A stretch of DNA of 64,000 nucleotides from Raja brachyura (taxonomy: Eukaryota), in NCBI GenBank assembly GCA_963514005.1, contig OY740811.1, forward strand, positions 29,202,001-29,266,000, given 5' to 3'. Both the position numbers and the translations under genes were made by a program. Below are positions 1 to 64,000 of the stretch, piece after piece (the first letter of the stretch is position 1; every line of letters begins with the position of its first letter). Under the pieces are notes generated by a model, which ran no database searches, was not told the DNA's origin, and saw only the letters and a list, made by a program, of their open reading frames with translations.

Positions 1-788
1 AGCTGTTGCTGGGAAGTGCTCTGATCAAACCATTGGAGTTATTCCGGTAACCACAAAAATGCATGCAATTCTCATTTCAGAGCAGGGATGGGTCACAATT
101 CATGTTGAAACAAGGAACTGCAGATGCAACAATACAAAATAGGTCACAATTTGCTGGTGTGGCACACCAGGACAGGCAGCATTCTTAGAGATCCCCAGGG
201 TCGCAATTCCTTCTGTCCAAGGAATAGTCAATGGGAGACTTGAATTTTCAAGAATCATAGAATGAATGTGAACAGGTGATCAATAGTGGGGGTGGATTCA
301 GTGGGCCAGAGGGCCTGCTTCCATGCTGTATCTCTAAATTAATGTTAGGTATTGTGACTGGGTCGCTGCATTTGAGTTTAATAGGTTCTTGCCGGCCTTT
401 TGACACAGTTCATATGATTACTAATTCCTACCAAGGCTGCATTATACACCTTGGTTTTTAATATGTGTTGAAATATTGCAAGTTAAAATGTGAGTCATTC
501 TATCAACCTTGGTTGACGTTTGCATTGTGGTTTATCTGCAATCCTTGATGCCGTTCCTCAGTGATTATTTTGCACATGCATCCTCAGCGGGATAACGATC
601 AGCCTATTCTTTCCCTAATATGGTGCGGTTGTGCAGCGGTATAATCATATTAGTGCAAGCCTATAAATTACTTGTGGCAGTTAATCTTCCAAAGTTAATT
701 GTCTTCACCATTGTCCTATTCCCTCATGAGTTCTAGATGACTTGCATACAACATGTCTTTACTAGATCCTGGTTATTTATGCATCTTT

Positions 789-1093
789 GGAGGCACAGTG
801 GCGCAGCGATAAAATTGCTGCCCAACAGTGCGACATCCGGGTTAGATTCTGACCTTGGGTACTGTCTGTACAGTGTTTGCACATTCTCCATGTGACCACT
901 TGCGTTTTTCCGTGTACACCAGTTTCTTCCCAAATTCCTAAGACTTGCAGGTTTGTAATTTAATTAGCCTCTGCAAATTGTTCCGAGAGAGTGTAGGATA
1001 GAACTAGTGGACGCGGTGATCGCTGGTCGGCACGGACCCGGTGGGCTGAAGGGCCTGTTTCCATGCTGTCTCTCTAAACCTAAACTAAACTAA
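789..1093 (+). mobile_element. HE1-type tRNA-derived V-SINE
   Basis: tRNA-like head, V-domain core, CR1-derived tail ending (ctaaa)n. Confidence 0.85.
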
Positions 1094-1291
1094 GGGGTTT
1101 GTCTATGTAATTCCTCGGGATGAGATGCTTAGCCTGAGGAAGATATCTGTAGATGTATCGTAGATGTATGTCTTTCACTTATTAGTGAAACTCTTGGAAT
1201 GGGAGAGATTTGGAGCCCAGAATTTTCTGACCTTTGTTGCCAGGTTCTCAGAAGTAACCAGTAATTTTTATTTTACATTCTGTATTTTCAG

Positions 1292-1510
1292 ATGTTAATT
1301 GGAATGGACTCCATCACAAACCTGCATAAATTGGAGCAGGTTTCCAGTGATGAAGGCATTGGAACTCTGGCTGAAAACCTACTGGAGGCACTGCGGGAAC
1401 ACCCAGAGGTCAACAGGAAAATTGAAGCAGCACGAAAAGAGACGCGAGCAGGAAAGAAACGAATGGCCATGGCTATGCGGCAGAAAGCACTCGGCACACT
1501 TGGGATGACG
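1292..1510 (+). CDS. UBR4: UBR4 (p600 E3 ligase) internal coding exon; gene starts upstream of the window
   Basis: LHKLEQVSSDEGIGTLAENLLEALREHP...MAMAMRQKALGTLGMT matches the vertebrate UBR4 C-terminal region; ttttcag acceptor, gtaaat donor; 219 nt. Confidence 0.96.
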
Positions 1511-2924
1511 GTAAATGTGCAGTGTAGTTAAAACAGCACACGGGAAATGAACACTGATAATGCAAACACTATTACTGTCGGCTTCTGTTTAGGAAGTTGA
1601 ATGTTATTTGTGTTCTTACTCCACTTGCCCAACATGCTCTCATCATCATTTATTTCCCTTTTCTCATAGTCCAGATATCCTGTTCTTAATTGCTAACATG
1701 GTCTTGGCTTCAATCAGTAACTACAGATATAACTTACATCTGAGGCTGTGTATTACCGATACCATATCCTATTTTGTGGAGCAAAAATCACGTATTACTG
1801 AGGGTTATGTAAATTCACGATTACATCTCAACCTTTTGCATACTTTGGTCCATTAATGTGTTGTATTTTTACAGTGCCATGCATATGCAGTGCTTGTTTT
1901 AGTATCCTAATAGCCTATTTTACACCATTCTTCGGTATCACCTTAGATTTGCTCAATTTGACTATTAGAACTCTTCTTTCTTAAGTAAAACGTACCACCT
2001 TGGAATTCCAGCAGCGGCATTTTTACTTTCCATCAACATCAAATTGGCATGCCTTTAATCATTTGCTTGATTTATTTTGTCTCCTATTTTAATTGATTCT
2101 GCAAACTTGTGAGACCACTTGCTCTGATCTTACATTCAAATTATAGATAGGCAGAGTAAGTAAAAGTGATCCCAGAACTGAACACTGAGCTGCAAGAAAG
2201 CAATCGCAGTATTGCCTTTTTTAACCTAATTTGGGCAAATTGGGCTTGTACTTGAGTGATCTTATTGACGCACAAAACATTTGCTGAGAATGTGGCAGGG
2301 TTCCTGCGCAGAGGCTGATTTGTTTGTCTTGAATGTCTAGACTTACAAGTTACAGCCTCAGTGTAAAAGGTCAACTATTTAGAAGTGAGATGAAGGAAAA
2401 TATCTGCACCAGGAGATTTTACCCGCAAGCCCTGTGGAAACTCGCTTATTGAATTTAAACATGTTTAAGTGACAGTTTTTGCATTATTCTTTGTAGCACA
2501 AAATGAATATATGGATGTGAGGATATGTAGCACAATTCTTGGGCAAGCTTTAAACTTTCAACCTTGGTGCAATTTTAAATTGTTAAATTGGAGCAATTAT
2601 TTGAACCTTTGAGTTCCCTTAAAGCCAAATTGTTGTCATCTGTGCAGCCGTGCTCCATTATATGTTCCTGACCAGCACAGCAGATAATTATTAAATAACA
2701 TTGCCCTATAGTTCCAAGTGTTATAGCTCACAGCACCTTTCGTGTTGGCGCAATGACCCCATTACAGAACTTTGTCTGAAATGTATCAAATTGTGATTTA
2801 TTGTTGGTGAGATTGATGCCAGTTTAATTCAAGTGGGAGTGAATTCCATTATTTCAATCACTCTGACTTGCAAAATAGAAGCTGGTGATTTGATTTAAGT
2901 CTTTTCGTAGGAAAACTGATGGTT

Positions 2925-3090
2925 GAAACAGTTCAAAGTGAGTTTGTAAGTTAATTGGCCTCTGTAAAAAAAATTGCCTCAAGTGCGTCAGGGATAGATA
3001 AGAAAGTGGGATAATATAGAACCAGTGTGAACAGGTGATCAGAGTGGTGTTGGTGAACCACGGGGGCCATTTCCATGCTGTACCTCTAAA
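2925..3090 (+). mobile_element. HE1-type SINE, 3' part
   Basis: Similar to the 3' half of the 789-1093 copy. Confidence 0.65.
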
Positions 3091-3347
3091 CAGGAGTACT
3101 ATAATTAGACTACTGGAAAAACTGGACAGCAACTATGAACGACTCTATGCTCTATTTATTCCATGTGAGAAAACAACGTTTATTTGCCTTGCTATGATTC
3201 ACACGTTGCCAAGACTCCCCCCAGACTGGAGCAGATGGTTAGGTCTACGGATATATGCCCCAAGTTGAGCAAGTGAAATGATTTTACAAAGCGCTTACAT
3301 ACCTTTTAACCCTGATCATTCTCATGGATTTGTTTCTTGCCCAACAG

Positions 3348-3461
3348 ACCAATGAAAAAGGTCAGGTGGTCACCACAACAACACTACTGAAGCAGATGGA
3401 AGAACTGATTGAGGAACCAGGTTTAACCTGTTGCATTTGCCGTGAAGGTTATAAATTTCAG
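3348..3461 (+). CDS. UBR4: UBR4 exon (TNEKGQVV...EPGLTCCICREGYKFQ, start of hemiRING zinc finger)
   Basis: caacag acceptor, gtaagt donor, 114 nt, in frame with neighbours. Confidence 0.96.
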
Positions 3462-3562
3462 GTAAGTCAGCTTTGCCACAGAGAAATGCATATCTGCAGT
3501 ATAGTGTCAGTGCGGTGCCCCCGTTTTGCAATCACAATCGTGGTCCTTTATGTCAATTATAG

Positions 3563-3705
3563 CCAACCAAGGTGTTGGGGATTTACACCTTCACAAAGCG
3601 TGTTGCAATTGAAGAGTTTGAGAACAAACCACGGAAACAACAAGGATACAGTACTGTCTCACATTTTAATATTGTCCACTATGATTGTCATCTCGCTGCA
3701 GTCAG
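3563..3705 (+). CDS. UBR4: UBR4 exon ([14 protein letters not shown]...[15 protein letters not shown])
   Basis: tatag acceptor, gtaaga donor, 143 nt. Confidence 0.96.
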
Positions 3706-4406
3706 GTAAGAGCGACACTTTTTCACTCTTCAAACTAAGAAAGGTTATGATGTACATTTTGTAAATCTTCCTCTACTGAGAAGTGAGATGGCAACTGGAG
3801 AGAGATATGCACCACCAAAAAGATGCAAACAACGAAAGATTGGGATCTCAATTCGGAGTTTGTGGCTGGTCTGGCAATATTGGAAGAAAAATCCATTAAA
3901 ATATTCAAGGAGAGGTTAATTTTTCCCAAGCTCCAGAGAAAGGAACATGGTAGAATAAGCAGCGTGCTGTAAAAATCTTAATCTACTATTTCGTGTTCCG
4001 GTACCTAGATCTGCTGAGCACAGCAAATGATGTGGTTTTATATTTAATTGGGAAATAAATTACTATGTTACATAGGTGGAATGGAATCTGGCCTGGAAAC
4101 CTTTTGCAATTGGGTGGCTCCTTTAAAGACATTGTTTATTTGTTCCCTGGGAAAATAACTCAAAATTAATCGCGTGCAAACTCCTGAAACCAGTTTTCGG
4201 AGGACTAGTAATTAAACCACTGATTCCACTTTTTTAAATGAATTTTGTACAATTATCACAAAGTGTAATGGGTACATTGTATTTCTAATATTTACTAGAG
4301 ATAAGTTATTGCATTCACTGGTGGGATTTTCTATCTCAGTAAAAATGATTTAAGTAATTTATGATGAATATTGATCTGGTAGATTTTTGTGAATTAATTC
4401 CCACAG

Positions 4407-4532
4407 GTTGGCACGAGGGCGTGAGGAGTGGGAGAGTGCTGCGTTACAGAATGCAAACACCAAGTGTAATGGATTGCTGCCTGTGTGGGGTCCGCATGTG
4501 CCAGAATCGGCATTTGCTACGTGTTTGGCAAG
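4407..4532 (+). CDS. UBR4: UBR4 exon ([42 protein letters not shown])
   Basis: ccacag acceptor, gtaaga donor, 126 nt. Confidence 0.96.
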
Positions 4533-4619
4533 GTAAGACTATGAGGGTCTTCAATGTGAATTTTTTCTGGAATTAGATGGGAGTGTGATTAAAATTAGGA
4601 ATCAAAGGAAAGAGTATGC

Positions 4620-4768
4620 CATGTTGGGAAATGGTGATAGCGGAGTCAGGGCATATGGGGAGAAGGCAGGAACGGGGTACAGATTGTGGATGATCAACCA
4701 TGATCACATTGAATGGCGGTGCTGGCTCGAAGGGCAGAATGGCCTACTCCTGCACCTATTGTCTATTG
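4620..4768 (+). mobile_element. CR1/HER1 LINE 3' end
   Basis: atgatcacattgaatggcggtgctggctcgaaggg...ctactcctgcacctat tail shared with other CR1 copies in the window. Confidence 0.8.
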
Positions 4769-4900
4769 TGATGAAGCTTATAAAAATATGCAGGAATTCA
4801 TAAAAGCTTGAAAGACGAATAACATATGCAGTTCTATTTAGAACAAACGCAAATTATTTGTTTTCAAATAATATGCAGTAATATACACAAAAAATAGCTT

Positions 4901-5035
4901 NNNNNNNNNNNNNNNNNNNNNNNNNNNNNNNNNNNNNNNNNNNNNNNNNNNNNNNNNNNNNNNNNNNNNNNNNNNNNNNNNNNNNNNNNNNNNNNNNNNN
5001 NNNNNNNNNNNNNNNNNNNNNNNNNNNNNNNNNNN
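4901..5035. other. Assembly gap (N run)
   Basis: 135 N. Confidence 0.99.
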
Positions 5036-5145
5036 TCACAGCAAAGTGGGATATTCTGCAAGAAACATTATCTTGATGAAGACTTGAAGCTCATTAAAAA
5101 AGTCCAGTGACTTGCTTCTGTGCTACAACCACCTGAAATTAATTA

Positions 5146-5345
5146 ATAGACTATAGGTGCAGGAGTAGGCCATTCGGCCCTTTGAACCAGCACCGCCATT
5201 CAATGTGATCATGGCTGATCATCCCCGTTCCTGCCTTCTCCCCATATCCCCTGACTGCTATTTTTAAGAGCCCTATCTAGCTCTCTCTTGAAAGCATCCA
5301 GAGAACCTGCCTCCGCCACCTTCTGAGGCAGAGAATTCCACAGTT
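5146..5345 (-). mobile_element. CR1/HER1 LINE 3' end
   Basis: Reverse complement of the same CR1 tail. Confidence 0.8.
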
Positions 5346-5419
5346 AAGGTGTTTGACGTGGCAAATACATTTCTGTATGGTGTACTAAATTTTAATGACC
5401 TTGTTTCTGATTGTTCCAG

Positions 5420-5614
5420 GCACAACACATACTTACAAGAGTGCACAGGTCAGCGTGAACCCACCTACCAGCTTAATGTTCATGATATTAAACTCCTCTT
5501 CCTGCGTTTTGCAATGGAACAGTCATTTAGTGTTGATACTGGTGGAGGGGGCAGAGAGAGCAACATCCATCTTATCCCTTACATAATGCACACAGTTCTC
5601 TACGTTCTTAATAC
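5420..5614 (+). CDS. UBR4: UBR4 exon (HNTYLQECTGQREPTYQLNVHD...HTVLYVLNT)
   Basis: ttccag acceptor, gtaagt donor, 195 nt. Confidence 0.96.
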
Positions 5615-5691
5615 GTAAGTACAGCAGAGCCTCCATTCAATTACCACAATTTTGTAATGATGTATATTGACATTGTACAATTAAATCACAG

Positions 5692-5916
5692 GACACGGGC
5701 CACATCCCGAGAGGAAAAGAATCTACAAAGTTTTTTGGAACAGCCAAAGGAGAAATGGGTTGAAAGTGCTTACGAGGTGGATGGAGTGCACTATTTCACA
5801 GTCTTGGCACTGCATGTTTTTCCACCTGAGAAATGGAAAACTATTCGTGTTGATTTTCTCAAACGTCTCCTCGTCACTGCCCAAGCAAGGAAAGCATCAC
5901 CAAGTGGCTCCACCAA
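5692..5916 (+). CDS. UBR4: UBR4 exon (TRATSREEKNLQSFLEQPKEKWVES...)
   Basis: cacag acceptor after a 77-nt intron, gtaaga donor, 225 nt. Confidence 0.95.
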
Positions 5917-6581
5917 GTAAGAGAACCAATATAGTCACTAAAGTTTGTGCTTTTATGATGAACAATTATTTTATCGCAGATCTCATCAAAGTGGAAAAGT
6001 GCGATTTGAGAATGCATTTCAATCCTGTGCGCGGACAAGGAAAAAGTCTTGATCCTTTGGAGCTTCGTCACCATATCCCGATCCCTTTAATTTCTAGCAT
6101 TGCACTGAATTGTGTTTAAATATCCCCAGAGCATATATTTTTGCTCAGTGGATTAATTTAAATATTCACCACCATCAAAAGAATTCCTGATAAATGATTA
6201 CTTTTCATTGATTTTCGCTGTCCACTTTAGTATACTTGGAAATAATGTACTTTTATTTGATCTATACTTTCACAGGTCCAGGTAATGTCGAACCAGTGAT
6301 TTATAAAGATTTTGAAATCAAAAAATGACTGGCTAGAAATGTTAAATTAAAAAAATGTTGGAAGCACTTAGCAGGTCAGGTAGTATCTGCGGAAAGAAAA
6401 ACGATATTTTAGGGCTAAGGCTGTTTTAACGCCTCACATAATTTTTCTAAGTAGATTAAATTGTTTCCATTGATTAGGGGATACTTCATATTGTCGTTCA
6501 CTCTACTCTTCCCTCTGTAGCACAAGATTTTCTTGGAACGTTGCAAATGATCTTGTATTAAGTAAATATCCTGATTTTCAG

Positions 6582-6672
6582 ATTGTCAGACAAGTCTGTG
6601 AAGGAATACTCTGTGTACCGGCCTGCTCTGCTCTGCTGGGGATTAGTGGACCTGATTTATGGCATTTTCAAG
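6582..6672 (+). CDS. UBR4: UBR4 exon (LSDKSVKEYSVYRPALLCWGLVDLIYGIFK)
   Basis: ttttcag acceptor, gtatga donor, 91 nt, restores phase 0. Confidence 0.94.
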
Positions 6673-7076
6673 GTATGACACTTGGCATGTTGGCATGAAC
6701 TGTTCTGCATGGAGCTGCATTTGATGGAATTTTAACATTTACCTATTCGCTCAGGAATAATTAGTTAATAATTAACAAAATAAGATATTTATAACTTCCT
6801 GTAATGAAAATAAAACTAGTTCACATAGTATTAACACCAAATTGGAAATCCAGTTAATGCCATCTGAGTGAAACAATAGATGGTGGGATGAATATTTCTT
6901 GATGGGATTATAACTTAGTCAAAATATATCGAACGTTTATTGATACCTGATTTTTCTTTCTCTCTGAAATTGCAAATTTTGTGTGTTCTGCATCATTATA
7001 AATAAGTAACATTGATAACATTTATATTTAATTGTAAAGTTGTATTTTTAAATCAATTTATTCTTTACCGCAACAG

Positions 7077-7239
7077 AAGGTTCCAACAAGTAACACGGAG
7101 GGTGGCTGGTCCTACTCTCTTGCCGAATATATTCGACACAACGATATGCCGATTTACGAGACAACAGACAGATCTCTCAAAACTTTCCAGGATGAATTCA
7201 TGACTGCTGAATCCTTTGCTGAATTTCTCGACGCTGCAG
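7077..7239 (+). CDS. UBR4: UBR4 exon (KVPTSNTEGGWSYSLAEYIRHNDMPIYE...EFLDAA)
   Basis: caacag acceptor (tandem cag-aag), gttagt donor, 163 nt. Confidence 0.95.
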
Positions 7240-7692
7240 GTTAGTATTTAGAAAAAAATTGGATGTATTTGATTTTGAATTTGCATTTATTTATTTCCTC
7301 CGCTTCAACATAAGACTAATGCAAACTATGATTAATGTATGACATCTATCATGAAATATGTCTTCACAACTAGAGATCAACAATCGTGTATTATTCCAAT
7401 GGATTTTGGACTTCATAAAGTTAAATATAGGAATCTTGATTTTACTTTAAGATTCCCATTCCTGTCAGAACGAGACTCTGGATGAAATTGTATTGTAGGT
7501 ATCCAATGCATCTCTAAAACAAACGCCTTAATTGAAAGGTCTGGCTATTGCTGTCTTGGTACTCGGGATACTTGTTTTTGTACACCCCAATTACTACCAT
7601 TAAATGTTGTTTAGATATAGCGGTGTTTTTCACTTGGCAAATCCCATCGTGGCCACTTAATCAAAGATTTATATTGTGTTCACTTTCTTCAG

Positions 7693-7757
7693 GTCTCTTG
7701 ACAGAAATTGAAGATCCTGACAACTTCCTGAAAGACCTTCTTAACTCTATTCCCTAA
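7693..7757 (+). CDS. UBR4: UBR4 last coding exon (GLLTEIEDPDNFLKDLLNSIP*)
   Basis: ttcag acceptor; matches the recalled human C-terminus (...FLKDLLNSVP); TAA stop. Confidence 0.96.
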
Positions 7758-8087
7758 AATGTTCCAAGTTCATCTGCTCAGAAACAAAGCAAATATTTAA
7801 CAATACTTTTAGATATACTGTGTTTGCATTTTTACTCCTTCAAAACAATTGAAATTAATTTTAGGCTCAGTTCTTCAGCGATGCTTATTTCGTTAATTGC
7901 TTTTTCTGTGTGAGCATTCTGGGTTTAAGATTTTAACATACATGTACAAAGGAATACTCATTTAACCTGAGTGAATGCATGATGTACAATTAGTTAAAAT
8001 TCCTGTTTTGTTGTTGTATCCAGTACTTCACTGTAACAAACCACTTATTTAAATGTTATGCTAAAAGTCTGGTTCATTATTACATCC

Positions 8088-8093
8088 AATAAA
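8088..8093 (+). terminator. Putative UBR4 polyadenylation signal
   Basis: AATAAA followed by ATTAAA about 330 nt after the stop, with T-rich sequence downstream. Confidence 0.6.
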
Positions 8094-9739
8094 ATTAAAT
8101 CATGATTCTCCTTTTTGATGTCAATCTATGAGTGATTTAATGTTGAAACAGACTGCCCTCTTGTCCAGCTCGCCTCATGTTAAGTTTGCTATTGAATTAC
8201 TTGTAAATTGCACGGGAAATGGCAATGTTAATTTTCACAAGGAAAAATTGAAATGCAAGTATCTGAATATGAACATTCAGTGTTGTGATACAACCTTTAT
8301 TAAACTTACGCAAGAGGACAGATTCACTAACAACAAATAAATCTGCCTGGGTTAGTATGACATTTGAAATATTCAGAAGTGCTGATGCAGATTGTTGAAT
8401 GAATCCATGCTTTAGCTCTGCCAGAGGATAAAGATGGTAAACAAACACATTTTTAATAATGATTAGAGGTGACTAACCTGAAATGTTAACTGTTTCTCTC
8501 TTCATTGATACAACCTGATTGTACAAGGTTTAAATTGTCTTTAAATTTACTGGTAGTAAGAATGGGTTTCACCCATCTTTAGGAGAAGACATCATGATCT
8601 AATATTAACAATAATTAATTGCTGGACATCTCTTTCTATCCCACACTTCAAATGTTGGACTTTGATCTGATAAGACCAACATCTGTTGCCGAGTTGATTT
8701 CTGGTTGATTATTTGTCTAGATTTCCCTGTAAATTAGAACTATTTACACGTAAAATCATAACTTCAATCCTAATGCTGGAAGACAGACCCCTTCCACTAA
8801 ATATCTTGGCAAAGTGGACTATCCCATAATATTGAGTTAACTGTTCTATGGGGCCATTGCCCACCTCTCTCAATGGCACATTCCTAAATTTGTGACGTAA
8901 AAATAATCTTGCAGCAAAAAGAATAACAATTCATGACCCAATTTATTAGAAGCAAACACAGCTGTTTCTTTCTGAAATAATGATATATTTAAAACACTAG
9001 TCAAATACAAAACTGCCCTTAACCTAAATGGTTAGTGAAGCTTTTTTTGACAGATGTAATTTTCAATGTGAGTTTTTGGAAGGGTGGAGATTGTAAATAA
9101 ACCTGTTGTGAAATATTTTATGGTGGTAACAATGAGGTGGAGTTCAATCACTTTCTAAATACGACCAAATTTTACTGCAGAGAAAGCCCTACGATTGATG
9201 TCTGCTATGCAGACAAATCGTAAAAGGAACGGCAAGGTATAATCTTTAATGAGGCATATTTGGAATGGTATACTTAATGCCCTATCTAAATTTATGACAA
9301 ACTTGTAAAGGAATTGTAGGCGAGTCAAGATGGTGGAAAATATAATTTGTGTTGATTTGCAAACGTAGGTGTCGTCATTTCTGAAACAAGTTAAGTTAGA
9401 TAAATAGCTTCCAAAAATATTTAATAGTGCTAATAATCGTCTTGAGGCTCTTATTTGATGAACACTGAGGAATGAATGGGTGGCACTTGGCTCTGATTGT
9501 CCAAGACCATGGCTTTCAAACATTTTTCCGGTGACCCACATTAACCAGATTCACCAATTATAAAAAAAATCTTGCAGTTTGCAAACAGGGGTAAGTAGTA
9601 AACATTTTTTTAATTCTCCTGTGACCCACCCCCCTCAGAGACATGCTGTGCTTTGAACACTGCAGATTTCTTTTTTTCTCCCCAGAGCTCGGGAAAATTA
9701 TATTTGTCCAACCCAGCCCTGGAATTAAGTTTCACAGTA

Positions 9740-9921
9740 TGCAGGAATGAACTGCAGATGCTGGTTTAAATCGAAGGTAGACACAAAATGCTGCAGTAAC
9801 TCAACGAGTCAGGGAGCATCTCTGGAGAGAAGGATTGGGTGACGTTTCGGGTCGAGACTGAAGAAGGGTCGCAATCCAAAATATCACCCATTCCTCCTCT
9901 CCAGCGATGCTGTATGACCCA
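9740..9921. mobile_element. Penelope terminal-repeat derivative, fold-back form
   Basis: gaactgcagatgctgg...gacgtttcgggtcgaga-ctgaagaagggtc... inverted arms. Confidence 0.75.
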
Positions 9922-12175
9922 TTAAATTTCACAGAGCAGGTCAGGCTGCTTCCCCAAAAACACTCCAGAGGCAGACTACCATGCGTGCCTTTCTTCCTCA
10001 CTCTGACAGCCACATTTACTGCACTATCCCACCGTCGCTATTGCCATTATTCTCCTCCCTTTCTGAATTATGAAAGTTCACGTGTGTTTGAGAGAGTATG
10101 GGTGGTACTCAGTTAGCCGGAGTCAAAGATACTGTAAAGCCTAATTTTATGGAATTTACATTGTAGGTAAAACTTCAGTTGCACTTGCACTAGAAACTGT
10201 TTAGACATGTCCTTGTGATTATAAAGAAACAATTACATTTTAAGTAAAAATTATTCACTTTTCAATGTTACTTATAGCCTTGCCAATTTAATTAATGAAG
10301 AATTGTACCACACCCAATTACATTATCCAGTATTCCATCGCATGGCATCTTAAGCAAAACATAAAGGGTGTGGTCCCCCTCCTTGCACGAAAGGTATTTT
10401 TGATTGCACAACATGTCTTAATCATAAGCTTAACAGTCCAACCTTTCAAATAATTGCCGATGGATGTGTTAACTTGTTTTTGATGCGTGGGTTTAGAAGG
10501 TGGCTTCATTTTTTACTGTTAGCCCTCCATTGCTTTCAGAAACATGAGATGATACATAAATAGACCCACTTCCACTCAGCATAACGGACAACTTTCTCCA
10601 ATGATTCTTATCTTCATTGGAAATCTGTAGCCTCAGTTGTGGATACGTGGTTTCTGAGGATATCCAGACTTTAATCTTTATGTTCAACGGATAAGACAGG
10701 CGGTTACCATATGGCACAGGAGTAGCAAAAATTCCAGCCGAATACCATTAATCCTATTTAAAGCACAGAGTGCAATTAAATAATGCCATAAAGATCCAAT
10801 TTCCGGTTTCAATTTTATCAAATATCACAAAAAGATAACATGAGTACATTAGCCCATCTACTCCAAATCACCAAAGCTTCTGAGACTTCTGCCAACAGAA
10901 GTCCAGGCCCTGGCAATTGATTGTAATCTAAAAGCAGGCTTCTGCAATTTGACAAACGCCATGGCCAGGGAACTTGGTAAAATTGAGGATCTCCTCCCAG
11001 ATGACATTTAAGACGGACAGCAAAGCATTCCCCCAACTGAAATGTTGTGTTCTTTGCATTCTTGAGATTCTTCAAATGCTTTCTGAAATCTCAATGACGT
11101 GAGCAGGATAACCTTGATGTCAATTTTACAGTCTGGCGATCAAGAGACACCATGTTATCTTAAACATTAAATCAGTTTGGGATTATTATACAGTAATTCA
11201 AGCAAAATAATGAAAATGACAGGTTAACAGAAATGATGGACAGCAAACAAATCCAGTATAATAAGGTTAAATTTTTTGTGAGAAAATAAAAGAGGAATGC
11301 AAGTATATTTTCAGTGAAAAGAAACTGAAGGGTGTGGATAAAGAATTCTTGTTTTAATACATTCTTTAATGCAATGGACTTGAATGCACTTTCAGAAAGT
11401 GTCATGTTAAACAATTATGTTAGAAACCTTACAAAATCATGCAGGGCTAAGGAGAAAGAGCGGGAAGTGGAACTAATTGGATAGATCTTTCACAGACGCC
11501 ACACAAAGGTGGGCACACATGCCCTCCTGCACAATTAGATGATAGAAAAAGCTCATGAAAAGTCATGATTTTAACACGAACCTCTTGCCAAAGATGCTGC
11601 CTGATCAGCTGTGCATTTCTGACATTTTGTTTTAAATTTCAGATTACTAGCATCTGCATTATTTTGCCTCTGGAATGGTTTTGTGTTCATTCCTTTAGAT
11701 TTTGAGTACAATTCAAGAGATTGCAGCTTGGAGCATTTTTTTCTCATTTTTTGGGTTGTGAAGTAGTGGTTTGGAAAATGGAGAAGAAACAGAAAATTGG
11801 GGTGACAGACATTTAGTAATGTATTTAATTTAAAATATGTAAGCTATGAATATTCAGTTAACGAAAAGGAACACATGGAAGCATACAATGCTGAGGAAAG
11901 TAAATATGGAGAAGGTGTCCCTGTCATATCCATGGTTGACCTTTGCTCAAAACAATCCTAGAGCAAGATTATCAGTTAATCAGTTATGAAGCTAAAAGAT
12001 TAACACATTTGCATATAGTCGGAGAGCTCGCCAGTGCCTATATTCCAAATTGTTCCATAGAAAGCCGCAGTTTGATATTTATCAAGGAAATCTACCTCCT
12101 CCTCCGACCCATCAAAGCAAAATTCACAGCATTTGCTCCCTTAGCTGCACGCCATCAGAACTTCACACTTCAGTA

Positions 12176-12320
12176 GGCATTTAGACAGACTAATGTACAA
12201 GAAGGGTTCAGAGGGGAATGGGCTGAATGCAGGAAAATAGGACCAGCCTATAATGCCAACTTGGTCACCTTGGCAAGTTGGGCCAAAGGACCTGTTTCCA
12301 TGCTGTATGCTCAGAGTCTA
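12176..12320 (+). mobile_element. CR1-type LINE 3' end
   Basis: gggccaaaggacctgtttccatgctgtatg tail. Confidence 0.65.
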
Positions 12321-12680
12321 ATTAGGCTGTCCAGTGTTGACAGATGAGAGGAGATGCATAGAGTCAGGCAGTGCTACTTGGCAGTAATGAAACAGAAGAG
12401 TCCAAAGTGTCATCAGCAAGCAATTCTCACCAGATGCAGGTTGCAGCTTCAATTAAATAATGCTGTAAAAACACAACTGTGCAATCTGCATATAGGAGCT
12501 TGGTCGGTGACCAAATAGTAGATGAAGCGGCGGGGATGCGGTGGACTGGTCGCAGGGAGTGGGTTTTCCCTGTGGATTTGGAGCAGTTAACACATCAACG
12601 CGACCTGCTCACAAGATCAGGGCAAAGTGCTATGACCCAACATCCCTCCCCAGCCCTGGTATGAGATGCAACAAAGGAAC

Positions 12681-13111
12681 GCGGCACGGTGGCATAGAGG
12701 TAGAGTTGCTGCCTTGCAGCGCCAGAGACCCGGGTTCAATCCCGACTACGGGTGCTGTCTGCAGTAGTATGTACGTTCTCCACGTGACTGTGTGGGTTTT
12801 CTCCAAGATCTTTGGTTTCCTTCCACACTTCAAACACATACAGGCTTGTAGGTTAATTGGCTTGTGTTTGTGTACTTGGTATAAGTGTAAATTGTTCCTA
12901 ATGTGTGTAAGCTTGTGTTAATATGCGGGGATTGCTAGTCGGTGCTGACTCAGTGGGCCGAAGAGCATGGTTCCACAAAATGCTGGGTACACAAAATGCT
13001 GGAGAAACTCAGCGGGTGCAGCAGCATCTATGGAGCGAAGGAGATGGGTAACGTTTCGGGCCGAAACCCTTTTTGGTTCCACGCTGTATCTCTAAACTAA
13101 ACTAAATTAAA
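12681..13111 (+). mobile_element. HE1-type V-SINE interrupted by a Penelope-derived insert
   Basis: B box ggttcaatcc, V-domain, (ctaaa)n tail. Confidence 0.85.
12977..13073 (-). mobile_element. Penelope terminal-repeat fragment nested in the SINE tail
   Basis: Flanked by 9-bp duplication tggttccac (12968-12976, 13074-13082). Confidence 0.8.
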
Positions 13112-13524
13112 CTCTTCCTTCTGGGCTGTTAGCACTGCATTAGTGTCCACTCACTGACAGCTGTGGAAGGCTACATCTGTTTCTCAATAGGACCAACAAG
13201 GCATAACCTGGTTTTAAAAAGTATAATACAGTATATGATTATAGAGATTGTTTCCGCTGCAGAAACAAACATGGATATTCTCGCCCATTAATAGTAAATC
13301 AATATTTTCTGTAAATTTGTTTGTCCATTCTGCAACTATTTGATATTTGTTTTAAGGTAATTAAGGTAGAATCATTAGGAATTGTCAATTTAAAGTACAA
13401 ACTAAAAGTGTGATTTTAAAGATTTCAGAGACTTGATTTGCATGGAGGATTGTTGGAACTTGAACGGAATGGTTCAGGAACAGATCACTGCAGGGGCTTG
13501 CACACAAATTTTAAGAGTCATAAT

Positions 13525-14302
13525 TAAACACCACAGAAACAGGCCCTTTGGCCCGACTCCCACGCAAACGAATATGTCTACCTGAGCTGGTCCCATTTGC
13601 CTGCTTTTTTCCAAGATCTCTAAACCTTTACTATCCATGTAGCTGTCTAAGTGTATTTTAAATATTGTACATGTATCCACTTCTATAGCTCGTTCTATAT
13701 ACTCACCACCCTCAGTGTCGAAAAAGTTGCCTCAGTCCCTTTTCAAACCCTAACCTAACCCTCTCATTTTAAACCCTCTTACCCTGGAAAAAGAACTGAC
13801 CATTCACCGTCTTGATGCCCTCTCATGATTTTATATCCTTTTCAATCCAACTATCCAGGAAAAGAGATCCCAGCTTGTCCAGTCTTTCCTTATAACTTAA
13901 GCCCTCTAGTCCCGATAACTCCCTCATGAATGTTTTCTGCACCCCTTAGAGATTAATTTCATCCTCATGACAGCTGGGCATCCAGAATTGCACGCAACTT
14001 ACAGGCCCTTCAGCCAAACCGTCACACTCCGGCCGATAATGTCCCAGCTCTACTAATCCCACCTGCCTGCGCTTGGTCCATATCCCTCCAAACTAGTCCT
14101 ATACATGCACCTGTCTAATAACTGTTTCTTAAATGATGGGATAGTCCCAGCCTCTGGCAGCTTGTTCCATACATCCACCACCCTTTCTGTGAAAAAGTTT
14201 TCCCCTTCACCTTGAAACTATGTCCACTGGTCCTCGATTCCCCTACTCTCAGCAAGAGACTCTGTGCATCTACCCAATCTAATCCTCTCATAATTCTGTA
14301 CA
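13525..14302 (-). mobile_element. Two adjacent CR1-type LINE 3' fragments
   Basis: Antisense C-terminal peptide YRIMRGLDWVDAQSLL..GESRTSGHSFKVKG and 3' tails. Confidence 0.75.
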
Positions 14303-15010
14303 CTAAATGTCCAGCAAAACAATTGCATGTGGATAATCATTCTGCTCTGCACACCTCTTAAGGCCCTAGATCTTTTCGGAAAAAATGGGATATATACCGG
14401 GCACCTGGAGGACTACATTGACATCATAGAACTTCTGTCTTGATATGGAATTGGTTGGGCAGAGTCATACAGGCGTGGTGAGCTGAATCATCACTTTCAC
14501 AAACAAACCTGCAAACTCCTGAAAACACCCCAACGATCCTGCTGACGTCTTCTCTGTCCTCAAAAACCTTCGAAACATCCCCATCCACAAACCGCTCCCC
14601 CCTTCCCATCTCCAAACTCCCTTTCCTTTTCAATGTCCTAAATATCTTGTATTCTCCCAAATTTTGGTCCATCGGATATGGAATTCAAATTTTAAATTAT
14701 TCATCCAATCAGTTTTGCCCCGCCACGGTTCTGAAACAACTGTAATCAACGCTGCCAATTGTGGGATTGTATTAAATGTAATCATTCCTTGTCCTGTTTG
14801 ATCTGTCACCTTTAATGCCATTGATCACATATTCTCTCCATTGCCTCACCACTGTTTTCTAGCTGAATCAGACTCACTCTGCATCCTTATTTTCAAATCC
14901 ATCCATGATCTTGCTCTTCCCAATCTCAGAAATTTACTCCAGCTCTCTACCCCTCTAACAATTCACTGTTCTTTCATTTCTGGCCTTTTGAACGTCACTG
15001 AATTTAATTG

Positions 15011-15190
15011 AGACTCAAGGAACTGCAGATGTTAATATCTTAAGCAAAACACAATGTGCTGGAGGAACTCAACAGGGCGGGCAGCATCTGTTGGAATAGC
15101 ATCTGAAGAAAGGTTCCAACCCAAACATTGCTTATCCATTCCCTCCACAGATGCTGCCTGCCCTGCTGAGTTCCTCCAGCACGTTGTGTT
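15011..15190. mobile_element. Penelope terminal-repeat derivative, fold-back form
   Basis: 16-bp TSD tcactgaat(t/c)taattg at 14995-15010 and 15191-15206. Confidence 0.8.
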
Positions 15191-15629
15191 TCACTGAATC
15201 TAATTGCTTCAGCGCAGGCAGCTGTGCCTCTAGCTGATTTGATCCTACGGTTAGCAGTTCACCCACTAATCCAGCCAATCTCTTTCTACTTCTTGGGTAT
15301 AAAAATGAGCAGTAACACTAATAATGATTTTCAGGAAGACTCCTGTTTTCTTTGCTTTCTGACACTTAACCAGTTTGATATCCATACCTCTACCTCATTT
15401 CAATCCTCTTGGCATTAATTTTATCCTTTGAAAGATCAATAGATTTAGCCCTATTCCCCAGTTTCCCCATTCCCTTTTGAATTTTATTTCTGAATCTGCT
15501 TTGACCACATTCTCACACCAAAAAATGTTACATTATTATTCTCTGCCTCAAATCTTCTCCAAAATCTGCCAAAAATATAACACTTCACATCTCTCACTGT
15601 TAAATGTGTTCTGCAACATCTGCCCCTTT

Positions 15630-15960
15630 TCCCATCCATATCTAGTGGTCTGTTACTACTATCAGGATGAAGGTACAGAAACATTAAAAGGTTCAACAAC
15701 ATTCTTCCCAGCAACTATCAGACTCTTGAACACTACACATTAATCTCAGCAACTATGAACTTCTATGGACTGTGTCTATGGTTGCACTCCAAACTTAGGG
15801 TTTTTTTGCACTAGTATTACAGTTATTAAGTTACAGCAACTTAATAATAGTAATACTAATACTTTTTGAATTATTATATTATCTGCATATATTGTGCTGA
15901 CTGGCCTGTTAAGCTGACGCAGCTAAGAATTTAATTGTTCCATAGTTGGTACACATGACA
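15630..15960 (+). mobile_element. Rex1/Babar-like LINE 3' remnant
   Basis: FFPATIRLLN peptide and AT-rich tail. Confidence 0.5.
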
Positions 15961-16509
15961 ACCCCTAAATGAGCGGTCGTCCCAACACTGATCTTCAGGC
16001 GGTCACCGGTGTTTACATCCCTCAGTCTAATTGCTTGTCTCTGCTTTCTGACCCTGAACCAGTTTCACTTACCTTCTCCATACATGGGTTTCGACTTTGC
16101 TAACAAATATTTTGTGGCACATTTTCTGACACCCTTTGAAAGTCAGTAAGCAGAAATTATGATGTAAATTATTATTACCCATGTGTGTGTGTACTCTTAC
16201 CTCCACTTTCAGAAAAGTTGAGTTCATTTACACCTTTTTAGGTTACAAAAGTCAGAGCTATTCATTTTCACACATGAGGGACAATTGTAAATTACCATAT
16301 TTTTTGAATCAGTGCTATATGATTACCTTTGTTGTTAGTTTGTTGCTTTCCTAAGTAGGCATCTTGTGCTTACAGTTCCGCAAAACCTTATCAATGATGA
16401 ATGATTTATTTTCTCATGGAAGTTACCACACAGAATCTCAGAGTCTCTACAAGCCCAATGTATCAATTATCTGGCACACAGGAATTTACAGCAATCAACT
16501 TATTTGACC

Positions 16510-16639
16510 AGTCTGAAGAAGGGTCTCGACCCGAAACGTCGCCTATCTCCTTCGCTCCTTAGATGCTGCTGCACCCGCTGAGTTTCTCCAGCCTTTTGTG
16601 TAACCCTCGATTCTCCAGCATCTGCAGTTCCTTCTTTAA
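16510..16639 (+). mobile_element. Penelope terminal-repeat copy with intact hammerhead-like core
   Basis: 14-bp TSD caacttattt(g/a)acc; colinear with 63650-63784. Confidence 0.85.
16513..16540 (+). ncRNA. Minimal hammerhead-ribozyme-like motif
   Basis: CTGAAGA-A-GGGT(CTCG)ACCC-GAAAC-GTC; palindromic ACGT stem III; stem I weak. Confidence 0.55.
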
Positions 16640-19444
16640 CAACTTATTTAACCCATCATGCAGCTTCCCAACTTTGATTTGCAATGACCACAAATAACCC
16701 AAAGGTTTTTTGAAGTCAATTAATCATATTTTCAGGAGGTGTTATGAAATTATTAACAGTTCCCACCTCAATTTTAACATTCAAACATTCAAAATGATCA
16801 TTTTAAGCATGTAATACAGGAAGATTGAAGAAGTATGAATAAAAATTGTGACAGGCAATCGCAGATCCATGCTCACACACCATTGTGTTACACTTCCACA
16901 ATTCTGTTTTTTTTCCCCAAATAGGAATAATATTGCTAAAGATGGTTAAATATACAAAACAAACCAAGAATACTGTTAGAATTATCTCCTGCTTGCTGTT
17001 TTTGGGGGGTGGGGGGGTGGTGGTGTGGGTGTATAGTATTATTTCATTGGAGTGTTTGCACTTTTCTTATTTCTATGTTCTATATATCACTTTAGTGGAT
17101 GAACCATCTGAGTATGCCTTCTCTAAGTAATGCTTTGACAGTCTTCCTGATTCATAGTGCAACTCTTCGAACTCTTTTCCCTCCTCAATCATGTTTTGAG
17201 ATCGACTCCCAAAACCAAGGGATGGATTGCATAATCATCAGTGCCATCAAGCAGCGCTTCCTCATCAATAACCTGCTCACTGTTACACAGATTGGGTTTT
17301 TGCCCGGTCCACTTAGTTTTTGGCCCCATCACAGTCCAACATAGGACAAAGGTTAAATGTGAGGTGCGAATGACTAAAAAGTCACATTGTTACCACCAAC
17401 AGAGGTAACAGGTAACAATGCAGCTAATGATCATTTCCAGGAGACTGGCATTCGAGTGCTTCCATATCAAGCATCACCAAAACTACCCGCAGCAGAATCT
17501 GTGGGCACTTAGTACAGACACCAGTGGAAACAAATCGTCCTTGACTCTGATGGAACACCTAAGAATTACAGTGCAATTTTCTTGGTGAACCATGTTCTCA
17601 AATACCAATTGCTTTGTACTTTTGTGGGTAGGTGGCTGCCAAGCCAACCAATTTGTTTTTGTATGAGGGAAATTCCTGTTAACTCCCTCCAAATACACAC
17701 CCTGTTCGTATTACATCAGGAATATTGGTAATGAGAGAGGTTTGTGTTTATGCTCAGGGCAGAGGATGTGAGCAATATTTCTGATTTTCAGTTTCAAATG
17801 ACATAAGTGATGGAAGCATTCTTGTAGGCAATTAGGATATGTTAGAACTTGAATAGCTCCAATGAAAAATAGATTATTCGCATTATTACATTACTCATTA
17901 CCTGCCACCTCTATTGGCTCTAGAAAGTCCTTTGCTGAATATGAAATTGCAAAAGGTACTATTATGAACATACCCACTTTTTGTATAAAGTTTATGCGCA
18001 CAACACAAGTGGCTACATTACATCACCACAGAACAACACATGATGTCTACAGATGGCTGCATATAGATGGATAAAGTCAGTAGGATAAATCACTGGCAAA
18101 TAGTGTCATTTGGGATAGAGTTGCATTGGGTGGAAATTTGAGTGCAGTCTGATGTCTTCCCAATTACATTATTTGAATGTAATAGGAACTTGCTGAAAAC
18201 TTGACAACTTCTGTATCTAGCTGGAATATGTTGGGCATTTTGTACTGAACATATGGCATAACTAGGTTCCATACAAAATTTCAACCAGATGATACCCCCA
18301 CTTTGCAATAGCGCATAGAACAGTAAGCAGAGGACTTCAGTTCACTATCAAGTCAGAAATGTAAAACCACATGACAAAAGCTTAACCTTTGAAATACATA
18401 GCAAGATTTAGAATGGTGTTTATAAGTTTCCTGGGAAGTCAGTAGGAACAAAGTTCAAGAGGAACCTAAAGAGGTGATAAGATGGTGACATGTTGATAAC
18501 AACAGTGAGGTGGTGTTCTTAAGGTTACAGCTTAAAATCACTGAATGCATTTATTGAATTCAATTATGAAACATGGACAATCATAGGTTATTGAAAACTA
18601 AATGGCTCCATTAGAAGGTATCAGTCAAAGCAAAACCGAGCCCAAAATTCACATGGCCCCACTTCCACATCACGAGGTTGTCCCCAGGCCCTCAGGCCCA
18701 TGACAAATTGGGACAGGCAGTAACTAAGTGTTTACCCATGCCAAAACATTTCCAGTGCGAGCTAAATTTTTGCTAGATGATTCATATGGGATTGAAGCTT
18801 TTTTTCTAATCCAACCTTCTTCATTATTTAAGCATAAAAATTGAGGTATTTTAAATTGTGGAATATGGAGGGAGAGAATCGCAAACTGAAATCTGGGGTA
18901 TGGCTGAAAACAGTGGTGACTTCAAGGAGAGGCCATAAACTGAGGAAGGTTGGAAGATCCAGTTTTATGTGAGAGTGGGGTAAGCCGACGATTTCTTCAC
19001 CCGTACATCACAGAACATGTCGGAGACACATATGTTCTATTTGGTTCCAGATAATCCACGTTGTAAACAGTGAAGTAAGATTGCAGGCGCCCTTCATCTA
19101 CTGCCATCCATGGTGGCGTCCATGATACGTCAGTTGCAAATGTGTCATCTCCAAAACTAATGACAAAATGACAAATATATTTATCACTTGATGGGTCAAC
19201 TTTACTACAGTTCCACGGGTGAAGTGGAACTCCAGTTTCATAAAAGGAGAATAAAAAATGTTGCAAATGCAGGGTAATCTTGCTGAGACGTCTGTTCCAC
19301 ACTTCTATAAATTACAGCAGTCTAATTACTGTCCTACTCGGAGTTTGGTTACAAAGTTCTCACATGAAATGTCTCTTGGGTTTTGTGAACAATCCTGGTG
19401 CAGGAAGTTCGTATCCATCCAAAGCTTCTACATGAGATTCTGCT

Positions 19445-19920
19445 TTAGGAATGCGGCATATATCATCAAGGAACTTCACCATCTGAGCCATGCTCTCTGC
19501 TTGCGACTACCATCGGGCAGGAGGTACAAAACCCGATTCAGGAATAGTTACTTTCCTACAACCATCAGGTTCTTGAACCAATGTTTAAGAAAGAACTGCA
19601 GATGCTGGTAAAATCGAAGGTAGACACAAAATGCTGGAGTAACTCAGCGGGTGAGGCAGCATCTATGGAGAAAAGGAATTGGCGACGTTTCGGGTCGAGA
19701 TCCTTCTTCAGACTGATGTCAGGGAAGGGACAAAGAACCAACCTGCATAACCCTAATCCTACTTCGGTAATGGAACACCAGGAACCATTTCTTGCACTAC
19801 CATGGACTTGTTTACTAATTATGTTTTGCACTAAGGTTTTCTTTTTACTGTTGTATGTCGTTTCCATGTAGCCAGATCTATGTACCTGAACCTCCCCGTA
19901 TGACAATAAACTTGACTAGA
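19445..19920 (+). mobile_element. Rex1/Babar-like LINE 3' end with nested Penelope repeat
   Basis: LPSGRRY..RFRNSYFPTTIRFLN peptide; tail tgacaataaacttgact. Confidence 0.65.
19582..19734 (-). mobile_element. Penelope terminal-repeat copy
   Basis: TSD gaaccaa (19575-19581, 19735-19741); hammerhead-like motif on - strand. Confidence 0.8.
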
Positions 19921-20419
19921 CTTGTTCCCTTCATGGCTCGGCAGTCTGGCACAAACACCCCTATCCCACGCATTCCACCGTTGAAGGCTCCCTCCCCTTA
20001 TAGTTATTTCAACTGTTCTGGTGAATTTGTCCTGTCATTGAAGCAGAAGACTGGGATGGTGCCTCTTCTGTATGTTTGTGAGTGACAACATCAGTTTCAA
20101 CTAGTTTGTGGGACCACTCTATATAACTGTTATCATGTCCCTCCCTCCTGGTGAGATGCCAGATGAGCGAAACACAAAAAAAAGACTATCTACCGATTGC
20201 CAAAGATTGCCTTTTTAATACCACTTCGCAATAATACATGCAATCTTACCTCTGAATTATCAAAGCAGGGGATGTATTCCACACGCTCAAGACAAAAATT
20301 AGGATGCCACATCAATGCTGAGGTTGGGTGTATAACCCAAGGGGATTCTTCAATGCTGCATTGCCTTTAATTTAAAACATTTGTGACCCATCTGCCTTTG
20401 CAAATGGATGCAAATATAG

Positions 20420-20876
20420 ACAATTGACAATAGGTGCAGGAGTAGGCCATTCGAGCCAGCACCGCCATTCAATGTGATCATGGCTGATCATCCCCAATCA
20501 GTAGCCCGTTCCTGCCTTCTCCCCATATCCCCTGACTCCACTATTTTTAAGAGCCCTATCTAGCTCTCTGTTGAAAGCATCCGGAGAACCTGCCTCCACT
20601 GCCCCTGAGGCAGAGAATTCCACAGACTCACAACTCTCTGTGTGAAAACGTGTTTCCTCATCTCCGTTCTAAATGGCTTACTCCTAAACTGTGGCCCCTG
20701 GTTCTTGACTCCCCCAACATCGGGAACATGTTTCCTGCCTCTAGCGTGTCCAAGCCCTTAACAATCTTATATGTTTCAATGAGATCTCCTCTCATCCTTC
20801 TAAACTCCAGAGTGTACAAGCCCAGCTGCTCCATTCTCTCAGCATATGACAGTCCCACCATCCCAGGAATTAACAT
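20420..20876 (-). mobile_element. CR1/HER1 LINE 3' fragment
   Basis: LIPGMVGLSYAERMEQLGLYTLEFRRMRGDLIETYKIVKGLD plus 3' tail. Confidence 0.9.
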
Positions 20877-21439
20877 GATTCCATGTTAAATTTAAATAAT
20901 TTCATGAATTGTAGAGGAGTACAATAGCTGTCCCTGTTTGTCTGGGTAATATTTATTCTCCGATAAGCACTGCAACAAGAGATTATCTCATCACCTACCT
21001 GTCCCTCAATCCCCCAAATAATCCCACATTTCTACCTTTTCCTATTCACCAAGACACATTCACACCTTCTCCTAAGGCGCACTAATACCACTCAAACTAT
21101 TTAACTTTCTAGCCCCTGGTTTCCCCATTCCACCTTCCCAGCCTCCTCACCCACTATAACCCTGTTGTTTCCCCACCTCACCACGTTATCCCTTTCCACC
21201 ATCCTTCACTGTCTCATGACTTAATCCACTCTTCTATCTGTCAAGAACGTGCCATACTACCCACATTCTCAGCCCCATCCCTCTGCCCCCGCAGCCCTCT
21301 CCATAAGAGGGTGTTACTCCACGGTCTCAAGGCGTAATCTCCTCCCTCTCCCCTGCCCCTCATCCTCCCCAACACTCCCTCCCACCCCTTCCCTCATCCC
21401 TCATCCCCACCCCCTCTCCTCATCCCCCCCGATCCCTCC

Positions 21440-21600
21440 TGTTTTCAAGAAATTGTTAGATTTAGCTCTTTAGGTTTAAAGGGATATGGGGGAAAAGCAG
21501 GGACGGGGTATTGATTTTAGATGATCGGCCATGATCATATTGAATGGCTGTGCTGCCTCAAGGGGCCGAATGGCCTACTGCACCTATTTTCTACTGTTTC
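21440..21600 (+). mobile_element. CR1/HER1 LINE 3' end
   Basis: Same 3' tail family as 4620-4768. Confidence 0.75.
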
Positions 21601-22200
21601 TTCATCCTTCCCCCTCATCATCCATACTCCCTTCTCATCCCTCCCACCTCATCCCTCCCTCTCATCCTCTTCCCACTTCTCCTGATCCTACTCCCACCTC
21701 ATCCCCCATCCCCTTCCCACCTTTCCTCATCCCCCTTCCCACCTCTCCTCATCCTAATCCCACCTCTCCTCATCCTATTCCCCTCATCCCTTTCCCACCT
21801 CTCCTCATCCTAATCCCACCTCTCCTCATCCTACTCCCCTCATCCCTCATCCCCTTCCCATCTCTCCTCATCCTAATCCCACCTCTCCCCATCCTAATCC
21901 CACCTCTCCTCATCCCACCTCTCCTCATCCTACTCCCCTCATCCCCTTTCCACCTCTCCTCATCCTAATCCCACCTCTCCTCATCCTAATCCCACCTCTC
22001 CTCATCCCCTTCCCATCTCTCCTCATCCTAATCCCACCTCTCCCCATCCTAATCCCACCTCTCCTCATCCCACCTCTCCTCATCCTACTCCCCTCATCCC
22101 TCATCCCCTTCCCACCTCTCCTCATCCCCTTCCCACCTCTCCTCATCCCCTTCCCACCTGTCCTCAGTCATCCCACCCTCCATCCTCACACCCCTCATCT
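21601..22200. repeat. C/T-rich minisatellite, about 21-bp unit CCCACCTCTCCTCATCC(TAAT/CCTT)
   Basis: Directly visible tandem units; + strand almost devoid of G. Confidence 0.95.
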
Positions 22201-22389
22201 CTCCCACCCACCGCTGCTCCTTCCCCATCACTCATTTACCCCCATCCACCCTTCAGATCTTCCATAATGTATATACACTCAACCCGCCTCCATATCTTCT
22301 CCCTTCCAGAGTGTACTGCGGCAATGAAAAAAAACAAAAACAAATGGCATGTTGAGGGGAGAAGCAGCACCAGCACCTCTTGCCCAGGG

Positions 22390-23517
<1,128 letters not shown>

Positions 23518-26500
23518 TGAGTGACCGCTTTCAATGCGGAGTTTGGCGCAATGTCGGGCAATAGGGAGCAGCCGGCAGATTGGTGGATGATCCGCCTGCT
23601 GTGTTTTGCTGATACGGGACTAAAACACTCATTTCCCGTTATTAAACCGGCTCTATCTAACATGAACACCATAGAAATAGATTTCTATAGGAATGATTAA
23701 TTGAAAAGAGATGCCTGGAGATTTGCAGGAAATAAATTAGAATGATCAAGTATTATTACACGAAAGAGAAAGGATATTCAATGAGATCATACCTGACCTA
23801 ACTCCACAAACCAACCTCTTCTTCCATATCCTTTAGCATGTTAACAATCTAATAATCCCAAATACACATTTTGCAAATGTTTAGCATAAATTGCCACATA
23901 CAGAAACTAATTCCGATTTTTTATAACCTTTTACATATTGAATTAATTTATAACTTCACTAACAAAAGGATCTTGATTTTTAGACAACTCATTGAGGTTG
24001 TCTTGAGTTAAGTGTAATTTGATTGAATATCTTAAACTTCAATCAAATCATGAAAGTATTTTCCTGCAAACTACCTTTCAAAGGCAATGAATGAGTCATT
24101 CATTAGGTGTGGTACCCTGAATTGCTCACATAACTATAAGAGTATTTGTTTTATTGTAATAGTTGCAACATTTAGTTAGAATTCAAATGGAAATATTTTG
24201 TATTTGGCAGAAGGTAATTGCAGGAATTTGGGGGTATGGGGATTAAAGATCAAAATTAGAGTTTCTGCCTTTACAGGGAGTATCCCCTTTTAAAGTTGCT
24301 AAATAAATTCAGTTTGAGAACAATTGTAGCTTCGTGAGCAATAAGAGAACTAAAAAAAATGTATTTTTGATATTGGGGTCATTGAGTCATTTATAGGTTT
24401 ACAATATGATCAAAAACTATGATGGAAGTTTCTTGAGTGCAAAGGAGGGCTGTCACATTTTAAATAAGATGTTGCTAGGTTCTAAGAAATTAATTTATTA
24501 ATTGAGATTTCCATAAAACGTGCAATATGTGTATGAAGGTCCTCATTTTATCCAGGAACAATGCAAAGTTGTCTGCTGTTAAGTGTCCAAAACAGTAGGA
24601 CAAACCACATCATGACGTGCATGCTAATGTGAAACTTGAGCTGGGTTTGTCTGCAATATGTGAGGTTGAGAGCCAACATTGATGGGCTTTGGGGTTGGTT
24701 CTTGATTCTTTCTCTGTCAGTAATACAACCAGCTTAAAAATCGGGAAAGCTGATTTACACTAATTTCACGATCAATATCTTCACTTCTTCAAGGGTGATT
24801 TACATGTAAATCCTTTAAAATGAAGTCTAGATTTTCTAATTTAAGATTGTTCACTGTTCTGTCAGCAGGCCAATCTGTATAGAAATTGCTATGTGTCATG
24901 GTCTGAGTTTGGAGACTTTTGAGATGGTTTGAGATGGTATCAAAGAACAGTTTGTTACTGGCTTCAGCTCCACAATGAATAGCCGCATAAATGTGGGGAA
25001 ATTATGGTTAAAATATGCAGCGTTTTATTGTAGTGTTACTAAATGATGTTATGAGAATGATTTGAGTCTCAAAATTACATCAGCTTTTTAAAGGAATAAT
25101 TTGAAGTTAATAATGTTATCCTTTTAAATGATGTAATTTAAGATTGACTGAAGGAGCTGGAAGTTAGTTGTAGAATATAAAACACAAAATTGTAATTTCC
25201 GCAAATTAAATGGAAAATGGTTCTGCTTTCAGCAGCCCCTGAATATTTTTGTAGTAAATTATGAATTGTTATTCTTAGAAGGAGCTATTCAAGCTGTTTT
25301 AATATCAAGGTCTTTCGTTAACAATGTATATACAAAGTGAGTGCACACAATGCAGAGATAAATCAATATGCAGTCTGATAGCTTCCTATTTTCCCTTGCA
25401 GTCCAAATGCAGAAAATTCATGCCAGGTGTTTCTCATTTTGATGAATCTCTACAGTTGCTCTGCTTTCTGTGTGTTAGTAAAGCATCACAGCATAGCACG
25501 CAGTCTGGAGGCTTCAGTAAGATCGTTGGATTTTAAATTCTTTCTCACTATTGTAATGATCCCTTTGATGCATACTTTGCAGGCCACACCAAGAATTAAA
25601 TACTTTCAGGCTGCCTTGAATACTTCTGTAAATGCCAACAAGTGGATTAAAGTAAAATGTTGAATGTCATTTTTGGGTTGGATACTGTACTGAAGGGATA
25701 ATTATAGAGGTACTGACTGCATTTGCAAATTATGCCAAGTATATCTTGATTAAAGCAAATTAGGTGAAAGAGAATATGAAAGTGTTCAGCTGCAATATAT
25801 TGATATCTACTTATAAAGCGCAGGGTGAAAAAATTAGGGGTGAGTCTAAATGATGACATCTTACCTCCGATGGATATTTGAAGTGTTGGCAGGCAGGTTA
25901 CTTCAAATTCAGCCCTTCATGATCTAATTTTGACATCAACATCACTCTTCCATTCGTGCTAAACTCTTTGATTCACTTGTACTTTAAAATGTCTGACCAT
26001 CCTTGACTTTAATACATTCGAGAATAATGTCCCTGAGTTCTTAAACGTAGAGAACATCAAAGATTCACGACTCTCGGAGAAGAAAACATGTCATTAATGG
26101 GTGACCCCTTAGTCTGAAACACTGCCCCTAATTCTTGGCATTTACACTGACGGCAGCATTCTCTCATCATCCATTCATTCAATCCCTTTCAACATTTTAC
26201 ATATTTCAATAAGATCGCCTTTTATCCTCCAATGGAATGGATATTAGCTGAACTTGCCCAATATTTTTTATCACTCAGCAATCAAGCTGGTGAACCATTT
26301 CTGCACCACCCCCAATACAAATGTATCCTTTCTTGGATAAGGAAACTAAAACTGTGCACTACTCCAGGTGCTCTGTCATCAGCGCTTAGAAAGTTGCATC
26401 AAAACGTTTACCATGAAGAGCAATCCACAATAATAAGAAACTTTGCCTTTTCTAAATTCCCCAAAATTATTTTGCCTCCTTTTCCTCTGATGGGTTATGT

Positions 26501-26999
26501 CAGATACTCTATTTTCATGATACCGATTGAAGCTTTTACTTTCTATATTTGCTAATTTGATCATCCATTATCATCTTCTTTGATCCATTATTATCAACTT
26601 TGCTGCATTCAAAAAAACATTCTAGCCGATCATTGCTCTTCATATTATTTATTTCTTCCAGTTTGACACCATCCTCAGAAGGTGCCTTTCTCTTAGAGCT
26701 TTGTTTTCCTTCACTGAAATGTACCTTTGCTGAGAATTTGAAACTTTTTAAATGTCTGTCACCACTGATGTAACATTTTGCCTTCTAGTCTATTTTTCTG
26801 ATAGATACAAACTTTGCCTCATAGCACTGTATTTGCCTTTTATTTCAATTTAGGATACTAGTTGCAAACCCAATTTCCTTGAAATTCTTTGGTGCGATAT
26901 TCATTCTTTTCTAGGAGATCGTTTATTATAAGATCATTAATTAATCCCCTGTCATTATACATCATCAGACAGAAAATAACCTGTACCCTTTTGATTCAC

Positions 27000-28230
27000 T
27001 AAGGAAGACACAAACAATCTCCCAGAAATACTAGGGGACTGAGGATCTAGTGGGACAGAGGAACTGAAGGGAACCATCATTCATCAGGAAATGGTGTAGG
27101 TAAACTGTTGGGACTGAAGCCAGATAAATCCCCAGGGCCGGATGGTCTGCATCCCAGAGTACTCGAGGAGGTGGCCCTAGAAATTGTGGATGCATTGGTG
27201 ATCATTTTCCAATGTTCTCTCACTCTGGATCAGTTCCTGAGAACTGGAGGGTAGCCAATGTAACATCTCTTTTTAAGAAAGGAGGGAGAGAGAAAACAAG
27301 GAATTATAGACCAGTTAGCCTTACATTGGTAGTGGGAGGAAGATGCTCGAGTCAATTGTTAAAGATGTTATAGTAGCTCATTTGGAAAGCAGTGACAGGA
27401 TTAGTCAAAGTCAGCTTGGATTTATGAAGGGAAATAATGCTTGACTAATCTGGAATTTTGTGAGCATGTAACAAGTAGAATGGATAAGGCGAGCCAGTGG
27501 ATGTGGTGTATCTGGACTTTCAAAACGCCTTTGACAAGGTCCCACACAAGAGATTAGTGTGCAAAATTAGAGCACATGGTATTGGGGGTAGGGTATTAAC
27601 ATAGATAGAGATTTGGTTGGCAGACAGGAAGCAAAGAGGAATTAACGGGTCCTTATCAGAGTAGCAGGCACTGACTAGTGCCGCAAGGCTCAGTGCTGGG
27701 ACCCCAGTTATTTACAAAATATTAACGATTTGGACGTTAATTAAATATGACATCTCCAAGTTTGTGGATGTCACAAAGCTGGGTGGCAGTGTGAGATGCT
27801 ATGAGGCTGCAGGGTGACTTGGATAGGTTGGGTGAGATAGGAGATGCATGTGGATAAATGTGAGGTTGTCCACTTTGGTGCAAGAACAAGAAGGCAGATT
27901 ATTATCTGAATGGTAAACACAAAATGCTGGAGTAACTCAACGGGTCAGGCAGCATCTCAGGAGGGAAGGAATGGGTGACGTTTTGGGTCGAAACCCTTCT
28001 TCTGACTACTCTGAGGGTGTCAGATTAAAAAAAGGGGAGGTGCAACCAGGCCAGTTCACTGGATGTTTTCAAGAGAATTAGTTTTAGCTCTTAAGGCTAA
28101 AGGAATCGGAGGGGATATGGGGAATAAGCCTGAATGGGGTACTGATTTTCGATGATCAGCCATGATCATATTAAAGGGCGTGCTGGCTCGCAGGGCCGAA
28201 TTGCCTATTCCTGCACCTATGTTTCTATGA
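27000..28230 (+). mobile_element. CR1/HER1 LINE, degraded RT region and 3' end
   Basis: DKSPGPDGLHPRVL and VDVVYLDFQ.AFDKVPH motifs, frameshifted. Confidence 0.9.
27915..28007 (-). mobile_element. Penelope terminal-repeat fragment nested in CR1
   Basis: Interrupts the CR1 sequence tatctgaatggtgtcagatt that is intact at about 46282-46303. Confidence 0.75.
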
Positions 28231-28550
28231 TTCCTCAGTATTTTCCTCTAAGCGCTAGCTCTTCCGCTGCAGCTCTGCTTTTCAATTATGTATAACATCT
28301 CATTTTGATGATAGTCTGCACCCTAATGATCATGTGCATTAAAGTAACCATTATTCTGATTTTTCTTTTGTCATTGGTTTTGTAGCTCATCCTATGCCCT
28401 GATTATTGATTTTTGACTGTTAAAGTATCTGTGCAACTCTTCAAAGCTTTCATATTCTGAAACTTATGATAACCACCCTTTTCTCCCGCCCAGTCAACCA
28501 TTCTCTTTGTCGCAGTGACAAAAATGAAGTTCCCCTGTGACCATTCATAA

Positions 28551-28780
28551 CCACAGAGCCCAGTCCCTCCACGCACTAGAGTCTCCCAACCCCTGCAGAG
28601 TAGCTACTAAGATGGCTGATCCGTGAGCGGTTGCTGCTGGGACGCACGTCGGGGCCTGATCAACCCCGGCTGGATCGCCTGGGCAAGGGTGTCTGATGTT
28701 GTGAGACCTGAAACACCCGATGACCCCAGGTCACATCACTGAAGATGCGTCCCAGCGCATCTAGAAGATGTATATTTTTC
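28551..28780 (+). mobile_element. 5'-truncated non-autonomous HERO-like element
   Basis: Colinear with 55940-56165; HERO-like 3' UTR cctgatcaaccccggctgg...gaaacacccgatgaccccagg. Confidence 0.7.
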
Positions 28781-28892
28781 ACAACTCTTATGAATCTTTT
28801 CTGTTTCCTTTTTATGGCTCTCTAATCCTAAAGTAATGTTTGTCTAGAACTTTAATGACCATATCAGTGGCCTGCACAATGGTTTTGGACAA

Positions 28893-28992
28893 AGTGAGTC
28901 TGAAGAAGGGTTTCGGCCCAAAACGTTGCCTATCTCCTTCGCTCCTTAGATGCTGCTGCACCCGCTGAGTTTCTCCAGCCTTTTGTGTACCC
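28893..28992 (+). mobile_element. Penelope terminal-repeat copy
   Basis: Perfect 14-bp TSD atggttttggacaa (28879-28892, 28993-29006). Confidence 0.85.
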
Positions 28993-30553
28993 ATGGTTTT
29001 GGACAAGTTGTGTTATCTTCTGATTGATATATTTAGCACTGTATAACCCTTTGATTTTTCGGTAGTTTTAATGAGCCTTTCTATTTTTGCCCCTTACAAT
29101 CTCAGTTCCTTCTATGCTCATTGATATGGGAATAAAGTTACTCTTTTCTCTCTAATAACAATAAATTATTTTTTGATTATCCATTTGTCACTCTACTGCT
29201 CCAATGGGTCTTTAACTACTTATTCATGTCCACCTTTAACTCTATTCTGATTAAAATTTTAAATCATCCAAATTAATGATTTGTGCCATTGAAATTCCAA
29301 ACAGAATAAGATGAAAACTACCTGCTTTCACACTCTCTTCTCAATTGCCAAAAAATGTCTGTCAGCTCTAACAATCAGGGAATCTTTGGTGTTCTTTGTC
29401 TTTGTAACACGTTGCAAAACTCTATCAACAAGTTACAATATATTTATATTGAAATGTATGTAACTGAAATGGAAACTGCCAGCATAGATTTCTGGAAAGA
29501 CCATTAAATCTCATTGAATAGCTGAAGAAATTCTATATGTCAATCAGAACCAGATGTTTGTAATTCTGGAATATAAATCTGAGCAGTTGAGCTCTGTGCT
29601 CCCTTTACAGGTCCCTGTTGATGACGCGTGTGCGTGTATGTGTTCCATTATACGATGCACGCAACTGCATGAGTGTTCTCAAAGTTGCTGTCACTTTTCT
29701 CAACCTGCTGCAGTCACCTGGGATGGACACCTTTGGACCATCACGACTTTTTCTCTGCAGTTACTTGTTGGTGGATTTTTTTTCTCGATACCTATGCAAC
29801 ATTTAACTGCATTTTCCAGAACTATCTCTCTTCCACTATCAACAAATTCTGAGCACTTCATTTGGTAGGAGTTAAACAATATAAATCACAATCTTCAATC
29901 TCAGCTTCCCAAGTAATACTGATTTTCAACGTGTAGGTTGAATTTTGTTGGTATTTGATGCATCAACAGAGTGCTCTTACATTTATGCATTACTGAAGGG
30001 GTCCAGTGTTTCTTTAAGGGATATCAGCATGATATCAATGTTTCTTAGAAATTATTTAGCATTTCATGTTAAATGGTTGAATTTGAAGAGTTCTTGGCTA
30101 TCTTCCTATAATTTAATATTTGATTAAAATATATGGTATGTTTTGCTTGATTTGTTTATTATTTAACAGGGTGTGTTTTAAATTGGTGTTACACGCACAA
30201 ATCATTTATGATTGTTTATAACTGAGAAAGAAGTGAAAGCTGGTGTAAAACTTTAGAATCAAATTAAAGCTTATTTACATGGCCTTTTGGGAATAGCATC
30301 AAGGGGGAGAGAATGAAGGAATAACTATTCATCAAAATGGAGCATCAGCAGGAAAATGGTCTGTTGCAGCACCGGAAAGAAAACTGCAGTTCAGCGTCAT
30401 GTCACAATGACAATTTTGCTGAGGAGTACTCACCTGTGTATTTAACTGTATCCACAACTTTAATATCACACAATTGAGCATACAACCATCTAAGCCAAAG
30501 ACAAACTGCTAACCAGCGGAGTGAGGCATCTTTGAAACCAAAATAAAATCTAA

Positions 30554-30750
30554 AGAGCCTGTCCCACATTATACAACTTTTTCGGCAACTGCTGGCACCC
30601 GTCATATGTTGCCCAAAATTTTCAACATGTTGAGAATTCATCAGTGACCAGAAAGATGCTACGACTCTTTGGCAGACTAGGAGACTACTCACGAACATAC
30701 AGGCGACCTATGACAGGTGCCGGCAGTCGCTGAAAAAGTTGCGTAAGCGG
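30554..30750. mobile_element. MITE, probably PIF/Harbinger type
   Basis: About 40-bp imperfect terminal inverted repeats (caactttttcggcaactgctggcacccgtcata / tatgacaggtgccggcagtcgctgaaaaagttg); left end gcctgtcccac. Confidence 0.6.
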
Positions 30751-31912
30751 AAGTGTAAGGTCAAGAAGGAAAACACCAGCATACTATTAAACCCGGCTGA
30801 GGTGTAAAACTAGATTGGAAGGAAAAAAAGTTATCCCATTGATATTTTTTAGAATTAGTGTGATTTTGGAAATTCTCACATTCGTTTACATTGCTACGGA
30901 AATCTGCGTACACCTCTTTCAATTTTTAAAAAATGGGCACATGAATACAGCTATTGGCCTTCTTGTTAAGTTAGCAGTTCTGCTAACTGTTGACCATAGA
31001 TTGATATACCTCAAGGCAAATTGTATTTAAAATTGCTACTCCATTTGTACTGGGAATTTCATTCAACCAGCAAACCAAGTGTTTTAAGACCAGCCCTGAA
31101 GTTCTTTCAATAAAGCTTTTCTCTTCTGTCCTCCTAGTTTTTGTTTGGCAGTACAAATTACAAATGTCAAAGTTGTTGTGTTGGACCAAACTTCAACCTT
31201 TCAGTTAGTTATGCTGGAGATTCTTTTGAACTAAGAGGTTCATTACAAAGAAGTCCAGTTGTAATAGGGCTTTTCAGAACCAGAATAATGCAGTGCTGTT
31301 TTTTTTCTGACCCGAATACTAATGTAGTGTAATGTTTGGAAGTCTTTGTTTATTTAACACAGGATATTTTTGGTTTCCATGTTTACTGAACTTGTAGGTA
31401 AAGCCTGATTCCCAATATCTAAGCGGAGCGCATTTCCTTCGCCATAAAACATTGATTTGTAGTAAGCTTGGGGAATGAATAGAGAAACATTCTAGCAATT
31501 TTTCAAGTTACTGTTTTTCCACTCTTTGGAAAATTGGAAATACAATTGTACATTTTTATCCAAGTTTTTAACTGACAATATAATTAACTGAAGAACAAGT
31601 AAATTACATAATACCTCAAACAAAACATGGCAGGCATTTAATTTCTAATCCCTTCAGATTCCCTGGTATTTTTGTTTATATTTCTGGTATTATCTATTTG
31701 GTCTTGCACTATAGGTGGACTGTAAATGCTTAGCTAATATGTTTATTTACAGGCTTTGAAGGAATGAGATGTAACACTCTATCTTGATTTTAGATTTAAC
31801 TCCAATGTACACTACACTTTCATGAAATGCATACAAGTGATTAATCGCGATTTACATCTTGAATGATGCAAGGAAAGGCAGAAATTTGTTGGGCAATTAT
31901 TAATAAGAGTGG

Positions 31913-32105
31913 GTGTAGGAAAGAACTGCATCTGCTGGTTTAAATCGAAGGTAGACACAACATGCTGGAGTAATTCATGCTGGAGTGATGTTTCGGGTCG
32001 AGACCCTTCTTCAGACTGAAGAAGGGTCTTGATCCGAAACACCACCCATTCCTTCTTTCCAGAGATGCTGCCTGAGTTACTCCAGCATGTTGTGTCTACC
32101 ATTTG
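31913..32105. mobile_element. Penelope terminal-repeat derivative, fold-back form
   Basis: TSD taagagtgg; symmetry centre at 32015 (cttcttcag-a-ctgaagaag). Confidence 0.85.
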
Positions 32106-32699
32106 TAAGAGTGGATTGTCTTTAGAAAAAAAAATAATCGTTTCTCAGTTATAAATACAATGGATAAATTAGGTTGCATCCATTTTGGATCACAAATTGG
32201 CTAGTAATATTTTTATAATGCAGCATGAAAGCTGCATTATTCAATTTAAGCTACTCAATTTTATTTCTGGTTTTATGCAGATATCTACAATTTTACCCAC
32301 AGTTGTTTCAGAACTTACCAGGATCATAAAGGAAAGTAACATTTTTACAGCTTGATGGTTATTATGCTCCAGTCAATGTGGAGATTGCAAGTTAGGGTCA
32401 ATAGATTACAGAAAAACAATCAAATGTTATCAACTTTATCCTAATTGTAAAACATTGCAGGTTTTGTAAAAAAGAATGACCCTAGTAACCAGTGAATATT
32501 GCAGTGAGCTAAAATTATCCAGACGACTTTAGACTAAAGAATGTGGAAAGGAAAGTATATTAGGAAACAACTTAAAACTATTTAGGGAACCAAGAGCTTG
32601 TTCCTTTAAATATTACACAGCATGTTGCAGCACCTGACAGCATGGATCTCGCAGCTTTACACATATACAATAAGTCTGAAAAACAGAAATAAACTCAAT

Positions 32700-32840
32700 G
32701 TTAAAAAACAAACTGCTGGAGGAACTCAATGGGTCAGACAGCATTTACAAAGGGAAATGTACAGGCAATGTTTTGGATCGGGACCCTTCAAGACTGTGTC
32801 AAAAAGTTTGGTTTTTGCTCAAGATTCCACCGTCTACTGT
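32700..32840 (-). mobile_element. Older Penelope terminal-repeat copy
   Basis: tgctggaggaactcaatgggtcagacagc...gggacccttcaagactg. Confidence 0.55.
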
Positions 32841-32984
32841 CTCTTGTCTCTAATAACCTAATATTGTTAAATTACATTTATAATAATGCCAGTAGGATCG
32901 CAGCAATCTGGAATTCACACCCTTCAATTATTCCAATGAACACTGGAATAATTGAAGTCTTTAAGATTGAAATATCTGTATTTT

Positions 32985-33900
32985 TGTTCATCTGTGCATG
33001 CATCTGTTATGATTGTATGCACCTCTACAAGATCACTCCCCAGCCTCCTGCACTCTGAAGAATAAAATCCCAGCCTGCCTAATCTTTCCCTATAGCTAAG
33101 GCCCTTGTGTCCTGGCAACATCCTTGTAAGTCTTCTCTGTACCCTTTCCAGCTTAAAGGCATCTTTCCTACAACAGGGTGACAAAAACTGAACACAATTC
33201 TCAAGTGTAGCCTCACCAATGTCTTATATAATTGTAACTATCTGATGACTTGTGCAATTATAACATTTCATCCTAACTTCTATATTCAATTTTCTGACTA
33301 ATGAAGGTCAGTGTACCAAGAACCGCCTCACTGCCCTATTACTTTAACTACCCCCTCTATCTTTTGCCGCTCTATTTTCAGAAACTGTGTACAAGTACTT
33401 TGAGATTATCTACTCTACAACACTTCCCTGAGTCCTGTCATTCACTGTGATGATGCTGCCTTTATTTGACTATCCTAACCCCTTGCACTTATCTGAATTA
33501 AACTCCGTTTGCCATTCCTCAGCCCATTTGTCCAGCTGATCAAGACCCCTCTGCAATTATTGATAGCCACGAGTCACAGGCCCCCAGTCTGAAAAACAAC
33601 CTTTTGCCAACATCTTCTGCATCGTATCAGAAGCCAATTTTATATCCAGTTAGTTAGTTCTTCCTAGATGCCATGTGACCTCGCCTTCCAAAGCTGCCTA
33701 CCAACTGTAACCATGCTAAAAAGAGATACTTCTATAACCCTGTCCTCATTAACCTTTAAGATTACTTCTTCAAAAACATTCATGAAACACGATCTCCCTT
33801 GCATAAACTATGCTGACTGTCCCTTAGCAACCCGTCTTTCCAAATGTATGCATATCCTTTTCCCCTGAATCATTTCCGATCACTTTTCAATCACTGATAG
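32985..33900 (-). mobile_element. CR1 LINE fragment
   Basis: LERVQRRLTRMLPG..GLSYRERLGRLGFYS on - strand. Confidence 0.8.
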
Positions 33901-34173
33901 GCTTGGAAAGGGAGGAGGCAATTACTGTCATTCAATGTTATTTGAGGTTGTTTTTATTCTGCTCCATTATTAATTCTGCAGGCACGTTGTAACAAGATTT
34001 ATCCCAAGATATTTTAATTGAAATACGTCAAACTTTGACTAAGAAGAGAATTTCTTCCTTTTATTTTGATCATCTGGTGTTCATCTTGACATAATTAAAT
34101 GGGTGTGACTGAAACCCAGCGTGAGTAATGTATCTTTGATGTTGAACTTCTCTCGAGACAAATTTCTCTTTTA

Positions 34174-34310
34174 NNNNNNNNNNNNNNNNNNNNNNNNNNN
34201 NNNNNNNNNNNNNNNNNNNNNNNNNNNNNNNNNNNNNNNNNNNNNNNNNNNNNNNNNNNNNNNNNNNNNNNNNNNNNNNNNNNNNNNNNNNNNNNNNNNN
34301 NNNNNNNNNN
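34174..34310. other. Assembly gap (N run)
   Basis: 137 N. Confidence 0.99.
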
Positions 34311-34943
34311 TGCAAATGTTGTTGTTGTCTTTTATTGTTAACTGTAGGATATTTAATCTCTTGCTGATTTGACTACTACTGGTTGTATGCAATGATACTT
34401 GCAGCATCGAAAAAGATTATTGCTATAAAGTTAACCAGAAAATTTTAAGTATCTCAAGATAAATGACCCTATGTTGTGCAGTTCTGTTCTATTTCTGCTG
34501 TTTCCCTCCGTAGAATGTTTATTTCGGGTGTTTGGTTGGGGTAGGCAGAGTCCCTATGGAGTCAAATTGATTTCAAAATAATAACCCTTCAAGTTAATAT
34601 TTAAACCTAATCAACCCTTTTGATGAATATCTCAGACCACCTTTGAAAGAAGTGTGTAAATAGCTAGGGGACAATAAAATACATTGTCAATCTGTAGCTA
34701 ATCTCTCAAATTGCAATTATACGTAGAAAGAATTTTATAAAGGAGCCAATCCAATTGGATATACCAAGGAAAAAGTATTAATGTTTATTATTAATAGCTA
34801 ACGTTTATTAGCTATTTGCATCGCAAAATGTTTGTATCCATTGATTATAGATCTGAACTGGAGTCTGTCTCCGGAATAGGAGGTTATTGTTCCAAATAAA
34901 GCAGATCAAGATAAAGATTAATAAATGCAAACATTCTAAACTA

Positions 34944-35228
34944 GGGCGGAATGGTGGCGCAGCAGTAGAGTTGCTGCCTCACAGCGCCAGAGATCCGGGT
35001 TTGATCCTGACTGGGTGCTTGTCTGTACGGGGTTTGTATGTTCTCCCCGCAACCTGCGTGGGTTTTCTCCGAGATCTTCGGTTTCCTCCTACACTCCAAA
35101 AACATACAGGTTTGCAGGTTAATTGGTTAAATATAAATTTTCTCTATTGTGTGTAGGATAGCATTAATGTGCGGTGATGGCTGGACAGTCAAAGGGCGTG
35201 TTTCCGAGCTATATAAAGTAAACTAAAC
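34944..35228 (+). mobile_element. HE1-type V-SINE
   Basis: tggcgcagcagtag A box, V-domain, taaactaaac tail. Confidence 0.85.
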
Positions 35229-35848
35229 TTTGTGTATTTGTAGTGGTTAGAAGCATTTTTATATAATCATGTGGAACTTGAAACTGTAAAATAGGTTTTT
35301 TCTTAAAAAGATCTTGACCAGTTTCTACAAGCAAGTAGACTCGATAGATAATGTGTTTGGAGGTAGACCAGGGTAATCCTTTGAGAGTTGCCTAGACAGT
35401 CCAGAGAGACCAATGAACTAATGTGTGAAAATTGTTGTTATGTTATAATTATTTTGGGAATACGTAGCATCTTTAATTAACTGACTCGGCCATACCACTT
35501 TGATCCAAAGATCAGGCCTGCCATCATTTTTTTAAAGCATCTGTCAGTTATCTTGTAGCACTGAGTATTACATTTTGTTTTTGGAAGTTGTGATTGAATC
35601 TGTTTGCTGCTCTCCACACAGCAAATTCCAGATCCCCGTTCAATATTTCTCTCAAACTGGTACTATTAAAGCCAGTCATTAATTTTGAACACCTGTGGTG
35701 GTGAATCTGTGAAATATATTGTCACATACTGTCGTGGAGGCCAAGTCAATGGATATGTTTAAGGCGGAGATGGATCGATTCTTGATTATTAAGGGTGTCG
35801 GGGGTTATGGGGAGAAGGCAGGTTGAGAGGGAAAGATAGATCAGCGAT

Positions 35849-35984
35849 CTTCTTCTTTCGTGTGGCGTGCACAGCCTAAAGTTGTAAGACAACTTGTTCT
35901 ATTTGATCTTCCGTTTGTGCATGTTGAGTTGATTGCATTAGTTAAAACAGGGCGGACCACATGAAGGTTGCAATCTTCCACCCC
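35849..35984 (-). mobile_element. Short retroposon with 5' HDV-like ribozyme and (GAA)n tail
   Basis: 11-bp TSD agatcagc(g/c)at (35838-35848, 35985-35995); ends gaaagaagaag on - strand. Confidence 0.8.
35931..35984 (-). ncRNA. Minimal HDV-like self-cleaving ribozyme
   Basis: GGGGTGG(P1) AA GATTGCA(P2) ACC(P3) TTCATGT(L3) GGT(P3') CCGCCCT(P1') GTTTTAA CTAA(J4/2) TGCAATC(P2'). Confidence 0.8.
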
Positions 35985-36559
35985 AGATCAGCCATGATTG
36001 AATGGCGGTGTGGACTTGATGGGCTAAATGGCCTAATTCTGCTCCTATAATTTATTAATTTATGAACCTCCACTAAATCGCCTTTTCCAAGAAGAATAAT
36101 CCCTGCCTCTCTAATCTCGCATACAATAAAATGTTGCATCTTTTGCATCATTCTTGTAAATCTACTCTGCATACACCGTAATCATTGGCACTCTTTCAAA
36201 AGTATATTAGACCTATAATCTCTGGTTTGGAAGAACAAGATTGCCACACAGTAGGCATAATAAAATGAGATTAGATGTATTTTTAGTTCAGAATAAAATT
36301 CAACCCATCGAAGCACACAAAATTCTGAAGAGCCTTAGTTGGTGTCTTGGTGTCTCTCACGCCTACCCTTGCTGTGTTAGATAAAACTCTTGCAGCTAGC
36401 ACGTATGAATCTCCCTATTTGATGTATATCTAGCTCTACCTCAGATGCTATCTCTGTCTCGATTCTCTAACCTCTCAAATGATCTGTACCATTTCTTCAG
36501 CCATACAGTTTATTAACCAGCTTTAATTTTCAATCCCTTACTCACCTGACAGCATTTGG

Positions 36560-36790
36560 TGCTGGTATTTGTGACCAGCAGTGGTTCAGTGCTTACACCT
36601 TTGAGGAAATGTTCTTTAGTTTTCGACCTCTTCCCTAAAACCATAAAGCCATGTAAAGGCATATTCATTATTTTGTCATTGGTTCTATTATGGCTAATGA
36701 CTTCTGGCTGACCCATCCCCTGCAGAATATCCTGCACCTGTTCTACAATATCGTGTACTGTGCCACCAGTGAAGCCATGCAATGACAGAT
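36560..36790 (-). mobile_element. Old CR1 ORF1 (SGNH esterase) remnant
   Basis: GGTVHDIVEQVQDILQGMGQPEVISHNRTND resembles the CR1 ORF1 esterase block (PGARV.DV...L..IL...EQPEVVVHIGTND). Confidence 0.55.
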
Positions 36791-37265
36791 GTTTGTTAAC
36801 AGTTGCAGTATTACTTGGTATTGGCACTGCTTCAATGATTGAGATGATCTGATAGAAGTTTGGCTGCTTTTTTTCCCTATTCCTTTATTTGGCTACGTGA
36901 CATGTTGGGTTGCAGAGAAAAGCATCGTTGGGTTGCAGAGAAAAGCATCGATGAATTGACTGTGTTGATTTTGGCAAACTGCTGCTCAAAAACTATACCT
37001 GCATTCTTTCTTGTAATGTTTGTGGAAGCCAAAGCGGTTTTATTTGATATGTTTTTAATGATGGGACGTGCTCGGGGATTACAGTGTCCAGCAGATAATT
37101 TGAAGTATGTTCAATAGTGGAACAAGTCCCCATAGTTATTTTATTTAACCCTGGACACAACTTATTATTCACTAAATGAGTGTAATTATGAAACATTGCA
37201 AGATGTTGATCCAATAATTATTTTAATATGATCTCCGTAATAAGCATGCTTGTATTCTTCTTCAG

Positions 37266-37326
37266 ATGGGAACAAGAACTCAACCTCAGGGAGCATCTGC
37301 AGGAGATTGTAGCTGCACTACAGGTG
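37266..37326 (+). CDS. IFFO2: IFFO2 exon 2 (WEQELNLREHLQEIVAALQV)
   Basis: ttcttcag acceptor, gtaagt donor, 61 nt, phase 2 to 0. Confidence 0.88.
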
Positions 37327-37560
37327 GTAAGTTATGAATAAAAATATATATGTTGCTTGGGATATGCAAAGTCATCTGAGCAAGTTAATATGTACATGTA
37401 TTCTGGATTGGTTTACTGGGATTTGGGTATATATAGTAGACATAAAAATGAGATTAAATTAATTTATTGTTCTGAATAAAATTCCACATATTAAATGCAA
37501 AATCTGATTTGATTAGTAAGCAACAAAATTAAGACTGGAATTCAATTTCACCTGAAGGTT

Positions 37561-37695
37561 TAGGAAAGAACTGCAGATTCTGGTTTAAATCGGAGGTAGA
37601 CACAAAATGCTGTAGTAACTCAGCAGGACAGGCAGCGTCTCTGGAGGGAAGGAATGGGTGACGTATCGGGTTGAGACTCTCCTTCAGACTGATGT
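37561..37695 (-). mobile_element. Penelope terminal-repeat copy
   Basis: TSD ctgaaggtt (37552-37560, 37696-37704). Confidence 0.8.
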
Positions 37696-37796
37696 CTGAA
37701 GGTTATTGATCATACAGTATTGGGCTATTTGGACAAATTGATGGATGCCAAATTTATTCTCGTTTTATCCAATCCACATCAGTATTTTGTATACTT

Positions 37797-37942
37797 AAGA
37801 TAGACACAAAATGCTGGAGTAACTTGGGTCTGAAGAAGGGTCTCCACCCAAAACATCACCCATTCCTTCTGCCCCGCTGAGTTACACCGGAATTTTGTAT
37901 CTATCTTCGATGTAAACCAGCATCTGCAATTCTTTCCGACAC
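37797..37942. mobile_element. Penelope terminal-repeat derivative with short inverted 5' arm
   Basis: Imperfect TSD atttt(g/t)tatactt. Confidence 0.75.
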
Positions 37943-38432
37943 ATTTTTTATACTTTCCCTTATTTGGGTCCCATTCAATAACTCCAGTTTATTTGAGCTT
38001 TACTGTTTTGGTAGCAGAATTGTTCAGGTAATAAACTTTTGATTTCCCTTTTGCACTTATTCTTGACTGTCTAGCATTTCCAGCTTCTTGCACTGGTCTC
38101 CCCTATGTGGGAACATTTCTGTCTTTACTCTTTATGGTGAATAGTTTCAAATGGATGTGGAATTATAGAATTGTCATGGCCTTCAATTGTTAATATTTAA
38201 ATTGTGCAATTTAATAGTTATAGGACTAATTAAATGCAGAAAGGCCTGATGTAAAACAATTTTGCAAAATTAGAATGTCAACTATGAAGTGACTCTATAG
38301 AGGTTACAAATAAATAAAAATGATTGAGTGATTTGAAATAAATTAGCAAATGCGTATATGGAAAAATATAAAATTATCCACTTTGGTGAGAATACAAACA
38401 CAATATTCTTTAATCATCTGATGGAAGCAAAT

Positions 38433-38656
38433 GTGTAGGAATGAACTGCGGATGCTGGTTTAAACTGAAGATAAACATAAAAAGCTGGAACTACTCAGCA
38501 GGTCAGACAGCATCGCCAGAGAAAAGGAATAGATGATGTTATGAGTTGAGAAGGGCCATCTGAAGAAGGCTCTCGACCTGAAACGTCATCTATTCCTTTT
38601 CTCCAGATATGCTGTCTGACCCGCAGAGTTACCCCAGCTTTTTTTCTATATCTTCA
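38433..38656. mobile_element. Penelope terminal-repeat derivative, fold-back form
   Basis: 13-bp TSD gat(g/a)gaagcaaat (38420-38432, 38657-38669). Confidence 0.8.
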
Positions 38657-38729
38657 GATAGAAGCAAATCTTGTTTAATAAACGTGTGAGTTTTCACAGG
38701 CCTTTTGCAGTGGAGAATTCCAGTTTCTT

Positions 38730-38975
38730 AACTCTGCCCTTTGGCCCACAGAGTCCACACCGATCATTGATCACATTAGTTCAATGTTATCTTATTTTCC
38801 CATCCACTCCCGTTACATTGAAGGCAGTTTTACAGAGGCCAATTAATCTTTGGGATATGATAGGAAAACGGTGGGCACCCATGCAGTAACAGAACGTGCA
38901 AACTCCAAACAGGCGCACCCAGGGACAGGATCAAACTGGATCTGGGGTGCTGTGAACCAGCTGCATCACTGCCAT
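38730..38975 (-). mobile_element. Diverged HE1-type SINE
   Basis: Reverse-complement similarity to the V-domain (agaacgtgcaaactcc) and tail. Confidence 0.6.
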
Positions 38976-39965
38976 CTCACCCCAACAAAAAGTGGAAGTA
39001 ATGTAATAAATGCCTAGAACCATGAGAAGGGTTCAGGTTTCTGGACTCTTTCTTCTATAATTGAACTTCCTTGTAGCTGGTTACACATTAACTCCATCCA
39101 TTTGGCATAGTTCCATAGCATTTGAAATCTTTTTCCAATGAATTCACGTGTCCCACTATTCTCAGAGATTGTGCAGAAATCTGATTATTCAGCAAATAGC
39201 TGCAGTTTTGATATCCCCATTACCCCCCCCCCCCACACCACCAAAACCAACCTGTCCTGCTGCAGAGGTTGCCGTGGCCCTGCTCCTGACGTATTATCAG
39301 TGGAGGCAGGCTGCTGGAGACAATTGGCAGTCGGACTGGAGACTGCAAAACGAATACTGCAATTTTCAAATGTACTTGAGTTTTTATTATGTCTGAACAT
39401 GTATATTTTTATTATTTCTATTTGAATTATATATTTGATCTTCATGACTGACTTTGTATTCAGCATCCTTCCCATTGTATTTTTCATTTCATGTTCAAAA
39501 TGTTTTTTTTGCACTAAATGCATGAACTCATTGTCCTTTCTGTTAATACAAACATGTGCACTGTCTCCTTACTGTTGTATGAACATTTTAATACATAGTT
39601 ATTCATTTTCTGCCTCTGTTATATTCTGGGGTAGATATGAAGTTTAATTTCATGGGATTGTTTTTCCAACTAATCAGAATCACAGTTTTTGTTTTTGTTT
39701 TTTAACCTGATCGTCACTCTATACTATAGCAAGTCTGAAGCAAGTCATTGTGATTTTCAAGCTAATGATTTTTACTGTGCAGGAAAGATTTGGTGATGTT
39801 GGATTGACTAAAGTTTATCAGCAACTTGATGGTGATGTACTGCTATATCAAATGTCATGACTGCAATATCACAACCAGATCTGTACCCTCATTTTTGAAG
39901 CCATTTCATAATTCTTCTGTGAATGATAATTTGGGCCTGCAGCTGAGAATGCAGATGTCTTTTAA

Positions 39966-40103
<138 letters not shown>

Positions 40104-41379
40104 TAGAGGACATAAATTATGTGGTATGATTGTTTTTAATATAACACTAAATTTGAATTAATACAGTGAATAAGTGAAGTTTTGTCTTGTCAAATGTACC
40201 TACTCCATGGTGAACCCTGAAATCAATGTCAATCCCTGATGCGTTTCTAACCCTGCACTCCCTGTTCTCAAAACAATTAAGTTCATAACATCTCTAGCTC
40301 TCCCTGCTATGTCGATTATCAATTTCTTGCAGCTACCTGTGCTCCCTCCTCTTGTAGAACAGCTTCCTAGCCCTAACTACCCCTTCCCCCAATGTCTGTT
40401 CTTTTCATTTTACAGTTATTCCTCCATTTCTCATCACTCCCCTCCCCCCTCTTCAACTAAAGCACCTCTTACATCCATGATAAAGTCTTGATTAATTTCA
40501 TCTTCAACCCTACCCGCTTCCTATTCCTGCTTTCAGGCAGCTGACATTGTCAGTTGTTCCTTGGCGTATGCATGTGATATATTATCAGAGCGAACCATTT
40601 AGCCACTCAAGGTTGCTGCAATATTCAATAAGATTATAACTGATCTGTGACCTAACTGCATATACTTGCTTTTCCTTTGCATCTCTTAATAAGTTCAATT
40701 AACAGAAATCTTTTAGTGTCAGACCATAAATTAACCAAGCATCCACTGCTGTCTGTGGAATAATATTCAAAACTACTGCTTCTGTGGAAAGTATCCTTAA
40801 CTTAACGTCTAATAGACATGGGCTTGGGATCAGCAATTATATCTGGAAAATTAATGCTTTTTGTTGAGGATATTTGTGTCAGTGGTTATTTTACACTCCA
40901 GCCTCTTCTCACCTTAATACATCTCGCATCTGCATTTCCATCTCCTTCATGCAGATACCTAGCTTCTCCACATCCTGTATTCTTACACTCCTGAAAATAA
41001 CTTGCTTATGAATTATTTTTAATTTATTAATGATCTTAGATTTGTAGAATCATGCAATCATTGAGGGCAGCCATTTAGTCCATGGCATCGTAGCTGATTC
41101 TAAAAAGAGAACCATCCAATCTAATCCCATCTTCTGGCCTTCGGTCGTTAGCCTTGCAAGTCAGTTTTTCAACTATTGGTCAAACATGATGAGGATTTCT
41201 GCTGCTAGTACTCATTTAGGCAGTGAATTGCAAACTTCTCCCTTGCTCTGGGTAAAAAAAATAAATGTGTGTATTCCTTTAGCAATTCTCTCAATCACTT
41301 GAAACATCCTGCTAAGAGAAAGAAATCCTTTCTATTTACACCATCTTAACCCCTCATTTTTATGCACCTCAATTAAATA

Positions 41380-41545
41380 CAGTACCTTCCATAATGTTTG
41401 AGACAAAGAGCCATCATTTATTTATTTGTCTCTGTACTCCACAATTTGAGAATAAACAATCACGTGGTTAAAGTGCACGTTGTCAGATTTTAATAAAGGC
41501 CATTTTTATATAGTTTGTTCCATCTATAATTTCACAGCTGTTCAC
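41380..41545. mobile_element. Tc1/mariner terminal fragment
   Basis: TA followed by CAGTACCTTCCATAATGTTTGAGACAAAG, a Tc1-like TIR start. Confidence 0.55.
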
Positions 41546-41944
41546 CTTAATGACAAAATGGATATCATCCTGTTCTTTTATTCAATAAGGATGTCACCAT
41601 CTCCTCCACTTCGCAGGCCTTTTTGGTTCTTTAATAGACCCTTGTTTGTTATCCCCTTGCTCTTTGAGTTGATGAAGCAGCTTTTGATTTTGCTTGACTT
41701 TTTTTTGGCTTTCTTAATTTCGCTCTTATACTGACTTTGCTCTCCAAGAGTTTCTTTATTATGCTCTCTGTGTCTGTTATCAGCTTTCCTTTCTTGTCAT
41801 CCCCGCACCTTGTCATGAAGTGATCTGCCGATTTGATAGTTCTACCCTTTTACCTTGTGAGACTATTTACCCAGAACCCCTTTAAAATCCTTGAACATCT
41901 TTCATTGCTGTGAAACTGATGGGTAACTGATGTAACCATATCAG

Positions 41945-42285
41945 GGAGATATCAGGGAATTATAGACCAGTTAGCCTGACATCGGTAATGGGAAAGATGC
42001 TTGAGTTGATTATTAAAGATGTAGCAGCAACGTATTTGGAGAGCAGTGTCAGGATCAGTCAAAGTCAGCATGGATTTATGAAGGGGAAATCATGCTTGAC
42101 TAATCGTATGGCATTTTTTGAGGATGTAACAAGTAGAATGGATAACGGAGAGCTAGTGGATGTGGTGTATCTGGATTTTCAAAAAGCCTTTGACATGGCC
42201 TCACATAGAGATTAGTGTGCAAAATTTGAGCACATGGTATTGGGGGTAGGGTTTTGACATGGATAGAGAACTGGTTGGCAGGCAA
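41945..42285 (+). mobile_element. CR1 LINE RT fragment
   Basis: SQHGFMKGKSCLTN...VDVVYLDFQKAFD. Confidence 0.9.
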
Positions 42286-43817
42286 GTTATTAACACGCAA
42301 TTTGTGTGTATCTCCACTGTCCTTTCATTCGTCACAAAGTCTTTGTAAATTTCTTTGAAGGACATCTCTCCATTACCCTTTTTTTTTGCTTTCTTGAAAC
42401 TTATGCATTCAACTAGACTTTTTGCAATCATTGTTTTTTTAGCTTCAATTTTTGTAGTGCTGGGAATGTTCATTCTATCTGCTAACTCTTCAAATTGTGA
42501 TCAGTCATTTTTGAGAACTTGCACTTATTTTTGAATTTTTTTACAGACTTCGTTTGGCCACATGTTTTCCTGTCTATGGAAATTGTATATTGTTTAACGT
42601 AGCAGTTGAACAGATTACTAACTGGTGCAAGACTGATTAGATGATTAGGTCACTTTTTATACTTCCTATGGGTAAAAGCTGTTGCTTTTGTTCAGACTGT
42701 AAAGGAAAACCCAGCTACCATTGTGCAAGGAGCAAATTACACATTTACACGCTGATCCCACTCATAAATATTTTTTATACTTCACAAAGTACAGTAAAAC
42801 GGATTGAATATGAACTCCAATCGCAGAGCTGAGATTACATTGAAACTGGAGATAGTGCAGTGTTATTGCTTGGAAATACTATCCATTTTGTGGTTCCCAG
42901 GAGGGTCCAACTTGCTTGTGGGAGAGAAGTATTAATAGGATATATTTAAGTTTAATATCTTTAGATTGCTGAGATAATTTGGAGGTGAGATCAAGCTGAA
43001 GATTGCTTGAGCTAATCACCTTCAGAATAGATTTAATAACAGAAAAGCTCAGCATATGATATTTTTAAGAATCATGTTTGACTGGATATTCTAGATGGTC
43101 GCTAGGTAGAATTGGCTAAGGGGTAGTATTTGTGATCAAACCTTAAGCATCGAATAAAGTACAGAGGGTAAATTTAAATGAACAAAAACACCAAATATTA
43201 CAATCTTGTTAGACATCTCCCTTATCTGGAATTCTCATTAGTGTTGCTTGAGTGGTTGAGGCAACAGATGGTTATGTACTCTGCTTGACAGTCTAACTGC
43301 AGACATGGTAGTAATGGTTGCAAGATGTTATTGCAGTTAGCACATGATTAATCTGATGCCAAATTTGGTAGAATTCCCATTGGATTGTGGCCACGTAATT
43401 TTGGGGAGAGGTTTCACATTTCAGACATTTTTTTACTTACTGCTGTGCATCATATTGCATTAAAAGGCAAAGTCAGATAGCTGTTTCACCTCATGACTTG
43501 CCTTTCCCGCCCCTCTCCCAACATCTGTCTGGTAGGAAATAGTTGTGACGGATGTAAAGCCATGGGAATGTTAAGCTTGTTCCTGGAATTCTTTGCTGGC
43601 ACATATTCTCAGTTTAGATCCAATAATTCCATTGTTTAGTTTTGTCTGGTACTTCACAAAAGAATTAAGGGTGAACTTAAGGTTATGAGTAGGGATTTTA
43701 TTAATAGTAATGTGTGAGCTGTAGACTTCTGGTTTTAGAAATGTTGCTCAGTCAAAAGACTGCCAAGATCACATCTATGACGGAAAGGGGGAAGCTATGA
43801 TTACGATGAGGGCACCG

Positions 43818-43962
43818 TTTAGACTTTAGAGATACAGCGTAGAAACAAGCTCTTTGGCCTATGCCGACCAGCAATCACCACTTACAACAGCACTACCCTA
43901 CACACTAGGGATAATTTAGAATTTTACAGAAGCCAATTAACCTACGAACCTGTACATCTTTG
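43818..43962 (-). mobile_element. HE1-type SINE 3' part
   Basis: tttagagatacagcg...ccaattaacctac is the reverse complement of the SINE tail. Confidence 0.7.
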
Positions 43963-43964
43963 AT

Positions 43965-44167
43965 GTACCCCTTCCCAGTTCTCGCACTAGGCTTACTGTC
44001 TCCGCCTATATTCTACCTTTGTCCCCTGACATCAGTCTGAAGAAGGGTCTTGACCCGAAAAGTCGCCCATTCCTTCTCTCCAGAGATGCTGCCTCACCTG
44101 CTGAGTTACTCCAGCATTGTGTGTCTACCTTGGATTTAAACCAGCATCTGCAGTTCTTTCTTACACA
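43965..44167 (+). mobile_element. Penelope 3' UTR/terminal-repeat copy
   Basis: cccctgacatcagtctgaagaagggtcttgacccgaaa...ccagcatctgcagttctttc. Confidence 0.8.
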
Positions 44168-44574
44168 ATCTATTCTATAGATTCTACAGATCTATTAATT
44201 ACACAGATATCCATTTCATCCCAGCCTCCGTCCATTTTTCCTAGTGTTCCCCCTTTTTCCTTGGAGCTCCCCAGCTGCCTTACCCACCTCTTTATACCTG
44301 CCCCCTCTCTTTCCTTACCCTTCACCCCTGCCATTGCTACCTCTACCAAGTCCTCTGTACCTTGTACTACTGGCATGAATCAATAATGTTTTAAAATCAG
44401 AAATGCAGGTAAAAAATCACAGAAACTAAGTTGTCAGGTTGCTGGCTGTTATTGCTATACACGTGAAACTAGAAAAATGATTTTGTAAAGTTTGAGGTTG
44501 TCTAAAGCAGGTGCTATTTAATTTGATTAGTGCATTAATTAAAGATGAGTTTCACTTTGAGCTGTAGTGTCTTA

Positions 44575-44880
44575 CTGCATGGGAAAAGACCCTTCAGCCC
44601 AACTTGCCCATGCTGACCTAGATGCCCCATCTACACTAATCCCACCTGCCTGTGTTTGGCCCATATGCCTTTAACCCATATCCGTGTGTCTGTCCAAATG
44701 TATTTCAAATGTTGTTATGCTACCTGTTTCAACTACCTCCTCTGGCAGCTCATTCCATATACCCACTGCCCTCTGTGGAAAAAGTTGCCCTTTGGGTTCG
44801 TAATCAATCTTTCACCCTCACATTAAACTTATGTCAGCTGGTTCTTTACTCGCCTCTCCTGAGTAAAAGACTCGGTGCAT
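44575..44880 (-). mobile_element. CR1 LINE 3' fragment
   Basis: Reverse complement of the CR1 tail. Confidence 0.7.
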
Positions 44881-44911
44881 TGAATCATTGAATTGAAAAG
44901 CATAATTTTAG

Positions 44912-45118
<207 letters not shown>

Positions 45119-45254
45119 TGAATAAAAGTTTTTTAATATTGCTGACCAGCAGATTAAAACATTCTCTGCATGGTGTGAGATGAGATGTAGTATTATGACC
45201 AATAATGTTCACTGAAATTCAAGATTCTCCTGATGTGCATTGTCTTAAATGATT

Positions 45255-46537
45255 AGTTAAGACAAATGTGGGACCCTTGCAGACAGAAATAGGTGAATTT
45301 ATTATGGGGAACAAGGAAAATGGCAGTCGAGTTGAACAGGTACTTTGTTTGTGTCTTCCTTTGTGAAGACAGAACCAATCTCCCAGATGTACTAGGAGAC
45401 AGAGGATCAAAGGTGATGGAAGAACTGAAGGAAATTCACATTAGTCAGGAAATGGTGTTGGGTAGACTGATGGGACTGAAGGCTGATAAATCCCCAGGAC
45501 CTGATGGACCCAGGGTACTCAAGGCTCTAGAAATTGTGGATGCATTGGTGATCATTTTCCTCTGTTCTATGGATACTGGATCAGTTCCTGGGGTTTGGAG
45601 TGTAGCTAATGTTATCCCACTTTTTAAGAAAGGAGGGAGAGAGAAAGCAGGGAATGTAGAACAGTTAGCCTGACATCGGTGGTGGGGAAGATGCTGGAGT
45701 CAATTATTAAAGGTGTAATAGCGGCGCATTTGGATAGCAGTAACAGGATCGGTCCAAGTCAGCATGGATTTACGAAGGGGAAAAAATCTTGTTTGTAATC
45801 TTCTGGAATTTTTTGAGGATGTAACAAGTAAAATGGATAAGGGACAGCCAGTGGATGTAGTGTATCTGGACTTTCAGAGAGCCCTTGATAAGGTCCCACA
45901 CAAGAGATTAGTGCGCAAAATTAGAGCACATGGTATGGGGGTAGGGTATTGACATGCATCGAAAATTGGTTGGCAGACAGAAAACAAAGAGTAGGAATTA
46001 ACGGGACCCTTTCAGAATGGCAGGTAGAGACCAGTGGGGTGCTGCAAGGCTCGGTGCTGGGACCGCATCTTATTAGATAATTAATGATTTAAATGAAGGA
46101 ATTAAAAGTAACATTAGTAAAATTGCAGATGACACGAAGCTGGGTGACTTGGATAGTGTGAACTATGAAGAGGATGCTATGAGGATGCAGGGTGACTTGG
46201 ATAGGTTGGGTGCATGGGCAGATGCATGGCAGAAGCAGTATAATGTGGATAAATGTGATGGCAAGAACAAGAAGGCAGATTATTATCTGAATGGTGTCAG
46301 ATTAGGAAAAGGGGAAGTGCAACGAGACCTGGGTGTCCTTGTATATCAGTCACTGAAAATAAGCATGTAGGTGCAGCAGGCAATGAAGAAAGGTAATGGC
46401 ATGTTGGCGTTCATAATGAGAGGATTTGAGTATCGGAGCAAATAGGTGCTTCTGCAGCTGTACAGAGCCCTGGTGAGACCACACCTGGGGTATTGTGTGC
46501 AGTGTTTGACTCCTAAGTTGATGAAGGACATTATTGC
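45255..46537 (+). mobile_element. CR1/HER1 LINE, degraded RT region
   Basis: KADKSPGPDG, VDVVYLDFQRALDKVPH and ADDTKL motifs with stops. Confidence 0.92.
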
Positions 46538-46658
46538 AAGAATCCTTGCAAGAACTTTGGTGTCAGCTCTGAGTAGCCCATCTGGCCCATCTCGGTATAC
46601 CATTTCATCCATGTATTAAGTTGTCTTATTTTCCTGCTGCTGTACCATCCAGCATTAG

Positions 46659-46892
<234 letters not shown>

Positions 46893-47737
46893 TAAGTAAT
46901 TAATAGTTTCCTCTGGTTAGTTAATGCACTTTGTATACATTTGCGGTATCTCCTCTGTGTCTAATGACAAAGCTGCCGCCTCATTAATTTTGTGCCTTTA
47001 CAGAGGGTTGGAAGATGGACCCTCTTTTGTGGTTCCTTTAAAGATTTAAATTCATTTAATTTTATAGGCTATTATGGGCAATTTATGTAAGATGAAAGTA
47101 GAAGAGAACGGAAGATGGTAATTCCCAGAACTAAAATGTACATAGTGCTCTACTCTTACAGACTGTTTGTAAAAATCAAGAGTGTTTAATTGTCATATGT
47201 ACTGACAATCATATGTACCAACAAGAGCAATAACATTCTTACTTGCAGCAGCATAACAGACCTGTTAATACAATACATGTAGATAATATATAACAAACAA
47301 AAATTCAATAAATATGACCTGTTGCAGGTGGTGATCTGAGACTGCGGCAATGTATGTATTTTGTTGAATTAAGGCAGTTTCTTTTGAACTAATTTCAGTC
47401 CTAAGGGCGAAGCATATGTTCAGCCACCTGTTCATATGAGGAAAGGAAGTACAATTAATATCATTTTGGGCATTGTTTAGAGTTTAGTTAGAAAAAATAA
47501 TTGTTAATCTGAATTAAAGTTGAATCAGGCTTATTACATGACATGAATCGGGTGAACAAAAGGTTCTTGTAATACTGGGAAATGTTTTATTGTTGAAGAT
47601 ATCCTCATCTTGAAAGGTTTAGATCTGAGACTCTCGCTGTTTGGATGATTGTATTTAATGTAAGTGGAGTATTTCTCACATTTCTATGGCAGCATTCCAC
47701 ACACAGTATTCCATACATAGTCAGGCTAGTTCTCTGA

Positions 47738-47833
47738 TGTCTGAAGAAGGGTCTCGACCCAAAACGTCACCCATTCCTTCTCTGCAGAGATGCTGCCTGT
47801 CATACTGTTATTCCAGCTTTTTGTGTCTATCTT
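47738..47833 (+). mobile_element. Penelope terminal-repeat copy
   Basis: gtctgaagaagggtctcgacccaaaacgtcacccattcc. Confidence 0.75.
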
Positions 47834-48884
47834 TAGTTTCCTAAATGGTTGCTTCTGAGCTTGACTGGATAGTCAAATTGGCAATATGGGATTTTAACCT
47901 GGACATAACCAGAACACATTAAGTTGAAAATGGCTTTATGTACCTGGTATAACGAAGGATTTCTCTTTCCACATATGCAGCTTCACCTGCTGACTATTTC
48001 CAGCTTTTTCTGTTCTTATAATTTTTCTGTCAAGTTGTCTGAAAAGGAAGGAAATTATTATTTTTTCCTAACTGTTAGTTAGCATCATTGATTTGTAGGC
48101 AGATCACAATACATCAAAGTTTTATGATGTGAAAGAACAAACTTAAAAGTTGTACAAATGCAGATATTATGGCTTTTCACACAAAACAATTATTTTGATA
48201 GAGGGCAAATGGATAAGCATTGAGTAGCTGGAGAATTTGTTGCAGGCTGATGTCGATGTCAACTGAAATGGGCCAGTCTTCTTCATAGCATTACAGGCTC
48301 ACTGGATCTTTGCTACAGGAAGGATATTGGAACAATGGACAAAATGCAGAGCAAAATGTATCAGCTGACGTCAGTCCTATCCTCCAGTTATTTTGACAAT
48401 TCCCTTAAAGTGCATCATCTTTTTTATGGACCCTTCTATCACTGAAAGCAGTTGGTGCTTATTTATGTGTCAAAACCATTTAATCTTTATTAAATTTCTT
48501 TGTGATCCTCTAAAGAAGACAAGCTGCAGACTTTAAACAACAGAATTCCTGCATTCATGGTCCTGTTGTAGCATTTTTGCTCTGTACTCTCAATATTTCC
48601 TAAACCCCAGTGCCCCCCGGTGATTAATGAGGGTTTAACACATATGAAACCAAGGATCCTGCCTGCCTGCCTTTTTTAACAACCTTTTCAACTTGATGCT
48701 GGTTTAGTATTTTTGCACAGACATTTGTTTTGTAACCAACTCCTTTAAAATATTCCTGTTTTGGGTTAAATACCTCCTTTCATTCATCTGGTAGAAATAA
48801 ATCACTTTATGCAACCTTTGATTAAATTTCATGTGTGATGTGTGTCCATTTCATCAGTCTGGCTTTCATGGATTCTTATGTGTG

Positions 48885-50171
<1,287 letters not shown>

Positions 50172-50754
50172 TAATTCAACATAATTTTGCAGGGATTCTT
50201 TGAAATGACCCTATCATGCTATCAATATCTTAAAATGTTCTGATTTTCAATGTTATGTTAATGTAGTGGATTGTTTTACATGAAATATCTCACCCAGATA
50301 TTCTGAAGGCATTAATTCTTGCACCCGATAATTCGTCAAAACTAATAGATATCTGTAAATAATGTTTTGTACAATTCTGAAATACAGGAAATACAAGGAG
50401 TCCGTTGCTACCTTCCTTGGCTCACATTAACTCCAGATCAAATATTTCAACATTACTCAAATGTGAAATTAGCTTTTCACCAAGTTCAATTTTCTTTTGA
50501 GGTTCTGTGTGATGTCTCTCTTTGTCTTTTCTCATCTGCCAGTGCAAAGACAGAGATTCAGTTGGTGATCATTGAAAAATATGCTGAATAATCTTGGCTT
50601 TGTTTATCCTTTTATATTATATTCTTCCATATTCTTTCTTCCCCCTCCCCCCCCCATCTGAATGACATGTATGAAATTTACTGTACCCCCATGATATTAA
50701 TATTTGAGGGTTACAACATTATAATTCCATCTCCAGTCGTTACTGCTATTCTAG

Positions 50755-51170
50755 AAAGGACAAATGACATTTATTGTCACGTACACCAATTGGTGGAGTG
50801 AAATTTGAGTTGCCATTTGCAGCACACCAATAAAAGTAAAACACATTAAAGAAGAATTTAACATTAAACATCCCCCCACATTGGTTCCCACTGAGGGAAG
50901 GCAGCAAAGTCCAGTCCTTTTCCGCTTGTTCACCCCGTGGTCAGGGCCTATTTGAGGCCTCCGCAGTTGCCGCAACGGCAGCCCGATGTTTCAGGCCCTC
51001 TCGCCAGATGATGGAGCTCCGGTGTCGGAAGAACACTCTTCAGCGGCTTGGAATGTCTGGAGCGGCCACTTGCTACCAGAGACCGCGGCTCCCGAAGTCC
51101 ACAGGCCGCGCTGGTCGGAGCTCCAACACTGGCGATTGCGGCGAAAGATCCCAGGCTCCGCGGTGTTCAC
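50755..51170 (-). mobile_element. GC-rich non-autonomous retroposon-like repeat, unassigned family
   Basis: Homologous to 61197-61720 and 62335-62800; - strand tail gtgacaataaa. Confidence 0.6.
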
Positions 51171-51395
51171 AGAGGCATTGAATCTCGCTCCCTCAGTGCC
51201 AATCCAAGTTATCTCTGAACAGATATGGCATTACTAAAGCATGGATGAAAAAAACTGTCACTCTCGGGTTTCAACTTTAAATCTTAATCCTCCGGTGTAC
51301 AAATGCAGTTTCCTGCACTCAAACACTTGGTACAGGGTATGTGCACGTGATCCAGTAGGGTCTTTCAATGTTTTATGGATTTTGGTAAAGAGTAG

Positions 51396-51545
<150 letters not shown>

Positions 51546-51667
51546 TGAAAGTTTCAGATTTCATTAACATTGCTGACTCCATTTGCTGAAGTACAGCCTA
51601 TTTCTTCTGGCACAACATCTGAACTGCTTTATCTGTTTCATTGCATCTTTTTTTTCTTCTGGTGTAG

Positions 51668-52099
<432 letters not shown>

Positions 52100-52485
52100 T
52101 GAAATGCCTAGAAAAATGACATTCCCAAGGACTATTGGAGAAATTGGGAAAGCTAAGAATGTTTTCTCTTGAGGAAAGCATTACAGGGACATTCAGACAA
52201 TGCTCAAAATTATTTGGTTCTTTCGACAGTAAATTTGGAATAGGAGATTGTCATCAGAGGCAATTATTTAATGTAATGGCAGAGACCTGAGAGACGATGA
52301 CATTTTTCATGAATTTCATTCTTCCATCTGAAATTTGAAAGGATTCAGTTAAAGAGCAGTACAGTGAAACAAATTGGAAAGAGCTGCTTTAGGCATCATT
52401 AGCTACATGCTCTCTCTTGTACTGTGGGATTTAGTGCATGACTTTTATCACTTCTAACATTTCCTTTTTCTCTTTCACTGGACAG

Positions 52486-52591
52486 AAATTCCCCATCAGT
52501 CAGTTCAGCAGCAAGTAGTGACTCAGGAAACACAGACGATATTACAGATGAGCTTGAGCGCGATGGAGAAGGCGATAGTTCTGTCAGCTGA
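52486..52591 (+). CDS. IFFO2: IFFO2 last coding exon (NSPSVSSAASSDSGNTDDITDELERDGEGDSSVS*)
   Basis: gacag acceptor after a pyrimidine tract; IFFO2-type tail; exons sum to 1695 nt. Confidence 0.92.
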
Positions 52592-54542
52592 TGAATGATA
52601 CAAGTGAAGTGGACTCAATCTGCCTGTACCCACAACAATCACCTTTTAACCCTATTTTTGATAGGGTGCAAAGGGCTTTGTTCATATACATATAGTCAAG
52701 CCCTAAGCATTGGTGCTGTACATTTGTATAGTTGTACAGAATATCATCGAACAGAATTGGAAAAGCAATGACTTCCCACCTGGTGCAGAAACCCACCATG
52801 ATAACTACTATGCAAGTGGCTTGCCTTACACGTCGACAGCCTTCATCTTGATGAGGGAGCTAAACTCCACGGCATTTCTGAAAAAATGCTGAACTATCTT
52901 TGAAATGCATGTGGTAGCTGATAAATATTAATGTCTGGGTTAAAGAAGTGGATTATTCGTATAGTTTGTTTATGCTAGTTGATAGAAAGGATCAGCTAGG
53001 ACCATTCTGGGTTTCTGCATATCCTTAATGTAAAGTATTTCAATCAGATTAAACTGCTGTAATTAATTATGTAATTACCAAAACAGTGTGAACTGTTTGA
53101 TGTGGTCTATTCATCTGCACTGGAAGTTAGTAACGCCATAAAGCTCTACTGTCTTTATTCTCTGCAAACCAATGTTGCTAAGGAACTGGATTATTGTGTC
53201 CTGCACAGAATTGTTATTTCTTCGGGCTGTATTTAATGTCCTAACATTGCCAGGGCTTTGAGAATGTACAATGTTGTATTTGGAGGATAAATTATAAAAT
53301 CTTTGCAGGTTGCTCTTCATATCTGAAGAACCGGATTAAAGTTGTAGATGGAAAACTGTATATTATCTAATTGTTAGCCCTTACTCCCACAAAAAATAAG
53401 GACAGCAATCAGTAGCACCTTCAATATACCTCTTATTTTTCATTTAGCTTCACTACCACAATCTGAGATTCTAAAAAGGAGCTAGATGGAGTTTACATTA
53501 AAACTGTACAGATTGGGAACTGATTGCAGTGAGAGATTCAGGGCCATGAATAATTGATGGTTATGCTTCTGTTCTGTAAACTTAGCATTTTAATTCAATT
53601 ACAATTCCTAGAATCCTTCAACAATTCAGTTTTGAGCAAAACAAGGATACCTCAAGGTCCTATTATTTATGGATAAGAACAGTTCTTGAAGAAGTTTGAA
53701 CGCGTTATCCACTAACCAGCAGTGGATGCATGTGGTCTATTGTCTCAGTGATAGGATCTCAGATGTGAATGATGCAGAACCAGGTGATACCACAGCCTTT
53801 TGTCTTACAAGCAACGGATCTTCCTGACATAGCTTAACATGGAAGGCTATTGCTTCACTGCAGTCCTTCCTCTTCATTAATTTATCGTATATTATTTGTT
53901 TAAAATGAGCATTTGGTTGCTTAAATGTATCCAAGTACTTGACATGTACTTTTATTAAAGCAAAAGAGCTGGCATATTACCAGAGTTGGAAACTGATCAT
54001 ATACGGACAAAACAATGCTACTCCTAAAAGTACAAAATGGAAGAGCAACCTTCCCCACCAATGCTTTCAATTTGAAGCTTGCATGTCTTAGTCTTTGGGA
54101 AATCAGGTTAGCAGGTAGCCTGCTAATTTAAAGCTAGTGTTCGATAATTTATTCCAGAAACTTGGATAACTGGTTGGGTCTGGGGTGTAATGTCCCATCT
54201 GTCTTATTTGAATTATTTAGACTTTTATCAACATTCAATCATAGGAAGAAAATTACTGTTATTGCATGAGGTTCTGGGAATTCACTCTATTTTTGTACAT
54301 TAAACGCTTCCTGTATAAGATGTATAATGATTAACATAATTAAAAGAGGGAGTTGTCTAACAGGAAAGCAATTCTTAGTCGGTTATTATTTGATGTGATC
54401 CCATCTTTCAAATAGCTATTGAGCGCCATTCTTTCTCCAAAACAATATACATTAATGCAAGCAAATCTTTTTCCAAAAGCCAAATACATTAGTACAGTAA
54501 ATTAAGTGTTCTCTCACTTGCAGTTTGATTTTAAATGTCAAA

Positions 54543-54823
54543 GCGGCACAGTAGCGCAGCTGGGAGAAAGAATTCGTCACAGCGCCAGAGTTCGATCCTG
54601 ACCGTGGATGCTGTCTCTGTGGAGTTTCCTCTGGGTGCTCCCTCATCCAAAATACGTCCATTTTGTGGGTTAATTGGCCTCTATAAAATTGATCTTTGTG
54701 TGTCGGATGTGGATGAGAAGGTGGGATAACATAGAACTAGTGTGAACAGGAGATCGATGGTTGACATGGACTCAACGAGTGAAAGGACCTGTTTCCATGT
54801 AGTAATTTTCAATCAATCAGTCA
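54543..54823 (+). mobile_element. HE1-type V-SINE
   Basis: B box gagttcgatcc; (caat)n tail. Confidence 0.75.
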
Positions 54824-55769
54824 TTATTGACAGTGTCATGTTATAATAGTAGTTGAAAGATGGGAGTGGGGCTCTAATTCAATAGGTTGTGCTCAGCTCC
54901 CTTAACATGTGGCTCATTATGGCATATTAAAGAGAGATTTGCTCTAGGACAGGAGAAACAGCTTTATGCTGCATCTAATCGGTTTTCCACTAATAGATAG
55001 CCATCACATAGCACCAAAAAATGATGCCGTTTAACCAAGAATAACCTTTTTATAAGTATTAACATTTGCTATTTGAATTGAAAACTTAATTTAAAGAGCC
55101 AAAAGAAAGATGGTAGCGCATTCATTTTTAACGCCTTTAAATATTGGTAAGTGAATTAAAGTGTCTGGACTTTTTCTTGTGAATTTATGTTATATTGAAG
55201 TATTCAAGTATTTATTTCACTTGGCAACTCAGGCAAGCAAAGTACTTCCATATATTAAAACAAACATTGCTTATGAGATAGATGATTCTCAAAATGCTGT
55301 TTTTTATTGTCCATCCGCAATTGCACTTGAGTGGAGGAGGCAGTTAAAAGCTTACCACCATTGGTGGGTATGGAATCATGAGATAATAAATGGCAGATTT
55401 CCTTCTCTGAAGGGCATTAATAAACCATACAAGTTTTTATGACAATGTGGTAGCTTCATATTTACCACAACAATTACTGGTGCTTTGTTTCAGATTTGTT
55501 CAATTGAAATATAATTCCCCAATTGGTGGATTTTAAACCTGCTTCTCTGGATCAATGTACCAGTTTTCAGTATACAAGGCAAATAATGTAACCGGTTGTG
55601 CTATCATGCCCTATTTAATCTCTGTTTACATTGTTTCATCCAAGCAGTCTTACCTAAGGATTAAAATATGATAGTTCAATTATTCTTTGTCGTATCAATA
55701 TTATAGAGGTGGATTAATTTGCAATTTTATTTTAATTCACTTGTGCCTTGACAATGTTTTCTTTTATAT

Positions 55770-56165
55770 ATAGGCTGGGTTAGCATCCCAGTCTGTGTCT
55801 TTCGTGACGCCTAATGAACCACCGTGGCCTAAAAATCCATCAGGCGAGAATGAAATATTCAGAGAAGGAGAAAGAGGTGCAGCGCACAGGCCTTGAATCT
55901 GGTGAGACGCAGGAGGGGCCCGGCCGGGATTCACCCCGCATCCTAGTCCCTCCACGCACTAGAGTCACCCAACCCCTGCAGAGTAGTTATTAAGAGGGCT
56001 GATCCGTGGGCGGTGGCTGTTGGGACGCAAGTCGTGGCCTGATCAACCCCGGCTGGGTCGCATGGGCGAGGGTGTCTGATATTGTGAGACCAGAAACACC
56101 CGATGACCCCAGGTCACATCACTGAGGATGCGTCCTAAAGCATCTAGAAGATATATCTATCACAC
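55770..56165 (+). mobile_element. Internally deleted non-autonomous HERO-like non-LTR element
   Basis: MNHRGLKIHQARMK...RTG.ESGETQEGPG from 55814 joined to KRADPW and a HERO-like 3' UTR. Confidence 0.7.
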
Positions 56166-56621
56166 TTTGGAGTTATAGCTTATCCAACTGGATGATAGTT
56201 TTACAATCATCCATTAGAGGCAGGGAGAGAATGAAAGCTTCATCTATATATAAAAAAAAACGCGCCAGAACTAAAGCTGTCACTTAGAGACAACAAGGCC
56301 TGGGTATATATACTCTGGGTACTCGGCCTCCATTTATTGGAGATGGAGCCAAATACTTAAAATGCAGTAGTCAAGCTTTCATCCATGGGAAACACAGCAG
56401 CATTACAGCTTCCGTCTGTCAGAAGCCAGGTGAGGGACAAAGCCTTCATCTGTAGAAGACCTGATCAAGGTTCAGATCAGAACGCCTCATCTAGATCTGG
56501 GTCAAGGATCTATTAGATTCTATGGAAGTACACATCTGACCGGATGGAATCCAAGCTAATCCTTCCAGCGGAGACCTGCTTGATCAGTATTTGACTGAAA
56601 AAAAAAAAACACTTTTAATTA

Positions 56622-56713
56622 AAGATAGACACGGTGGCGTTGTAACTCAGTGGGTCAGCCAGCATCTCTGGAGAAAAAGGATGCGTGACGTTTTGGGTTG
56701 GGACCCTTCAAAC
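56622..56713 (-). mobile_element. Penelope terminal-repeat copy
   Basis: Flanked by tttaatta duplication. Confidence 0.7.
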
Positions 56714-59289
56714 TATTTAATTATGTTGTGAGCAACGCAACGGCCTGTGAAAGGATGGCTAACCATATTTATTGAATGCTAATTGGCATGTTATTGACCT
56801 CTGACTCCTTCATCACACACGCCTGTTCACCACACAAGTTTATTTCTGTCTGGAAGAAATTAATTTAGAGGGAAATTAATGGAAAATGAAAAGCAGTGAC
56901 TTTGCAGATTTGCTTTGAGATTTTATTGCATGATATCATGGAGAAATGGCTGCAGTACAACTACTCACCAGTTCTCTGATTTCACAGCAGAATTAGCGAC
57001 AGTTATACCGTATAGTAAACAACTTTTGTTAGATACTACTCTACAAAAATATTCTAACTACATGGGTACCAATTATTTTATTAGTTATAACATACTTTTT
57101 GCTTATGTTAATCTTATTGAACAACAGATGGTTAATCCAAATCAAAGACAATACAAGGACATCTTTCAGGCGGCCCGCGTCACCATACCTTCTCCGAGCC
57201 AATCATAAGCCTCCCATTTACAGTAACGTATCTACGCTACTAGCGGTAGGGGGCACGGATGATCTACTGTAACTCCTCACAGAAGGGAAAACAAGCTTTG
57301 TTATCTGCTCTGCTATTTTATGTTTACATTTACCATCCATCCTTCAACACATTCCCAGACGTTTAATCTTACTTTGCCAATTCCCACAACCTCTTATGCA
57401 CCTGGTCAAACAAGACCTGCCAATTAATTGTCTCATCCAAAACACCCGTTCGTTACCTTGTTCAAATCCAATCAAAATTAAATAAGGAAAGATGTTAGTT
57501 TTTCTTCCACACTGTCATGTAGTTGACTAAGCAATTTAATATTGTTTTATTTTGTAAATAGAATAAGCTTATTTAAAGCTGTTCTCATAATGTTAAATTT
57601 CATGAGTATTTATCGAAACTGATATTTTGAAAGGATAAAACATTGTCCAATGTTGGTGAACGAACTGATCAGACTGCTGAATGCACCAATTTGATTTCAG
57701 AAAATTCTGAAATATACTATTCTCTCGAATTGCTTTTGTTGTGATGGTCTGTACAATAATGAAATATTAGGAATGTTGCATGTCCACTTGGTTTTGGAGA
57801 TTGCAACCCAAGCAGCTGATGATTTAATTCCTTTTGTGGCCGTCAACTTTTACAGTAGTAGCCAGTCTATTCACTACTTAAGCTTGGTACCTGCAATGAG
57901 GATGGTTTGTCGTGATCAGTGAAATTACTATTCTATGCATTTTGTTTTCTTGTTCTGTACTTGTTGCTAGGGGTCAGCATTTAAGGTGATTCAATGGAAC
58001 AAAATAAAAACAGGATGCTGTTTTATCTTGAAAAAAAATCAGATGATTGTATCATCAATAGTTCTCCTGCTGGTCAGGAATAGATATTACAAGTTAAGAT
58101 GGTAGGATAAATTCCAGCAACTGCTGCCACCATGTGGCAATGTACAAATGATAACTTGCAGTCTTCATCCATTATCTTGGTATTAATCATTTATTTATAA
58201 TTCCAGCCTTTTCTGTGAATGTGGTTTACGAACTAGTTATTCAGTAAAGAGGCACTGTGTGATCTGGGACAGATGGCTTCTTAGGATACTATAGGAACCA
58301 TGTGTTATAATACTATTGTTAACTGCACTAGTAGACGAGTGCGCAAGAATAAAAATGGCTTCTTACAGAGTGGCATATGTTTAAATAGCTGACGTGATTG
58401 TTTTTACTCTTGTTTAAGTACATTGAATAATGTGGAAATGATCATTGGTAATGAGGATGAACGAAGTCCAACTAGGATTATTGCAGAATAACTGTCTGAT
58501 CCCCTTTGAGTTTCTGGAGCTGTGGAGCAGCATGATCCACGGAACTCAAGCTGAATTCCACTGATTTAGTCTTTTGTGCTTGCAATAATTGTGGCAAAGT
58601 CAAATCACAATACCCAAATTTGTAGCTTCAAACTAATTCACTAAATTAATTCAGTCATGGGTTAAATATGCAGAAGGCGTAGAATATATTTTATTTACTA
58701 CAAATTCACTGGCAGAGGGGAAATATCACATAATTCTGCTCCAATAAATAAGTGGTAAGATGTTTAAATGAAGCTTTTTTTTGTAACTTGCCTGCTCCAG
58801 GAGACAAGACATTTGGAGAGCTGTTTCAATCAGTTGAGCCTTCATTGAGTGGCGTTGGGACAGTGTTAACAAGTTTGTTTTTAATCTACTGGGTCTTCAA
58901 GAAATAGGAAGAACAACTTGAAGAGCAGATGTTTTTATTGTGGGATGCACAACAATTGAGCTGACGAATGCTGACCTGAAAAAGCCTCTGAGTTGTCAAG
59001 GAACGTGTAAGCAGTTCACTGAAAGCAAGTCTGATAAGATAAGTCTGCATTCGTTTGTTCGTTCCGGTGAAGGCACTGTGATGAATAAGGTTTTATCGTA
59101 TCATAAAGGAAATTGACCCTAGTGTTGTAATAGTGGTGAAGTGTGAGCAGGAAACTAAGCCATCTTGGCCAAATAGTAGAAGAAAGCTTGAGGAATCATC
59201 TGCTGCTGTTCATACCACAATAGGAGAAGGTTCAAGCAAATTGGGGTAAAATACCAAATATGAAATTCAGTGTGGAGAATACTAATATG

Positions 59290-61195
59290 CAAATGAGATT
59301 AAGGAGGCAGTGTTGGGGCTCTACAGCAAAATCTACAGCAACTGATGGGATTTATCTCAGATTATTCAGAGGCAAGAGAGGAGACTATGAGCCTGGACAA
59401 AGATCTTTACATCTTCTCCAGCCCCAGGTGAGATCGTGGAGGACTGGCAAGTAGCTAATGTTATTTTATATAAGAAGGGAAGTAGAGGAAATCTAGGGAA
59501 TTATTGGTCGATGAGCCATCCGTCAGTGGAAAGGAAGCTGATGGAGAGGATTCATCGGGATAGGATTTACTCCCACTTGGAAGAGAATGGGTTAATTGGT
59601 GTCAGTCAGCATGACTTTGTATGCAGCAGATCTTGCCTTACTAATTTGATCTAACTTTTTGAGGCGTCAAAGGTGATTAATGATAGTAGGGTGGTGGATG
59701 TTGTGTACATGGATTTTAGTAAGGCATTTGATAAAAAACTTCTCCGGTAGGCTGTTCCAGAAGATTAAAATGCGTGGGGTTAACAGTGACTTGATCATAT
59801 GGATTGGGAACTGGCTTACTATTAGAAGGCAGAGGGTTATGGTGCAAGGACCATACTCAGCCAGAATCAATATCACATGTTGGATAGTTCATATATTTCT
59901 CAGCATCTATACATTTGTTAGTGTTATACTCAGTAGCGTTTGCACCTATCTTTAAACAAACTCCCTTGCCACTCATGTGGTCCCCTGGGGTGAATTTCCC
60001 TCCCTTTTTTTTGGAGGGTGGCCCCAACGGACTCTGGTCCTAAATGTCCTGTAGCTGAATGATCCTAGACTAGTCTTGCCCCACAGACCTTCAAGGAACC
60101 ATGCACTCCTAGATCCCTCTGCTCTACAACAGTACCCAGAGGCTTACCATTTACTGTGTAGGTCCTGCCCTTTGTTCGACGTCCCAAAATGCAACACCCA
60201 ACACTTCTCTGTATTAAATTCCATCAACCATTCCTCTGCCCACCTGGCCAATTAATCCAGATCCTGCTGCAATCTTTCACAACCATCTTCACTATCTGCG
60301 AAACCACTCACTTCAGCAAACTTGCTAATCTTGCCCTGTTCTGTGATGTTTCACAGAGTGCTGGAGTAACTCAGCGGGTCAGGCTGAGTATAGAAGTTGG
60401 GAGGTCATGTTGCATTTGTATAAGAAATTGGTGAGGCCGGATTTAGAGTATTACGCTCAGTTCTGGGCACCATATTATAGGAAAAATGTCATCAAACTGG
60501 AAAGGGTACAGAGAAGATTTATGAGGATGTTGCCAGGACTAGAGGGTGCGAGCTATAGGGAGAGTTTGAGTAGGCTGGGACTCTATTTCATGGACCGTAG
60601 GAGAATGAGGGGTGATCTAGTAGAGGTGTATAAAATCATGATTTGAATATATCAGCTTGAGTCTTTTGCTGAGAGTAGGTGAATCGTGGAGCAGAGGATA
60701 TAGGTTTAAGGTGAAGGGGAAGAGGTTTAATTGGAATCTGAGGGGTATCCTTTTCACACAAAGGGTGGTAGGTGTATGGAATAGAGGAGGTAGTTGAGGC
60801 AGGGACTATCACAACGTTTGAGAAACAGTTAGACATGTACATGGATAGGACAGGTTTGGAGGGATATGGATCAAACATGGGCAGGTGGAACTAGTGTAGA
60901 TGGGACATGCTGGGCCAAAGGACCTTCCGCACTGTATCACTCTATGACTATCTATTTTTCCCTCTCAAACCCATTCTCCTGCCTTCTCCCCATTACCTCT
61001 ATCAATCAAGAATCTATCACTCTCCTCCTGAAAAATGTCCATTGGCTTGGCCTCCACAGCTGTCTGTGGCAATTAATTCCACAGTTCACCACCCCCTGAC
61101 TTAAGAAATTCCTGCTCATCTCCTTCTGAAAGGAACGTCTTTTAATTCTGAGACGTTGGTCCTAGACTCTCCCACTAGTGGAAACATCCTCTCTA
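59290..61195. mobile_element. Cluster of CR1 LINE fragments (+ about 59290-59850 and 60385-60950; - about 60100-60330 and 60950-61195)
   Basis: EDWQVANV, SQHDFV..RSCLTNLI and LYKKLVRPDLEYYAQFWAPYYRKNVIKLERVQRRF peptides. Confidence 0.85.
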
Positions 61196-61196
61196 G

Positions 61197-61717
61197 ATCA
61201 ATCAATCAATCAGATTTATTCATCACATACACAATAAAGTGCAGTGAAATGAATTTGCCAGCAGCAGTACAATAAAAAAAAACACACAATACACAATAAA
61301 AAAATTAACATAAACATCCACCACAGCATTCTTCCCTGTGGTGGAAGGCACAAAGTACAGTCAATCCTCCTCCATTGTTCCCCCGTGGTCGGGGCCATAA
61401 ACCTCCGCAGTCGCTGCTGCAGGCGGCCAGATGTACAGGCCCTCTCGTCTGGAAGGTAAATCCCGAATCGCTGCTTCCCTACCGGAGACCGCGGCTTCAA
61501 GATGATGTAGGCCGCAGGCCGGCGGTGGGAGCTCTTCTCAAGGCTTCCCCGGCGAGGGATCCCGCTCCGGATGGTAAGTCCCCGCCGCGCCCGTGGCTAG
61601 AAGCTCCGCAGACCGCGGCTTCAGGATGTTGTAGGCCGCGGGCCGGCGAATCAGAGCTCTTCTCCGGGGATTCCCAACGAGGAATCCCAGGCTCCGCGAC
61701 TTCAAGATGTTGTAGGC
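61197..61717 (-). mobile_element. GC-rich retroposon-like repeat, unassigned family
   Basis: - strand ends aataaa-tc-(tgat)n; homologous to 50755-51170. Confidence 0.65.
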
Positions 61718-61860
61718 TTGACCCGAAAGATCTTGACCCGAAATATCATCTATACCTTTTCTCCAGAGATACTCCAGCACACTGTGAAACGTCACCTATC
61801 CATGTTCTCCACAGATGCTGCCTGACCCGCTGAGTTACTCCAGCACTTTGTGTCTATTTT
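61718..61860 (+). mobile_element. Partially tandem Penelope terminal-repeat fragments
   Basis: gacccgaaa...ctccagagat / gaaacgtcacctatcc...ctgagttactccagca. Confidence 0.7.
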
Positions 61861-61999
61861 CCCTTCACCCATCTGCACAAGCCCACCCTCCCCCCTCCTT
61901 TCCTATGTTCCTTTCCACCCATAAACCTCTCTCTGCCTTTACATTTCACTCCTCTTTCAAATCTGCTCTACTTATCTACATACATTTTACTTCTTAACT

Positions 62000-62240
62000 T
62001 TTTAGAGTGATGCAGTGTGGAAACAGGCCCTTCAGCCCAACTTGCCCACACCGACCAACATGTCCCATCTACATTAGTCCCACTCACACACTTTGGCCCA
62101 TATCCATCTAAACATGTCCAATCTATGTACGTGTCCAAATGTCTCAAACATTAGGATGGTCCCAGCCTTAACTACCTCCTCTGGCAGCTTGTTCCATACA
62201 TCCACCACCCTTTGTGTGAAAAGCTACCTCTCAGGTTCCT
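62000..62240 (-). mobile_element. CR1 LINE 3' fragment
   Basis: tggaaacaggcccttcagcccaac tail. Confidence 0.75.
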
Positions 62241-62334
62241 GCTCGTGATGTGCACTGTGCGCACATTATTTCACATTAAATTTTTGTAATCCTGGCATGC
62301 CACCCCCCTTTTTGAAAAGCTTCGTATGGGCCTG

Positions 62335-62800
62335 CACAATACACACATAAAATAAACGTTAACATAAACATCCACCACAGTGGAATCAACATTCCTCACT
62401 GTGATGGAAGAAATAAAGTTCAGTCATCTTCCTCTTTGTTCTCCATGGTCGGGGCCTTGAACCCTCCGCCATTGCCGACGGTCCGATGTCCAGGCCCTCT
62501 TCTCGGGATGATCGAAACTCCGGCATCTGGACGGAATGGAACACTCCGCGGCATGGAGCTCCCGAGTCGGCCACTTCTTACCAGAGACCGCAGGCTTCAC
62601 GGTATTAAAGTCCACAGGCCCCGCGGTAGGAGCTCTTCTTTTGGCGATCCTCGACAAAGGACCCTAACTCGGTGATGGTAAGTCCATGCCGCGCCAGCGG
62701 CTTGTAGCTCCGGGCCGGTCTCCAGGAAAGGCCGCAGCAATCCAAGTTGTTAGGCCGCGGGGGGGGGGGGGGGGTAGAGATGCGAAACGGAGAAAATCGC
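62335..62800 (-). mobile_element. GC-rich retroposon-like repeat, unassigned family
   Basis: aacataaacatccaccacag...gtcggggcc...gagaccgc shared with 61197-61717. Confidence 0.6.
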
Positions 62801-62893
62801 ATCTCAGTCTAGGCTGTTGGCGAGGCGGCCATTACAGGCTCCACCTGGTGGCCTTTACCGAAGCAGCATGAAGTGTAGCTGGTGTCGATGTCC

Positions 62894-62955
62894 ATGTTGT
62901 CCAGAGGTGCTGCCTCACCTGCTGTTTTATTTGTTTGCTTATGAAGGTGGGCATG
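62894..62955 (+). other. Candidate first coding exon of the next gene (ALDH4A1-like by synteny), with in-frame TGA
   Basis: MLSRGAASPAVLFVCL*RWA then TG|GTGAGT donor, in CpG-rich unique sequence. Confidence 0.35.
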
Positions 62956-63090
62956 GTGAGTAAGCGGGAGATCCACCGGGCGTTGGCGGACAGCGCCCGG
63001 GTGCTGGGAGGACACTCGCCACTGATGGAGCTCGATGCCCGTCTGCTCTGCATCCGTCCCTATTATTGCCTGCCAGCATAACTACAGAAA

Positions 63091-63784
63091 TTCCGCAACT
63101 CCCTTGTCAATTCTTCCCTTCCCTCCCGCTCCACCCCTTCCCCGGGCACTTTCCCTTGCAACTGCAAAAGATGCTACACTTGTCGCTTTACCTCCCCCCT
63201 CCACTCCATTCAAGGACCCAAGCAGTCGTTCCAGGTTCGACAGAGGTTCACCTGCACCTCCTCCAACCTCATCTATTGCATCCACTGCTCTAGATGTCAA
63301 CTGATCTATATCGGCGAGACCAAGCAGAGGCTTGGCGATCGTTTCGTCGAACACCTCCGCTCGGTCCGCAATAACCAACCCGACCTCCCGGTGGCTCAGC
63401 ACTTCAACTCCCCCTCCCATTCTGTATCCGACCTCTCTGTCCTGGGCCTCCTCCACGGCCAGAGTGAGCAACACCGCAAATTGGAGGAACAGCACCTCAT
63501 ATTCCGCTTGGGGAGTCTGCATCCTCTTGGCATGAACATTGAATTCTCTCAATTCTGTTAACCCTTGCTGTCTCCTCCTCGTCCTACCTCTCCCTCAGCT
63601 CTCGGGCTCCTCCTTTTTCCTTTCTTCCCCCTGCCACCCCCCACTCCCCATCAGTCTGAAGTAGGGTATCGGCCTGAAACGTTGCCTCTCCCCTTCGCTC
63701 CATAGATGCTGCTGCACCCGCTGAGTTTCTCCAGCATTTTGTGTACACTCGATTTTCCAGCATCTACAGTTCCTTCTTTAACAC
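63091..63784 (+). mobile_element. 5'-truncated Penelope-like element (Neptune type): Cys linker, GIY-YIG endonuclease, 3' terminal repeat
   Basis: Open frame 63082-63561 PGTFPCNCKRCYTC...NLIYCIHCSRCQLIYIGETKQRLGDRFVEHLRS...VAQHF...RKLEEQHLIFRLGSLHPLGMN. Confidence 0.92.
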
Positions 63785-63824
63785 TACGGCATCCTGATTG
63801 GCCCACCCCCGTACTTGCCCATCA

Positions 63825-64000
63825 TGGTCAGACAGCATGAAACGGGCCCTTTGGCCCAACTTGCACACACTGACCTAACATGCCCCATCTACACTAGTCC
63901 CACAAGCCTGCGTTTGGTCCATAACCCTCCAACCCTGTTCTACCTACAGTATGTACCGAAGATAGACACAAAATGCTGGAGTAACTCAGGCAGCATCTCT
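63825..64000 (-). mobile_element. CR1 tail followed by another Penelope terminal repeat running off the window
   Basis: tgaaacgggccctttggccc...; gaagatagacacaaaatgctggagtaactcag. Confidence 0.7.

What the first reader, a model, noticed from the sequence alone, without database searches (positions are those of the whole stretch)
35849..35984. 136-bp retroposon whose 5' end is a complete minimal HDV-like ribozyme
Seen: the insert splits a CR1 tail and is flanked by an 11-bp duplication, agatcagc(g/c)at. On the - strand it starts GGGGUGG-AA-GAUUGCA-ACC-UUCAUGU-GGU-CCGCCCU-GUUUUAA-CUAA-UGCAAUC. This gives a 7-bp P1 with a G1.U wobble, a perfect 7-bp P2, a 3-bp P3, a 7-nt L3, a G able to form a single P1.1 pair, a vestigial P4 and a C-U-A-A J4/2. 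G1 abuts the duplication exactly, and the element ends in (GAA)n. Established: this is the nested double-pseudoknot of HDV/CPEB3-type ribozymes, which cut 5' of G1 and define the 5' ends of R2, RTE and Ingi/L1Tc-type retrotransposons. Inference: this is a promoterless SINE-like element that cuts itself out of read-through transcripts and borrows a LINE's RT. It has no tRNA/5S/7SL head. I do not know of a description of this family in cartilaginous fishes, but cannot check.
Basis: partly seen in the sequence, partly recalled or inferred. Interest (0 to 1): 0.88.

Follow-up and report, generated by a model that had tools for sequence, protein, structure and literature searches.

The report
Ribozyme-headed mini retroposon from Vingi LINE
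This is one of roughly 40,000 copies of a 136-base mobile element made of the two ends of a larger Vingi-type retrotransposon in the same vertebrate genome; its first 54 bases fit the pairing pattern of a stripped-down hepatitis-delta-type RNA enzyme that likely cuts the element's RNA free, a design known from trypanosomes and flies but not found described in vertebrates.

Summary
Observation confirmed. The 136-bp insert is real and has an 11-bp target duplication. It belongs to a family of about 42,000 copies (9 in 580 kb; 95% range 19,000-80,000), and nearly all copies start at G1. I found the parent: a decayed ~3.1-kb single-ORF Vingi-type LINE whose head matches nt 1-72 (64/72) and whose stop codon and 3' UTR match nt 98-135 (35/38). 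So it is an internally deleted LINE derivative (SIDE), not an independent SINE. Five Vingi-type families here start with the HDV fold; across four of them 13 of 18 pairs change on both sides, and the catalytic C is kept. This family's version lacks P4. Cleavage is untested, and an internal promoter is not excluded. This copy is CpG-decayed and antisense in an intron. The kind is known (NARTc, RIME, R2 SIDEs); a P4-less head in a high-copy vertebrate element, and Vingi ribozymes generally, were not found in print. A second such short family exists. Side lead: a published gharial Vingi 5' end matches the mammalian CPEB3 ribozyme at 45 of 47 positions outside P4. The scan held no sequence look-alike, only one note on an HDV-headed fungal retroposon.

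The parts
35849..35984 (-). whole short element (bipartite non-autonomous Vingi-type derivative)
35931..35984 (-). 54-nt P4-less HDV-like ribozyme fold; predicted cleavage 5' of G1 at 35984
   Evidence: descriptor; covariation; weak Rfam hit on a sister copy
35978..35984 (-). P1 5' strand (pairs with 35949-35955; G1.U wobble; U5.G here, U5-A in the parent LINE)
35969..35975 (-). P2 5' strand (7 Watson-Crick pairs with 35931-35937), after a 2-nt J1/2
35956..35968 (-). P3 (3 bp) and L3 (U20, C22, G25; position 24 is a private C>T)
35942..35948 (-). G37 (single P1.1 pair with C22), U38 and the 5-nt remnant in place of P4
   Evidence: P1.1 is C-G in families A, C, D, E and U-A in B
35938..35941 (-). 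J4/2 with the predicted catalytic C at 35941
   Evidence: C in 112 of 114 family copies with a letter there, and the commonest letter in all five families
35913..35984 (-). segment from the parent LINE 5' end
   Evidence: 64/72 identical to LINE copy L216
35888..35912 (-). about 25-nt junction, apparently a short duplication of 5' UTR letters plus a fold-back copy of the tail start that makes a 7-bp hairpin
   Evidence: intermediate copy L217:62-196; folds; origin inferred
35849..35887 (-). segment from the parent LINE 3' end: last codons, stop, 3' UTR and (GAA)n tail
   Evidence: 35/38 identical to LINE copy L237; 30 LINE 3' ends; translation
35838..35848 (+). target-site duplication, left copy
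35985..35995 (+). target-site duplication, right copy, abutting G1
22741..23520 (+). host gene first exon (intermediate-filament orphan type; IFFO name recalled); the element lies antisense in a downstream intron
   Evidence: Pfam Filament hits here and at 51668-51790

Best explanation
The element is the first 72 and last 39 bases of a Vingi-type LINE of the same genome joined by a short linker, and its 5' end likely folds into a P4-less HDV-like ribozyme that would cut just before G1 and free a uniform 136-base RNA, which the parent's reverse transcriptase likely copied into new sites. Shown here: both ends come from the parent; about 42,000 copies; duplications mostly 9-14 bp that end at or beside G1; a (GAA)n tail shared with the parent; pairing kept across divergent Vingi heads. 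Inferred: a few source copies were transcribed by read-through or by a promoter in or near the head; Mg2+- and C44-dependent self-cleavage set the 5' end; the compact cleaved fold may protect the uncapped RNA; target-primed reverse transcription from the tail inserted it. Most copies, including this one, then decayed neutrally. Every parent copy I saw is broken, so the family is probably no longer mobile.
For: Parent with both ends: L334 carries head (from about nt 8), a protein match along residues 19-1019 of the closest intact relative, and tail within 3.09 kb; L180 likewise. 5' ends: 26 of 27 copies found with a 3'-half query and 18 of 18 incidental or random copies start at nt 1-3. Duplications in 91 of 99 copies against 21 of 486 mismatched controls; 75 of 91 end within 1 nt of G1. 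Covariation on a sequence-only alignment of 10 heads from 4 families: 13 of 18 pairs change on both sides, including the single P1.1 pair; 0 of 500 shuffles reach that; slid controls give 3 pairs. Without any pairing filter, the commonest letters of every helix position pair in all five families (13, 7, 25, 3 and 116 copies), and U20, G25, the J4/2 C and the J4/2 A are the commonest letters in each. In contigs of four other organisms the common differences from the window inside the core are only the window's own CpG changes, the J4/2 free position, and G32>A, which turns a wobble into a Watson-Crick pair. Precedent: NARTc and R2 SIDE heads self-cleave in vitro (PMC3185411; PMC3414825); P4-less ribozymes are active (PMC10879173); CPEB3 has the same one-pair P1.1 with U-U and a G25.U20 wobble (PMC4836649).
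Against: No cleavage was measured and no RNA 5' end was seen. A pile-up at G1 shows where the template began, not how, and a 136-nt RNA is easily copied whole. The 10 rows were picked as intact by the descriptor, so their 100% pairing is by construction (one search is the unfiltered check). CpG tests show no clear selection among copies: C24T 541 vs G25A 469 (at least 11 of the 469 are one tandem duplication), and at the catalytic CpG of the older subfamily 14 C>T vs 20 G>A in the first 100 of 2420 matches (counted by eye; p 0.39). Non-CpG divergence of copies in the core is not consistently lower than in the rest. Only 3 of 18 unbiased copies keep the whole strict motif. J1/2 is 2 nt, and very short spacers slowed another HDV-like ribozyme (PMC4908430). 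Many parent copies start 3-12 nt inside the ribozyme. With 30 nt of flank, this copy's P1 5' strand is predicted to pair upstream instead.
Confidence: 0.72

Rival explanations
1. The head is mainly an internal RNA polymerase II promoter with its start at G1; the ribozyme is active but secondary, trimming the start, as proposed for Pr77 of L1Tc/NARTc.
For: The L1Tc/NARTc head is both promoter and ribozyme (PMC3185411; PMC4035085). Ingi and Vingi are sister clades (PMC5786205). Copies are dispersed, so steady read-through is not guaranteed.
Against: The base before G1 is G in 13 of 92 copies against 23% in the genome sample, so there is no excess G of the kind a cap can leave (weak, and the cap-G expectation is recalled). 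The five heads share structure, not sequence, beyond the catalytic letters.
Confidence: 0.15
2. In this family the fold is catalytically dead or very slow after losing P4, and it is kept only as a binding site for the Vingi protein or as a nuclease block.
For: P4 is a 5-nt remnant while the other families have 18-45 nt. A catalytically dead fold's role is plausible because fold stability mattered for R2 templates (PMC11331408 abstract). In many rearranged parent copies the head sits at the inversion junction, consistent with the 5' end being held near the target site.
Against: Subfamily changes fall on free positions (8, 45) or keep pairing (32), and never on C44, G25 or A47. Natural P4-less ribozymes cleave.
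Confidence: 0.1
3. The pairing pattern is a chance feature of an ordinary short repeat.
For: Rfam scores are below gathering thresholds; folding z-scores are unremarkable.
Against: 0 descriptor hits in 3.8 and 4.6 Mb of shuffles; the fold recurs at the 5' end of five families with compensatory changes.
Confidence: 0.03

Closest known systems
NARTc and RIME of trypanosomes (short derivatives of L1Tc and ingi)
   Same: Non-coding, both ends of an Ingi-group LINE, HDV-like head at +1 with a one-pair P1.1; NARTc cleaves in vitro (PMC3185411, PMC4035085).
   Different: 77-nt head with P4 and shown promoter activity, in protists. Here the head is 54 nt without P4, the host is a vertebrate, and there are tens of thousands of copies.
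R2 SIDEs and R2/R1 SIDEs of Drosophila
   Same: Ribozyme plus LINE 3' end, released from a co-transcript, mobilised in trans (PMC3414825).
   Different: rDNA-specific, few copies, 529 bp for R2Dwi_SIDE, restriction-like endonuclease parent. Here dispersed, APE-type parent, (GAA)n tail.
Internally deleted derivatives of Vingi-1_EE (hedgehog) and other bipartite non-autonomous LINEs
   Same: Same parent clade and bipartite build (PMC5786205).
   Different: [quoted passage not shown] I could not read the original Vingi paper.
Minimal HDV-like ribozymes (drz-Mtgn, theta ribozymes)
   Same: No P4, short J1/2, C first in J4/2, cleavage before G1 (PMC10879173).
   Different: Nearly 99% were found in gut phages next to tRNAs; none was reported from the human, mouse and protist genomes searched there.
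Mammalian CPEB3 ribozyme
   Same: Same L3 letters as this family's commonest form, same single C-G P1.1 with U-U, same numbering of U20, C22, G25. Family E of this genome hits its Rfam model at E 0.00012 on a 161-base stretch, below the gathering score.
   Different: Single-copy, intronic, sense to its host, with a P4 hairpin, conserved about 159 My (PMC8233481); P1, P2 and P3 letters differ from this element's.

Membership tests
HDV-like ribozymes | Nested double pseudoknot P1, P2, P3, P1.1 in the HDV order | tested here: met
   descriptor; covariation
HDV-like ribozymes | Conserved G1, U20, G25, J4/2 C and A | tested here: met
   commonest letter in all five families; invariant in alignment A2
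HDV-like ribozymes | Score at or above an Rfam gathering threshold | tested here: not met
   best 16 bits for this family, 31 bits for family D, thresholds 35-50; those models all include P4
HDV-like ribozymes | Mg2+- and C-dependent self-cleavage 5' of G1 | not testable with these tools
   needs an in vitro assay
Minimal (P4-less) HDV-like ribozymes | P4 absent or reduced to a few bases | tested here: met
   5 nt between J1/4 and the C in element and parent; 18-45 nt in families A, B, D, E
Bipartite non-autonomous LINEs (SIDEs) | 5' and 3' ends both from one autonomous LINE, no ORF | tested here: met
   64/72 and 35/38 identity; whole parent copies L334 and L180
Bipartite non-autonomous LINEs (SIDEs) | Independent spread by target-primed reverse transcription (many loci, duplications, parent-type tail) | tested here: met
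Vingi clade (parent) | About 3 kb, single ORF with APE and RT, no RNase H | tested here: met
   3.09-kb L334; Pfam on parent pieces and closest intact relatives shows APE, RT and a weak zinc-finger hit, no RNase H; definition from PMC13708176
Vingi clade (parent) | RT phylogeny groups with named Vingi elements rather than RTE or Ingi | not tested
   No labelled Vingi protein was on hand. An Anolis protein cluster is related; that it is Vingi-1_Acar is recalled
Classical SINEs (tRNA, 5S or 7SL head, Pol III) | Small-RNA-derived head with A and B boxes | tested here: not met
   ARAGORN and box patterns negative; no such Rfam hit; the head is LINE 5' UTR

The most novel reading that the evidence does not exclude
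Vingi retrotransposons as a clade begin with active HDV-like ribozymes. This 136-base element is a vertebrate retroposon reduced to a 54-base P4-less ribozyme plus a tail, leaving thousands of intact self-cleaving motifs in the genome. The mammalian CPEB3 ribozyme, whose letters outside P4 match the published gharial Vingi-2 5' end at 45 of 47 positions, is a domesticated Vingi head.
Probability: 0.55. Interest if true: 0.8.

Novelty: new variant of a known kind. Interest (0 to 1): 0.62.

Why it matters
It would be the smallest ribozyme-headed retroposon I could find described and the first P4-less HDV-like ribozyme in a vertebrate genome, at tens of thousands of copies. Perhaps one copy in six keeps the whole motif, so sense-strand intronic insertions could cut host pre-mRNAs, which predicts a testable orientation bias. 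It defines the minimal RNA that a Vingi protein needs in trans, which bears on Vingi-based gene-insertion tools now in development (PMC13708176). It answers, for Vingi, a question left open in PMC5786205: why only some LINE clades spawn bipartite elements. The side lead gives a concrete, checkable origin for the CPEB3 ribozyme.

Tried and rejected
Rfam at gathering level over the window: nothing. A weak SNORD58 hit at 34615-34671 suggested an RPL17 host; rejected, since the flanking exons are intermediate-filament type. The top 30 endonuclease hits were another, two-ORF-type family with no match to the element; the Vingi lead came from 1 of 20 lower hits fetched. Families A, B, D, E and two more were examined and rejected as the parent. 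Metagenome scan for outside relatives: 3 loci, distant, no HDV motif. Sequencing-run search: no RNA holder listed; two runs laid were RNA only by guess, so nothing is claimed on expression. CpG asymmetry tests for selection at G25 and C44: uninformative. Flank strand skew as a proxy for intronic orientation bias: none (TA -0.001 +/- 0.006, GC -0.018 +/- 0.010, 99 copies), with low power. Family E rows misaligned in A1 and were dropped before the pair count; they are included. Ruminski 2011, Kojima 2011 and Webb 2009 are not held. Dfam and Repbase were not available.

Full report
Observation. It is flanked by an 11-bp duplication with one mismatch (35838-35848, 35985-35995), and the flanks are a common repeat tail, seen uninterrupted 8 times in 580 kb of genome samples. 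A strict HDV descriptor (7-bp P1 starting with G, P2, 3-bp P3, L3 pattern, J4/2 C) matches the 64-kb window only at 35984-35931 and never in 3.8 Mb of dinucleotide shuffles. Rfam gives nothing for this copy. For sister copy L016 the best of 4227 families is an HDV-like one over exactly nt 1-54, far below threshold.

The family. A genome search gave 4662 first-look candidates, of which 40 were scored. Fifty-eight evenly spaced 10-kb stretches held 9 copies, all starting at nt 1-3 and none tail-only; that scales to about 42,000 (19,000-80,000). Of 99 distinct copies, 92 align from nt 1; among those not selected on their 5' half the figures are 24 of 27 (3'-half query) and 15 of 18 (incidental or random), with 44 of these 45 starting at nt 1-3 (hits starting beyond nt 90 were excluded as indistinguishable from LINE tails). 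Duplications were found for 91 of 99 (control 21 of 486 mismatched pairs), 81 of them 9-14 bp, and 75 end within one base of G1. There is an older and a younger subfamily (17 and 82 copies; about 4.5% and 1.3-3.3% non-CpG divergence). Their differences in the core are J1/2 position 8, position 32 (U-A or U.G) and the free J4/2 position 45. The window copy has private CpG decay at 24, 41, 42, 60 and 63. The element is also in runs of several other coded organisms. In four laid runs the loose ends gather at 35984-35985 and 35848-35851, and the common core variants are the same fold-compatible ones (contigs only).

The parent. An endonuclease-family search gave 150 hits. The top 30 were unrelated; 1 of 20 lower hits, L126, was a 3.1-kb single-ORF LINE with a partial match to the ribozyme core. 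Its protein found several related families. One of them, family C, has the element's head followed by an ORF and ends in the element's tail: the last 39 bases of the element are the LINE's final codons, stop and 3' UTR. Identity is 64/72 for the head and 35/38 for the tail. L334 holds head, ORF and tail in 3.09 kb. The parent is much rarer (49 candidates for the 5' part, 736 for the 3' part) and every copy I saw is broken. Pieces match APE, RT and weakly a C-terminal zinc finger. The closest intact relatives are about 1000-residue APE-RT proteins with no RNase H, many on 3.2-kb contigs, with named relatives from an eel, arthropods and Anolis. That fits the definition of Vingi in PMC13708176 (passages); no tree with named references was possible.

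The fold. Five families (A-E) begin with the motif. Between P1 and P3 they keep 8-9 bases; after J1/4 they have 18-45 bases, except family C, which has 5. On a sequence-only alignment of 10 heads from A-D (E was dropped because it misaligned), 13 of 18 pairs change on both sides, including P1.1 (C-G to U-A in B); no shuffle reaches this, and slid controls give 3. Those rows were chosen as intact, so I repeated the count on all BLAST-collected heads without a pairing filter: the commonest letters pair at every helix position in each family, and the J4/2 C is present in 112 of 114, 11 of 11, 6 of 6, 21 of 23 and 3 of 3 copies with a letter there. Family E scores on three HDV-type Rfam models, best E 0.00012 for CPEB3, all below threshold.

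Results against, or neutral. No cleavage or RNA end was observed. CpG decay at the L3 site is nearly symmetric (541 vs 469), as it is at the catalytic CpG of the older subfamily (14 vs 20 in the first 100 of 2420, counted by eye). Copies therefore show no clear selection, as expected if a few sources made most of them. The P4-remnant CpG is asymmetric (12 vs 38, p 0.0003), a weak hint of a secondary source with a change in the dispensable loop. Only 56 of 99 copies, and 3 of 18 unbiased ones, keep the whole strict motif. Many parent copies begin 3-12 bases inside the ribozyme, though none shares sequence upstream of G1. This copy lies between plus-strand exons of an intermediate-filament gene, so it is antisense to the host, and its upstream flank is predicted to compete with P1. 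It is unlikely to be a source copy.

Mechanism. Most likely a source copy is transcribed, the head folds and cuts before G1, and the freed 136-base RNA is bound through its tail, and perhaps its head, by the parent's protein and inserted by target-primed reverse transcription. Ancestry, copy number, ends and pairing are shown; transcription, cleavage and protein binding are inferred from NARTc, R2 SIDE, theta and CPEB3 precedents. The main rival is a dual promoter-ribozyme head like Pr77.

What is known. [quoted passage not shown] NARTc and R2 SIDE heads cleave in vitro (PMC3185411 and PMC3414825, passages; PMC4035085, abstract and background). Minimal P4-less ribozymes were found almost only in gut phages (PMC10879173, passages and section 7). 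Also seen: PMC4908430 (passages and Results); PMC11331408 (abstract); passages of PMC5753468, PMC6765202, PMC5499810, PMC7761336, PMC4836649, PMC8233481 and PMC11620745. Ten full-text searches showed no description of this family or of a Vingi ribozyme. The search for 'Vingi' with 'ribozyme' returned 6 papers, of which I read passages of two and saw four only as listings. Ruminski 2011, Kojima 2011 and Webb 2009 were not held, and Repbase, Dfam and patents were not searchable, so prior description is not excluded.

Side lead. [quoted passage not shown] Compared by eye with the Rfam CPEB3 consensus line, it is identical at 45 of the 47 positions shown outside P4. That paper does not mention CPEB3, and PMC8233481 on CPEB3 ribozyme evolution has no occurrence of 'retrotranspos', 'Vingi' or 'origin'. 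This supports reading Vingi heads as working ribozymes and suggests the mammalian CPEB3 ribozyme descends from one. It rests on a comparison by eye of two printed sequences and was not tested further.

Verdict. Real, well supported as a ribozyme fold, a new variant of a known kind. Interest 0.62.

Noticed in passing
PMC5786205 supplement against Rfam RF00622: The gharial Vingi-2 5' end, and the body of alligator SINE2-1_AMi derived from it, closely match the mammalian CPEB3 ribozyme (45 of 47 positions outside P4 for the Vingi end, by eye).
   Followed up: partly
L073:1824-1993 (-); L312-L331: A second ribozyme-headed short family of about 160-205 bp, from Vingi-type family D, with a short P4 hairpin, (GAA)n tail and duplications; 852 first-look candidates.
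   Followed up: partly
L196, L204, L206, L209, L210, L212, L213, L217, L235, L242: Many parent LINE copies are 5'-inverted: a few hundred bases from the head lie reversed next to a 3' piece, with the ribozyme at the junction and a large part missing. This suggests the RNA 5' end is held near the target site.
   Followed up: no
L180:602-737, L182:3596-3733: Copies of the short element are inserted inside its own parent LINE and inside another Vingi-type family, so it was active after they were.
   Followed up: no
window 35849-35926 (-) and older copies such as L057: The 3' half folds into a long stem pairing the end of the 5'-derived part with the 3' UTR; it is 11 bp in the older subfamily and weaker in the younger.
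   Followed up: partly
flanks of 92 full-length copies: The base just before G1 is T in 44 of 92 copies against 27% in the genome sample, a target or junction preference.
   Followed up: no
window 3282-6119 (+), 22741-23520 (+), 51668-51790 (+): 3' exons of a UBR4-type ligase followed by an intermediate-filament orphan gene whose first exon carries a tandem peptide repeat of about 10 residues.
   Followed up: no
G000:C1:14796059-14951998: A dozen identical-variant copies in 160 kb, a tandem segmental duplication carrying the element.
   Followed up: no
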